A DNA stretch of 63,897 bases, filler included, from Hyphochytrium catenoides (GCA_900088475.1; 7 parts of 7 records of this genome joined end to end with filler, not necessarily neighbours in it), one strand, 5' to 3'; counted from the whole stretch's first letter, positions 1 to 63,897 are shown. Made by a program: numbers and translations. Notes: generated from the letters alone by a model not told the origin.

Positions 1-412
1 GGGAAGAAATGCAACTCTGAGAGGAAGGTTGCCCTGACTCCAGAGCTTGTAATGTCCACGCTGGTGGACGAGGCTGCTGATAGGAGGGAGCGGAGAGACA
101 AGACCACCACCTTCTTTTGTAACCTTTAGCAACGGTCAAGCCACCAATCAGCCTCGACCTCCCGTGGCTTTCCAGACAGTCAGTACTAGCTCTGAAAAGA
201 CCATCAAGACGGGAAGCATCTTCTATCGGCAGACCCCAACTGTCGAAGAAGTAAGGGACGTTGCTTGTTCGACTGCAAGAAGCTTGCTCAGAGAGCCAGA
301 GACTGTAGAGCCCCGAAAGCTGAGAATTCGCATGCAAATGCCGCTGTGCCCACGGGTACTGAGGAGCTGGCATTGACCTCTCAAACCTCGAACTCCGTTT
401 TGAAATTCAAGG

Positions 413-736
413 TGATGAAGTTTACAGAGCTGGGTAACAATGCCTGAAGCTTCTGTGTGAGCACAATCTAGATGAAACGATAACAAATGCATTGGGCGGT
501 GATATATGATTGAGATTCTCTGAATGTCAATGAGTCATGAGGTCGGTTTGGTCTGCTCTCAAGATCCTTGCTCGTCCCAGCTTCCCTCATCATCTCTCTC
601 TCCTGTGGTGCTCCGGCGCTCAAAGGAAGAGTTCATGGAATTCTTCTTACACCTATCTTTCCCATAACACACGTGTACCCGGAACATCTATGTATGTCCC
701 CGAGTGCTAGGTGTAATAGAGAGTGACTACTGTAAC
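413..736 (-). mobile_element. LTR family C, 5'-truncated by Harbinger-like insertion
   Basis: Homologous to 24214-24566, 20994-22255 and ~29955-30274; ends ...CATCA on the minus strand; homology stops at the TA before 739. Confidence 0.75.
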
Positions 737-1336
737 TAGGGTTGTGCGTTTTCACAGACAATTGATAACACCAGCAAATGGACCCACTAACAAAATGTTC
801 TTTTTCTTTTCGGCTGTGAGGTTGGGCTGGCACTTGCTCACACTCACATTTAGCTGGAAACGGCTAGATTTCTTGAGTTTGTGATCACACTTCCTGTCAT
901 CCCGAAATCTAGCTCTGACACTTCGATGACGTTTAGATTCTACATCTGAAGTTTCCCTATTACAAATTCCGTGTGCAACAGAAAACAAGCATGGAAGCAG
1001 AAAATAGTCAACCGACACAGATGAAGATGATCACGGAGATCAAGGGCGACATTTGCTCTTCTCTTTTCGGTGGCTGAGCTCCATCATGCATTGTCTTTCA
1101 TCTAGACCCTCCGCTGCATCTCAGCAGCTAGAAGACTCAAAATTGAGCTGAGGTGGTTACTCCTTAGGAAAGCTTTACTCCTCGTTTCCTCTCTTCGGTG
1201 ACATGGAAGCTGCACCATCTTCTCTTTCTACATCTCTTACTTCGCGAAGGACAAGGCCTCGCCGTATCCTCTTATCGGAGCTCCTTGCATTCCAAGGACA
1301 GCGCGAAGCTCTTAGCGCACACGACAACGACTAGGG

Positions 1337-2750
1337 GTGTCGGCAATAGCTATGGCCACCTTAGCACTCTGCCATAAATCCGGGCAACAGGAGCAGAAAG
1401 AAAGCGACGAACAACAGAAACTCCGGGGGGAACCTGATCTGATACTCTTCTCTGGAAAGATGGTGTCTCTAAGTACGTTGCTAACCACACTGCTAGCAAT
1501 GGAGGAGGCTGGTACTGTGTATAATCCCCACTTGACTGTGCATCAGCTATGCCATCAGCTCGACGGCATTAATGGCATTGATGCGGCTAACTGCGACGCT
1601 TTTTTTAGATATCTAACTAGGACTAAACTACTACATAAGAGCAAACAGCGGGGAAAAGAGCGTAAGGGCACATGGAGGCACTTGGTCTTCGATCCGACAT
1701 GCTCAGGTTAGTCGTCCATCCTCGATAAGTACTAAGTAATAAGAGGTGAGTTTCTTGCTTTGCATAACCTGCTTCACTATACAAGTCGTGGTGCCTCTAA
1801 CTACCTTTGACCTTAGGTTTCTTGTTGGTTTTGACTTAGATGAGTTCACTCATCTCTATAAATTGGTGTGGACCTACGCTCTTAGCTGGGGCGTTCCCTC
1901 GAACAGAATCAGACCGGTCACCGGAGGACTTCGCTGAAGAATTCAACAAGCCACGTCTCCCTTTGAAAATGCTTCTTCTCCTTACCCTCATGAAGCTCCG
2001 GCACCATATCTCAGATAGGGCCCTACAAGCGCTGACGGACTTCTCCTTCAGTCACATAAGCGAGCGGTGCAATAGACTAGAAAGACTACTCATGGAGTGC
2101 CTTACACAGGAGGGACACCTCTATACCCCTTCTCTAGGCGAGCTCAGAGCTGACGCCGAAAGCTTCTACCAACACAATAACTTTATTGGGCACCATTTCC
2201 GACTCTGCTGCTGGAATGACGCCACATATCACCTCATCTGCCAACCGCAAGACCCGGATATCCAGGAAGTGTTTTACTCAGGCTACAAGAAGGCACACAT
2301 CGTGAAACTGTCCATATTTGTTCCCTCGGACGGTAGAAAGTGGAACCACGAGGTATACCCTGTATAAGGTGCTCTGACCTGACCGCGGCTAAGGACTCTA
2401 AAATCATGTCACTCTTCAGAGGATCAGACTTAGTAGTGGGTGCAGATAAAGGCCTGGAAGGTGCACCTCACTTTGTTACCCCATACAAAAGCACAACCGT
2501 GGAGAAGGCCTGTCGAGGGCAACCACAGCCTAAGAGAGCTAGACTTACAGGGAACTGTGCTAGAATCAACGCCCACTTGGGGTAAGCGAGGGTGATAGTA
2601 CAGAACGTCATTGGTGATTTGTGCCGCTGGGCAGCAGGGAGGGGGCGCTCCACGGCCATAAAGAACCATACACTAAAATATGCCTTGTTCAGGATAGAGC
2701 TATGCAGAGGCCTGCAGAATCTTTTGTATAGGATGCGTGGTCAGGGCTGA
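1337..2750 (+). pseudogene. DDE_Tnp_4 (Harbinger/ISL2EU) transposase, frameshifted
   Basis: Motifs LLLTLMKLRH (HTH), NDATYH..FYSGYKKAHIVK, GADKG..FVTPYK and N....RVIVQNVIGDLCRW across several frames. Confidence 0.85.
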
Positions 2751-2836
2751 GGGGCATCTACTTGGCACAGCGCCTCGCGCTTACAGTTAGGGCCTTAGCG
2801 TTATATTTTATAAGGAAATATTCTTCTTATAGCTTC

Positions 2837-3900
2837 TCACACATCTTTAATGTGGTAAAGCTCTTTCAGCTTTTTTATGTCCTTTTCTGCTTCTATAATT
2901 GGCTTCCTCGCCAAAATAGTGTTTAAAGCCTCCTCAGCATAAGCCATGGTTTTATGACTTTCGTCAAGGGACTCCCGAAAGGTTTGTTCATTGCGCTCTA
3001 AGATGGCTGATTGCTCGCTGAGAACTTTGCTAAACAACTGAGCCATCTTATCATGAGCAGCATTGTTGACTAATCCATTTTGAGGGCTGGCCGAAGCTTG
3101 GAGCACTGTCAGCAGAAGTGATTCCATTAGCTGAGTGGCAGGCGGCGAGGCTCTTGGCCCTTGCTTCTTCAAGGACACAATAAAAGTTATCTTCCGAGTC
3201 TGTGATCGTAAGTTCTCGCCTATCCTGCTCAGCCTCATTACCGCTGATCGGACTCACGTATTAGGGAGCTCGACCAGGAGCAGTGGTTGTTGAGATCGGT
3301 GTGTCCATCCGGGACCTGACGATATGCATGTGATGAGCTTCCCAAGCTTTGCGCACCAGATCCGAACCTCCTTTCATTTTCCTCAAAACTAGGTTGTTTG
3401 TCTCCACCACCACCATGTTTCTCGAGATAGCTCGTATCGAACCAGTGTTTCTGCGCAGTGTTATGAAAGGTACGGGAGGGGAGATGAAGTCTTAATCTGC
3501 AGGAACTCTCCCTTTCAGCCGCAGAGGATCCCTGTTAAACTCTTGGATCGCCTCTGACAGACAAGTCTGAAGCAGCTTCCAGTTGAAGTTGACTCCTGAT
3601 AAAGCCTACGTGAAGACGGGTAAGGTAGGTATGAGGACTGATGCACGTGAAGTCAGCTGTACTTTTGCAGCGGCCTTTTTTTGTAGCTTGTATTGGATAC
3701 TTCGCCCTTCCTGGTCACCCAATTGTGCTCTTTTTCTAGGTCCTCCGGCTCTGGCCGTGGCTCCTTCTTCTGCTGTCCTTTTCTTGTCCAGCTAGGTCAT
3801 CGTTATCAGATTCATCTAATAACTTGTTATCAGGTTCTGCTCGGGAAGACGACCCGACCCTCCTTGAGAAGCCGAGGGACTAAGAATACTCTCATCTTGT
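2837..3900 (-). pseudogene. Convergent accessory gene of the Harbinger-like element
   Basis: Coiled-coil-like ORF. WWWRQT and RKAWEAHH match VVWRKT and RKDWEHYH in copy 2 (~17040-17150). Confidence 0.55.
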
Positions 3901-4919
3901 AAAATAACCCTTTGGAACTTGTCACTTGTCTTTCTTCTCGTCTTCAAATCAGCGTTGCTAGCTGTACGTCGCTTGACTGATCCAGCGCGCTGACTAACAA
4001 TCGTCAGCCAATGATTATAAAAAGTGGCAATGTTGACAACATAGTTACTACCGTAATGGGGTATCTTACCAACAAATAACAAGACGTAGCCACCCTTCCG
4101 GCCTCTTGCAAGACAACGACACAGGTGGGATCTCATCGAGGAGATGATGGAAAATGAAGGATTTCAAGGACAAGGAGGTACCCATGACCGGAATACTGAT
4201 GAGCCTACCAGACTCTCTGACGGCGGCATAGATGTCATTCAACTTCAAGGAACTGGAAACCTGACCACTGTCAATTGGAAGAGTATCTGATGAACGAGGC
4301 GCACCAACAAGCTCGGGAAGCTAGAACAGCCAGCAAGGCAGACGATTCGGCTGTGCCCCAGGTCGTTGCAAGCGCACTTGCGTCCAACCAAACACGTCCA
4401 ACAAACAAAGAACAATTGCAATTGAGCGTCTGCCCTCACTGCAAACGCCGGGGAAGACACAAACCAAGCGTGATGGGAACTAGCTAAGAATGCGCATCTT
4501 CGGCCATCATCGTCTCTCAAGCACGATCGTAAAGAGAAGAGCGTACCGCCGACGACTCAACCGCACCCTATTGCCAGCTTTCATCAATCCGTTGGATCCT
4601 AACGAAAAGACCAAACTAATAAACTCCCTCGGAGGAGCTTCCACTTATTCGACAGCGTATAAACCCGATAGGGACAAATCAATTGTAGGGGAATTGAATT
4701 CGGCCTATGCTCCCTTCTCCGAGACACCAGCAGCGTCATAGATCATTGATAGCGGCGCGTCCGATTACATAACTGGCGATAGACAACTATTTCTTACATA
4801 CGAACAGATTGAACCGGTCAACCTACAGACAGCCAGACAACCGAACCGGTCAAGCAGTAGGCCGAGTGTCCGTCCGCCTAGATCTTTACGACTCATCTGA
4901 ACCCATCATTCTCGAAAAT

Positions 4920-5192
4920 GTATAATATATGGTCTCAAACAAAGTCCCCTGCAAGGTAATAAAGTCCTCGACGGATATCTGCGTGATCATGGTTTTGAAC
5001 CCAGTCTCTGCGAGCCATGCGTCTACATTCGCAAATCCAACGATGGTTCAGCAATCATCTCCGCCTTCGTTGATGACACACCGATAATTCCTTCAGACAC
5101 CACCAAAGTCACTCAAGTCAAGCAGCTGCTCGCGAATCGTTTCGATGTCAGGGACCTGGGAGAATTGAAATATTTCTTGGGTTTGGAGTTGT
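4920..5192 (+). repeat. Ectopic ~273-bp copy of RT segment 7131-7403
   Basis: Nearly identical to 7131-7403; one substitution seen. Confidence 0.92.
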
Positions 5193-8100
5193 ATCACACC
5201 TAGATACAAAGCCAAGGTGCACTATCTCTCGGCACACGCGTCGGTACGTTGTCCTACTCAAAAGGAACAAGTCAGAAGCCCGCAATCATAGGTACACACC
5301 ACGTCGGAAACAACCTGGACGAGCCACCAATACACAAACCCCAACAAGGTCAGTTACCATTTGGCATCGACGCCTGGGGCACCTCAACATTCCATACCTC
5401 AGGAAACTAGCCAAAGTCGCTGAAGGCAGTCAGATCAATCATGAGGACGCTCAGTTCTGCTCCGGATTGCATTTCTAGGCAAACTCACACGCCGTAAGTT
5501 TCCCAAGAAAGCGACTCGCAGAGCTTAAAGACCTCTTCTGGAACTAATTCACTCCGATGTGGGAGTTGTCAATACCCTTAGCCTAGGAGGACACCGCTAC
5601 TACGTTGTCTTCGTAGATGATCACACCGGGAGGACCTTTCTCTACTTGATTCTACTTGATGAAATCCAAAGATGAAGTGATAGTCACTCGGACACGTTTG
5701 AAGTAACGGAACGACAAACCGGATGTAAATTCCATAAAATTCGAAGTATCGAGGAGGAGAGTACTGCTCAGAAGCCATGAAGGAGTACTGTAAAACACGT
5801 GGAATAGTACATGAACTCACAGCCCCGTAGTCACCAGCACAAAATGGCGTCGCTGAACGTAACCAGCGTGGTCTTGTGGAATCCGCTCCCTGCATGCTCT
5901 ACGCTGCAAAACTTCCCTTATCGTTTTGCGGAGAAGCCCTTTTAAAACAGCAGCTCACCTTGGAAACGTATATCTCACCTCAGCACTCAACAAGGACAAC
6001 ACACCCTATATAATGTGAGAGGGTAAAAACCCTGACTTGAGTCATCTGTGTCCTTGGTTGTCAAGCTTATGGTCTCATCACTGACCAGGAACGGACCAAG
6101 ATGGATGCTAAGGCTAAGTACTATGTCTTCGTGGGTTATGCAGATCATTCAAAAGCGTTATATAATCCAGAGACAAACAGAATTATCGAAAGGCGTGATG
6201 TCGCATTCAACGGGAACCAGTATGGGTACGTCGAAACATCACCTCCAGCCGAGAACGTTGACATACTCTTTGGGATACTAAATGAAGCCCACGCGCGACT
6301 CCAGCTAGAGTGGAAGATCCAAAAACCCAACTAATAGATGGGCCCCCACGTCGAAGTAACAACTGACATATTAGATGCAGCCAACCTTGACAACACCGAG
6401 GGGAGAGATTTCGGGGTACGGAAGACGACACCGAAGATCAAGAAGAGATCTTACCTTCACGAAATACATCATACACTCCCGTCCACTAGTGAGAAATCTA
6501 CACTGGATACACTACCCCTGATAGATTCATTCCAAAGTAGATTAGACCGCCAAGTGTTAATCCCCGGAGGAGAACCCTCTCACTCTCCACCTCTTGCCAT
6601 TCACCCTTCTCGTATCCGACTGTTACAAAGCGCCTACAACAGGAAGATTCCATCTCCCGTGCGGTTAACAACACTGAGAGACAACATCTGAACCGCGAAC
6701 CATCAAAGAGGCACTAAGTAGACCTGACGCCGAAGAATGGAGCGCTGCTATAGCTAGCGAGTTGGCCTCCATGGAACAACATGATGTCTGGGAGTTTGCT
6801 GAACGGCCACCGGACGCCAATGTGATCGGGTTTTCCACCCCAAGTATAACAGCGATGGCAGCCTCAACCGCTACAAAGCTCGTCTGGTAGTCCAAGGATA
6901 CAACCAGAAGTTTGGAGTTGAATACAGTGAAGTTTTTGCACCTGTCGCCAGTTATGAGTCAGTGCGATGTCTTCTATCCTTGGCAGCCACATATGATCTC
7001 GAGGTCCACCACGTTGACATCACAACAGCCTTTCTCCATGACAACTGGGAAGAGACGATAGATAAGCGTCAGCCTCCTGGCTTCGAGCAACCTGGAGCGA
7101 AGAAGAACATGGTCTGCAAGCTAAAGCGGAGTATAATATATGGTCTCAAACAAAGTCCCCTGCAAGGTAATAAAGTCCTCGACGGATATCTGCGTGATCA
7201 TGGTTTTGAACCCAGTCTCTGCGAGCCATGCGTCTACATTCGCAAATCCAACGATGGTTCAGCAATCATCTCCGCCTTCGTTGATGACACACTGATAATT
7301 CCTTCAGACACCACCAAAGTCACTCAAGTCAAGCAGCTGCTCGCGAATCGTTTCGATGTCAGGGACCTGGGAGAATTGAAATATTTCTTGGGTTTGGAGT
7401 TGTTCCTAGAGACCGACCAAATCGCAGGATATACCTTAGACAAACGAGATATATCCAAGACGTACTGAAGAAATTTCATATGGAGGAATCCAACCCAACC
7501 AACCCCCCCCCCAGCTGTGGCAGGGGAGCATCTTCCCATGGCATGCGAGCTCCCAACGTTGAGTCCGGCCGACGAGCAGGATATTTATTACAAATTCCGT
7601 ACCGCAATGCTGTTGGAGCACATACTACACCTCCTGGTTGCGATTCGACCAGACATAGCCTACGCAGTAGAGTCAGTAAGTTAACGTATGGCCAACTTCC
7701 GGACTGTCCACTGGAAAGCGGTCAAGAGAATTTTTCGATACTTGAAGGGTAATAGCAGCTACGCACTATGTCTAGGGGGAGCGACGGTCACAACCTCAAG
7801 CTCTTTGCCGATGCTGACTGGCCTAATCACATTCAGTCGTAAGTCGGTCACTGGATACTTTATGACTCTTGGCACCGGTGCTTTCGCTTGGAAATGCAAA
7901 TAGCAAGACATTGTATCATCTTCGACAACAGGAGCTGAGTGCATCTCTTTGTGGACAGGATCCAAACACGCAGAACATATAACCTTTTCCTTGAGTGAAA
8001 TAAAACCCGCAACCAGGAGCTGTAGAAGCATTCCAAGACAACAAAATAAAGCACCATCACTATATGTCAAATGCCAAGACCAAAGTCCAAATACGTCGAT

Positions 8101-8331
8101 GTCAAACATTATGTTATCCAGGACAAAGTCAACCCAATGTCCTAAGGATTTCCTACTGTAATTCTAAGGACATGACCGCTGATATCCTCACCAAGGCACT
8201 ACCGATTCCACTGTTTCAAGCACTACACGCAGCTAGGAATAGTACCCAACATACCTACCATATGACCATCCTCTCTCTCAGAATCGAACCCCTCAATCTC
8301 TTACCTACAGAACTTTGGAACTGCGGGGAGG

Positions 8332-8627
8332 TGTTGAAGTATGGACTATCTGAGTCCTACTTCATAGGACTAAGATGTACCAGACCAACTCTCCAAGTTA
8401 CAGTCCCAAACTTCAAGTAGGAGCAGAGATATGAAGGTAGAAGTGGACTCTAAAGTTAAGTATGGCTTATTACTAAGAGAGAACAGGTACTCTATTAGGA
8501 ATACATCTCAGTAATACTCAAGATCCTAAGTCCAATAGGGTCCCACAATCTAGAGACTACCCTTTCCGGCTTATAAGCCGAGCGGGAGCTCTTAATATAA
8601 TTGTCTCCGAATCCCATACATTCATCA
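8332..8627 (+). mobile_element. LTR family B (3' LTR of the copia element)
   Basis: TGTTG...CATCA directly after the PPT; second copy at 20148-20438. Confidence 0.88.
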
Positions 8628-9390
8628 CACTCCTCTCTCCCCCTCAGACGAAGTAGGTGGGTAGTGGCAAGAGTACTGATACTAGTAGGAGGGAGCACTC
8701 CAAGGTGAGGACGCAGTGTCCGAGAGAGAGGAGCGGGTAAAGGCTTGGTGAGGCAATCGGCTACCATAGCTGCAGAGGGAGTATCTGACAGCTTAATTTT
8801 CTCATTGGCTACATTCTCTTGCAGGACACAGTGCTTGAGATTTAACTGTTTGACTTTGGTCGTGAAGAGGAGAGGACAATCGCGCTCTTGTTGTTCTGGT
8901 TATTAGTAAGAATTAATAGGAATCGGCAGCTGGTTGTTGGAAAAGCCATGCTCGTCCAGGAACACGCTGAAGTGCTCTGCGACCTGGCTTACGGACCAAA
9001 GAGAGACGCACTCCGCTTCCGTTGTTGACGACGCTCGGAGAGATTGTTTCTTTGACTTCCACCCAAAGTACCGCCGTTGAGGCTCAATAAATTAGCCTGT
9101 GATAGACTCGCGGTCAGCTGGGTCACTAGCCCAATCAGCATCAGCCTGCACCGAGAGTTGAATAATAGGAGTATGTCCTCCTAGACTCAAGGATTCGGTG
9201 GGCTTCAGGTAGGTGAAGATACGTTTGACAACCTCCCAGATTGTACCGCAGCCTGGATCGTGGACAATTGTGCTTCAAGCCACATGGCATTTGACCGAGC
9301 CTGCCTCACCACTTCAGACAGGTACATCAGAAGGTCAGAGTGGTTCATGCACGCGAGGTGGCTGCACTGGGAATGGAGACCGTCAATCTA
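8628..9390 (-). pseudogene. Copia RT end/RNase H fragment with PPT
   Basis: ADADWASDPADRESITG, KSKKQ..SSTTEAE, MVADCLTKPL; purine tract GAGGGGAGAGAGGAG. Confidence 0.85.
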
Positions 9391-9399
9391 CAGCTACCA

Positions 9400-9703
9400 C
9401 CTACTACCGAAGTTAGCAAGGGGCAAACAATGCAGCTTCGGAAAGTTTTTTATGTTCCAGAACCGAAGAAGAACCTCTTCAGTGTCTCTGTTACCGGCAT
9501 AAGGTATTAGTTCTCTTCCGAGCACTTTATTGCTAAGAAGGAGACTAAAGGCACTGATGCCAAGATGATTGTCCTGGGAGAGCGCCACGGCAACTTGTGG
9601 TATCTGCGACAGTGCAAATCGCAAACCTTACTACAGAAGTCAGAACTAGTAGCAGCAATGAGGATCCAGAAAGTTGAAGAAGCGCATGACAGGATGTCAT
9701 CTC
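9400..9703 (+). pseudogene. Copia post-protease fragment
   Basis: KVFYVPEPKKNLFSVS and GERHGNLWYL motifs. Confidence 0.65.
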
Positions 9704-9949
9704 TGTTGAACTGTAATCGACGCTGGAACCAAAAAGTGTACAGCGCTCGACGCAGAGGGGAAAACCCCTGATATATAAACAAATCGGAGATTAGTTAAAA
9801 GAGTACGTTTGGTGTACGCTCCGAGCGATTTAACTCGGGCAAAATATATTGAGCCATTCGTTCTGAGACCACGGATGATCATCAAAGTTCCATTATTTGA
9901 ATCTAGAGGTACAGAGTTCTCTACATTCCGGGTGGAGTGTTGAACTGTG
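9704..9949 (+). mobile_element. tRNA-TRIM family 1, deletion derivative
   Basis: 5' part of the LTR fused to PBS TGGTGTACGCTCCG (9810-9823), then internal region, PPT and the first 12 bp of the 3' LTR (from 9938). Homologous to 21612-22242. Confidence 0.88.
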
Positions 9950-10199
9950 TGTTAGATTTTATCATTGGATGGTGAGGCACTTAAAATAATATTGGGGGGT
10001 GTCTGGATATGCCGGAGCGAGAAAAGTTTTGTACGCTCCGGGATTCGAACCTAGGACCTCTGTTTTTGATGCCGACACCCGAACCAGTATGCACCATACA
10101 CCAAACGTACACTTGACTAATCTCCGTTTTTGTTTATATACCAGGGGTTCTTCCCCTCTGCGTCGTCTGTTGTACACGTTTCCCTGTATACCCTCAACA
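9950..10199 (-). mobile_element. tRNA-TRIM family 1 LTR (variant 5' end)
   Basis: Reverse complement of the 21612-21867 LTR; TGTTGA...CTAACA; no TSD seen. Confidence 0.88.
10030..10110 (-). ncRNA. tRNA-like RNA in TRIM1 LTR (best-preserved copy)
   Basis: Acceptor stem GTACGTT/AGCGTAC plus A, A-box-like TGGTGTATGG, B box GGTTCGAATCC, upstream TATA, downstream TTTT; anticodon arm is non-canonical. Confidence 0.8.
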
Positions 10200-10264
10200 A
10201 ATGGCTTGACGTGTTGAATGTTCAGCTCTACCCTTCATTTCAGGAAGTTCGACCCGCGGGAAGG

Positions 10265-11216
10265 TGTTGGAGTCTGAGGGCACAGCTATGTGGACTACAA
10301 GCTGGCAAGCTTAGCTACCCAAGTTCCAGCTCCAAGCTCCCAGTAGGAGCGGAGGTATCAAGCAAGCGAGATGTCCCTGGTTATATCTATGGTCACTGCC
10401 CTGATTTACCTTCAGGACTGACTGTTGTGGAGAAGAATGTCTCTATAACTGAATATCTTATCAATAGCTTTAGGCTTCGCCTAGGGCTCGCCCGACGTTG
10501 CTGGTGCGTAATCCAGCCTTCGGCTGCATTATTAGTGGAAGATGCTTGGATCATCACTGATTTATTGTTGTACAAGTAATACCAGGAGCTCTCCATTCCT
10601 TCTACATGTTGTAGAACTAGAACTAATTCTATCAGTAGTATTTCCTAGAGGAGGTAGGCACTTAAAGGATCTCTCTACTCCTTCACCCACACTTCCTACA
10701 CCAGAGTAGTGAGTGAGTGTGAGTGAGTGAGTGAGTGAGTGGCGAAACATTCAGCGAAATTTTATCAACTCTCGTGCTGCAAGAGTCGCGTGGCCTGTTA
10801 CCTTCACCCTCAGCTCCTACAGCTAAAAAACAGGATTGGAGGTGATGCGTCTCAGGTAATATGAGGTTACAACACAAATTCGCGTAGACGCACGCGATGT
10901 GTCTCGGTTTATAGTGATACGTCTCGCGTTACAAATTCGATTTATGTTCATAGAAACCCTTTCGCTCCTGGTCTGACCCCTTTCATATCTCCAAAGTACA
11001 CAAACAAAGATTCAAACCCAAAGAAAAAGCCCAGACAGTGATTAGTAAAAATCCAAATAGTGAAATTTTGATCACAAACACACAGACACACAGACAACAC
11101 GAAGAAGTCCATTTGTGCTGAAGCCCCTGTGGGTTAAAATTGAGGCTCACCCTTCGGGCTCGCAACAATTATTTGGAATAGTAGTCATAGTCAGAATAGG
11201 TTTAGATTGTGAGACC
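10265..11216 (+). mobile_element. LTR family A with PPT, interrupted at 10461-11169, 3' truncated
   Basis: GCGGGAAGG then TGTTGGAGTCTGAGGG; homology resumes at ~11170. Confidence 0.8.
10461..11169 (-). mobile_element. Hairpin-ended TA-flanked non-autonomous element (relative of element E)
   Basis: Terminal GCGAGCCCGAAGGG hairpin and GTCTGT microsatellite; other end matches element E (TCAATA..GGGCTCGCC..GTAATCCAGCCTT). Confidence 0.65.
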
Positions 11217-11246
11217 GAAGTCCCACGTCTGTTCTAAGGCTCAAGC

Positions 11247-11557
11247 TGTTATATGTTTGGGATGATTGGACAATGTCATTAGATGAGAGTAGTCTACTCA
11301 TAATCCCAGCTGGGGTCCCACAATCTAGAGCTCTTCTAACTATGCTAACTATTCCTAATAAACCCTAAGGTGTTCAGTCATAAAGATATCCTTGTCCAGA
11401 ACAGTCAGTCCGGGAGGTATTCAGAGGTACTGACCATAAGCCATAGATATAAACAGGAACATTTCGCTTGCTTCATATCTCCACTTCTACTGGGAGCTGG
11501 AACTTGAATAGCTAAGATTGTCAGCTTGTTGCATAGCCTCGCCCTCAGACTCCAAAA
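11247..11557 (-). mobile_element. LTR family A (3' LTR with PPT)
   Basis: Homology to the other A copies; preceded on the minus strand by GCGGGGGAGG. Confidence 0.85.
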
Positions 11558-11866
11558 CCTCCCCCGCAGCTTGAAGTCCCGATAGTAAAGGGTCGCACTT
11601 ACGCATTTTGGGGTGCGAGGCTCTTCGTTCACATTCCATCGGAGCAGAGTAAGGGTAAGCTAAGCCGTAGTAGGAGCGCTCCAATGGTGCGTGTAGTCTC
11701 TAGTCCAAGTCCTATCGCTTGGCTGACCGAGCCTCAGATTATCGGGAGAACGTTCTCTCCAGGGACTTGTTCTTCAATGAGGAATTTTTTCCAGGCCTTA
11801 GCAAAAGAGTTCATCTTAAATTAGACAAAGATCAGCTGCTGCAGCTCCCGAAAAAAGAACAACAGG

Positions 11867-12199
11867 TGTTGGAGTCTGAGGGCACAGCTATGTGGACTAC
11901 AAGATGGCAAGCTTATATACCCAAGTTTCAACTCCAAACTCCCAGTAGAAGCCGAGATATCAACCAAACGACATGTCCCTGTTGATATCTATGGCTTATG
12001 GTCAGTAGTAACCCGGAATACCTTCAGGACTGTCTGTCCTAGACAGGGATATCTCTATTACCCCACCATATTATCTTAGACTTTATTAGGAACAGTTGGC
12101 ATAGTCAGAAGAGCTCTAGATTGTGGGACCCCAGTTGGGCTTGTAAGTAAAGCACCCTCATCTAATGACATTGTGCAATCATCCCATACAAATCCAAGA
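11867..12199 (+). mobile_element. Solo LTR family A
   Basis: 5-bp TSD ACAGG. Confidence 0.9.
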
Positions 12200-12485
12200 A
12201 CAGGAGGAAGCTAGTAATGAGGAAGTGAACAACCCCAGATAAGTCTGCTAAACCAGTGGAGGAAGAGATTGAGAGTGATGAAGGGTGCACATGTGAGAAT
12301 ACAGCTGCTGATGCTATCACTCCGGAGGAACTGGGTGTAGGGCGCTCTAGCAGATTATCGTTGGAAATCATACTGAGCCCAAAACACAGCGATAATGTGG
12401 GGGGAGAATAGATAAACTTTCGGACATTCTGGGAATCGAACCACAGACCTCCAGGTGACCACTTTGGCGTGGTGCCACTAGGATA

Positions 12486-12886
12486 TCAATACAGCAGGCA
12501 AGCCTGAGGGCTCGCCATTTTAGATAGGGGTAATCCAGCCTTGATCGGCAGGATTATTTGTATGAGTACACCGTACTTTACTTGCTCAAGCAGCATTAGA
12601 TCATAGTACTCCGTTATTTATTAGCATCTTAGCAAAATGAGATTTGATGAATAATAACAGAGTATATTTGTTTTTTGTTTGGAATAGTAACCGGGTAAAT
12701 TTGTTTCATAGCAATAGCCGGTAGGTCTAATAACAGCTATATAAATACAGCTACAACACGGAGGAGTTGAAGTGGATTTGGTTCCTAGTATAAAAATGTG
12801 TAATTGGCGAGCCCGAAGGGCGAAGCTTTTTTGTTTAGGTTTTTGCGTCAGGCGGTGCAGAATTTTTTTCCGATTTGTTCGTCCGC

Positions 12887-12932
<46 letters not shown>

Positions 12933-14158
12933 TCACAGGTAGTAAATCGTACCCCCGGACCAGCACAATTCTGAGGTTGACGTTAATTCATGATTTGTTT
13001 CCAATCACCATTTCGATAAGCATTCTCTGTTCGAATAAACGTAAGTGCTTACGTAAATAGGAACATGAAAGGGGGGGTAAAAAGAAGCCAAAAGGACTTT
13101 GAAAACAAACGCAAACGTCGTTAATTCTGTGATTGGTCAGTTTTTGTAATCACCAAATAATCAATTTATCGAAAGCATATTGTTCGTCTTGGGTTCATTA
13201 TTCATTATCAAAACATGCCAAAAGGGTGAATATGTTGCACGAAAGGGGACAGGTTTCGGTACTGTATAGTCCAATCGTATTGTAGCTCTTTTTGACACTG
13301 TACTCTGTAGTCGTTGTTCCGCTTTTCCCTATCCCCATTACTATACTGAGGAACCAAATCCACTCCAACTCCTCCCTGTTGTAGTTGTATCTATATAGCT
13401 GTTATTCGACCTACCGGCTATTGTAATAAAACAAATTTACCCGGTTACTATTCCAAATAAGAAACAAATATACTCGGTTATTATTCATCAAATCTCAATT
13501 TGCTAAGATGCTTCGTAATAATAACGGAGTACTATGATTAATCCTGCTTGAGCAAGTAAAGTACGGTGTACTCGTACAATAATCCTGCCGGTCAAGGCTG
13601 GATTACCCCTATCTAAAAGGGCGAGCCCTCAGGCTTGCCTGCTGTATTGATAGGGAAAAGCGGAACAACGACTACAGAGTACAGCGTCAAAAAGAACTAG
13701 AGTACGATTGGACTATACAGTACCGAAACCTGCCCTCTTTCGTGCAGCATATTCACCCTTTGGCTTGTTTCGAGAATGAAGTAATGATCCCAAAGACAAA
13801 CAATATGCTTTCGATGAATTGATTATTTGGTGATTACAAAAACTGACCAACCACAGAATAAACGACGTTTGCATTTGTTTTCAAAGTCCTTTTGGCTTCT
13901 TTTCACCCCCCTTTCTTTATTTACGGAGGCACTTACATTTATTCGAACCAAGAATGCTTATCTAAATGGCGATCGGAAACAAATCATGAATTAACGTCAA
14001 CCCCAGACTTGTGCTGGTCCGGGGGTACGATTTACTACCTGTGAACAGACAGACAGACAGACAGACAGACAGACGCGGACGAACAAATCGGAAAAAAATT
14101 CTGCACCGCCTGACGCAAAAACCTAAACAAAAAAGCTTCGCCCTTCGGGCTCGCCAGT
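12486..14158 (-). mobile_element. Element E, outer copy (~0.82 kb plus nested copy)
   Basis: Halves ~13651-14158 and 12486-~12800 match the inner copy in reverse; TA on both flanks. Confidence 0.82.
12803..13650 (+). mobile_element. Element E, inner copy (Helentron/DINE-1-like non-autonomous element; class uncertain)
   Basis: 5' GGCGAGCCCGAAGGGC hairpin, (GTCT)n at ~12887-12931, 3' GGCGAGCCCTCAGGCTTGCC hairpin, TA flanks, no ORF. Confidence 0.8.
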
Positions 14159-14495
14159 TACACCAAATGCCCAATGAGACACTGTTACCTTTCCCCTATA
14201 CATCAGGGGTATTATGACTGGTACCGCCCTTGCTTTCGATATTGTGCCCAGCCCATAGTACATAGCCATTACCATATCGGACGAACTGTTTGAAATCGCA
14301 GTTCTCAACACGGCCCCTAAATCTAGAGGTTTCCAACGGTAATCTCTAGATTCACTTGCAGAACTGTGATAATCGTATAGAAATGTGATAATCGTACACG
14401 ATGGAATCACTACAGAATGTCCACCATGTTGGAAATCATACTGAGCCTAAAACCTAGTGATAATGGGCTTTGCAGGTAGACAGACGATCGCTAAA

Positions 14496-14817
14496 TGTTG
14501 GAGTCTGAGGGCACAGCTATGTGGACTACAAGCTGGCAAGCTTAACTACCCAAGTTTCAGCTCTAAACTCCCAGTAGAAGCCGAGATATCAACCAAACGA
14601 AATGTCCCTGTTTATATCTATGGCTTATGGTCATTACCCAGGAATACCTTCAGGACTACCTATTCCAGATAGGGATACCTCTATAACTCCATATCTTAGG
14701 GTTTATTAGATATAGTTGGCATAGTCAGAATAGCTCTAGTTTATGGGACCCCAATTGGGCTTGTAAGTAGAGCACTCTCATCTAATGACATTGTCTAATC
14801 ATCGTACAAATCTAACA
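14496..14817 (+). mobile_element. Solo LTR family A
   Basis: TG...CA; flanked by a direct repeat CGCTAAA. Confidence 0.9.
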
Positions 14818-16606
14818 CGCTAAATAGGGCGAGAATTGCAAAGCCGCGAATTGTTCATATATATCGGCTAACGGTGAGGAAATCAAGGACAATTTTACTC
14901 CTGCTTCCTGATTCTTTCCATCTGTCTTGACACGCTCTGTAAGAAGAGTAAGGTTCTTACGAAGCGAGTGCACAAGAGTAAGCGAAGGTTCTTGCTAGTA
15001 AGAGGTTGTAGAATATCTTCTAAGGTCAAATGGTGTGACACTGTTGTTGATGTCATTGAAAATAGTGGAGTGAACAGTGAAGGATAACGGTAACCTCACT
15101 GTCCCTATACCTAAGAGTCCTACTCATGGTACCTACTTCATACTTCATAGAGAGTTATTAGGAATAAGAAGATTATGATAGAAGCACGAAGATAAAGGAG
15201 GAGAAGAGAAGAACTACGAATGTGGTCAAATCTGTACAAGTTCACTGGCCTAGAGTGCCTCTGAGGCACGTGTAAGTGCCAGCGTGGTCATACGATGAGG
15301 CTTTGTGGCATAAATCTTGTGACACCTATACTGGCTGGGAGTCAATGCCTGTCAGCTTGCCCCATTGATCATCGCAACCCAAGTGTGAGAGTCCCACAGG
15401 TCCCAACACTCTGCACATTCTTCAAGAAGAAAATCTCAATCTGCTGAAAGCGCTGCTTCTTTTGCTTCTTCAAGATATTTACAAATTTGTTGGCTACCGC
15501 CCTGGTGGTCGTGCCTTTCTGCTGCTTGTCGGGACCATCTTGATCACCCCTGCTGGAACAGCTGTGCTGCTGCTGCCTGAATTCAACATGATGACATCTT
15601 TCCTTAATTTGCAATTAAAGGTCCAGAGCTTCATCCTCGGCGAAATTGTTACAAGTGACGAAATTATGGAGGTTCTCTTAGACATCAGATGCCCGGTTGA
15701 CGACCGCTAACCCGAAGAGGTAGTTAGCCATGTTAGAAAGCTCTGGCGCTCACGAATTAGGAGCCCAGCATCAAGACGGTACCTTCAAAGGAGGTCTGAG
15801 CTCCTTAGAAGTTGTGGCTCAACCTACCAGAATCAGCCTCAGATGACATCGAGTTTGTTGTTAGAGAGATGTACCGAAGAAGGAGGAAATAAAAGGAGGA
15901 ATTAAGGTTGCGGGTTGCTGTACCGATATTTTGCCATGGCAAAGGCCCCCAAGTGGGTCGTATTCTGAACGCCTGTATCTATTTTATCTTCTCCTGTGTT
16001 CTTGCTATGGTAAGGTACATACTACCACCATAGATAAGCTTCTTCTGAGCTTGCCTCATAAGATTTGTCCCTACTCATACCTTCTGCTGCTTGTATGCGT
16101 GCTCAGGTAGTGGTATGGATGAAGCTGCGGAGGACAACATAAGCTACAATAAGACCCCCTGATCCCCTGACTCCTAACGAAGAGGCAAGAGTGGAGAAAG
16201 AGGCAAAAGAAAAGGAAAGGGACAGACAGTCGTAAAGCTGGATTGCTTTTACAGGAATGCGAAGGCCTCGAGGTTGTAAGCCAAACAGCTAATAAGCCCA
16301 AGCAGATCAGACTGGCTCTTGGATACGATCCCAGTGATGACGAGGATCTACCAACCGATGGGGAGGTGTCAGCGGTGATGTAAACGCGCTCACTCTCAAA
16401 CAGCCCTTCAACTTGGCTACAAGTGAAGGACAGCAGATCCTCTTCAAGTTTTTGTCTCTATTGGTTGCGGAGGTATGACGGATCGCTCAACTCTCTCATA
16501 CTGCCGACGGTTAGCTAAACTGTTCTGAATGCATACCAAGAAGGGTCTCACTTTAGCTGGGGTCTTGTGAATAGATGTGTGATAGAAGCCATTAGGGAGT
16601 ACAACA

Positions 16607-16930
16607 TGTTGGATTTGTATGGGTTGATTGGACAATGTCATTAGATGAGAGTGCTCTACTCATAAGCCCAAGTGGGGTCCCATAATCTAGAGCTATTCTG
16701 ACTATGCCAACTATTCCTAAGAAACCCTAAGATATTCAGTCATAGAGAAATCCCTGTCTAGAACAGTCAGTCCTGAAGGTATTCCGGGGTACTGACCATA
16801 AGCCATAGATATAAACGGGGGCATTTCGTTTGCTTCATATCTCGGCTTCTTCTGGGAGTTTAGAGCTGAAACTTGGGTAGTTAAGCTTGCCAGTTTGTAG
16901 TCCACATAGCTGTGCCCTCAGACTCCAACA
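16607..16930 (-). mobile_element. Solo LTR family A
   Basis: 5-bp TSD CAACA. Confidence 0.92.
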
Positions 16931-17599
16931 CAACAAAGAGGTGCAAGAGGAGTCCAGACGAAGCGCAAACCAGTGAAGATGTCTGAGGTAAATGAGGACA
17001 GTCTCGAGAGCGCCAAGGCAACTGCCAAACAAGTCTGGCTTTGTGGTTTGGCGGAAGACAAAATGGTACAAGGCACCTCCTCTTACATACAAAGAGGAGG
17101 ATACGAAGCACTCCAAAGCAGCACGTAAGGACTGGGAACATTATCATGAGTTCCTGGTTGGGAGTTGGATGACGAAGCCTACAAGTACCACCAGGGAGCC
17201 TTCTCCTAGGTCCAACATGGTGACTTCCCAGGATAAAAATCAGAAACTAATGACCTGCTGGTGGCGTCACTTCCTAGGGTCGTGAAGTCAGGGCAAACAA
17301 CAGCAAATATAGAGCGGCAGAGGAGGGCTTGAAGGAGCTCTTAGAATTCTTGGACTCTGATCGTGAGGATAGCAGGGCCGCCCGGGATGCAGAGCTAGAG
17401 CTTAAGCGAGAAGAACTCAGGTTGAAAGTGGGGGAGCCTAACAACAGCTAGAGCTTCAACAACGAAATGTCAACCTTATGGCCTTCACCCAGGCGCTACC
17501 GCTGATACTTAGAGGTCGAACGATGAAAGAGCACCGCCCCCCGCGTCCAACATAGATGAGTTGAAGACACGTTACCACATCCAGTAGCCTGTAGCTCTG

Positions 17600-19380
17600 T
17601 AATGAGCGGATTCTCTTCATGCTTTACCCTAGCTGCCCTACCCTATAGATGAATTTCTGAAGGGCCACGCATTTTTGAACTCTTTTCAGACCATTTTCCA
17701 AAGTCTGGCTTTACAGTACTTAACCGACCTCGTGCTGCGGACCACTTGCAAAGATCCCCAATGACGTTCTCTACGATAACACGCTTTCTTTCAATACTTG
17801 AGTTGAAGGCAGCGCTGTTACTGCTGATATCCTCCCTTGCTGCACCCGTTAATCCCTTGACAGCCTTCCAAACCGTAGACATTCTTAGAGGAGTAACAAA
17901 TAAGGGATCGCCGTTCAAACCCTTGTCAGTTCCAAGCAGAGGTCTCTTCCAGTTTTACTTTGCGCGACGCTTGATACTAAAAGATTGCGACAAGGTCTGA
18001 GCATCTTCCCAACACGGCGTGCACTTCATATATCCACTTTCTCCCATCGGAGGAAACAATGACTGCTAGTTTGACTGCGTGAGCCTTGATATATCCCGAG
18101 TAGAATAAGGATATGTCCCTGTCCATCGGCTGGGGAACCAAATGATAGGTGCAGTCAACCCAGCCAGAAATAGGAAATCTCTTTGAGCACAAGTCATAGC
18201 TTCGATAGAAAAGTCGGCGTTATAGGCTAGCTTCTAAAGGGTTGGCTTAAATAACAAGAAGTCACCTCTAAGGCTCTCGAAAAGAATGTCTTCCATCTTG
18301 GCACAGCAGCAAGGTGACTGAAGGAAAACCCGTCAACGCCTGGATTGCTCTCGTTGACGTATGGTGGTTTAGGCGAATAAACGTGACCACGAGTAACACA
18401 GTTTGTAAGGAACGGCAGTTAAAAGTATGCAGCATCGTCCTATTCTGCTATTCTGGATTTCTGTCCTCTTCCGTACGTGGGAACGTTGTCAACATTCTTG
18501 AGCGTACCATGCAGTATCAGTGATAAAACTCTCCTATATCAACCCGGGCAAGGTATCTAGATGATGAGATGATGAGCAGATTGATTAGCGAAGAGCAGAC
18601 GAGGCGCCCAAGCAACAAAAAGCAGCAGCTGCACAACAGCAATGGGCTCGCATTGACCTAATATGGGTAACGGGTATAAGATCCATTGAGCGTAGAAATG
18701 GATCTGCTAAGAGATGTCGGTGTTGGAGTCTGCTTGAGGCCACAGCTGTGTGGACTACAAGCTGGCAAGCTTAACTACCCAAGTTTCAGCTCCAAGCTCC
18801 CAGTAGAAGCCGAGATATGAAGCAAACAAAATGTCCCTGTTTATATCTATGACTTATGGTCAGTACCCCGGAATACCTTCAGGACTGGCTGTTCTAGAGA
18901 GGGGTCTCTCTATTACTGAATATCTTAGGGTTTATTCGGAATAGTTGGCATAGTCAGATAGCTCTAGATTATGGGACCCCAGTTGGGCTTATGAGTAGAG
19001 CACTCTCATCTAATGACATTGTCCAAACATCCCATATAATCTAACAGTCGCAACGTTCCTTTCCTTCTAGATCCTCTTTCTCCTCTACTTATGGATAATG
19101 ATATCGCCATAAGGAAGTCATTGCAGTCCATACCATCCCTATCATTGATCTCAGCCAATCGGTGGATGACAACATGAGCAGCTACTCGAGGAGAGTGATA
19201 ATCCTCCCGATCCTCAAGTTTAACCACTAGCGCCACTAACTGTTTGATACACTCTCTTCCCAAAAAAAGATATCACTTTCTCATCTGTAGTGTCATTGTT
19301 ATCTGCTTCGCTATCGAGGCAGGTGGCGCCAACAAGTGCAAAGGCCAAGATGATGGCAGACAGCCAGGTCTCCTTCATTG
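17600..19380 (-). pseudogene. DDE_Tnp_4 transposase, decayed and interrupted
   Basis: WVDCTYH..FYSGYIKAHAVK and FNSSIERKRVIVENVIGDLCKW; N-terminus homologous to the 1337 ORF. Confidence 0.85.
18721..19046 (+). mobile_element. Solo LTR family A
   Basis: TSD GTCGG/GTCGC; lies inside the transposase. Confidence 0.9.
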
Positions 19381-20147
19381 TCCTGCTCTCTCATGGGCTT
19401 GGTTAGCTCCACCTCCAGCGATATGAAATGTGTTCTGCTGGGCAGAGTCAGAGGTCAGAGAGGGAAGCGCGAACAACAAGGAAAGAAGAATAGACGACAG
19501 CAAAGAACTATGGAAGAAGCGACGGAGGAAGAAGAAAATACCCGCGCGATTTTTTATTTCCAGCTTCTGAGAAGCAGCTCCTGGAGAGAGAGTATCTGAA
19601 TGACAGCAATACGCATTGATATAAACGTCTATTCGGTTTCCAGATTCAGACTGTCCACAGATTGAGAGGCGGGGATATGGGAAAAGACGATTTTCAAACA
19701 CAAATTGTCCGACTCGTGGGGGTTTTAGGATTGTCTGTCTACCAGCACAAGGCCGCTGACAGTCTATAGTCCCGTTAGCGGCTCGAAAGTTGGATTGTCC
19801 TTGAATTGTCTGTCTACCCGCACAACCCTAATGTTGGGGGAGGAATAAAAAAACCTGCGCGGGTAGCAGGGCAGTGCGGCATTTGCCGGAGAAAGGGACA
19901 TAACAGCGCAGGCTGTTTTGAACTTGCCGAGAACGCTCCTCGCAGGCCAGCTGGCTTGAAGTCTTGCGTCCACTTGGGCAAGTTGCCATTGGTACAGGAG
20001 TCCAGTAAAGGCAAAACTCAGCAACTTAGTGCGCTCTTAGCTGCTCTTCTACCCTCCACTTCTTCTTCACTAGGAGATCTACCAGTTGACAATATTGAAT
20101 TGGGATTAGCCAATCGATATGCAAAATCTTCTGTCGACTCTAGTAAA

Positions 20148-20438
20148 TGATAAATGTATGGGATTCGGAGACAATTATATTATGAGTTCCTGCTCGGTTT
20201 ATAAGCCAGAAATGTAGTCTCTAGATTGTGGGACCCTATTGGTTTTAGGATCCGGAATACTGCTGATTCCTAATAGAGAGTACCTGTTTTCCCCTAGTAT
20301 TAAGCCATAGATAACATTAGAGTCCACTTCTTCCTTCATATCTCTGTTTCTACTTGGAGTTTGAGGTTGTAACTTGGACGGTTGGTCTGGTACATCTTAG
20401 TCCTATAAAATAAGACTCAGATAGTCCATACGTCAACA
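20148..20438 (-). mobile_element. Solo LTR family B
   Basis: Reverse homolog of 8332-8627; TSD GTAAA/GTGAA. Confidence 0.88.
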
Positions 20439-21128
20439 GTGAATCCCTTACCCTAGCTTCTATCCAGCAGGCTGCAGCGAAGGCAGAAGAAATGGTTGCT
20501 AAACAGCGGATGCTCCAGTCACATTATTACTGGAGATCAATCACTCTTTCCCTCTTTCGTACCTGTTGACCCTCTTCCTCTCTTTACCTCTGGCAACCGG
20601 CCAGGTTGCCGTGGGAAAGAAAGCATACTTATCCCTGCTGACAATAAAGCTACCACTACTCCTCTCTAGCTGCCGAGTGTGCATTAATCCTCCTCATGCA
20701 CCAGGCTTTCCCAAGCATCTTCTCTCTATTGGGCAATACATCCAAGAACTCTCCAGATGAAGCAGTGTTATTTACCTCAAATGGAGCTCCAACGAACAAT
20801 CCGGGCAAGATCAGCTGACATCAAGATCAAGTATCAAGATCCAAATCGGAACTTGGAAGACCACCCATCCCTGGACCCGAGGAACAACCAGCTTCAAGGT
20901 GAACTTTAACTGAGACTTATCTTCAAGTTGAACTTCAACTTAGACAACTTCAAGTTGAACTTCATCTTGTGCGACTTCAAATTCACCTTAGGCTGTTGTG
21001 TGATGCAATGCTCGTTGTCAGTAATCACTCTCTATACACACCTAGCTCTCAGGGGCATAGTCGTTCCCGGTATAAACTGTGTTATGGGTGAAGAGAGATG
21101 CGAGGAGAATTCCCTGATCTCAAGAATG

Positions 21129-21452
21129 TGTTGGATTTGTATGGGATGATTGGACAATGTCATTAGCTGAGAGTGCTCTACTTATAAGCCCAACTGGGGT
21201 CCCATAATCTAGAGCTATCTGACTATGCCACTATTCCGAATAAACCCTAAGATATCCTGTCATAGAGAAGTCCCTGTCTAGAACAGTCAGTCTTGAAGGT
21301 ATTCCGGGGTGATGACCATAAGCTATAGATATAAACAGGGACATTTCGCTTGCTTCATATCTCGGCTTCTACTGAGAGTTTGGAGCTGAAACTTGGGTTA
21401 GTTAAGCTTGCCAGCTTGTAGTCCACTATAGCTGTGCCCTCAGACTCCAACA
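21129..21452 (-). mobile_element. Solo LTR family A
   Basis: 5-bp TSD GAATG. Confidence 0.92.
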
Positions 21453-21710
21453 GAATGAGCAAAGGACTTTGTTAGGAAGAGGATGGGACGAGGCGCGGAT
21501 TGATCAGCAGAGCACCAAGAGAGACATTCATAGTCATTTCACAGATTATTCATCAGCAAGTCCCTTTGTTATCGATTCATCTACACGTCATCAACATGTA
21601 CCTCTGCTAAATGTTGAACTGTGATTGACGCTGAAGCCAAAAAGTGTACAGCGGACGACGCAGAGGGGAAGAACCCCTGGTATAAAAACAAAACCGAGAT
21701 TAGTTAAAGT

Positions 21711-21791
21711 GTACGTTTGGTGTACGGTGCATACTGGTTAGGGTGTCGGCATCAAAGACAGAGGTCCTGGGTTCGAATCCCGGAGCGTAGA
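21711..21791 (+). ncRNA. tRNA-like RNA in the 5' LTR of TRIM1
   Basis: Acceptor, D and T arms; TATAAAAA at about -30; TTTT downstream. Confidence 0.78.
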
Positions 21792-22087
21792 AAACTTTTC
21801 TCCGGTATATCCAGACATCCCCCAATATTAGTTCAAAGTGCTCACCATCCAATGATAAAATCTAACATGGTGTACGCTCAGAGCGATTCAACTCGGGCAA
21901 TATATTGAGTAATTCGGTTCTGTGACCACGGATGACCATCACAGTTCCATTTGAATCTAGAGCTTACAGAGTTCTCTAGTTTCCGGGGGAGTGTTGAACT
22001 GTGATCGACGCTGAAACCAAAAAGTGTGCAGCGGACGACGCAGAGGGAAAAACCCTGGTTATAAACAAAACCGAGATTAGTTATGGT

Positions 22088-22166
22088 GTACGTTTGGTAT
22101 GGTGCATACTGGTTAGGGTGTCGGCATCAAAGACAGAGGTCCTGGGTTCGAATCCCGGAGCGTACA
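22088..22166 (+). ncRNA. tRNA-like RNA in the 3' LTR of TRIM1
   Basis: GTACGTT...CTGGG-TTCGAAT-CCCGG-AGCGTAC-A followed by AAACTTTT. Confidence 0.78.
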
Positions 22167-22539
22167 AAACTTTTCTCCGGTATATCCAGACATCCCCCAA
22201 TATTAATACAAAGTGCTCACCATCCAATGATAAAATCTAACACTAAATTTCATCATAGGCAACTTCAACTTCAACTCTAAGTAACTTTCGGACAAGACAG
22301 ACCCCCACCCGATAACAGAAGGGATTGAAAATTTTCGAAGGTTCCAAATTTTCAGCCCAATTATTGCCGGAATATTTACAAAATGTTCAAAGATAATTGC
22401 AAGCAAATTTTGAACTTATCGATAATCTCGGCATAGTTATTGGGGCTTTTCAAAGTTTGGAGAAAAGTTGAAGGTGAAGCTGTACCGAATATAGGGAAGG
22501 GGAAGAGGCAAGGGCAGAACCCCCCATCTCTGCGCCATG

Positions 22540-23445
22540 AGCACAGAGATGAAGGAACCATGGTCCGTCACCAAGCTACAAGGCAGGGAAGACTATCCCA
22601 TGTGGAGTGAGAAGAAGACAGCATGTCTAAGTAAGGTCAATACCCTCGCAGCTCATATTCATCCACAAGCCGAAGACTAGCCAAAAAGGCAGAAGATTTA
22701 CTGGACTGGGAGCTAAAAGATGACCAAGCGCACAGCGGAATTCTGTTGAATTCTGTTGTGTATCGAAGACAAACTTATCGCAGCCATCAGAGGGATGTCC
22801 ACCAGACCAGCATGGGTCAAGCTTCAACAAATGGAAAGTCGCAGCGTCGACAATGTAGTTACCACCAGAATGGGGTGGGGTACCTTATCAACAAACAAGA
22901 GGATGTTACCACCCTTCCAGCTTTCCTTGCAGAACCATGACGCAAGTGGGACCTCATCGAGGAGATGATGCAAATGAACGGTTTTAAGGACAAGCTGCGT
23001 ATGATTGGGATCCTGATGAATCAATCTACCAGACTCTTTGAAGGCCGCAGTGGACGTTTTTCAACTCCAAGGGACAGGAAAACTGACAACTGACCAGCTG
23101 GAGGAGTATCTGATGAATGAAGTACATCGTCAGCAAGCTTGGGGTACTCGAACAGCTAACAAGCAAGATGACTCGGGGATCAAGCACGTCGATGCCAACA
23201 CACTTGCGTCCCCTACTACAAACCCAAACAAGGAGCAGCCACAGCTCAACATCTGTCCCCGTTATCATTGGCCGGGGAAGACACAAACGCGGAGCGTGCT
23301 GGGACTAGCAAAGAATGTACATCTTCGTCCATCATCGTCCCTCAACCACTTCGAAAGGGAAAAAAAAAGTACCCCCCCGAGTCAACCGCCTTATTTGCAG
23401 CGTTAATCCATTCCTTGGACTCTACCGAAAAGACTAAGCTTAGGT
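22540..23445 (+). pseudogene. Copia gag remnant
   Basis: TKLQGREDYPMWSEK N-terminal motif; homologous to ~4060-4640. Confidence 0.75.
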
Positions 23446-23540
23446 AGACGTAGGGGCGATGATGAAGGAATGGGAATTTAATGAAGCTCCGTCTGTGTAG
23501 TTAGAGCTCTAAGTAAGACCATTTTGCACACAAATAATCC

Positions 23541-23800
23541 TTCAAGCTCCAAACTCCCAGTAAAAGCCGAGATATCAAGCAAACGAAGTGTTCCTGTTTA
23601 TATCTATGGCTAATGCTCAGTACCCCTGAATACCTTTAGGACTGACTGTTGTGGACAAGGATATCTCTACGACCGAATATCTTGGGGTTTATTTGGAATA
23701 GTTGGAAATACGGAACAGATTGTGGGACCCAGCTGGGCTTATAAGTAGAGCACTCTTCTCAACTAATGATATTGTCCTATCATCCCATACAAATCCAACA
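23541..23800 (+). mobile_element. LTR family A, 5' truncated
   Basis: Homology to the A consensus through ...AATCCAACA. Confidence 0.85.
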
Positions 23801-24213
23801 GTTTCATCCGATATCGTAATGAAGCACAATATCTAAGCCGGGAGCTTACTGGTCATTCCATGACGGATAAAGGAAAGATCAAAACGTCTGTTCCATCCCC
23901 TTCGCCCATCGATGTAATACCGCAGTGGTAGTAGCAGGCCAAAGTGACCAAACCCTGAGGATCTCAGTTCAAATCTGGAAACCCAGAGGTTTACTTTATG
24001 CTTCCACGCATCATCACCAGGTTTCCGCCCCATACGATTTTCAATACAGTGAAAGTCTTAAATATTGTACTACTCAGTAGTAATAGATTAGCCTGTCAAA
24101 CAGACGGCCACACGCCTCCTGAAGGATAGTCCTCACATCGTCCACCACTACGTCGAAGCGCTGAGAATTTATGCACCTCTCCTGTAAAATGGACCTGTTT
24201 GCGAGATGTTGGC

Positions 24214-24566
24214 TGATGAGATTACAGAGCTCGGTGGCGATGCCTGAAGCTTCTATATGAGTACAATCTAGATGAAAGGATAACAAAGGGACCGGGTAGT
24301 GATATATGATTGAGATTTTATGAATCAATGAGTCATGACGTCGATTTGATTTGCTTGCTCTCTATATCTATTGCCGTCCCAGCTTCCCTCATCATCTCTC
24401 TTTCCTGCGCTGCCCCGACGTTCACAAGGAAGAGTTAATGGAATTCTTCTCCTCACACCTCTCTTTCCCGTAAAACATGCGTACCCGGAACGTCTATGTC
24501 CCTGAGAGCTAGGTGTGTATAGAGAGTGACTACTGTACTACTGACAACGAGCATTGTAGCACAACA
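24214..24566 (-). mobile_element. LTR family C (probable 3' LTR)
   Basis: TGTTGTG...CATCA preceded by AAGGGAG on the minus strand. Confidence 0.8.
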
Positions 24567-27500
24567 CTCCCTTGCATACCTAGCTTCTCTGGATCATCAG
24601 TGTTGACGGTCAAATTAACCCACCTAATCGTCGGTCTCACTCACTCTCTCCCCCTCAGACGAAGCTAGGTGACCCTAACCATGACTCAATATGGCTCCTT
24701 TGTCGGCCTCCTTACAGTCGTCCAGATCTCCAAAACTCCACATTAGTCTGCGGAGAACCTTGTTATTATGTCAATTCTTCTTTGAAATTTTTGACGAAGA
24801 TAAACTCTAAACTCTTCTTGGTCATTCGTAACCTTGAAACATTTCATGGTGGTGATCTGTTCTTGCTTGCCAAGAAGCGATAGGTCAATTGATGGTTTCT
24901 GGAGAGAATCCTTGTTTTTTGTTGATAGTTCTGGAATCACTCCTTGTTGCTGTTGCTGGAACCAATTTTTGCCGATAGGCTTGGTTGACGCCTCGAGTCA
25001 CTTGCGAGCAACGGTAGCTTTGTATGGGCAGTAAAAAGCGCGTATGTGGAACTTGTTAAGTAACTAAAAAGTGCGTATGTGGAACTTGTTAAGTAACTGA
25101 GCTATTAATTAGTCTTTATTAGGTTCTCCACTAAAGCGCTATCATAGCTCAGGCTTGCAGGGAAGTGATAGCGCAGGATCCAGCCTTGGGCTGCATTTTT
25201 GAAGAGCCTAGTGCAAGATGACCGATGGTAGTTAGAGTATTCTTTGTGACGGCTGTTTGACAGGATGTTTTTTCTATAAAGTACTCTTTTCTAAATATTC
25301 AAAGGTGATGAATTTCATGGCTTTCACTGCTTGTAGTAGGAACCAGTAGTGGGTTGTGCCACATCTCGCCTGTAAATAACCATGGCTTCTGATATCCTTA
25401 AGTTCTGTCTCTACCGAAAGTCGTGGCGGAGCGGGTGCTACTTATTACTACCTCTAGCGTTATTAACCTCTAGCGTTATTTTTTAAGGCATCATCGACGC
25501 TGTGATACGATAGCTTCGTCTCAGATATTGGTTGTGTTAGTGAGGATGGGTTAGCCGCCTATCTGCTCGCCCACCCATAACAACCTCATACATACTAGCA
25601 GTGGGCGTAATAATAGTGCTAGGTGGTGTATCAGTAGTGGCACCACCTCTAGCAACTGATACTGCCTCCCAAGGCTTATCGTCTAGCGGATCCTACTTCA
25701 GCCTATCGGAAGATCGTGATCTCAGGAGGTGATGGGTGTGTGTTTGTATGGGTGTGGACCCTCCTCTTGTGTGTGTGTACTGTGGGTGGGTATGTGGAGC
25801 TAAGGGGGCGGTAACGGTTAGCACAGGGAGAGATGGACATGTCAAGTAGGGAAATCCTTCAGTTTATTATCTGTAAAGAGTGCTCAGAAGGCAGAGACAG
25901 AGTGCCTTTCGACTCTAAAATCTACTATTTACCAGCAGAGCGCTGTCTGGCAGGTCTATTTTCAGAGCTTTCTTATTGGAAGACACCGAGCCTTAAAAAT
26001 CTGAAGGGTTATCGGCTTGAAGCTGAAGAGCAACCCGAATGTAATGTCTCTCTAACCATTTCTTGGTATCAATCTTCCCACTCTGCCTCGCACCGGTCTG
26101 GCGCCTTTGGATCCTAGAAATTAATGGAAATTTCTTCTTTCTCTTATGCTTCTTGGTCCCCTGTCTAAACCCCTGTCCGTCTGGTCTCTAATCTGTTCTT
26201 TGTCTCGTTTTACCTGTTCCAGTCTCCGGGGTTCTTTCTTGGCCTTTTGATTTTCCTAAACATATCTCTTGCACTGCTCTTTCTTTCCGACCTTATCACT
26301 CTGTCTGCCGCAAAAGCGAGAGACAAGCAGGGAAACTTGGTCAGAACGTCCCCGGCCCGCCTTCTAAACTGAGGGGCCCCAAAATTTAGCCGCAGTTCTT
26401 CGTAACTACACAATGTGCGTGTAACATCAACAGTAACTTCAACGATATCTAACATTCACGTACGCAAATGGCACCTACCAGACGCTTTTGATTATCCCCT
26501 GCTCTTGTGACACTATAGAAGGTTGAATGCTCTAAAACAAGGAGCCTCGCAAGTCTCAGGCCATCCCGCTTCTTAGTTTCTTCAGTACTACCAGCAGGCA
26601 CTTGTTGGGGCTCCATCTCGTGGGACACTAAGAGCTATACATATTCTATAGAAAAGAGTTATGATCCTAATAAACAATGATGGTGTTGTCTTCTTGGCAT
26701 CTGCCTTCCTTTGATTGTGTTCAAGGTTCAAGGATAGTTGTTTGCCAAGCTACTGTTTTTGAATCATCCAGGCGTTTATTCATCAACGGGAATGATGGTA
26801 TGGAGCTCCAAACAACGTGGGCCTTACTGCCCTGGTCTTACTTATGGTGGCTGGCTGGTCGTACAAGCCAAGTAGTAACGACTCCTCCGTCCGTCCTCGC
26901 CTTATTGCTACTGTGGTTCTAGACAAGCATCTTCTTCCCTGAATTCCCACCCTAAAATGTTGGCTCCAAGGGTGAACGTGTGGAGGGCGGAGACAGCTTC
27001 CTCCTTTTCTTGCCCACAACAGCTGAATTCGCCTTATGAATATAAGCATTAATAGTGCAGTCAGTTGATCCTATTATCAGAGGGTTAGTGCCACGCGCAT
27101 TTTCGACGACAGAAGTTAGGATGATAGAAGTTTTCTGTCAATGATGGGTTAGTGCCACCCTGCCAAACTGATCAAGAAGTTTTGTAGGAGAAGGCTTGTA
27201 CTTTTCAGGCCTTGCTTTAGAATCCAACTCGCCGTTATTTGGGATGAATAGTTGGGGCTGTTGCTCTAAAAGACAGGAGAACCAAGTTCGTACTACCACC
27301 TGCGCACGCGTGCCACTCTACCTGCGTCGTCTCAACCAACCACACATTGAGGTTTTACACGGAACATGATGTATAACTGACAGCCAATGCACTCAATTCA
27401 TAAATGGTGGGGCATTTGAGCGCTTTTCGGTGACAATGTAGGGTAAATTTAGGTAAAAGTGCTCTTTTTTTGACAGCCTTGACAAGTTGGCAGAATTAAC

Positions 27501-28024
27501 GGAAAATAAAAGAAGATGAGTCACACAGTCCATGAGAAGGCATTGCCTGCAATGATAAAGCCTGAGGTAATAACATTAGGAGTTGGGTGGCAGGGAAAGG
27601 CTGACTCTACGAGTTACAATGGGGAAACCGCCAGCTTTATCTTCTGTGAACTCCTGTCGAACCTCTTATCGAGAAAGCTTCAAATTGAAAGCTTCAAGCT
27701 GAAAGCTTCAAGAAAGAGGCAATTCCTCAGCTAAATACATCTTGAACGTTTCATACTTCTACGGAAAGTTCTGATAGTGATTGATGAAGAGCCACGAGAG
27801 AGGAGGGAAGGAAGGTGAGGCTGCGTAGGAGCGGATAGACGGCAGACAGAGCGGCCACAAGATACGCAATGAGTAAAACAGAGTAACTTTCTAAGGTCAA
27901 TTATAACAGCCTTTAACACCCCAAGGACGAGCTTTCTTTCCCCTTTTTGGTAAATATTTTCGCGCACATCTAAGTCCAAGAGATACCGTATAGGAAAGCC
28001 AGAGAAACAGGATAGGGGCAATAT

Positions 28025-29620
28025 GTGAGTAAGGTCAGAGGTCTTCTGCTTTTCAACGAGGATTCCCTTCCAGGCCTGAGAAGAGCCGTGAGGTTTGACT
28101 TTGAAGTGGAAGCGGGTGATCAATCAGAAGAGTTTACTGAGCCAGTCGGAGCCCTGGAGAATGAAGACGAAGGGACTTATGATGCTGCTGCAGCCGACTC
28201 CACCCCTCCTGAGGGCGTTAACCCTGGGTTACGACAGTCCACCAGAATGTCTCTACCGCCGGTCAGAGATTTTATGGTGACTCACTTTGCTAACTCTGTT
28301 AGCGACAGTGTGGTTGACAGCGACGAGCCGGCTAGCTACAAGGAAGCCATCTCTAGTCCAGCAGCAGAAAGGTGAAGGGAAGCCATGGACGAGGAAATGC
28401 TCTCTCATGAAGAACAAGACTTGGGAGCTGGCGGAGCTGCCCAAAGGTAGAAAAGCTGTTACTTGTAAGTGGTAAGTGTAAAGAAAGAAGACAAGGATGA
28501 CACCGTTCAACGGCACAAGGCCAGCCTGGTAGCTAGAGGATTCACCACCCAAGTGGAGGGAGTTGACGACGAAGAAACCTTCAGCCCAGTGGTCAAGTTT
28601 GCAACCATTCGCCTAGTGGTAGCCCTGACGGCAGCTGCGAAGCAGTGAAGCTGTACATGAGGTGGTAGCCGCTCGGCTAGGTTAAAGCGGGAGAGGAACA
28701 CTTTGTCTGCAAACTGAAGAAGTCCATTTATGGACTAAAGCAGACCAGCGGATCCTGGAACAAGGTCCTAAATGACTTCCTTATCAGTCAAGGCTTTTCC
28801 CGAAGCCAAGCTGACCTCTGCCTCTACAGAAAGGAAGGTGGAGACAAGAAGGTTATATATGTCTTATGCTATGTTGATGATCTCATCATAGCTACGAGTG
28901 ATCCAGACGAGACAGCACGCTTGAACATCTCTGTGCGCCACCTTCAAGAACTGATTGCCTTCTCGGATGCGGACTGGGCTGGTGACAAAAGGGATCGGAA
29001 GAGCACTTACGGCTATGTCTTCTTTTATGGTGGTGCGGCGGTGACATAGAAATCCAAGAAGCAAACAACGGTTGCTCTCTCTTCTAGTACTGAGGCAGAG
29101 TACAGTACATTGGTTTATCGGAGGCAGCAAAGGTGGCGGTGTGGTTGCGCCAATTACTTCGAGACTTGGAATTCAAAGGAGAGGGACCAACGACGATCTA
29201 TGAAGTTAATATGGGTTCATCTTTCTTGCTGACCATCCTGTTGGTCACCATAGGACCAAGCACATCATAGAGGTGCGCTATCGCTTTAATTTGTACGTCC
29301 ACAAGGTAGAGAGTAAGGAACCTAAGGTCAAGTACTTGGCAACGGAGGCCATGGTCCCTGATGTCCTTACTAAGGCTCTACCGAGGGATAAGCACTCTGC
29401 GTTGTGCGTAGGTACTGTGTGGATCAGATGCACCGCAAACTCAAGGACAAAGCCAGTGACAGAGCCAAACGAGTGGGAGTGTAAGGAATACTGGAAGTTA
29501 CTGCTGACGTTCGCACTTTGTAGTAGTCTCTCTCGCACTGTCTCTGTGCTAGAACGTGCTGGTCTTGTGGGTTCGTTAGACTTTCAAGATGGAGGTTGGG
29601 ATGGCGCTCTGAATTTCTCA
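28025..29620 (+). mobile_element. Copia RT-RNase H remnant with PPT and start of an LTR (29480)
   Basis: [62 protein letters not shown]; GAGTGGGAG-TG. Confidence 0.88.
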
Positions 29621-29954
29621 CTGGACACAACGACTGAAGCTCTTGAAAGTCTTTCTTCCTTCGTGTCTCTTTGTTGAGGTCTTTGTCTTTACTCCCTTCT
29701 ACTTCTATCTTCTTTGCAGGTGTTGCACATCCATCGTAGACCTTGGACATAGGAAGTTGCTCGGTAGGGTCACTTTGATCTTACTAATTCCTTCATCAAT
29801 CTCCTACGAAGAGCACAAGCCCAACACTACCTCTCAACGAGCACTCAGCTTAAAGTTATTCCGAGAAATCTCAATCATATTTCACTACCCAGTCTCTTTG
29901 TTATCGTTTCATCGGTTGTGCTTATACAAATTAAGACAAAACCTATCCCACGAT

Positions 29955-30274
29955 GCTACAATTTTAATGCTCGTTGTCAGTAGTAGTCACTCTCTATACA
30001 AACCTAGCCCTCAGCGACGTAGACATCACCCGTACAACAACTGTGTTATGCCCATGAACTCTTCCTTGTAAACGCTAGAGCACAGGGAGGATTGTGAAAG
30101 AGGCTGGGACGGTGCAAATATCTGCGCTGGAGCACACCTAACTCAGACTCATTCACAGAACTCTCATCACATATCACCCTTACCCAGTCCTTTTTTTGTT
30201 ATCGGTCCACCTAGCTTGTGCTCATACTACAGAAGCTTCAGACATTTCCATTCAGCTCTGTAGAAATCTCATCA
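29955..30274 (+). mobile_element. LTR family C, degenerate
   Basis: AATGCTCGTTGTCAG...CTCATCA homology. Confidence 0.7.
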
Positions 30275-30279
30275 AGTGA

Positions 30280-30824
30280 TCCTATCGAGGAGATGATGCA
30301 ATGAAGGATTGTGAGGACAAGGTACGCCTGATTAAAATCCTGGTAATCTACCAGACTCTCTGAGGCCGCAGTGGACGTAATATATCATCTTCAAAGAACA
30401 GGAGGAAACCTACCAGATGATCAACTGGAAGAGGATCTGATGAACGAAGTTCACTGTCAAAGCTAGGTAGGGACACAAAGCTAGGTAGGGACACTAGAAC
30501 AGCCAGCAATTCAGACTACTCGCCTATGAAGCAGGTCGATGCAAACGCGCTTGCACCCTCTCTAACACGCCAAACAAAACTGCAACTGAATGCCCGTCCT
30601 CATTATTGCAATTCCTGGGGGAGACACAAATCAGAAGCGTATTGGGAACTAGCTAAAAACTGCTAATCTTCGGCCATCATCGTACCTCAACCACACTTAT
30701 ACAGTGAAATAGTACCAGCAGACGATTCAACCGCACTCAATTTGCAGCGTTCATCAATTCGTCGGATTCTGTTGAAAAGACTAAGCTAATAAACTCTCTT
30801 GCAGAAGTCTCCACTTACACGACA
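30280..30824 (+). pseudogene. Copia gag remnant running into a gap
   Basis: Homologous to ~4130-4660 and ~22950-23440. Confidence 0.75.
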
Positions 30825-30924
30825 NNNNNNNNNNNNNNNNNNNNNNNNNNNNNNNNNNNNNNNNNNNNTTAATTAATTAANNNNNNNNNNNNNNNNNNNN
30901 NNNNNNNNNNNNNNNNNNNNNNNN

Positions 30925-31470
30925 CTTCCTCCATTCTCGAACGGTCTCTCTCTCTCTTCTCTCTCTCTCTCTCTCTCTCTCTCGCCCCGTCTTTGTCTCT
31001 CTCTCTCTTTTCTTTCTTTCGCTGTCTCTTCCGTACTATTGTCTTTCTTTGTCTGTGGGTCTTCCTTCTTCTCTCGTCCAGTTGGTTCTGGACTTTTGGA
31101 GTCCAGTCCGTTGCAGGACTAGTCTTCCATTATTAAGAGGAAGTTGATGAGCTGGAGAGAGACAAAGTATCCAGAAAGCACATCCAAAAAAGTTCGACAT
31201 CTTTTACGTTGCTGCTCTCCCTTTGCTCCTTTGGACATTGCGGCGGTGGTACTAGAAGCGGAAGGAGTCGTCATGCTCCAGTCCCTCATCTGGTTTCTCT
31301 CTCTCTCTTCTCTTACTCCGTCTCGTTTTTTCTTTATCCTTTTCCTTACTTGTCTTCACTTGGACCTTTGTCAGAAGCTCTCTCTCTCTCTCTCTCTCAC
31401 TCACTCAACTCCCTCTATCTGTCGCTAACTTTCTCTCAGCACTTCTCTCTCGCTCTGTCACCCTCAAAAC

Positions 31471-31503
<33 letters not shown>

Positions 31504-34151
31504 GAAAGAGAGAGAGGGCGAGCGAGCGAGAGAGAGAGAAGGAGAGGAAAAAGGAGAGAAATGTGAGAGAGAGAGACAGAGAGACAGAGAGAGAACGAGG
31601 GAGAGAGAGAGACACACAACACAGAGAGAGGAAAGAAGGATGCATGGCCAAAGGAGGAAAGATGATGGATGATGAAGAATGAGTTGCCATCAATCACTCT
31701 CAGGAAACACTATCAACATAAAACGCCATAAAGCCTCCTTAAATGTGACTCTTTATAAAGCTTCTGATTGGCGGTTATCCTATTAGATACTTCATTTTCA
31801 ATAAAAACCAATAAGATCACAAACAAACCTCTATAAAACATCAACGGACCTTCCCCCTCTGGCCAGCCGGTTGCCTATCTGTCGTCGCAAGGAAACCAGC
31901 CCAGGACCCAAGCAGAATAAACGATGGCTATACGGCGCATGTTTAGGTAACATCAACTCAAATCCTCCTGAATGAGCTGTTTGGCTATGTGGGACTAGAT
32001 CCTTAGTGAGACCCCGGCGAAGGATTGGATCTGACCAGGTCGTGCATGGCTCAGGGACTGTTTGATGGCGGTCGTGCATCAAAACGGAGGAAGACGAGAT
32101 CTGCTCTATGCGCCGAATAAAAGCTTAGGATAAAACTCCTTTCCGCGTCCACTTGAAGGGGAAAAAAAGCACTCAAACCCATCAACCCGCAAAAAGATCT
32201 TTTGTGACTAATTTCCACTACTCGCCCTTTAGACTCACTTCTGGTCCAAAAAACCTTTGACAAAATATGAGAAACTGCCTATGGAAAAGGTTAAAATTAC
32301 CCTTTAGGATTTAGACGTGCAAGCATCTTTGCAGCTTCCTCGTCTTTGGTCGTTTCTCTCTCTCTTTGTCTCATCTCTCTGTCTCTCTCTCTCTCTTTCT
32401 TCTTGTTCTTATCCTCCTTCTCTTCTCTCTCTCTCCCTCTCTTTCTCTCTCTCTCTCTCGCTCTGCGTTTCTCTCGCAGTGTCTCGCTCTCTCTTTCTTA
32501 CCTCTCTCTCCCCCCTCCCGGCCGCCACTCCCTCGCTTTTCTATCTACAATACTCTCTCTCTCTCTCTCTATGTCTCTCTCTCTCTCTCTCTCTCTGTGT
32601 CTCTCTCTCTCTCTCTCTCCCCCTCTTACTCTCTGCGCTGCTTTCGCGTCCTCAGAAGATGTCTCGAAGAGAAATCCTAGCAGAGAGCCGAGAGGGAAAC
32701 AGAAGAATAGAAAGAGAGTTGAAGGAGAAGAGAGACAGGGAGGGGAAAGAAAGAGAGAAAGAGCATGAGAGAGAGAGAGAGAGAAAGAAGAGGCAACGAC
32801 GTTGCTCCAAGGGATGGGGGATTAAGGGTTATCCCTAACATCAGTGCAGACTTTAAGCTCCTTCAAGTTCCTTTCGCAAACAAACAGAATGAAAGGACGA
32901 AAAGACTTTAAGCTCCTTCAAATTCCTTTGGCAAACAGACAAACAGAAGTACGAAAGAGAGAGAGAGAGAAAAGGAGAGAGAAAGAGAGGGAGACAAAGA
33001 GAACGAGAGATCCCGAGCTAGAGAGAGAGAGAGACCTAAAGCGGGAGAAAAGTGAACCCGCCGAGAACCGTCGTAGGTTCGCAGTTCGCACAGACCAATA
33101 GACCGCGGACAAGAGAGAGAGAGAGCAAGACAGAGCGGAGAGAGGTGGAGGAAGAGAAGAAGAAGAGAGAGAAGGGTTAGGAAGACTCCAAAGGAGAAAG
33201 ACGGCAGGGAGAGAGAGAAAAAATAGAGCAGGGAGAGAAGCAGTGACTTTGAAGAAGAGGAAGAAGCCGGACAGCGGCGGCATTCTGATGGCCATTCTTC
33301 TCTCTTTAATTCCCCTAACATTTGTCCAGCTCTCACGCTCCCGGCGGAAGAAAATGAAAGAGAGAGAGGGAGAGAGAAAGGAATTCTTCCCTAACGTTTG
33401 TCCAGCTCTCACGCTCCCAGGCGGAAGAGATGGAAGAGAGAGAGGAGAGAAAAAAGAATTCTTCCCTAACATATTTGTCCAGCTCTCACGCTCCCAGGCG
33501 GGAGGAGATGAAAGAGAGAGAGGGAGAGAGCAAAGAAGAGAACTAAACGAGAGGGATCGTATTATCTCTTGAGGAGGAACGCGGTACCTGAAGAAAGCAG
33601 AGAAGAAGAAGATGGTGATAAAGAGACAGAGAGAGATCAAGCAAGTGTGTGTGAGAGAGAGGAGAGAAGGCGAGGAGAAGAGAGAGAACAAGGCAGCTGA
33701 GCCAGGATCCCTCATCAGGTGCAGAGACTTTGGCTTGGTAAGAAGAGAGAGAGAGAGAGAGAGAGAGAGANNNNNNNNNNNNNNNNNNNNNNNNNNNNNN
33801 NNNNNNNNNNNNNNTTAATTAATTAANNNNNNNNNNNNNNNNNNNNNNNNNNNNNNNNNNNNNNNNNNNNTTCTCTCTGTGTGTGTGGGTCTCTCTCTCT
33901 CTCTCTCTTCTCAGCTTTGGATTAGAGCAGCGCCTCTATCGCTTCCCTTCTGGACTGAAGAAGAATGAAAGTGCCAGGCGGAAGCTGAGATTAACTGAAC
34001 ACAGAGTCTATTCTTTCTTTTTCTCTCGTCCTCCTTTCTCTTTCTCTCCTCTCTCTCTCTCTCTCCTCCTCTCCATTGGCTAAGCCAATCATCTTTCCTC
34101 TTCCCTCTTCCCCCATTGGGCTCTTCAGCTGTATTGCTGACAGGAAGCCGG

Positions 34152-34201
<50 letters not shown>

Positions 34202-34396
34202 CGTGATAAGAGGAACGAAGTCGAGGAAAATAAGGTGTGAGCTCCCCTCTTTCCTCCCCTCTCTCTCTCTCACTTTCTTTCTCCTTAAACTGCCTTCTTT
34301 TCTGGCGAGCCGAAGACGCCTCATCCAACAGCATAAGAGAGAAGAGACACTGGTAGGGAAGAAGATAAGAGAGAAAGCTGAAGAGAAAAAAGAAAG

Positions 34397-34428
<32 letters not shown>

Positions 34429-37014
34429 GAGAGAGAGGAACAGAAAGCTTCTCTGATATATTTCTAGGAAGGACACCATCACTCAAACTCAGATTTATTG
34501 TCTATACAAATGTATGCATAATATCCCTTCCTTTCAAACCCACGCACTCAATAGGGAAATTACATGTAACGTCTTCTGCTTGTCTCTCTGTCTCTCTCAG
34601 TGTCCTCTCATCCCCCTCTGTCTGTGTCTATCCCTATGAATACTGTATTGTCTCTTTATCTCTTCTCTCTCTGTCTTTATCTCTCAGGTCTCTTTGCCCC
34701 TACTCTAACTCTGTCTCTTGTAGTTCTACTCCCAAGCTCTTCACGCTCTCACTCCTTTCCTTCCCTCTCTCTCACCCTCTCACTTTCTCTCTCTTTCTCT
34801 CACTTTCTCTCTCTTTCTCTCTCTTTCTCTCTCTGTCTCTCTCTCTCTCTCTGTCTCTCTCTCTCTCTCTGTCTCTCACTCACTCTCTCTCTCTCTCTCT
34901 CATGCGCCGACTGAAGAAGATTCACTTCCGCGCCACCACGTCAATCTGTAGGGAAGAGCAGTGAAGCGGCACACTCTGGATCTCCCAGAAAGAAGTGGTT
35001 CTCTCTCTCTCTCTTGGTCGCTCTCTCTCTCTCTCTCTCATTCCCTGTCACTCACAAAACCTCCGAGCCCCCTTCCAACGGAGACTTTCTCTCTTGCTTC
35101 TCTCTCTCACTCTCTCTCTTTCTCTGTACAGAGACTCTTTTTTCTCTCCTGTCTCTCTCTTTAGCTGGTCATCATGGCGCGCCGAGGTTCCAAGCATTCC
35201 CAAGACTTTAGCAAGACGCCGACGTAAGTCTCACGCTACTTTCTCTTCTCTCTCTCTCTCTATCTCTCTCGCTCTCTCCCTTTCTCTCCCTCTCTCTTTC
35301 TCTCTCTCTCTCTCTTCCTCTCTCTCTCTCTCTCNNNNNNNNNNNNNNNNNNNNNNNNNNNNNNNNNNNNNNNNNNNNTTAATTAATTAANNNNNNNNNN
35401 NNNNNNNNNNNNNNNNNNNNNNNNNNNNNNNNNNGGGGGAAGGAAGAGAGAGAGAGAGAGAGGCGCGCGCGAGAGAGAGGAAGAGAGACAGTGAGAGAGC
35501 GGAAGCGATAAAGAGAGAGAACAAAGAGAGAGAGAGAGAGAGAGAGAGGAAAAATGGAGGGAGGGAGAAAGAGAGAAAGAAAGAGAGAGAGAGAGAGAAC
35601 AAAGAGAGAGAGAGAGATAGGGAAAAGGGAGGGCGGGAGAGAGAGAGAAAGAGAGAGCGAGAGCGCGAGAGTGAGAAAGAGAGGGAGAGAAAGGGATGGA
35701 GGGGCAAAGGGGAGAAGGGCAGAGAGAGAGAATGACGTAGAAAGAGAGAGAGAGAGAGAGCGAGTGAGCGAGCGAGAGAAAGAGAGAGTTAAGAGTGAGA
35801 GAGAGAGGTGGATAGTGATATGGATGAATAGAGAGAGAGAAAGAGGATTGTGACTCTTTTCTCACCCTGCCTTTGATAACGCTCTTGGAAGACACGTGTC
35901 TCTTCCTCGGTAAAGTCTCCGAAGAGAAACATCTTCCAAGGAATGACGAGAGTAGGAGAGAGAGAGAGGGAGAGAGAGAGAGAAAGAGATACAGAAAGAG
36001 GGAGATAATTCTTGCAGATCAGAGATCGAGGTCAGCAAGAAGAAGAAGAGATGCTTTCATTCCACCACAGGAAACAAGAGAGCGCGCGCGAGAGAAGCAA
36101 GAGACGGACAAAGTGAGAGAGAGAGAGAGAGAGAGGCAGAGAGAGAGACGAAGACGACGGCACGGGGAGAAAAGATAAGAAGAGGAAAGAGTCTGGTGAT
36201 GTTTGGCCCCTAAAATCAAAAGGAGAAACGGAGAACTGCCGGTTGAGGAGAGGAGAGGATGCAGGAGAGACAGGAGAGAAAAGAAAGCAGACTCTGTGAG
36301 AGAGACAGAGATCAGAATCAAGCGAACTGCACTCTTGAGTTGCACCTGCAGATGTCAATGAGAAAGAAGTCTGACTGGACTGAGGACAGAGATATAGAGA
36401 TAGGGAGAGAGGAGAGAGAAGAGAGAGAGAGGAGAGGAGATGATGAGACAGAAGGAGAGAGACAGGGGAGCGAGAGAGCGAGAGAGAGAGAGCGAGCGAG
36501 CGAGAGCGAGCGAGAGAGAGAGCGAGCGAGAGAGAGAGAGAGNNNNNNNNNNNNNNNNNNNNNNNNNNNNNNNNNNNNNNNNNNNNNNNNNNNNNNNNNN
36601 NNNNNNNNNNNNNNNNNNNNNNNNNNNNNNNNNNNNNNNNNNNNNNGAGAGAAGGAAAAGGATTCAGATTTTCTCTGGCAACCGGTCCCCACCCGCCTTC
36701 AAAGACGCTAAACCATTGCTTACAAACTGCTATTTACCCACCCGACCTCGTTCTTATTTCTGGTGATGGTTTAGACTCGGCGCAGTTCACTTCTACTGAA
36801 CTTGGTTAGTAAGATAAATCCCAATAATGGGAGGTTCTGATTACTATTTTCGGACGGGCTTAGATAGATTGGTGTATCAGTGGTGCTTTCTTGTCTCGTC
36901 TCTGTTTTGATAAAGTATACTCCTTCTCTCTCTTCTCTCTCTCTCTTCTTATTGGGATTTCTCTCTCTCTCTCTCTCTCCCTTCATTTACTTTCCTACTG
37001 TCTATCAATAAACC

Positions 37015-37046
<32 letters not shown>

Positions 37047-38456
37047 GGAACTGGTGGGACGGCTACCAATTTTGTGGAAAATCGGCTCCCGGCTTCTCTT
37101 TATCTTTAATAAAAAAAAAGAAACTGGACAAGGAGAAGTAAAAAAAGGAAGGGAAGAGCGGAGAAGAGAGAGACTATGGCTCTAAGATAAGTCAAAAGCT
37201 CACAGAGAAGAGAGACGGAATGATGAGATCATAGCAACAAAATGGAAGAGAGCCTTTTCCTTCTCATGAAGGCCATAATGCAAGGACGGAAAAGTTCAAA
37301 AGAGAGAGAGAGAAAAATGAGAGAGAGAAGAAGGGGCAAAGAAGCAACAAGATATTTGGCTCTTCTTCCTTGGGATTTCTATTAGTCAATAAGGTCAAAC
37401 TAGGGTCTATGTAAAAGAAGGGGGACAGGTAAAGAGAGAGAGAAAAAGGAGAGAAAGAAGGGAAGAGCTCTGTACCAAGAAATGAAGGAAAAGAGCCGAG
37501 CTGCCCAAGAAGAGACAACTGTTACCGGTACAGTTTCTCAAGACAGAGCATCCCCCCTTCCTCCTAAAGCTTGCCTTATTAGACAACATAGAGACATCCA
37601 ATGAGAGAGAGAAACAGAGCAAAGAGATTCTTCTACGGTCTCTCTCTTCCCCCTTCTTTTTTCATTCTCCTCCCTCGCACTTCATTCACAAAGGAGAGAT
37701 AGAGATATCACTTCCAATCTACTTCTTGTCTCTCCTGGTCTCCTCAGTTGTGATTCGTCGCAGCACTCACCTTCAAAACAAGGGAAGAGGGAAGAAAGAG
37801 AGACAGAGGAAAAGAATTGAAAAGAGAGAGAGAGAGAGAGAGAGAGNNNNNNNNNNNNNNNNNNNNNNNNNNNNNNNNNNNNNNNNNNNNTTAATTAATT
37901 AANNNNNNNNNNNNNNNNNNNNNNNNNNNNNNNNNNNNNNNNNNNNTTCTGACTCCAAACTGACTCTTGTCGTACAGTTTGGACCTGTGAAAGGGAGAGG
38001 GAGTAAGAGAGAGAGAGAGAGAAAGAGAGAAAGAAAGAGAGAAAGAAAGGGAGAGATGCGCCGATCAGAACACTGTGTCCTCCTTGCTGTCTGGTCTCTT
38101 CTTGTGCAGAGCGTTGTGTTAGGCGCTCTGTGAGCCGCTGCAACTTCTTCTCTTGGTTGATCTAAGGGAAACAAAGAGAGAGAGAAAGAGAGAGAGAGAG
38201 TTGTCCGATGGCGGGAGCAGCTTGGAGACTGAGGATGATGAGGAGAGAATGACTTGAGGAATGGCGGCGGCGGGGGCGGCGTTCTGTTCTTCTGGAGAGA
38301 GAATAAGGCCCTCTTTCAGCTCCTCTTTCTCTCTCTCTCTCTCTGTCTCTCTCTTTCTGTCTCTCTCTCTTCTCGTGGTGCGGTGATCCATCAAGAGCCA
38401 ATAAAGAGCACGAGGCGACGGCGGACAATGGGGTCACCAAGGTAAACAAAAGGAGC

Positions 38457-38526
<70 letters not shown>

Positions 38527-40476
38527 CTGAGGAAGAAAGTGACAAGGCTGCTGCAGGGCGGGGGAGACAGGAGCCAGAGCATGCGGGATGATGGCTCGTG
38601 ACCTGCTGACCAGGATAAGATGGGGGCTGAGAAACAGAGTGTGAGACACAGAGACAGAGGCAAGTAAGCGATTGTAAAAGTATAAGATTGAGACATAGTG
38701 ATACTCTAAGTCATAGAAAGATGACATGAATCCTCGTCAAATGCACCGCAACCCAAGCAACCTAAACGTAAACCTGTTGCTGTTCTAGACACCTGATCTC
38801 TATTATTCACTTCACCCTTAGATATGCCGCAATTAGGACAGGCCCGTCGCTCGAATCACAGAGAGAAGACGCACATGCTTTCTCGTCGTTCGCCTCTCAT
38901 TTCGGTAACCCCTGGTCGAACTTAGTTGAGACCGGTTGAAGAAAGGTATTTAGCTCCTAAATCTTGGGAATCCGAAAACACTGTTTTCGGGAGAGTGACA
39001 TGGTGGATGCAGAGCAAAGATTCTCGAAATGACATGAAAAGGTAGCAGAAGGTCACCTCCCTTAATGGCACCGGCGGCACGTCCCACTTCAACATGATTG
39101 CCTGAGTCGTCGCCAATACTATGTGAGTGACGCCACCCCCCATGTTGAAGATATTAATGGAGCAGAGTGGAGAGAGACGAGGTGCCTCTCACCCACTCTG
39201 TCTCGATGGCTTGGTGCTCTTTCTCTGAGGTGTTTCCCTGTCTCGGGGTTTCTCTGTCTCTTGATGGTCGGCCAATCCACTGGCGCAGGTGGTTGGTGGT
39301 TGGTGGAGGGTGAGGAGGGTGGGACAGGAACATTAGCTATGGACAAGGACGAACTTCGACATCGAAGTTTGGATACCACCAAAGTATCTTTTTCTTCCAT
39401 AGAAATACTGTGAAAGCTCCTTACTCTGTTTCGCAGTTCTTTTTGCTCTGTCTCTCAACCTTCTCAACTCTGTCTCTAAGAGACTATCCTCAATAACAGT
39501 CTTACTGTATATATCGTTCTAGTCCCATCTCTCTCTCTTGTGGTCTTACTTGAAATCTATTCGTCCGTGGCCTGACCTGGTATAGCTCCCGGTATTCCAT
39601 AGATAATGTTCATAGGATTGCTGGCAGGGAGCGGAGTAGCAGTCCAGCCAATTCTTATTAGTAAGGAATAAATGGGACCCAACAAATGCCACCATCTTTT
39701 GCTCTCTCTTTCTTTCTCTCTCTCTCTCTCTCTCTCTTTTTCTTTTTCTCTCTCTCCTCTCTCTCTTTCTCTCTCTCTCTCTTCTCTGTCTTTCTCTCTC
39801 TCGCACTCACACACACAGCAGATGTTCCCTGTTTCTTTGTGTCCCGTCCTGCTCTCCTTGTTTGTCTCTGTTGAGCTTCGCTTCCTACATTGTGAGAGGC
39901 AGCCGCAGCAGAAGGATTGGTTAAGGTCCAACAGTACAGGGAGACAGAGAGGAGAGAGAAAGAGAGAGAGACAGAGAGACAGAGAGAGAGAAAGAGAGCG
40001 AGAGAAAGAAGGGGAGAGAAAGAAAGAGAGGGAAAGAGAGAGAGAGACAGAGAACTGTTTTATAGGCTTAGCGCTACTACTCTACTGTTTCGTAGAGTGA
40101 GGAATCTGTCGGTTGGTTCTGATCGATCGTCGATGGCTCATCTCCACTGAAGAAGCACGCACTCCTTATCTTCTATTTCCTCCGACTCTCTCCCTTTCCC
40201 GGTCTCTCTCTCTTTCTTTCTGGACTCGCTCCAGGTGGCATGATGTGTGTAGTTCTATTGCCTCGCTTCTCCTCTTCTGGCGCCACGCCAACGTCACACT
40301 TTCTCTTTTTTCCCTGCAAAGTGTGTCCTCGCAGCTCTCTCCCTCTCTCTCCTCTTTCGTCCGTTTCCCCTTCCTATGGCTCGCTTCGTCTTCCCTTTTT
40401 GCCCTTTCCTTCTCCTCTCTCTCTCGACTTACCAACAGCGGGACGATATGCATTCATCGAGCGTGCTGTTCCTCTT

Positions 40477-40543
<67 letters not shown>

Positions 40544-40572
40544 GTGTCTGTCTCTCTCTGTCTGTCTGTCCT

Positions 40573-40624
<52 letters not shown>

Positions 40625-41748
40625 ACTCTTGCTCTGTCAAGGTCATTGTCTTATAGCATTCTTGAACAATAGCGCCGTCTTGGCGGTTAGTGTCAGATTC
40701 CATTTCTAGAGCTTCATGGCAATAATGAACACCACCCAATGTCTCAGGCCAAGAGAAATCCAATAATCTCTCTTTGCTCAGCCATATACTGACTCTGTCT
40801 TATATTCTTCTATCTGTTTTCTATAAAAAGACGGTAAGCAGATCTTTCGGCCACATCGGGAGCCGATTACTCTTCTTCCCATTGTCCTGCTCGCCATGGG
40901 AGGAGGCCAATCTGCTGGCTCTGAGCTCATCAGCGGTGGATCACTGCTGCTTACCATGAGCTCCTCCTCCTCCTATTACCTAACGCTTGACGCCGCTGCC
41001 TTCCAAATCTCTGTCATCATCAGACAGCGTTCAAAGACTCGCTGCACGGACGCAGGAGGCCCAAGAACTCCAAGCCCTTGACAGAAAGCCCGCCCGGGTC
41101 GCCCACGTCCTTGATCTTCAGCTTTGCAAACCGGCTTCACCTTCACCAAGAAAAGGAAGAGAGGATTATCGAGGTAAACTATTGACTCGTGTCAGGTCTT
41201 CGCCCTGCATGCGATGGCCCCACAGCCAGTTCGCTTCTTTGGCTGGGGTTCGCTGTGTGTGCATCAGAAACTAAGAAGAGACTGGACATTGGCCACTCGC
41301 TCCGCATATTCACGAGGAGCTTGCTCTCACATTGCTGCTGCGTCCACTTCTTCCCGATGGCAGAACTCTTCTTTCAGCTGCTGCATCATCTACATCTCCA
41401 CTCTCCTCGCGGTGGCCAGGCAGAGGAAAGAAGCTGGGCTCTCTTGAATATCTAAAGTCCGGCGGATGAAGATGATGGTCTTCTGCTCATCGCTGGGCGC
41501 GAACCGTGGAGAGCTTCGTCACTGGCGCAGGGCCGTATGCCTGGGATATTAGTCCGGGTTGGGCGCATTGATGAGCTTTTTGCCTCACAGGGAAATGTCG
41601 TTGTGGCACGAGAAAGCATTCTTCCCTTATGCTAAAGGAGGAGGAGAGAAAGAGATGATAGGAACGAGAGAGAAAGGCTGCCACACAGTGAGAGAAAGAC
41701 AGAGAGAGAGAGAGAAAGGGAAAAAAGAGAGAGAGAAAGAGAGAGAGG

Positions 41749-41786
<38 letters not shown>

Positions 41787-41810
41787 CAAAAGAGAAAAAG
41801 AGAGAAAAAG

Positions 41811-41862
<52 letters not shown>

Positions 41863-44300
41863 ACAACAGAGAAACAGCGAGGGTGAAGAAAAAAACAAGA
41901 TAGAAAGAGAAGGCAAGTGAGAAGGTCAGATAGAAAGGTACTAGGGAAGAGAAGAGATATGAGTGAGCACAAGGGAAGGCAAGAGATAAAGATTCCCCAG
42001 CAAAGAGGGGAGAAGAGAGAGAGAGAGAGAAGACAAGCGACGCACAGCCTTCCGATAAAGATAATTTAAATTAGGAAGAGGCTGTCGATATCTCTCCTCT
42101 AGCTTTCTTCCCCGACAACCACCCGTAAAATACTATCCCTCTCTTCTTCTCTCTCTTCCTTCTTTTCCTCTCTCCCTATCTCCGCCACCATCTCTGCCGC
42201 TATGTACTGCTGAAGATAAACAATCATCTCCTCGTACGTCTTTGTCTCGTTTAGCTGCCGGACCATTGCGAGAGAAAGAGAGGGAGAGAGAGAGACCTTG
42301 AGTTCTTGACGCGAAGAGACATGATAGGCCGTCATGGAGAGAGAGAGAGGAGAGAACTCTTTTTCTCCCTTCCCTTCGCTTTCCTCCTCATGTTGTCTCT
42401 CTTCTTTGTCTCGTTCTATTCCTGCCTCCATCACGGCATTTTCTCTCTCTTCTCCTGACTCTCCTCTTCTCAAACTGACAGTGATCCGGAAAAATTCATA
42501 CTCAGGCATCTGCGCTTCCTGTGTCTCTCTCCCGTGGTCTTCCCTTTCTTTCTCCTCTTGCTCTCTTCTCTCCGTCGAGTTTCTCTCTTTCTCTCTCTTT
42601 TCTCGCCTGCAGTGGAGCTTGTGATAGGCGTCGTAGATTCTACTGCTCAGCTGCAAAACTAGGGAAGAAGAAGAAGTGAAAGAAGGCGAGGTCGTGGGGT
42701 TGGAAGAGAGAGAAGGAGAACTCGTCTCTCTCTTGTCCTTGTCTCCACCAAGTTTCCCTTCTTCCACCCGCCCTTTTCCAGAAAAGAGACTAATTTCTCT
42801 CTCTCTCTCTGATGCGTCTTTCTTCTCTGTCTGGGCCGCAGGGGTAACAGAGAAGAAAAGAGAGGAGAGAACCAGCGTTCTCTCTCTTAGTATTGTCTCT
42901 GCCAGCCGTCGCCACATGTNNNNNNNNNNNNNNNNNNNNNNNNNNNNNNNNNNNNNNNNNNNNTTAATTAATTAANNNNNNNNNNNNNNNNNNNNNNNNN
43001 NNNNNNNNNNNNNNNNNNNAGAAGACGAGAAAGAAAGGAAGAAGAAGAAGAGAGAGAAAAGGAAGAAGAAGAAGAGAAAGAAGAAGAAGAAGAAGAAGAA
43101 GAAGACAAGGAGAATAAGAAGAAGAGAAAGAGTGGAAGAAGAAGAAGAGAGAGAAAAGGAAGAAGAAGAAGAAGAGAAAGAAGAAGAAGAAGAAGAAAAA
43201 GAAGGAGAAGAAGAGGAAGGAGAAGGAGTAAGAGGAGAGAAAGAAGAAAAGAGACGAGAAGCTATAACGCCTTGGTCTCGCTCTCAGCCCGCTCCCCTCC
43301 GTGCTCATCATCAGCAAAGGAAGAATCATAGTTGATCTCCTCAGTGATAATAATAAGGGGAGAAGAAGGAGGAGGAAGAGATGAAATGTCAAAGTCACCA
43401 TCATAAGAAGATGGTTCATTCACAGAAGTTAGTAACTGCTATAATGATCTGGTACATTGATTCTGTTCCCTCTACCTTGAGTTATCTTTATTTGTAATAC
43501 TTTAGTTATCATTGGCGCCGATGAAACTTCATTTCGGGCTTTCGGATCCTGCAATAACTTGCTAATCTCCAGAATTCAGAACCAGATGATTTCCGGAGCT
43601 CCGCTACAGATCATCTTCATCGGGATAGAGCGTCCCTGCGTTCAGCTCTGCGTATCATCCTTCCCTTGAAGTGGGATTATCTGATATCTGTGATGTCTGG
43701 GGATGTACCGAGACGTTCAGAAGCGAATTAGCGTCGAGGATGACGTGACCTATAATTATTCATGACGGAGTGAAGACCAAGCACCAGGCAGGCAAAAGCC
43801 TGACGAGTTTACTTCACCTTGGGACCCATGAGCTCCCAAACACGGAAGAAGCGAGGGACTGGAGCTCCACAGCCAGCTGCTAAGGTCCGAACCGTTTGGA
43901 TATAAGCTTGCCGGCGGCCTTTATCTCCGTTTCCTCCTCTCCTTTCCCTTCTTGCGGCGCTTCCTCTGTCTCTAGATCCCTGCTCTCTCTAATGGGCCGT
44001 TCTTTATCTTGAGCGCAAATTGGCGTTCCGATACCGTCGATGTGCTCTCTCTGTCTCTTTCCTCCTCTCCTTCTCTTTCTCTCTCCGTCACTTTCTCTCT
44101 TTCTCTCCACTTCTCTCTCTTTCTATCCCTTCATCTCTGACTCTTGCCCCCGTCAGCTTCTGTCGTGGGTCGTGCCTTTCCTCCCTGTTCTGTCTCCTCA
44201 GGGCCTTACCTTGCTTCTCTTCTTCTTCTAGGATCTGAGCTTCGATGAGCTCTACGGCCTTTCTCCATTGAGCACCGCGAAGTCCCACAAGTCCGCCGCA
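30925..44300. repeat. (AG)n/(CT)n and (GAA)n microsatellite-rich domain with several assembly gaps
   Basis: Directly visible; N runs contain TTAATTAATTAA linkers. Confidence 0.95.
33305..33510 (+). repeat. Three ~45-bp direct repeats with AG-rich spacers
   Basis: CCCTAAC..TTTGTCCAGCTCTCACGCTCCC(A)GGCGG occurs three times. Confidence 0.85.
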
Positions 44301-44400
44301 NNNNNNNNNNNNNNNNNNNNNNNNNNNNNNNNNNNNNNNNNNNNTTAATTAATTAANNNNNNNNNNNNNNNNNNNNNNNNNNNNNNNNNNNNNNNNNNNN

Positions 44401-47400
44401 GAAGTGCCTTTGCCTGAACGTTGAGACACTCATGTGAGACTGACATCATTCTACTTCTAAGGGAGCGAATAAGACTACAGGAAAGTGCTACCTTTGTTTG
44501 AGTTGGTTTGCAGTCTATCTGCAACGTAATCCATGGCAGCAAGTGGTCCCGCCTACAATTGACGTCATATATAAGATGCGGAAGCTAAGCCAAGGCAGCG
44601 CCTATACCTGGTGCCAGAGGGAAAAGTAGAGTGCCATAGAGATGTTTCCCAGAAGTACCAAGGCCAGAGCGTAGCGGAGAGCGCGAGTGCCAACTGCTTT
44701 GACTGACCATTAGCTCCACGGGTTTTAGCATGGCAAGACTATTAACTAAGAAGGTCGGAACTAAAGACATGAGAGCAATGAGGACCAAGAACCACAAAAG
44801 CTCTAGACAAGACAGCGATAGAAAAAGCGGATGGCGATTGAAGTCAATGGTGTGCCAATTCTTACCTCTTGCTGCGCCGGAGGCAGCGCGAAAGGCAATA
44901 TTTTGCAGGGAACAGCCACAAAAGAGCATCATCAGCGGCAAGAGAGGAAAAAGGAACCTAAACTCTAGATGACAGAGTGCAATGAGAGAGACGGCGTAGT
45001 GAACAATGAACAAGGGTGTTAGAGGTTGGGATAGGCGTCGCTTGGTGGTATGGAATGGTAATACTCTTTTACCTTTATGAGGAGCAAGGCTAGTGAGGAA
45101 CGTTGTCCAAGACATTAGACCCACCAAAGAGAGACAAGATCCCTGCACCACAAACCGCTTAGTATGCTCACTTTTATAACGACGAAATGAGAGCATGAAA
45201 CAGGTCTGGGCGGAGCGAGAACATAAGCAAAGAGCTCAAAAAGAGAGAGACAGAGACAAGGGAGTGGGACAAACAGGGAGAAGAGAGAGGTGAGCATATG
45301 TCCTGACTCACCCCATTCTGGTAGGACTTCCATACACCATGAACGAAAAGAGGTAACAGGGGCCCCAGGAGGGTTGGGATGCCCGAGGAGAGGTACCAGT
45401 GCCAGGGGTGAGTCCCATACAAACGATCCTTGCCCTAGCCAAGAATCGTCAGCGTGACACTGTCCTGTTTTTAACATCGCCTACCTATAGCTGCAAGCTA
45501 TTGCTATGTCGCATAGATCTCTTTCTGAAACTCGAGACTTTGCGTGGCGCCCGCCGCTTTTACCTCTAAACAGTTGAAGGTGAAGAAGTTCCACGGCACG
45601 ATTGTAGGCCTGCCGTAGAAGTAGGAATCCACTCCGATAGAGGACCCCAAGGCTAAAACACCGATAGGAAGGACCTCTTTAAATAGAAATTGAAGTCTTG
45701 TTGTGCAAGCATATACGCAAATGCGGAGAGAATCTGAAGGTTAGAATAGGAAGTTGTATCACCCTCTCGTCCTGTTTGGGGCTGGCCGAACCTGTCCTGG
45801 CTAAACCAAAGATGTTCCAAGCCTGCATACAGCCAGATGATGGCGGCAGTCGGCCTAATGACACATGCAAAAGCCGCAAGCGATAGAGCAATAACTCGAT
45901 GCCCCCGAGGACCTGTCTTTTGGTAAGGTGAAGTTCGCGGATCAGGATTGGGCAATAGCAGCAGAGGAGAGAGGCAAGATCGCAAAAGCGGGCACAAAGT
46001 GAGAAATGAACGATTGGTGAAAGATGGCCCGCGGAAGGACGCCAGAGGCAATCTCTCTTTCTGCCTTGCAATGACTAGGATTAATGAACGCCGAGCTTGA
46101 ACATCCCACACATCAAGAAGCCTTTAGACGGCGGCATTATGAAAGGTTGACTATCTCTCCCTCTAAGCTCACCAGGCAAAAAACACCGTGCCTAAGGTAT
46201 GCCCAGCCCAGACTCTCACCTGCTCCTTGACAGGCCAGTAAGCTAAACCGCAGACAGTGAGAACAGCTTCCAGGGAGTTAGAGAAGGTACGGACGCTGCA
46301 ATAGAAATTGAACCAGCAGACGACCTGTAGGACCAGAGATGAGATAATGGACATGCACTGTGTCAGTGAATAATAAATATACTCAGCTCCTTGAGAAGCT
46401 TAAGTGTTAGAGTGTGCGAGGATAAGCTACCATCTATAGACTAATAGAAAGAACAAGGGAGAAGGAACACTCTACCGCCAATGAGAGTAGCAACGGCGAT
46501 GACGAGAACGGCAATTGTCACGGAGAGTTAACCATTGCAATCCTCGTAGAGTCTGGCCTTCTCACCTGACAAAATAGAGCCCAGCGAGCGGCTGATTCGC
46601 CGAGGTGCCTTTGGGCCAAGCGGTAGGTGAAGAGATCACCGAGGGCGGCAAAAATGGCCTTGATTGGAAGGCAGCGTCAGTTGGTGTGGAAGGTGCATCG
46701 AGCATGAGAATGGGGTGTAAGAGCGAGAGACCTCGGATAGGGCAGACACAGCTTGATAAAGGGCCAGCAATAAAGATGAGTTCAAGCTTCAGACGGAAAT
46801 TGTAAGCTCGGACATTCAGCGTGCGTGCGAGATTTAACCTGCAAAAGTCGAGGGGAGTACGCCACCATCCACCGGCTGTCCAGCCCCAATACCACTAACC
46901 CTTTATAGAGTACCGCAAACAGCAGAGGATGAGTGTACCCTCGAATCCCTTCTTCCCACTCCCAGGTCCTAACGCAGCCAGTAGCACAAGCATGAGAAGA
47001 AGGTGAGAGAGAACCGTGCGAGACGAACGTAGCGCCTATCTGTTGAGAGCAACGGGTCCGAGATAAAAGCAGCAGAGGACTTGGCGTAGGTTGGAACGAG
47101 AAGAGGAGCTTGCTTGGTGGCCGAGGCAAAAGAGAGAGAGAACGATAAAGCTAGAGACGTAAAGAATAGATGCAACCAGACAGTAGCCCAGCGGAGCGTA
47201 CAGGTATCCATAACCAAAGACCATTCGGTGAGCGACCTCCAGACTTTGCCAGTATTCATCGGGATTGAAGTAAGTGCGAACCACTAGGGCATTTAAACTT
47301 CGAAAGGCGAGAAGTGCGAAGAAAAGATGTGTCGCTGATAGCGCTGTCTGTCCTTCTGTTCGCTTAGCAGTGGAGTCTACCCTCTTCGTCCCTGCCTCCT

Positions 47401-47443
47401 TTCCTGTCTCTCGTGTCTCGTTCCTCCTTTTCCGCATATCCAT
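44401..47443 (-). CDS. PIGB: GPI mannosyltransferase 3 (GT22), multi-exon, 3' end probably in the gap
   Basis: [58 protein letters not shown]. Confidence 0.92.
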
Positions 47444-48110
47444 TGTCCGTGGAAGTGTGGACGCGAAGACTTCTCGCTGCCTGCCAACGCCCAACCTACC
47501 GAGGAGACCTTGGTAGCTTAACCTAGGACATCTCTTGGCCAGATTGAGCAGACATCACGTGGAAGACAGAGCCTGAGACGAGGAGAAGACAAGGGAAAGC
47601 AGCCGCGCGCCTGGCAGCAGAAGAGCTGTTGAAGATGAAGTGGCGGGCGAGGCCATCATCGGAGCTTGAGATGCTGGGAGACCGAGGAAATATTTCAAGC
47701 GTAAACAATGCAATGCAAAATTAATAGTTTCCCCAGGTTTGGACAAAAGAGCTTTGGTCATGGAAAGTTGCTATAAATGCCGAAGCTTTGAACGAAAGAT
47801 TGAGTGAGAAGAGTGAAACTGGTTCTGATCTTCACTTCTGCCTTCGCATCGCGCGATCGTCTTGCCAGCTCTCTTCTCCTCGCTCTCTTCAGTGCTCTTC
47901 TTGCGCTGGGCGTCTCGCTCTCTGATTGTGTCTGGCTGCTGGGAGTCCCTAGAAAGGCAGTTGACTCTTACTACTAAGGGTGCGAGGCATGTGCCAGACG
48001 CGACGATAGGCTGTGCAGAACGTTGTCCAGGTCGTGAACGTTGACCTGCCTGAGAAGTGGGTGGTGACATTGTGAGAAGAGGAGCTATCTAGAGAAAGAG
48101 GAGATATCCC

Positions 48111-49885
48111 ATGGAGCTAGCGAACTCTCTCCTTCTGATCCCGGTAGCTGCGGTTGGAGTCTTCCTTGTCTTGCTGCCTTACAGCCCGTTCTTGCAAGGC
48201 ATCATAGTCTTCTTTCCTGTCCCATACTTCTGGATTGACTTTACCAAGCCACATAAGCGTCAATTCCTCTTCAGCGGACTGTCAAACACCCTGAACTTCT
48301 ACCTGCATAACGGCCCTGTACGTCTCGGAGTGTGGCATAAATTGCCAGACCAGTACCGTGAACAAAAGGTCGGAGAAGCGTTGGGTCAGGAAGAAAAGAG
48401 AGAGAAGCGAGTGGTCTTTTATCTTCATGGGAATGGCGAGTCTCGAGCCTATTGGAAGAACTTACCGAAGTACAATGCCTACACAGCTGCCCCCTACGGT
48501 GCCCATCTCGTGACGCTGGACTACAGAGGTAAGCAGTCTCTCTCCATTCTCAACTGTCAATTGTACTTCTCTCTCTTCTAGAGCCCCTTTCGTCCTCTCT
48601 AGTCTACACTCAATACCAAGCATTTCCTCCTTCCCTTTCTTTGTCTTGGTCTCTGTCGATGTAAAGACTTCTTGCTTCAGAGTCTTGCCTTCCAACTCAA
48701 CCCTTCTTACTCTTCCTTGCTTGCGCTACCATGTTTGCTCTTCTCCATCAATGGCTGTTGATTGAATCTCTTTTCTCGTTCTCTCTCTTGTCCCAAAACA
48801 GGCTATGGTGACTCTTCTGGATATCCTCACGATGAAGATTCTGTTTTTTCCGACGTGATGACAGTATGGAATTGGATTGTGACTCCAGAGCAAGAGGGAG
48901 GCCTAGGAGCTAAGCATGCCCATGTCCTAGTCCATGGGCATTCTCTGGGTGAGGACCATGTTCTCTATTTGTTTGGTCCGCCCCGGCGTCCTTCTCTACA
49001 TTTGTTGTTCCTTACCGCCAAGTTCTTGTCCCTCTCATTAGTCCATGAATTGTCCTCTCTATCGATCCGACCTGCATCCTCCCCTTGCCACAGCTGCGCT
49101 CCTCTTCTCTGATGCTGACTCGTCAGTTTCTCATTGTTTTGAGCCTCTATTAAGCTCTCCTCTGCCCCCTAAGTTCCGGCTCATGCAAGCCCTTTCAACT
49201 ATTACTCTCTGCCATCATGTTGTTTGACGTTCAACATCTCCTAGGGAGTGCCTTTGCTATCAGACTTTGCAAGGAACTGACTGAGGCTCAGCAAAGCGCT
49301 GCTGGTTTGGTCCTGGAGGTAAGACATTCACTTTGGCTGCACTGCCTGCCACGTACTTTTCTCGCTTCGGCATAGTTCAACGTATCAAGAGGTGAAAGAC
49401 AGCAGAGCTCCGCTATCTCGCTTGCTATCCTTCGTTAACGACCAAACCCTTAAGCCTGGTGCATCTCATTGTCATCCCGTACTCCTCTCTACTAGGCACC
49501 ATTTACTAAGCCTTCCGAGTGTGTGACCGTCAAGTTTCCTTCTCTCCAGCCTTATCTGTCGGGCTGCCTCGTGCACGACTTCCCTTCCATAGACAGAATA
49601 GCAGCAGTGGACTGTCCCGTTTTCCTCTGCCACGGTGCAAGAGACTCCATAGTTCCGTGCGTCCTCTCAGAGAGACTCTTTCTACGTCGAGTAGCAGAGA
49701 GAGAAAAAGTTGATACTTCCCTTGTAGCTGCTAAGCTGCAGATGGTCTCTCCTGACCCTATAGAGATGAGAGACACTACGTATGTCTCAGTAGAGAATGG
49801 TGCCCACGACGACCTGATGGAGTACCCTCAGGTGGAGAAGGCACTGCGGCGGTTTTGGAGCGCCATCTTCCCTGAGACGAGCTGA
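48111..49885 (+). CDS. ABHD12-like alpha/beta hydrolase (4 exons)
   Basis: YLHGNGESR, DYRGYGDS, GHSLG nucleophile, LEAPFT, HG..DSIVP, GAHDDL; GT-AG introns. Confidence 0.9.
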
Positions 49886-49955
49886 CAGTCCATTTCCTGG
49901 GTCACGCTATCACTTTAAGAAATGCCCTGACCTGGTTCCATTCTCATTCCTCTTT

Positions 49956-50008
<53 letters not shown>

Positions 50009-50769
50009 TTGTGTGTAGCGTATGCAATCTATCGACAGACTCGTTCCTCGCTCTCTTCCTCATTAACTGGTATCGAGGGCTCTGTGTAGCCAGTACGATG
50101 CAAGGAGTTCGAGGCAAGAGGGTGTCTCAAACAAATGCATAAGCACTGAAGCTTATACATCAAGAGACCTAACTCTTACTCTGAAGGATGGAGAAGCTGA
50201 GACATCGGAATGCGTGCGTCCCTGACCCTGCAGAAACGAAGGTGGAGATGGGAGATCCGTACCAATTCCCTCCATCAGAGCGCGGCAACAGCCCGTGACA
50301 CCAATAAGAATAGACAGATCAATGGGAAATGTCGCTGGACGACGTGGAAGAACGACAGGCAGCACTGGGAAGGAGTTTGACAGAAGAAGGGAGGACAGTG
50401 AGAAGAGAGAGAGAGAGAGAGAAGGTCAATGACGAACGAGGAAGCAAAGATCCAACTACGGTTTTAGCCGTTTTCTCTCTCTCTTGGTCGACAGCACAAG
50501 AAACTTCTTCAAGCCTAACTGAGTAGATCCTTAGGGCCGCTAACGCCTAGTAATGTGGGCACATCTGAAGAGCAATCAGCAATGAATGAGTCGGAAGTGA
50601 AGCAAGCTGTAGGGGAAAGAGCTTCCAATGGGCCCTGTCGCTCATGTCTGGTCGTGGAGAGCTTGAGCCTAGCACGCTGTCGGCTGGTACGCTGTAGGGA
50701 GCTGAGTAGTACGCTAGCAAAACATTAGCCTGGGAAGACAAGGAAGAAAGAGGTATCAACACGAAGGCA

Positions 50770-51532
50770 ATGTGGACTCGCCTCGCGAGAACCGCCGTTT
50801 CCTCGCCTCGGCTGCTGTCGTCTCGCCGCCCAGCATTCTCCTCCGTAGCACAAGCGCAGACGCCAGTCCGTGTCGCGGTTATCGGCATTGGTGCCATTGG
50901 GTCTCTACTCTGTGCTTCTCTCTCTAAAGCTTCAACGGACCCACAGTTCTCTCACCTGCGGCTCACGGCAGTCACTCACATAGAAAGACAGGCGACAGAG
51001 ATTCGACGTAGAGGAGGAATCACAGTCGAGAGAGTTGTGGACAACAGCAAAGAGAGAAACAAAAACGCACACATAGACAGTATCAGGACAAGACTGGTGG
51101 AGGTAGGCGCTTGCACAGGCACCCACGGACGGCTTTAACGGTTGACCCTCGCCCGCCCTTCAATCCTCCTCGTGCCTGTTGCTATCATTATTGTCTAGCT
51201 CTAGCTTGTCATTTTCTCTCTCTTCCTCTCTTCTTGTCATTTTTCTTTCTCTTCTTACTCCATCTTCCTTCTTCCGGCTGCCATCCTTAATAGTCGCTGC
51301 CTCAGACTTGCGAGATCGATAGCGTCATCAGCGTAGAGGAGGACAGAAGACGAGCGCTAGAGGGAAGCGCGGATGAAGAGAGAGGAGGAGAGGGAGAGGT
51401 AGATATTGCAATCATCACAGTCAAGCACAAGAGCACCAGAGAGGTCGCCAAATATTTGCAGGTAAGTCCTTAGCAACTACAACTTGATTAGAGGGAGGTA
51501 GAGGTATGTAGATGGGAGATAACTTAGAGAGA

Positions 51533-51587
<55 letters not shown>

Positions 51588-53482
51588 GAGAGAGAGACAG
51601 CGAGAGACAGGCAAAGAGCGAAGAAAAGCAGAGCGGGACGAAAAAAGAGTTTGAGGACGGCTATCTGAGCTAACAATGGCTGCCAAACTGTGCGTCATTG
51701 TGTGCCAGAGCTCCAAACTGCTGGCCCCATCAGCTGTGGTTTACACTCTTCAAAACGGTGCGAGTCTCAATGCTTCTAGCTAGCAGCTCAATGTCTCTAC
51801 CTTTCCTCTTCCTTCCCCTCAGCCCCATCTAAAGAAGACAAGACTCTAACTTCCACATTAGGGCTTGAAAACGCAGAGATTCTCCAAGAGGTGCTAGGGG
51901 ACAGAGTCTTCGTGTTGCAGGTAGCATACGAGTCACAGGGAGAACTATGTAATGTCTGATCACCTTGACAAACACACAGAGCTGATAGCACTATTAGTTC
52001 TCCCTCTTTCCCTGCGTCGGGCGGACATTATCTCGCTACTGCCTGCCAACGCCTCACAACCGTTGTCCTTACCTCCTACTTGATCTTTCTTATCCCAGGG
52101 CGTGACTTACTTGGGAGGCGTCAGTCTTGGGCCAGGCGATGTTCATGAAGCAGGGATCGGACAGACCATCATCGAGCAAGGAGGGGACAAGGAGAGCGCC
52201 TACAGAGGCGAACTGCTGGCAAGGGCTCTCACCCATGCAGGTACCAAAACTTTTTGCATCTGGCTGCCAAAACGGTAGAGTCGTCAGAAAGGACTGGAGC
52301 AAGAGATACATGAGAAGGATAGCTTCAGCAGGGCAAATACTGAGGAAGAGAGGATATATAGAAACTGGATCACGTACAATGGACGAGGTTCAATCTTAAG
52401 CGCTTGTATCTCATCTTTTAGGGTATCCCTGCACCGCAAGGCCCAGTAGCGACGTTCAGGCTATTCTTTGGGCCAAGCTGCTCGTTAACTGCGCCATTAA
52501 CCCTTTGACGGCGATCCTCAGAGTCCGAAATGGGGTACGGCTGCCGTGCTTCTATCTTTTTCTCGCCAGCGTCTTACTTCGATCCAACATCAGATGTCAC
52601 GCAGGGATTTGGGTAGTCATGCTTCGCAAATTGGTTTTATATGCCAATCTTCCTCAGGTTTCTAAGTCGTCTCTGTCTCCACATGGCTCCACAGCAACTG
52701 GCACTCCCCGGTCCCCACAGCCAAGTTATCAAGGATGTCATAGGAGAGGTCATCGCTGTTGCAGAGGCCCAAGGCATCACTCCCGCGCTTTCGGAGGTAG
52801 GTTCAGCCTTAAACGAAACATCTCACGCTCTAAGGGCATATCTCCCGATTGCGTTTATATCTATTTGGATCCGAGCGAAGCTAGGCCTCTGGCTGCGGTT
52901 ACTCAAGAATCTTGTCGCTGGAAATAACCGCACCATCAGTCTTAGTCTCTAGTATGGGTTTTCTTTGTCATCCGCTTCCTTGTCATGAGTGTATCTACGT
53001 CGCGCTAAGAAGTTGCGAACGCTTACGTCCTCATCTCATCTTTGTTGGGCCATCTGGCAGGATCCGTATGAGTATGTAATGCAAGTGGCGCGAACAACAG
53101 GGAAAAACACCTCTTCCATGCTGAAGGATATACTGGACGGGACGAGGTAAGTGGAATTTGGGGACGACCACTATATAGCTGTCATCTACAGGGACGAGCA
53201 AGCACCTAAACGAGATGAGATTGTGATGGAAGGGGGACTACCGGCCTACTCGCTGGAGGATTGCGTGCATACCAAAGAAAAGTTACGGGCTAAGAGTTTT
53301 CTATGCCTGATTTCTCCTCTGCAAGGACTGAAATAGACGCCATAAATGGCGCAGTGGCTCGATTAGGGGAAGTCAAAGGAGCGGCTACGCCAGTCAATTC
53401 CACTCTTACAGCTCTTGTGCGCTACTTGGAGCAAAACCAAGTCAAGCTTACGGCTGCCCCTTCATCGAAGCTAGACGGTTGA
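50770..53482 (+). CDS. panE: 2-dehydropantoate 2-reductase with a mitochondrial-type presequence, multi-exon
   Basis: GIGAIG, ITVK, LQNG, WAKLLVNCAINPLTA, SSMLKD..TEIDAINGAV. Confidence 0.92.
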
Positions 53483-53578
53483 CAGTCTTTAAGAAACGAC
53501 TAGGACTGTGATCTTAGAGGTGACTGAACAGTAAGGAGGGAAAGGGTCCTTTGGCTGGTGCTGCTGGCGTCACAGGCA

Positions 53579-55460
53579 CTAGAACCAACTTCGTCCTTTC
53601 TTCAGGACCTTCTTCAGCTGCTTCTTCCGCTCTTCCAGCTCTCTGAGCTCTAGAAAAGCATATCGTAACTCGCATCAGCAGTGCTGACATCGTTTACTGA
53701 ACGAGGACAGATATTGAGGCAAAGAAGAGTCCACACGAGAACAAGTCATGATTACAACGGTGAAAAGCAGGATGATCCTACCTTCTTCTATCACGTCCAC
53801 CTCTCGATAACCTCCACTCTTCAGCTCTTCCTTCAACTCTGCCTCTTTGGCCCTAAAAAGAAGAACCTTCGGTAAAGAGAGAGGACAGCAAAGGACAGAC
53901 ACAAGAATGCCAGGTGCCAGAAGCTCTAAGATGCCTCAGGATCGATATTTCGAGGGAAGGTGTATCAAGTCACCATACAAAAAGTACCCAGAAGATAATG
54001 ACAATGACAAGCACTTCAGCAGGTGCGCAGTCCATGCTATGAACATATAGCTCGAGCAGAGAAAGTCCAGGAGGTAGCATGCTAGGGCGGGTACAGGCAC
54101 GTTCAAGAAGCCGATGGGGAGCCTATCTATTGATATGTGAACCTTAAACTGGTAAGCTCCCATTGGGCCTTGGTCTCAGGGGGTATTTGCTTGCTGGGTC
54201 GCACTGGCCTAACCTCTGGCCAGGTGGACATCGCCTACATGATTGAAAATTCAAAGTCATAGAAGTGCGAGAGAAAAGCTAAGAGCAAGACAAAGCAACA
54301 CGCTCGATGAAGGGATAAAGATTGTGCTCTTGTCCGAAGAGATGATAGTAGCTATGAAAACGGGCCATCAGGACAATATGGCTAATCCTCACAAGACAAA
54401 AGCAGATAAGGACGATAGGATATGTAAGCAACTATAAATGATCACGTTCCCTGGCATTGAGGGCGGGCCTACCTTTCTTTCCTCTTCTGTTTCCGCCGCG
54501 ACTACCTCTACGCCTTGTGGAAGCGGGGTCTCGGCAGCAGGAGTTAGAGTCTCTTCTCCCTTTTCGGTCTTCTCAACGCTATCCTCAAACTGAACATCTA
54601 CAATGACCTCGCTCTCCGCCGCACCCTGGGTTGGCGTCGCATCGTCGAGGTCAGAGAGGAATAAAGGGTTGGTGGAGACACAGCTCGCAGGGCGGGCCAA
54701 AGATAATGCCGTCAAGAGAAAACTAAGGGGCAGACGAGGGCATCTTATAGCTCTTGAGGTGAGAACAAGCACAATGCTCTCACTCACCAGCAACTGGATC
54801 GCGTCCTTCAAGGCTGCCGCTGTGGCCTGTGAGCTCACCAAAGCGCGGTAAGTCTTCCCACTGCTGGTCGTGATATGAGCATAGAGATCTGCAAAGGGTA
54901 CGCTGTGAGCATATTAAGCAATGGATGAAGATAAATCTTTGAAACCGCCAATGAAGATATGCATTCACCTACTTTGATCTTTGAATGTGAAGGCCTCTTT
55001 TCCATCCGCATCCAACTCAGGCTGAGGATCATTGAGATCCATATACTGACGGACGAGGTCTACCACCTCTGGATACCTCTCATCAAAGTACTGCTTGAAT
55101 TCTTCGTCATACTTGAGGTTTAGAACGAAGGCTGCGGGAATAGCTGTCCAGGACAACGCCATCGAGGAGTTGAACAACAAGATTACTTGCTGGACATACT
55201 TCAGACAAGGGCTGACTACGTACCTAACGGAGCCAGCGCAGCAAATGCTACCCTCCTGAGCCACCTCCGTCGAGCCTTCTGGGCATTTACCACTGCTGCT
55301 GAATCTAGGGCTTCAGGCAAAGGTACCCTAGGCGCCCCTGGTTCTGCCCTAGGTAATTGTTGTTCGGCAGTGCTTAAACCGCGGCGCGCATACTTCTGAC
55401 AGGAAGAAGGGAAACTCTTTCTCTTCCAGAGAGGAGCAACACCGCCCAGTCTGCGGATCA
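53579..55460 (-). CDS. Hypothetical multi-exon protein, probably mitochondrial, single TM segment, C-terminal coiled coil
   Basis: Arg-rich N-terminus, hydrophobic segment, KYDEEFKQYFDERYP, acidic middle, ends ...KKGRSWF*; GT-AG junctions. Confidence 0.6.
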
Positions 55461-55831
55461 TCTCTCGCTTATGGTTACGGCCCCAGCAGCTGGGCACTGA
55501 GTGTTCCAGACGAGGGAGTGATTGCTTTGTGAGGATCTCGATCAGAAGCTTCAGAATTCGCTGCCAAACAAGGAAAAGGAATGCAGAGGACTCATCTGGC
55601 CCACCCAGAGTTTCATTATAGACTTAAGGGTTTTATGGGATTGATAATATTCCATTTACTTTCATTTATTTGGATATGTTCGGGTACAATGGGTGGGTAT
55701 TATGGGTAGAGGGTTTTCACTGTTGCACCTTCAAGGAGAAGATGCCTGTACTGTCACTAGTTCTACCCTTCAATGAGACGGTGATAGCGATAAGCGGAGG
55801 CTACGAAGGCGATAGAAAATTCCAAGAGCGT

Positions 55832-56833
55832 CTAGAGAGCCAGCTTGCGCATTGCCATGAGGGCAAATAGAAGCGTCATTCCAGTTCCAACGAAAACCAA
55901 AGGTAAAGCTATAGTACAGCCGTTGTCCATCTTGTTAAAGAGTGTCTGGAGGCCAAAGAAGAGTCAGCACACAGGTGGTCGCTGATAAAGGAATATTGTC
56001 ATCCGCTTTTACTTACCGCCAAGGCCACGAACATGTGGAGTAAGCCTACAAATCCAGCTGAGGACAGCATGGCTCTCCGATACTTGACAAAGGCAACGAC
56101 AGAGAGAGCGATCTGCATCACAGAGAAGGCCAGTGCGTTTAAGGCTGAAGAGAAAAGATAGGCGTTAGCTGTGAGCAGCATGGGAATCTGTCAGAGGAAT
56201 CGGGGTATACCTGCGACGACCACTACTGGAAGATTTGTGCATGAATCCTGATAGTGCACTCCGGGAACATTGAGAGTGTTTGCCAAGAGGCTTCCATACA
56301 TAATGGTCGATTGCATGATGGCAAAGCCCACCCCCGCTGCTATGCCGGAGCTCAAATCATTCAATGGCAGCTTCACGTCAGCTGACGTAACCTCTTTGAT
56401 CTTGCGCTCAGCGCCTGTATAGAGTTTGAATAATAGTATTCGGAAGGCTTCCTGTACAACCACGCCGACGGGTACAATGAAGTAAACATTCTCCTGCAGT
56501 GGCGTCGTCAGTCCACTCACTCGAAGCATGAAGCCGATCCTACAATAGTCAAGTGGATCCGTACCTTCAGAGGAGGAATGGCCACCCAGATTACGGAGCA
56601 AGCTAACAATGAGACCAGCCAAATAAATGCACTGTCACAGAAAGGGAGTCATCAGTGGGTTCAGTGACAAGAGGGAGGTTCTCGGGTTTTGATGGCAGCA
56701 TCTCTTACCTCGTGACCGTGATAATCACTAGCTGTGCCCGCTTAGCAATGACGAGGAATAGCATAAATATTACCGGACTGAAGGCGATCAGCAGGCAGCC
56801 AATGAAGAGGGGATAGTCTATAGCTGGAGCCAT
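55832..56833 (-). CDS. APH1: Gamma-secretase subunit APH-1, multi-exon
   Basis: FIGCLLIAFSP, VVVQEAFR, AAGVGFAIM (GxxxG-like), LLHM, GC near the C-terminus. Confidence 0.85.
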
Positions 56834-58022
56834 TTCGGGATAATTGGAATGTCGAATGTAGCCAAGCTGCTTTGGACAATCAAAGGATTACGAGTTCCTT
56901 CCTTCTACGCTTGTGGGAATCCAGAACCGTCAACCCTGATCAGCAAGTCGTTACTCGGTTCGGTGACTTCAAAGGCTAGTAAAACCCGGTCTAGCCATTG
57001 AACTCACAGGGCACTGTCCGGCTTCGTATTGCATCGGGAGATCAAGAGATGTCTGGTTGATCAGGGTAGTCGGATGGGGCAAATCCACGCGGAGTTCAAC
57101 GAGGCTGGGTTGGCGCAGCGCTTCAACTCGAAGCTTTCTGTGTCGTTGTGTCGGGGTTGTGAAGGCTTTCTGCTGCTGGCAGAACTTCAGAGGAGACCTC
57201 TTCCCGCGTCACCTCCCGGGGGAGATCAGGAGTTTGGCACTTCTGGCAGTTCGTTCTTGTCAAATGGAGCAGGGGTGACCCTCGGAGTCTTGGGGTAGAG
57301 TGTCCCCATTAGGATCTTGGACAGCTGCCAATAGGGGGTTTGCACCCCAGGTTGATGGCCCCACCCCTCCTGAAGATGTTGACATTGCTTGTTATTATAT
57401 TAGAAAAATAATTGGCTTCGAACTCTGTCTTTTCAGGACTACAATCCTTCTCTATCTCTCTGTCTCTCTCTCTGTCTCTCTCTCTGTCTCTCTGTCTCTC
57501 TGTCTCTCTCTCTCTCTCTGTCTCTCTCTCACTCACTCTCTCACTCACACTCTTACACACACTTCTCTGACTTTTAACCCTCTTCTCATTTTCTCTCTCC
57601 TTTTTCTGTCTCATCCATACAAGTGCGGGCGTCTAATAACTCTCTTTCCTCTCGTTCTCTCTCTCTCGCTTCTCTCTGTGCCTGAGGACTATCTTTCATA
57701 GAACTCTGTCTCTCTTATCTCCTACAGTCCTCTACAGCTTCCACGCACTTGGTTCTCAAGGGTGTTCCCCTGGCAGACCCACCGCATTCTACTCACAATT
57801 GCCATCATTGTCCATTCTCAACTTGTACGGCCGGCGCTGTGAACGCCTACGACAGAAGAGAAGGGCGGCGGTGCTGTGCTTCCTCCGTCTTCATCGGCGG
57901 TAGATCAAGAGACGATGATGCAGAGAGGAAGAGACCGTCCAATGACGATGAGAGATATGAATAGATTCAGATGAGCTGCCTGTGGATGTGAGGAAGGGTC
58001 CTTCAGCTTGCTTCGGGGCGTG

Positions 58023-59922
58023 ATGGTGAGACACGCCTTAGGATGGGGCCCCAGCCTTGTATGTCTTCTCGTCCTGATACTAGCAACCGTCGGGGCCGAT
58101 GATAATGCCTCTTTCTCTGTCGGTCTCTCCGCTTCTCGAAGAGTGCTGCAGTCCCAAGACAATAAAAACCAGGCAGCGAGCGAGAGTTCGTCAACTGGAA
58201 GTTGGTCCTTCGTCCTGCTACCTGTGCTAGTGGCACTAGAGACAGTCCTATCAGCTGACAATGCAATAGCTTTGGCAGCTATCTCTCGCGGACTGGAAAA
58301 AGCCATTGACCAAAAAAGGGCTTTAGACATAGGTAGGCTGGCGTCCCCTGCTCTGGATAATGAATTCTCCTCGTAGCCGCTCCCTTTCTCCTCTCTTTGT
58401 CTCTCAGTCTGCTTCTCTGTCTGTCTCTCTCTGCCTCTTTCTCCTACAGCGATCGGTCTATGTTCTAGTCTTGCCCTTGCATATCCTTTTTTGGGCGATG
58501 GAACAGCCAAGACTCGCCGTTGTTGCTGTTCTTCTTGCTCGCTCTATTCTTCGAACCTTCTGGGCCTCACAATTGGTCATCGCGCAGGCATTGCCGTAGC
58601 TTTTGTTCTTCGCATACTTCTTATTTATTCAGCTACTTGGGTCATTCATTTCTGGCAAATAGAGCTTCTAGGAGCAGGTAAGAGCCACTTGGTACTAGAG
58701 TCTATGAATGCGCTTTCTGACTGCTTCCCATGGTCTCTTGCTCCGGCTCGTTGTCTAATTATTCTGGCACCAATGCCAAGCCTGATGGCCTACAACAAAG
58801 GGTCTTCGTTCTTACTGCTGCGTATAGAACTGTCACCACACCGTGCTTCCAAGGCTGACCTTATTTTTCTCCTTCACCTTCATCCTCAACAATGTTATAG
58901 CTCCTTTGTCTAATGAAGCTCTTCTACCCTCAGGATACCTGCTCTGGCTCGCATTCGACTATTTTTACAAAAATGCCGGGCATCTTGGTGACGAAGATGG
59001 GATGGAGAGCCGGCGGCAAAAGTTCTCCACAGTGTGGCAGGCCATACCACGTATCGCCGTCACTGACTTAGCCTTCTCTATAGACAGTGTAACCACGGCA
59101 GTTGCGATATCCAAGGACACTTGGATCGTGCTGCTTGGGGGCGCGTTGGGTGTGTTAGCTTTGAGATTCATGGCTGATCTCTTTATTCGATGGACCAAGG
59201 AGTATGTCTATCTTGAAACTGCGGGGTATGTGGCCGTCGCCCTTGTAGGGGCAAGATCTTGCGGTAAGAGCAATCTCGATGGCAAAAGATGTCTCTTCTT
59301 TCTTCCTCTCAGGCTCCTTAGACGGTCTTTCACCTATCCGTCGTTGCTTATAATGTACCGGCATTATATGGCAAGCACCGATTCTGGCTGGTGCTTCATC
59401 TGCTGTCCTAAAGCATAATATCCTTGTTCCCTCTGATGGCCAACTGAACCTCACCCTTTGTACTTTCCATGCTTTCTTTCTTCACTATGATATAGACTAT
59501 CCTTGGGGGTACCGTCTCACGACTCTCTTGCTATTGTAGGAAAGATCCTTCTACCGTCCAGGGTGGTGCCACAATGGCTCCTTATTATGCTGATCGCTGC
59601 AGTATTTGCCTGGGGGTTTTCGAAGAGACAAGTGGCACTTCCCCTAGGAATGGGCACCAGCACGCCGAAGGGGATTATGAACTCAAGACCCTTCACGCCT
59701 TCAAAGCAGCGTTTTGACGGCCACAGGCCTGACAATGTGCCGATACAGCGACCCTCGGTTTCTATTCCACCCGTTCCTACTCTTGCACCCCCTCCCACCA
59801 CATTTCAAGGTTCTGGCGCTCCTCCAGCCTACTGGAGTGTCGTCAATGGTACGGGGAGATTGGGAATGTTGACACCCAGTCGCGCCGTACCCAATTCTAA
59901 CCGCAACTCCTCAGGTTGGTGA
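58023..59922 (+). CDS. TerC/Alx-family membrane protein with a signal peptide and Pro-rich tail
   Basis: LETVLSADNAIALA, LRILLI, GYLLWL, DLAFSIDSV, LRFMA, LETAGY. Confidence 0.9.
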
Positions 59923-60545
59923 GAATCTCAACTACCTAACATACTTTCTTAGCCTTTGGAGTTCTTCCGTCGTGACGGACGTAGTTTATGACCGTTACGC
60001 TGTTCGCATTCACCTCTGCTATCACCGTGTCAGCTATCATCTAATCTTTGTGGACGCCGCTTACACTTTGTCCGACTTGCGCACCCTCACGTGATTTTCT
60101 TAAAAGCCTAGTCTCTACAGCTTCTTAGTGCTAAGCATTTCTGTGAAGATGACTGACGTGATCTCGCTTCTTTCTAAGTGCCCCTCAAGTACTCGTAAGG
60201 ACAAGCAGAGTAACCCGTTGGCCCCTTATTTATTCCCCGATGATAGATGAGATTCATGATAGAGGCGTCACCGAGTCCCGACCATAAAGGGCATCACAGG
60301 CCTTTCTCTCTTGATTAAATCAATTGGGTTTACATGTCTAGAGCATGGTGATCTTGCCCCATCAAATGACATGGCACTGAACACTGCAGTTACCAGCCTT
60401 TTGTAGACAATTCGTATGGTGATTGACAGACCTATGAGCCAAAGTCGGATTCAGACGAGAAAGTTACCTATTTAGGTGTTGCTGGTTGACGAAAAGAAGG
60501 TTAATAAAACACTTACGTGCTGAGCTTGGAGCCTGTGCTCCCGAT

Positions 60546-62105
60546 CTAGCAGACAAGATGCTGCTCGAAAAATGTGAAGACACGACTCCAAGCCTGCTCT
60601 CTCTTAAAAACGGAATACCACCATAGGTTAGATAGGTGAGGTCAATAATAGAGTTCTCATGCCAACCAGTCTTGTCTCACCAATTCGGGAATGGCAGCTG
60701 GGAAGCCCGTGTGGGCCGTGACCCCAGGTTTAATGGTCACGTCCGTCGCCGTTCGGTTCATAAACCCATGTCCAACCCCTGTGCAACAAAGCGTAAGTAC
60801 TAAATTTTAGAAAACGTAGCTGGGACCCTAAGATATATACAGACAGCTACGAACAAAAAGCTGATAATGCTGGCAGGCTGCGAAGGAGCACGCCATAGAA
60901 AGTATAGAAGCTTGAGAGACAGGAAGAGCAGCAAAAATCTTCAAGAAGATTAGCACGGCATCCCTACCTTCATACATATACAGCTCGTGCTCAACACCAC
61001 TTGCAACGAGCTTCTCCTTTAGAGCATGAGCAGCAGCAGGATCTATGAGGATTAGCATGGAGGAAAGGTAAGGCCCCATATTGAGGCGTGGTGTGTGATA
61101 TCAGAAGAAGGAGAGACGACGGCATGACGTTGGATACGCATATTGTCGGAGAGAAAACGATGTGGGGAGGAAGAGGATTGGTGTAAGGGCACGACGAACT
61201 CACAAGGGTTCGACTAAGCTGACAGACCTGAAAAGCCAGCATGCTTGTCTAAGGAGCCGAAGTGAAGCTGTAACGGCTTTTTAATCTTTTCCGGCTGGCA
61301 AACCTGCTCGCCAGGAATGCCATAAAACACAATGGCCGCGTCCACATCTGGGGCATGCTGAGCGGCGCAGAGGCTGAGGGCTCCCCCCATACAGAAGCCA
61401 ATGACGCCAACCTGTGGTTGCATAATATAGACGATCACGTAAAGTTAAGGAGGTGGACTAGATCACGTCTAGAAAACTCTCTGGAAAGGAAGTAGGAGAG
61501 AAAGAGCAGACCATATAGACTGGATGTGAGATAATATAGAGCTCCTGGCAGTGAAAGAGCATCCAGCTAATGCAATGTGTTAGTCAATTACTCATTGCAA
61601 CCTTTTCAACGCCGATTTCCTTGAGGTAGGCAGCTCCCTGCGTCGATAAAAGTTGCGGTGAGTAATGAGAGTTAAGAACCTGTCCTGGAAGAGTCGAACC
61701 GCATTTCACCTGCTTGATCTCGTCAGTGGCTTGAACAAAGTTCAAGTGGCCCATCAGGTGTGACGCTTCCTCAGCATCAACCCCGACCTTGCCTTTCACG
61801 GAAAATAGAGACAAAATATAAGCCTCGCTTGACCAGGTGCTGTGATGTCACTCCACACTCTTATGTGGTGTGGCTTCTTATCGACATTCCTGTTTACTTC
61901 ACCGGCTGAAATGCGGGTGCGCACCTTTATAGAGATCAGGAAGCAGGACTCTGAAGCCCTTGTTAGCGATCAGTGTAGCCTGTTCCTTGATTTCGTCCGT
62001 GATGCCCCACCATTCTTGCACGACGATCACTCCCGCTTTAGCCGCTTGGTCTCCGAATAGAAACCCCGGTAGATTCTTCTGCGCACCGAATTTGATGGCT
62101 TGCAT
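60546..62105 (-). CDS. Dienelactone hydrolase family protein, multi-exon
   Basis: VQEWWG, PDLYKG, GFCMGG, FYGIP, HFGSLD, GHGFMN, AWSRVFTFF. Confidence 0.92.
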
Positions 62106-62845
62106 GGTGATAGCGATGGCAAGAAAGGAGTACTATGTGGGCAGATTGGAGACTGTTGGACCAGAGCAAAAAGCTCCGTCAATGCTATTTGACTATGGTC
62201 TGGAAGGACAGAGGAAAAGTGCAGCACGAAGCACGGAGATCAAAAAATGTCCAGAATTCTGAAGATCTGAAGATCTTTGACGAAGGTCAGAATGATGCGA
62301 TAGTAATACACCCTCTTCCTACAAGGGTAATCTATAGTATTTTGTGTGATTAGTAATAACTTCTCACGGCAGAATCCGTCAAAACCAAACGTTAATTTAG
62401 GCTCTAAGCTATGATACACGTGAGCATGGAAAATAGAGGTCGAAACTTAGCCGGAAGATAAACCTTGGAAATTGGTCTTGCATCCTTTCAATTCACGTTA
62501 TATCCGGCTAAATCCCAAATATAATTGCAATGTCGCATTGTTAATCTCGGGCAAGGGTGTTGGAGAAACGGCATTCGTACGACTTACTCGAGCCAAAACC
62601 TGGCAGAGATCCTCAGACAGACAGGCATCGTCGGAGACCAAAGCTGCTGATCGCATTCTGCATCATCGTCTCTTGCCGTGCGGCCCCACAGTCCCAGGCC
62701 AAGAGCTGCGGAGTCAGTGCGAGGACCGTCTCCAAATAAGGGGATAAGCCAGACAGTAGTGTGAGCATGGGCCTTAAGGGTCTCAGCAGGTTGTGACCAC
62801 TCTATGTAGTTCTGTAAGGTCCGAGCCCCAACAGTTTTCCAAGCC

Positions 62846-63897
62846 ATGGCAGCAAGACAGCTTCGGCTGCGGTTCGCCGAGAAGCAAGGCTTAATCTACT
62901 TCAAGAAGGTAAAGATTGGCTTTGCTCCTGGCTTGCTCTAGTATTCTTAACTGACGCTCCGTCGCTACCTTCAGCTTGGTCGAGGAGGGTGGAAGAGGGG
63001 CTTGGCGTCATTATCATGGCCCCCAATGAACCCTCACCAGGGTGACTCCATTGACTTCCCAGTAATTATTACGGGTGCCGGACCTGTGGGATTGTCTCTG
63101 TCGATTCTTCTTTCCAAGGCCGGGATACCTTCTTTGACGGTTGAACGACAGAGCACTTGTACTGCTCATCCGCAGGTAGGGCAGAAAGGTGGGAGAGCCT
63201 ATCTATCTTACCATCTTCTTTCTGTCTGGGATGGCCCTATGCTATCCCTGGAAAGATGTCACTTTCTCCATCCCCACCCCCACCCCCTTCCAGATGAGCC
63301 CTCTGGTCTGGCTCTCTTCTCTTCTCTTCGCCATTCTGGAGTAGCAGTCCGCTAGATCAACTCTAACAGTAGCTTCTAGGCCCATTTTATCAACACTAGG
63401 ACTATGGAAATTTTCAGGTCTTACATGGCAGGCTTCGACGCCAAAGTGGCAGAACGGTGTCCTCCTCTGAATGAGGTAGCAGAGACTAAAACCTGCGCTA
63501 TGCTTGACCCTTACCTCTCTCCTCTTTGCCACTACTCACCTCTTTCCTTTGCTCTGTCCCTCTTCGATATAACTCAATAGTGGTCCGATTTCTCCTACTG
63601 CACCTCGGTCTTGGGAAGAGAGTTCGCGCGTAGGAAGCACTTTGGAGAAGGTAGTCGCTTCTGAGTAGGATGATGAGCAGAGTGTGTCACCTAACAGTTG
63701 CAGATACTCCTTGTGTCAACGTACCACGAGCATCTTTCCCTTGTATCTTTTCCTTCTAAGAGCATTCTCTATCGCGCATGGCTCTGTTATTCTCAATGTA
63801 GAGGCTGACTTTTCCTGTCGCTTCGTTGTCTGCTTCAGACCTTGGACATGCGGTTTCGTTATTTCGGAAAATGAGTCCAAGCTTTGTCGGACATCTT
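62846..63897 (+). CDS. FAD-dependent monooxygenase (PheA/TfdB-like), runs off the window
   Basis: GAGPVGL..ER..HPQAHFINTRTMEIFR; exon 1 (62846-62908) splices in frame to 62975. Confidence 0.88.

Follow-up and report, generated by a model that had tools for sequence, protein, structure and literature searches.

Reverse transcription of LTR retroelements is on record as being primed by the 3' end of a host tRNA, by an internal piece of a host tRNA, or, as in Tf1, by the element's own 5' RNA end. A small element in the genome assembly of Hyphochytrium catenoides (GCA_900088475.1) raises the question of whether an LTR retroelement may also carry the gene for its own primer, which, if true, would make an element-borne, private tRNA-like primer a fourth strategy. 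The element lies at 21612-22242 of the window, the whole stretch of 63,897 nucleotides, filler included, that was analysed here. An earlier note had read it as a TRIM in which each LTR holds a tRNA-like unit and the PBS is complementary to this unit plus CCA, and this structural reading proved correct. The note had gone on to interpret the unit as a private primer; of this, the complementarity and, within the assembly, the private nature of the sequence are borne out. On balance, and with reserve, we favour the interpretation that the LTR unit would serve as the family's own reverse-transcription primer, replacing a borrowed host tRNA.

General features of the element and its family

The element is a complete, non-coding TRIM of 631 bp, and all of its features described below lie on the plus strand. 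Its two direct LTRs, of 256 bp (5' LTR, 21612-21867) and 251 bp (3' LTR, 21992-22242), are 93% identical and have TG..CA termini, both starting with TGTTG and finishing with AACA. The same five bases, CTAAA, form the left (21607-21611) and right (22243-22247) TSD. The 124-bp internal region (21868-21991) contains no ORF and is strongly conserved among 27-28 copies. It opens with the putative PBS TGGTGTACGCTCAG (21868-21881; family form ...CTCCG), which was assigned by sequence complementarity and is flush with the 5' LTR. An imperfect T-arm complement at 21882-21897, recognised by alignment and duplex energy, adjoins it as either a second PBS segment or a relic. The PPT, GGGGGAG (21985-21991), abuts the 3' LTR. 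The motif formed by GGGGGAG and TGTTGA occurs 51 times in the genome, both in the TRIM family and in other LTR families. The short length (below about 1 kb), the non-coding sequence, the direct LTRs, the PBS, the PPT, and the TSD are those that define a TRIM, and the complete 631-bp element with TSD CTAAA that had been claimed is indeed present.

The family occupies at least 60 places in the 61-Mb assembly, and a DNA run of the same organism confirmed a high-copy repeat. Perfect 5-bp TSDs flank three copies (CTAAA for the copy at 21612, AGAAG, and CGTAG), indicating mobility through insertion by an integrase. In four complete copies, the two LTRs share 90-97% identity; these insertions are therefore not recent, and the family may be extinct. 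As for a sister family, the genome yielded one diverged LTR only (C3723, 69% identical), which is single copy and without PBS. No autonomous partner was identified, and the sole coding remnant in the window is a Copia reverse-transcriptase fragment at 6962-7468.

A second, rearranged family copy is located at 9704-10200. LTR positions 1-115 (9704-9818) are here fused to a PBS with the exact family 14-mer (9810-9823); the 5' LTR stops at about unit position 10 and is joined via TGGTGTA, which is common to the unit A box and the PBS. The internal part extends to 9937 and is followed, past the PPT, by 12 nt of LTR start and by an inverted LTR (9950-10181), whose unit lies on the minus strand (10030-10110). 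This copy looks like the product of a template switch or of a nested insertion.

The tRNA-like unit in each LTR

Each LTR of the TRIM contains one tRNA-like unit, of 81 nt in the 5' LTR (21711-21791) and 79 nt in the 3' LTR (22088-22166). A TATA-like box at LTR positions 69-76 (21681-21688 and 22060-22067), 23-30 nt 5' of the unit, is kept in the LTRs of the family. A TTTT run, a candidate weak Pol III terminator, starts 5 nt past the discriminator (21796-21799 and 22171-22174). The B box, GGTTCGAATCC, has the perfect GGTTCRAATCC form. The TATA, A and B boxes, and TTTT previously claimed for the LTR units were therefore all found, with the qualification that the A box is only A-box-like (TGGTGTATGG), its initial 7 bases being those of the A box of host tRNA-Gln. 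The 3' end described for the unit is present in the 3'-LTR unit, which ends in GGAGCGTACA, and is mutated to GCGTAGA in the 5'-LTR unit of this copy.

The unit is not a canonical tRNA, having no covariance-model match and no normal anticodon arm. When the unit alone was compared with the Rfam tRNA model (RF00005, 29 bits), zero matches were obtained at E values up to 10. The T arm alone was recognised by Rfam, as a fragment of other models, and its match to the mascRNA model RF01684 was weak and partial (12.4 bits). ARAGORN calls the 3'-LTR unit alone in this TRIM copy (22087-22167), as "tRNA-???" with a 4-base anticodon, and gives the unit of the second copy (10030-10110) the same designation, also with a 4-base anticodon. 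In the predicted fold of the family sequence, an acceptor stem of 7 bp, one of them G.U, stacks on a T arm of 5 bp whose loop has 7 nt. By this fold, the unit corresponds to a tRNA "top half"; its D and anticodon regions are degenerate. A T5-T7 run is found behind 9 of the 10 host tRNA genes examined, whereas the unit has T4 only; termination at this run may be leaky, in which case a short RNA and read-through products could both arise.

The unit and host tRNA-Gln have identical T arms (GGGTTCAAATCCCGG) and identical A-box starts (TGGTGTA). The acceptor stems differ on both strands (GTACGTT/AGCGTAC-A in the unit versus GGTTCTA/TAGAACC-T in host tRNA-Gln), and that of the unit still pairs. An acceptor stem that differs and yet pairs would fit selection for a processable stem with a private 3' end.

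Complementarity between the PBS and the unit

The family PBS, TGGTGTACGCTCCG, is a 14/14 complement of the unit 3' end CGGAGCGTACA followed by a non-templated CCA. The exact 14-mer occurs at 17 of the 25 LTR/PBS junctions in the genome, and 27 aligned internal regions agree with it. The PBS match put forward in the earlier note is complete (14/14) in the copy with its PBS at 9810; in the copy at 21612, it amounts to 12 exact bases, one mismatch, and then a G. TGG alone is possible by chance (1 in 64), and the chance expectation for the 11 PBS bases past TGG is about 4^-11. Past the discriminator, the LTR reads AAAC, not CCA. The TGG of the PBS is therefore unmatched by the LTR as encoded, which fits a CCA-tailed partner.

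The one G.U pair of the acceptor stem indicates which strand the PBS follows. Acceptor position 6 is T (GTACGTT) in 85 of the 86 family units retrieved with the acceptor-pair pattern, the 86th being a partial match. At the corresponding position, the PBS has C in the copy at 21612, in the copy at 9810, and at 23 of the 25 junctions. The PBS thus complements the 3' strand of the acceptor stem and is not a copy of its 5' strand, as had been stated. Conservation was measured on majority-rule profiles of the LTR and the internal part. Within the family, no variation is seen in the acceptor 3' strand or in the PBS, and since neither partner varies among the propagated lineages, covariation between PBS and stem is uninformative.

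Search for another primer in the genome

Exhaustive pattern searches were performed on the assembly, which comprises 4759 contigs. The T loop (TTCRA) followed by 7 N and AGCGTACA gave 90 matches (control 4), consisting of LTR units or fragments of the family and one plain chance string. The acceptor-pair pattern, in which a 5' strand able to pair (wobble allowed) is followed by 55-85 N and AGCGTACA, gave 93 matches (control 7), namely 86 LTR units and 7 strings without tRNA features. Relaxing the pattern at position 66 (not A) gave 7 matches against 8 in the control, 4 of them mutated family units, and relaxing it at position 67 (not G) gave 23 against 49, with 2 mutated family units. The sole position-67 match with a tRNA-like T arm, on C3798 (TTCGAATCCTGCTTCGTACA), was found on examination not to be a tRNA. 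The 10-mer GGAGCGTACA has 185 occurrences, which are explained by units, PBS copies, and a chance level of 64. The PBS 12-mer has 30 matches (control 2), all on family-carrying contigs; those examined are family junctions, and among them the PBS is shared with no other element.

No host tRNA gene ending in AGCGTACA, or merely carrying CGTACA behind a T loop, was retrieved from the assembly by these patterns, nor was a gene encoding ...GAGCGTACACCA. A host tRNA that matches the PBS equally well, the check proposed in the earlier note, is thus absent from the genome-wide searches, and the PBS is confined to the family. Judged from these patterns, a PBS-matching RNA could arise in the assembly from the LTR unit alone, once CCA has been added. 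Two scans of JGI metagenome contigs by sequence pattern gave no relatives of the family.

We regard it as unlikely that a conventional host tRNA is, or was, the primer, with the likeness between unit and PBS due to descent of the unit from that tRNA, as could have happened if a SINE-like sequence inserted into an ancestral LTR. Insertion of a SINE2 into the LTR has been proposed as the origin of Helenus (Kojima, 2024; PMC10886601). With its 4759 contigs, the assembly is fragmented and may lack a host tRNA gene, and the T-arm complement beside the PBS, with its CCGAG/CTCGG stem, could stem from an older primer. However, four independent pattern searches found no such tRNA gene, and tRNA genes are normally multi-copy, so that all copies would need to be missing. 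The 22-mer that spans the T arm and acceptor end is also absent from the JGI metagenome contigs. Moreover, decay has affected every part of the unit but the acceptor stem and T arm, and a perfect match of its last 11 bases to the PBS has survived, which would not be expected of a promoter-only relic under neutral drift.

Sequence adjoining the PBS

The sequence adjacent to the PBS resembles the complement of the whole unit T arm, with agreement at 26 of 29 aligned bases and 3 gaps. Including this T-arm extension, the duplex has a predicted energy of -49.7 kcal/mol, versus -28.3 kcal/mol for the 14-mer alone. The T-arm complement corresponds to a different, fully paired version of the T stem (CCGAG/CTCGG), and the G/A polymorphism of the unit T loop is not mirrored in it. 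PBS positions 15-18 read AGCG and are mismatched, the complement of the unit being GGAT. Such a mismatch speaks against copying of the retroviral type, in which 18 nt taken from a unit primer in every cycle should have homogenised these positions. The premise that the PBS is re-copied from the primer in each cycle is the retroviral rule and has to be qualified here, where positions 15-18 do not follow the unit.

Either copying stops sooner, or the PBS is inherited from the template and its complementarity is kept by selection. For Ty1, inheritance of the PBS from the template was reported by Lauermann and Boeke (1994). With such inheritance, the argument that the PBS equals the primer sequence becomes weaker, and the absence of a host tRNA, even for the first 9 nt, stands.

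Three copies, L093 (G000:C4384:460533), L045 (C948), and L104 (C982), have lost exactly A15 and/or C17, the bases that separate the PBS-adjacent segment from the unit complement. Through such loss, the C4384 copy has a 20-nt match to the unit complement. The losses, which are few events spotted post hoc, are suggestive of occasional copying from the unit RNA, possibly as patch repair.

The extended likeness has a bearing on whether the complementarity is a historical by-product. The internal start would then be an old, inverted 3' half of a unit, placed there by a single aberrant reverse transcription or recombination event, in a dead family that was primed otherwise. A likeness reaching about 30 nt into the T arm exceeds what a normal PBS needs and would be accommodated by such an event, as would a T-arm extension that does not track the unit polymorphism; the copies are old, and rearranged copies that join PBS to unit exist. 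We nevertheless consider this origin decidedly unlikely. The block opens with TGG exactly at the LTR border, and this TGG is not LTR-encoded. The initial 14 nt are perfect and the remainder has decayed, which is the pattern of selection on a working PBS, and no alternative PBS is visible.

Break points at the unit 3' end

Five LTR copies break within LTR positions 180-185, at or just past the discriminator (position 180), in a sample that was centred on this site and is biased, the break points having been spotted post hoc. In L066 (G000:C2516:1435-1620), a fragment comprising LTR 1-180 was inserted alone with a 4-5 bp TSD, (A)ATGG, and the empty paralogous site L107 (C1162) proves that this insertion was separate. 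LTR 1-180 is followed by CCA, with no clean TSD, in L048 (C1131), and LTR 1-181 is followed by a new LTR in L130 (C3148:970-1281). In L082 (C3699), an LTR end is joined to an inverted LTR starting at position 184. L074 (C3117) is a complex palindromic copy, with a junction that resembles the unit plus CCA (one mismatch) plus inverted U5. These breaks may reflect nucleic-acid ends that once lay at the tRNA-processing site.

The CCA after the truncated LTR in C2516 was considered as a fossil of CCA addition and rejected, the empty C1162 site showing that the TGG is target duplication. The CCA in C1131 is ambiguous in this respect.

Ends at this position would be expected if the element primed itself from its genomic RNA, a scheme to which we assign little probability. 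RNase Z would cut the unit within a long transcript, and the new 3' end, with or without CCA, would pair with the PBS in cis or on a partner RNA, Tf1-like in spirit. The complement lies just 76 nt 5' of the PBS on the same RNA, a Pol II transcript directed by the TATA at -30 would begin at the unit, and several LTR copies end within five bases of the discriminator, among them the LTR 1-180 inserted with its own 4-5 bp TSD, which suggests a nucleic-acid end there. The cluster of end points is post hoc and comes from a biased sample, however; in the one resolved case, the CCA past the truncated LTR is target sequence and not a tail; and a template cut at position 180 loses the R region needed for the first strand transfer. 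It is likewise a slim prospect that the unit would be R region, 3'-end processing signal, and primer at once. The RNase Z-cut, CCA-tailed 3' end of the genome would then prime the PBS of the same RNA or of a partner RNA, and the LTR copies ending near the discriminator would be fossils of such ends.

Proposed primer mechanism

For a private primer encoded by the LTR, we infer transcription, processing, CCA addition, packaging, and priming of the unit RNA from the sequence. Every LTR, solo LTRs included, would carry a small tRNA-like gene with the A-box-like TGGTGTATGG, the perfect B box, and a TATA 5' of it. The unit transcript would be made by Pol III through the internal boxes, or be excised from a longer, TATA-driven element RNA. 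It would retain the top half of a tRNA, with the 7-bp acceptor stem (one G.U) on the 5-bp T arm and a TTCRAAT loop. RNase P and RNase Z would trim this RNA, and CCA would then be added. Acceptor/T-arm minihelices are substrates of RNase P, RNase Z, and the CCA-adding enzyme, as are tRNA-like RNAs, for example mascRNA. The matured unit RNA, ...CGGAGCGTACA-CCA, would end in ...GGAGCGTACACCA and would anneal to the 14-nt PBS immediately next to the 5' LTR, and it would probably pair also with the adjacent, imperfect T-arm complement, like the bipartite PBS of Ty1. Extension would be carried out by a reverse transcriptase supplied in trans, probably of Copia type, to judge by the TGTTG...CA ends and the 5-bp TSD; a Copia-type helper has likewise been proposed for fungal Helenus.

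Several observations count against a primer role. The lack of an Rfam tRNA match and the degenerate D and anticodon regions make processing of the unit an assumption. The T4 run is shorter than the T5-T7 of the host, the T-loop G/A polymorphism is unmirrored beside the PBS, and no autonomous partner has been identified. A complementarity of this kind cannot distinguish a primer from an inhibitor, and tRNA fragments are said to control LTR elements through the PBS. It is nonetheless very improbable that the unit is a regulator whose 3' fragments block the family PBS, or whose pairing in cis masks it, since an element whose two LTRs both encoded an inhibitor of it could hardly have spread, with TSDs, to at least 60 places, and since it would still require a separate primer, of which the assembly has none.

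Comparison with known systems

The TRIM is a Helenus-type (TRIMp3) non-autonomous LTR retrotransposon, and the variant with complementarity between LTR and PBS is new. Like Helenus, it is short and non-coding, with a tRNA-derived sequence containing box A and box B in each LTR, a PBS, a PPT, and a 5-bp TSD. Fungal Helenus families also have a 5-bp TSD and are thought to be mobilised by Copia (PMC10886601). The earlier note had rightly stated that Helenus LTRs contain tRNA-like sequence; no PBS complementarity is reported there by the describer. The PBS of every Helenus family was assigned to the 3' end or the anticodon loop of a host tRNA, complementarity between the tRNA-like LTR sequence and the PBS was found in no family, and the tRNA-like sequence was concluded not to contribute to initiation (Kojima, 2024; PMC10886601). 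Unlike in Helenus, the unit and PBS of the TRIM have 14/14 complementarity, CCA included, and the PBS is assignable to no host tRNA in the assembly, only the LTR unit fitting it. Its LTR (255 bp) is longer than the fungal LTR sequences looked at in the supplementary files of that paper.

Eight family strings of 10-12 nt had zero matches in the supplementary sequences of Kojima (2024), where line breaks could hide some. A ninth string, a 9-mer, matched unrelated internal sequences only, and no identity with a described Helenus family was found in these supplementary sequence files (PMC10886601). No report of an element-encoded primer was found in the literature.

Among other systems, the Cassandra TRIMs of plants carry a 5S RNA gene with promoter and terminator in the LTR. 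They share with this element a Pol III-type small-RNA gene in each LTR of a TRIM; unlike the unit described here, the small RNA of Cassandra is 5S-like and unrelated to the PBS. mascRNA, from MALAT1, is likewise a tRNA-like fold and not a tRNA; RNase P and RNase Z excise it, and it acquires a CCA end. The unit differs from it in that homology does not go past the T arm, and mascRNA is without a link to reverse transcription. Tf1 is primed by the 11 nt with which its mRNA begins, once RNase H has set them free. Tf1 is described as self-priming independently of tRNA (PMC5371799), and a primer of element origin, not from a host tRNA gene, would be common to both. Unlike in Tf1, the complement in the TRIM is the 3' end of a tRNA-like fold, and its PBS opens with TGG, as for a CCA-tailed RNA. 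The complement lies at LTR 170-180, away from a likely transcript start as judged by the TATA at LTR 69-76. Ty1 and Ty3 have a bipartite PBS, the second segment of which pairs with the T arm of the primer (PMC5371799). The TRIM is like Ty1/Copia-type priming in its short PBS at the LTR border, its nearby segment able to pair with a T arm, and its 5-bp TSD. The primer of Ty1 is the host initiator tRNA-Met, whereas the partner of the TRIM PBS is element-encoded.

If the unit is a private primer, the tRNA-derived sequence of Helenus-type LTRs would do more than act as a promoter. Exactly such complementarity was sought, and not found, by the describer of Helenus. Every solo LTR could go on feeding primer to the family, and the PBS of a non-autonomous element would be freed from the host tRNA repertoire and from host defences based on tRNA fragments.

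Neighbouring repeats

A second, unrelated tRNA-derived repeat family was encountered at L110-L112 and L115-L117 (G000:C1752, C2251, C2708, C3799, C3979, and C4245). Its unit, about 75 nt long, contains GGTTCGAATCCCGGC and is bordered by conserved flanks with sequence like TACATGTAAA(A)CAGATAGGTTTAC. The family looks SINE- or MITE-like and may be part of the source of the 1710 tRNA candidates in the genome.

A solo LTR of another family (TGTTGGATTTG...GACTCCAACA) with TSD GAATG lies at 21129-21452, 155 bp upstream of the TRIM. Elsewhere (at about 10260 on the minus strand, and in L130), the end of this family is followed by CCTTCCCGC(G/A)G(G/C)TCGAAC, which looks like a PBS complementary to the T-arm region of a tRNA, without TGG. 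The TRIM is enclosed by a larger repeat (20994-21120 and 21458-21606), which is also found on further contigs, C1131 and C3723 among them. The surrounding 30 kb is a mosaic of nested LTR-type repeats, many of them in inverted pairs. Two 273-nt stretches, 4920-5192 and 7131-7403, are 100% identical and 2.2 kb apart. One of them overlaps the Copia reverse-transcriptase fragment at 6962-7468 (RVT_2, E 1.5e-36), and the pair represents either a recent duplication or an assembly artefact.
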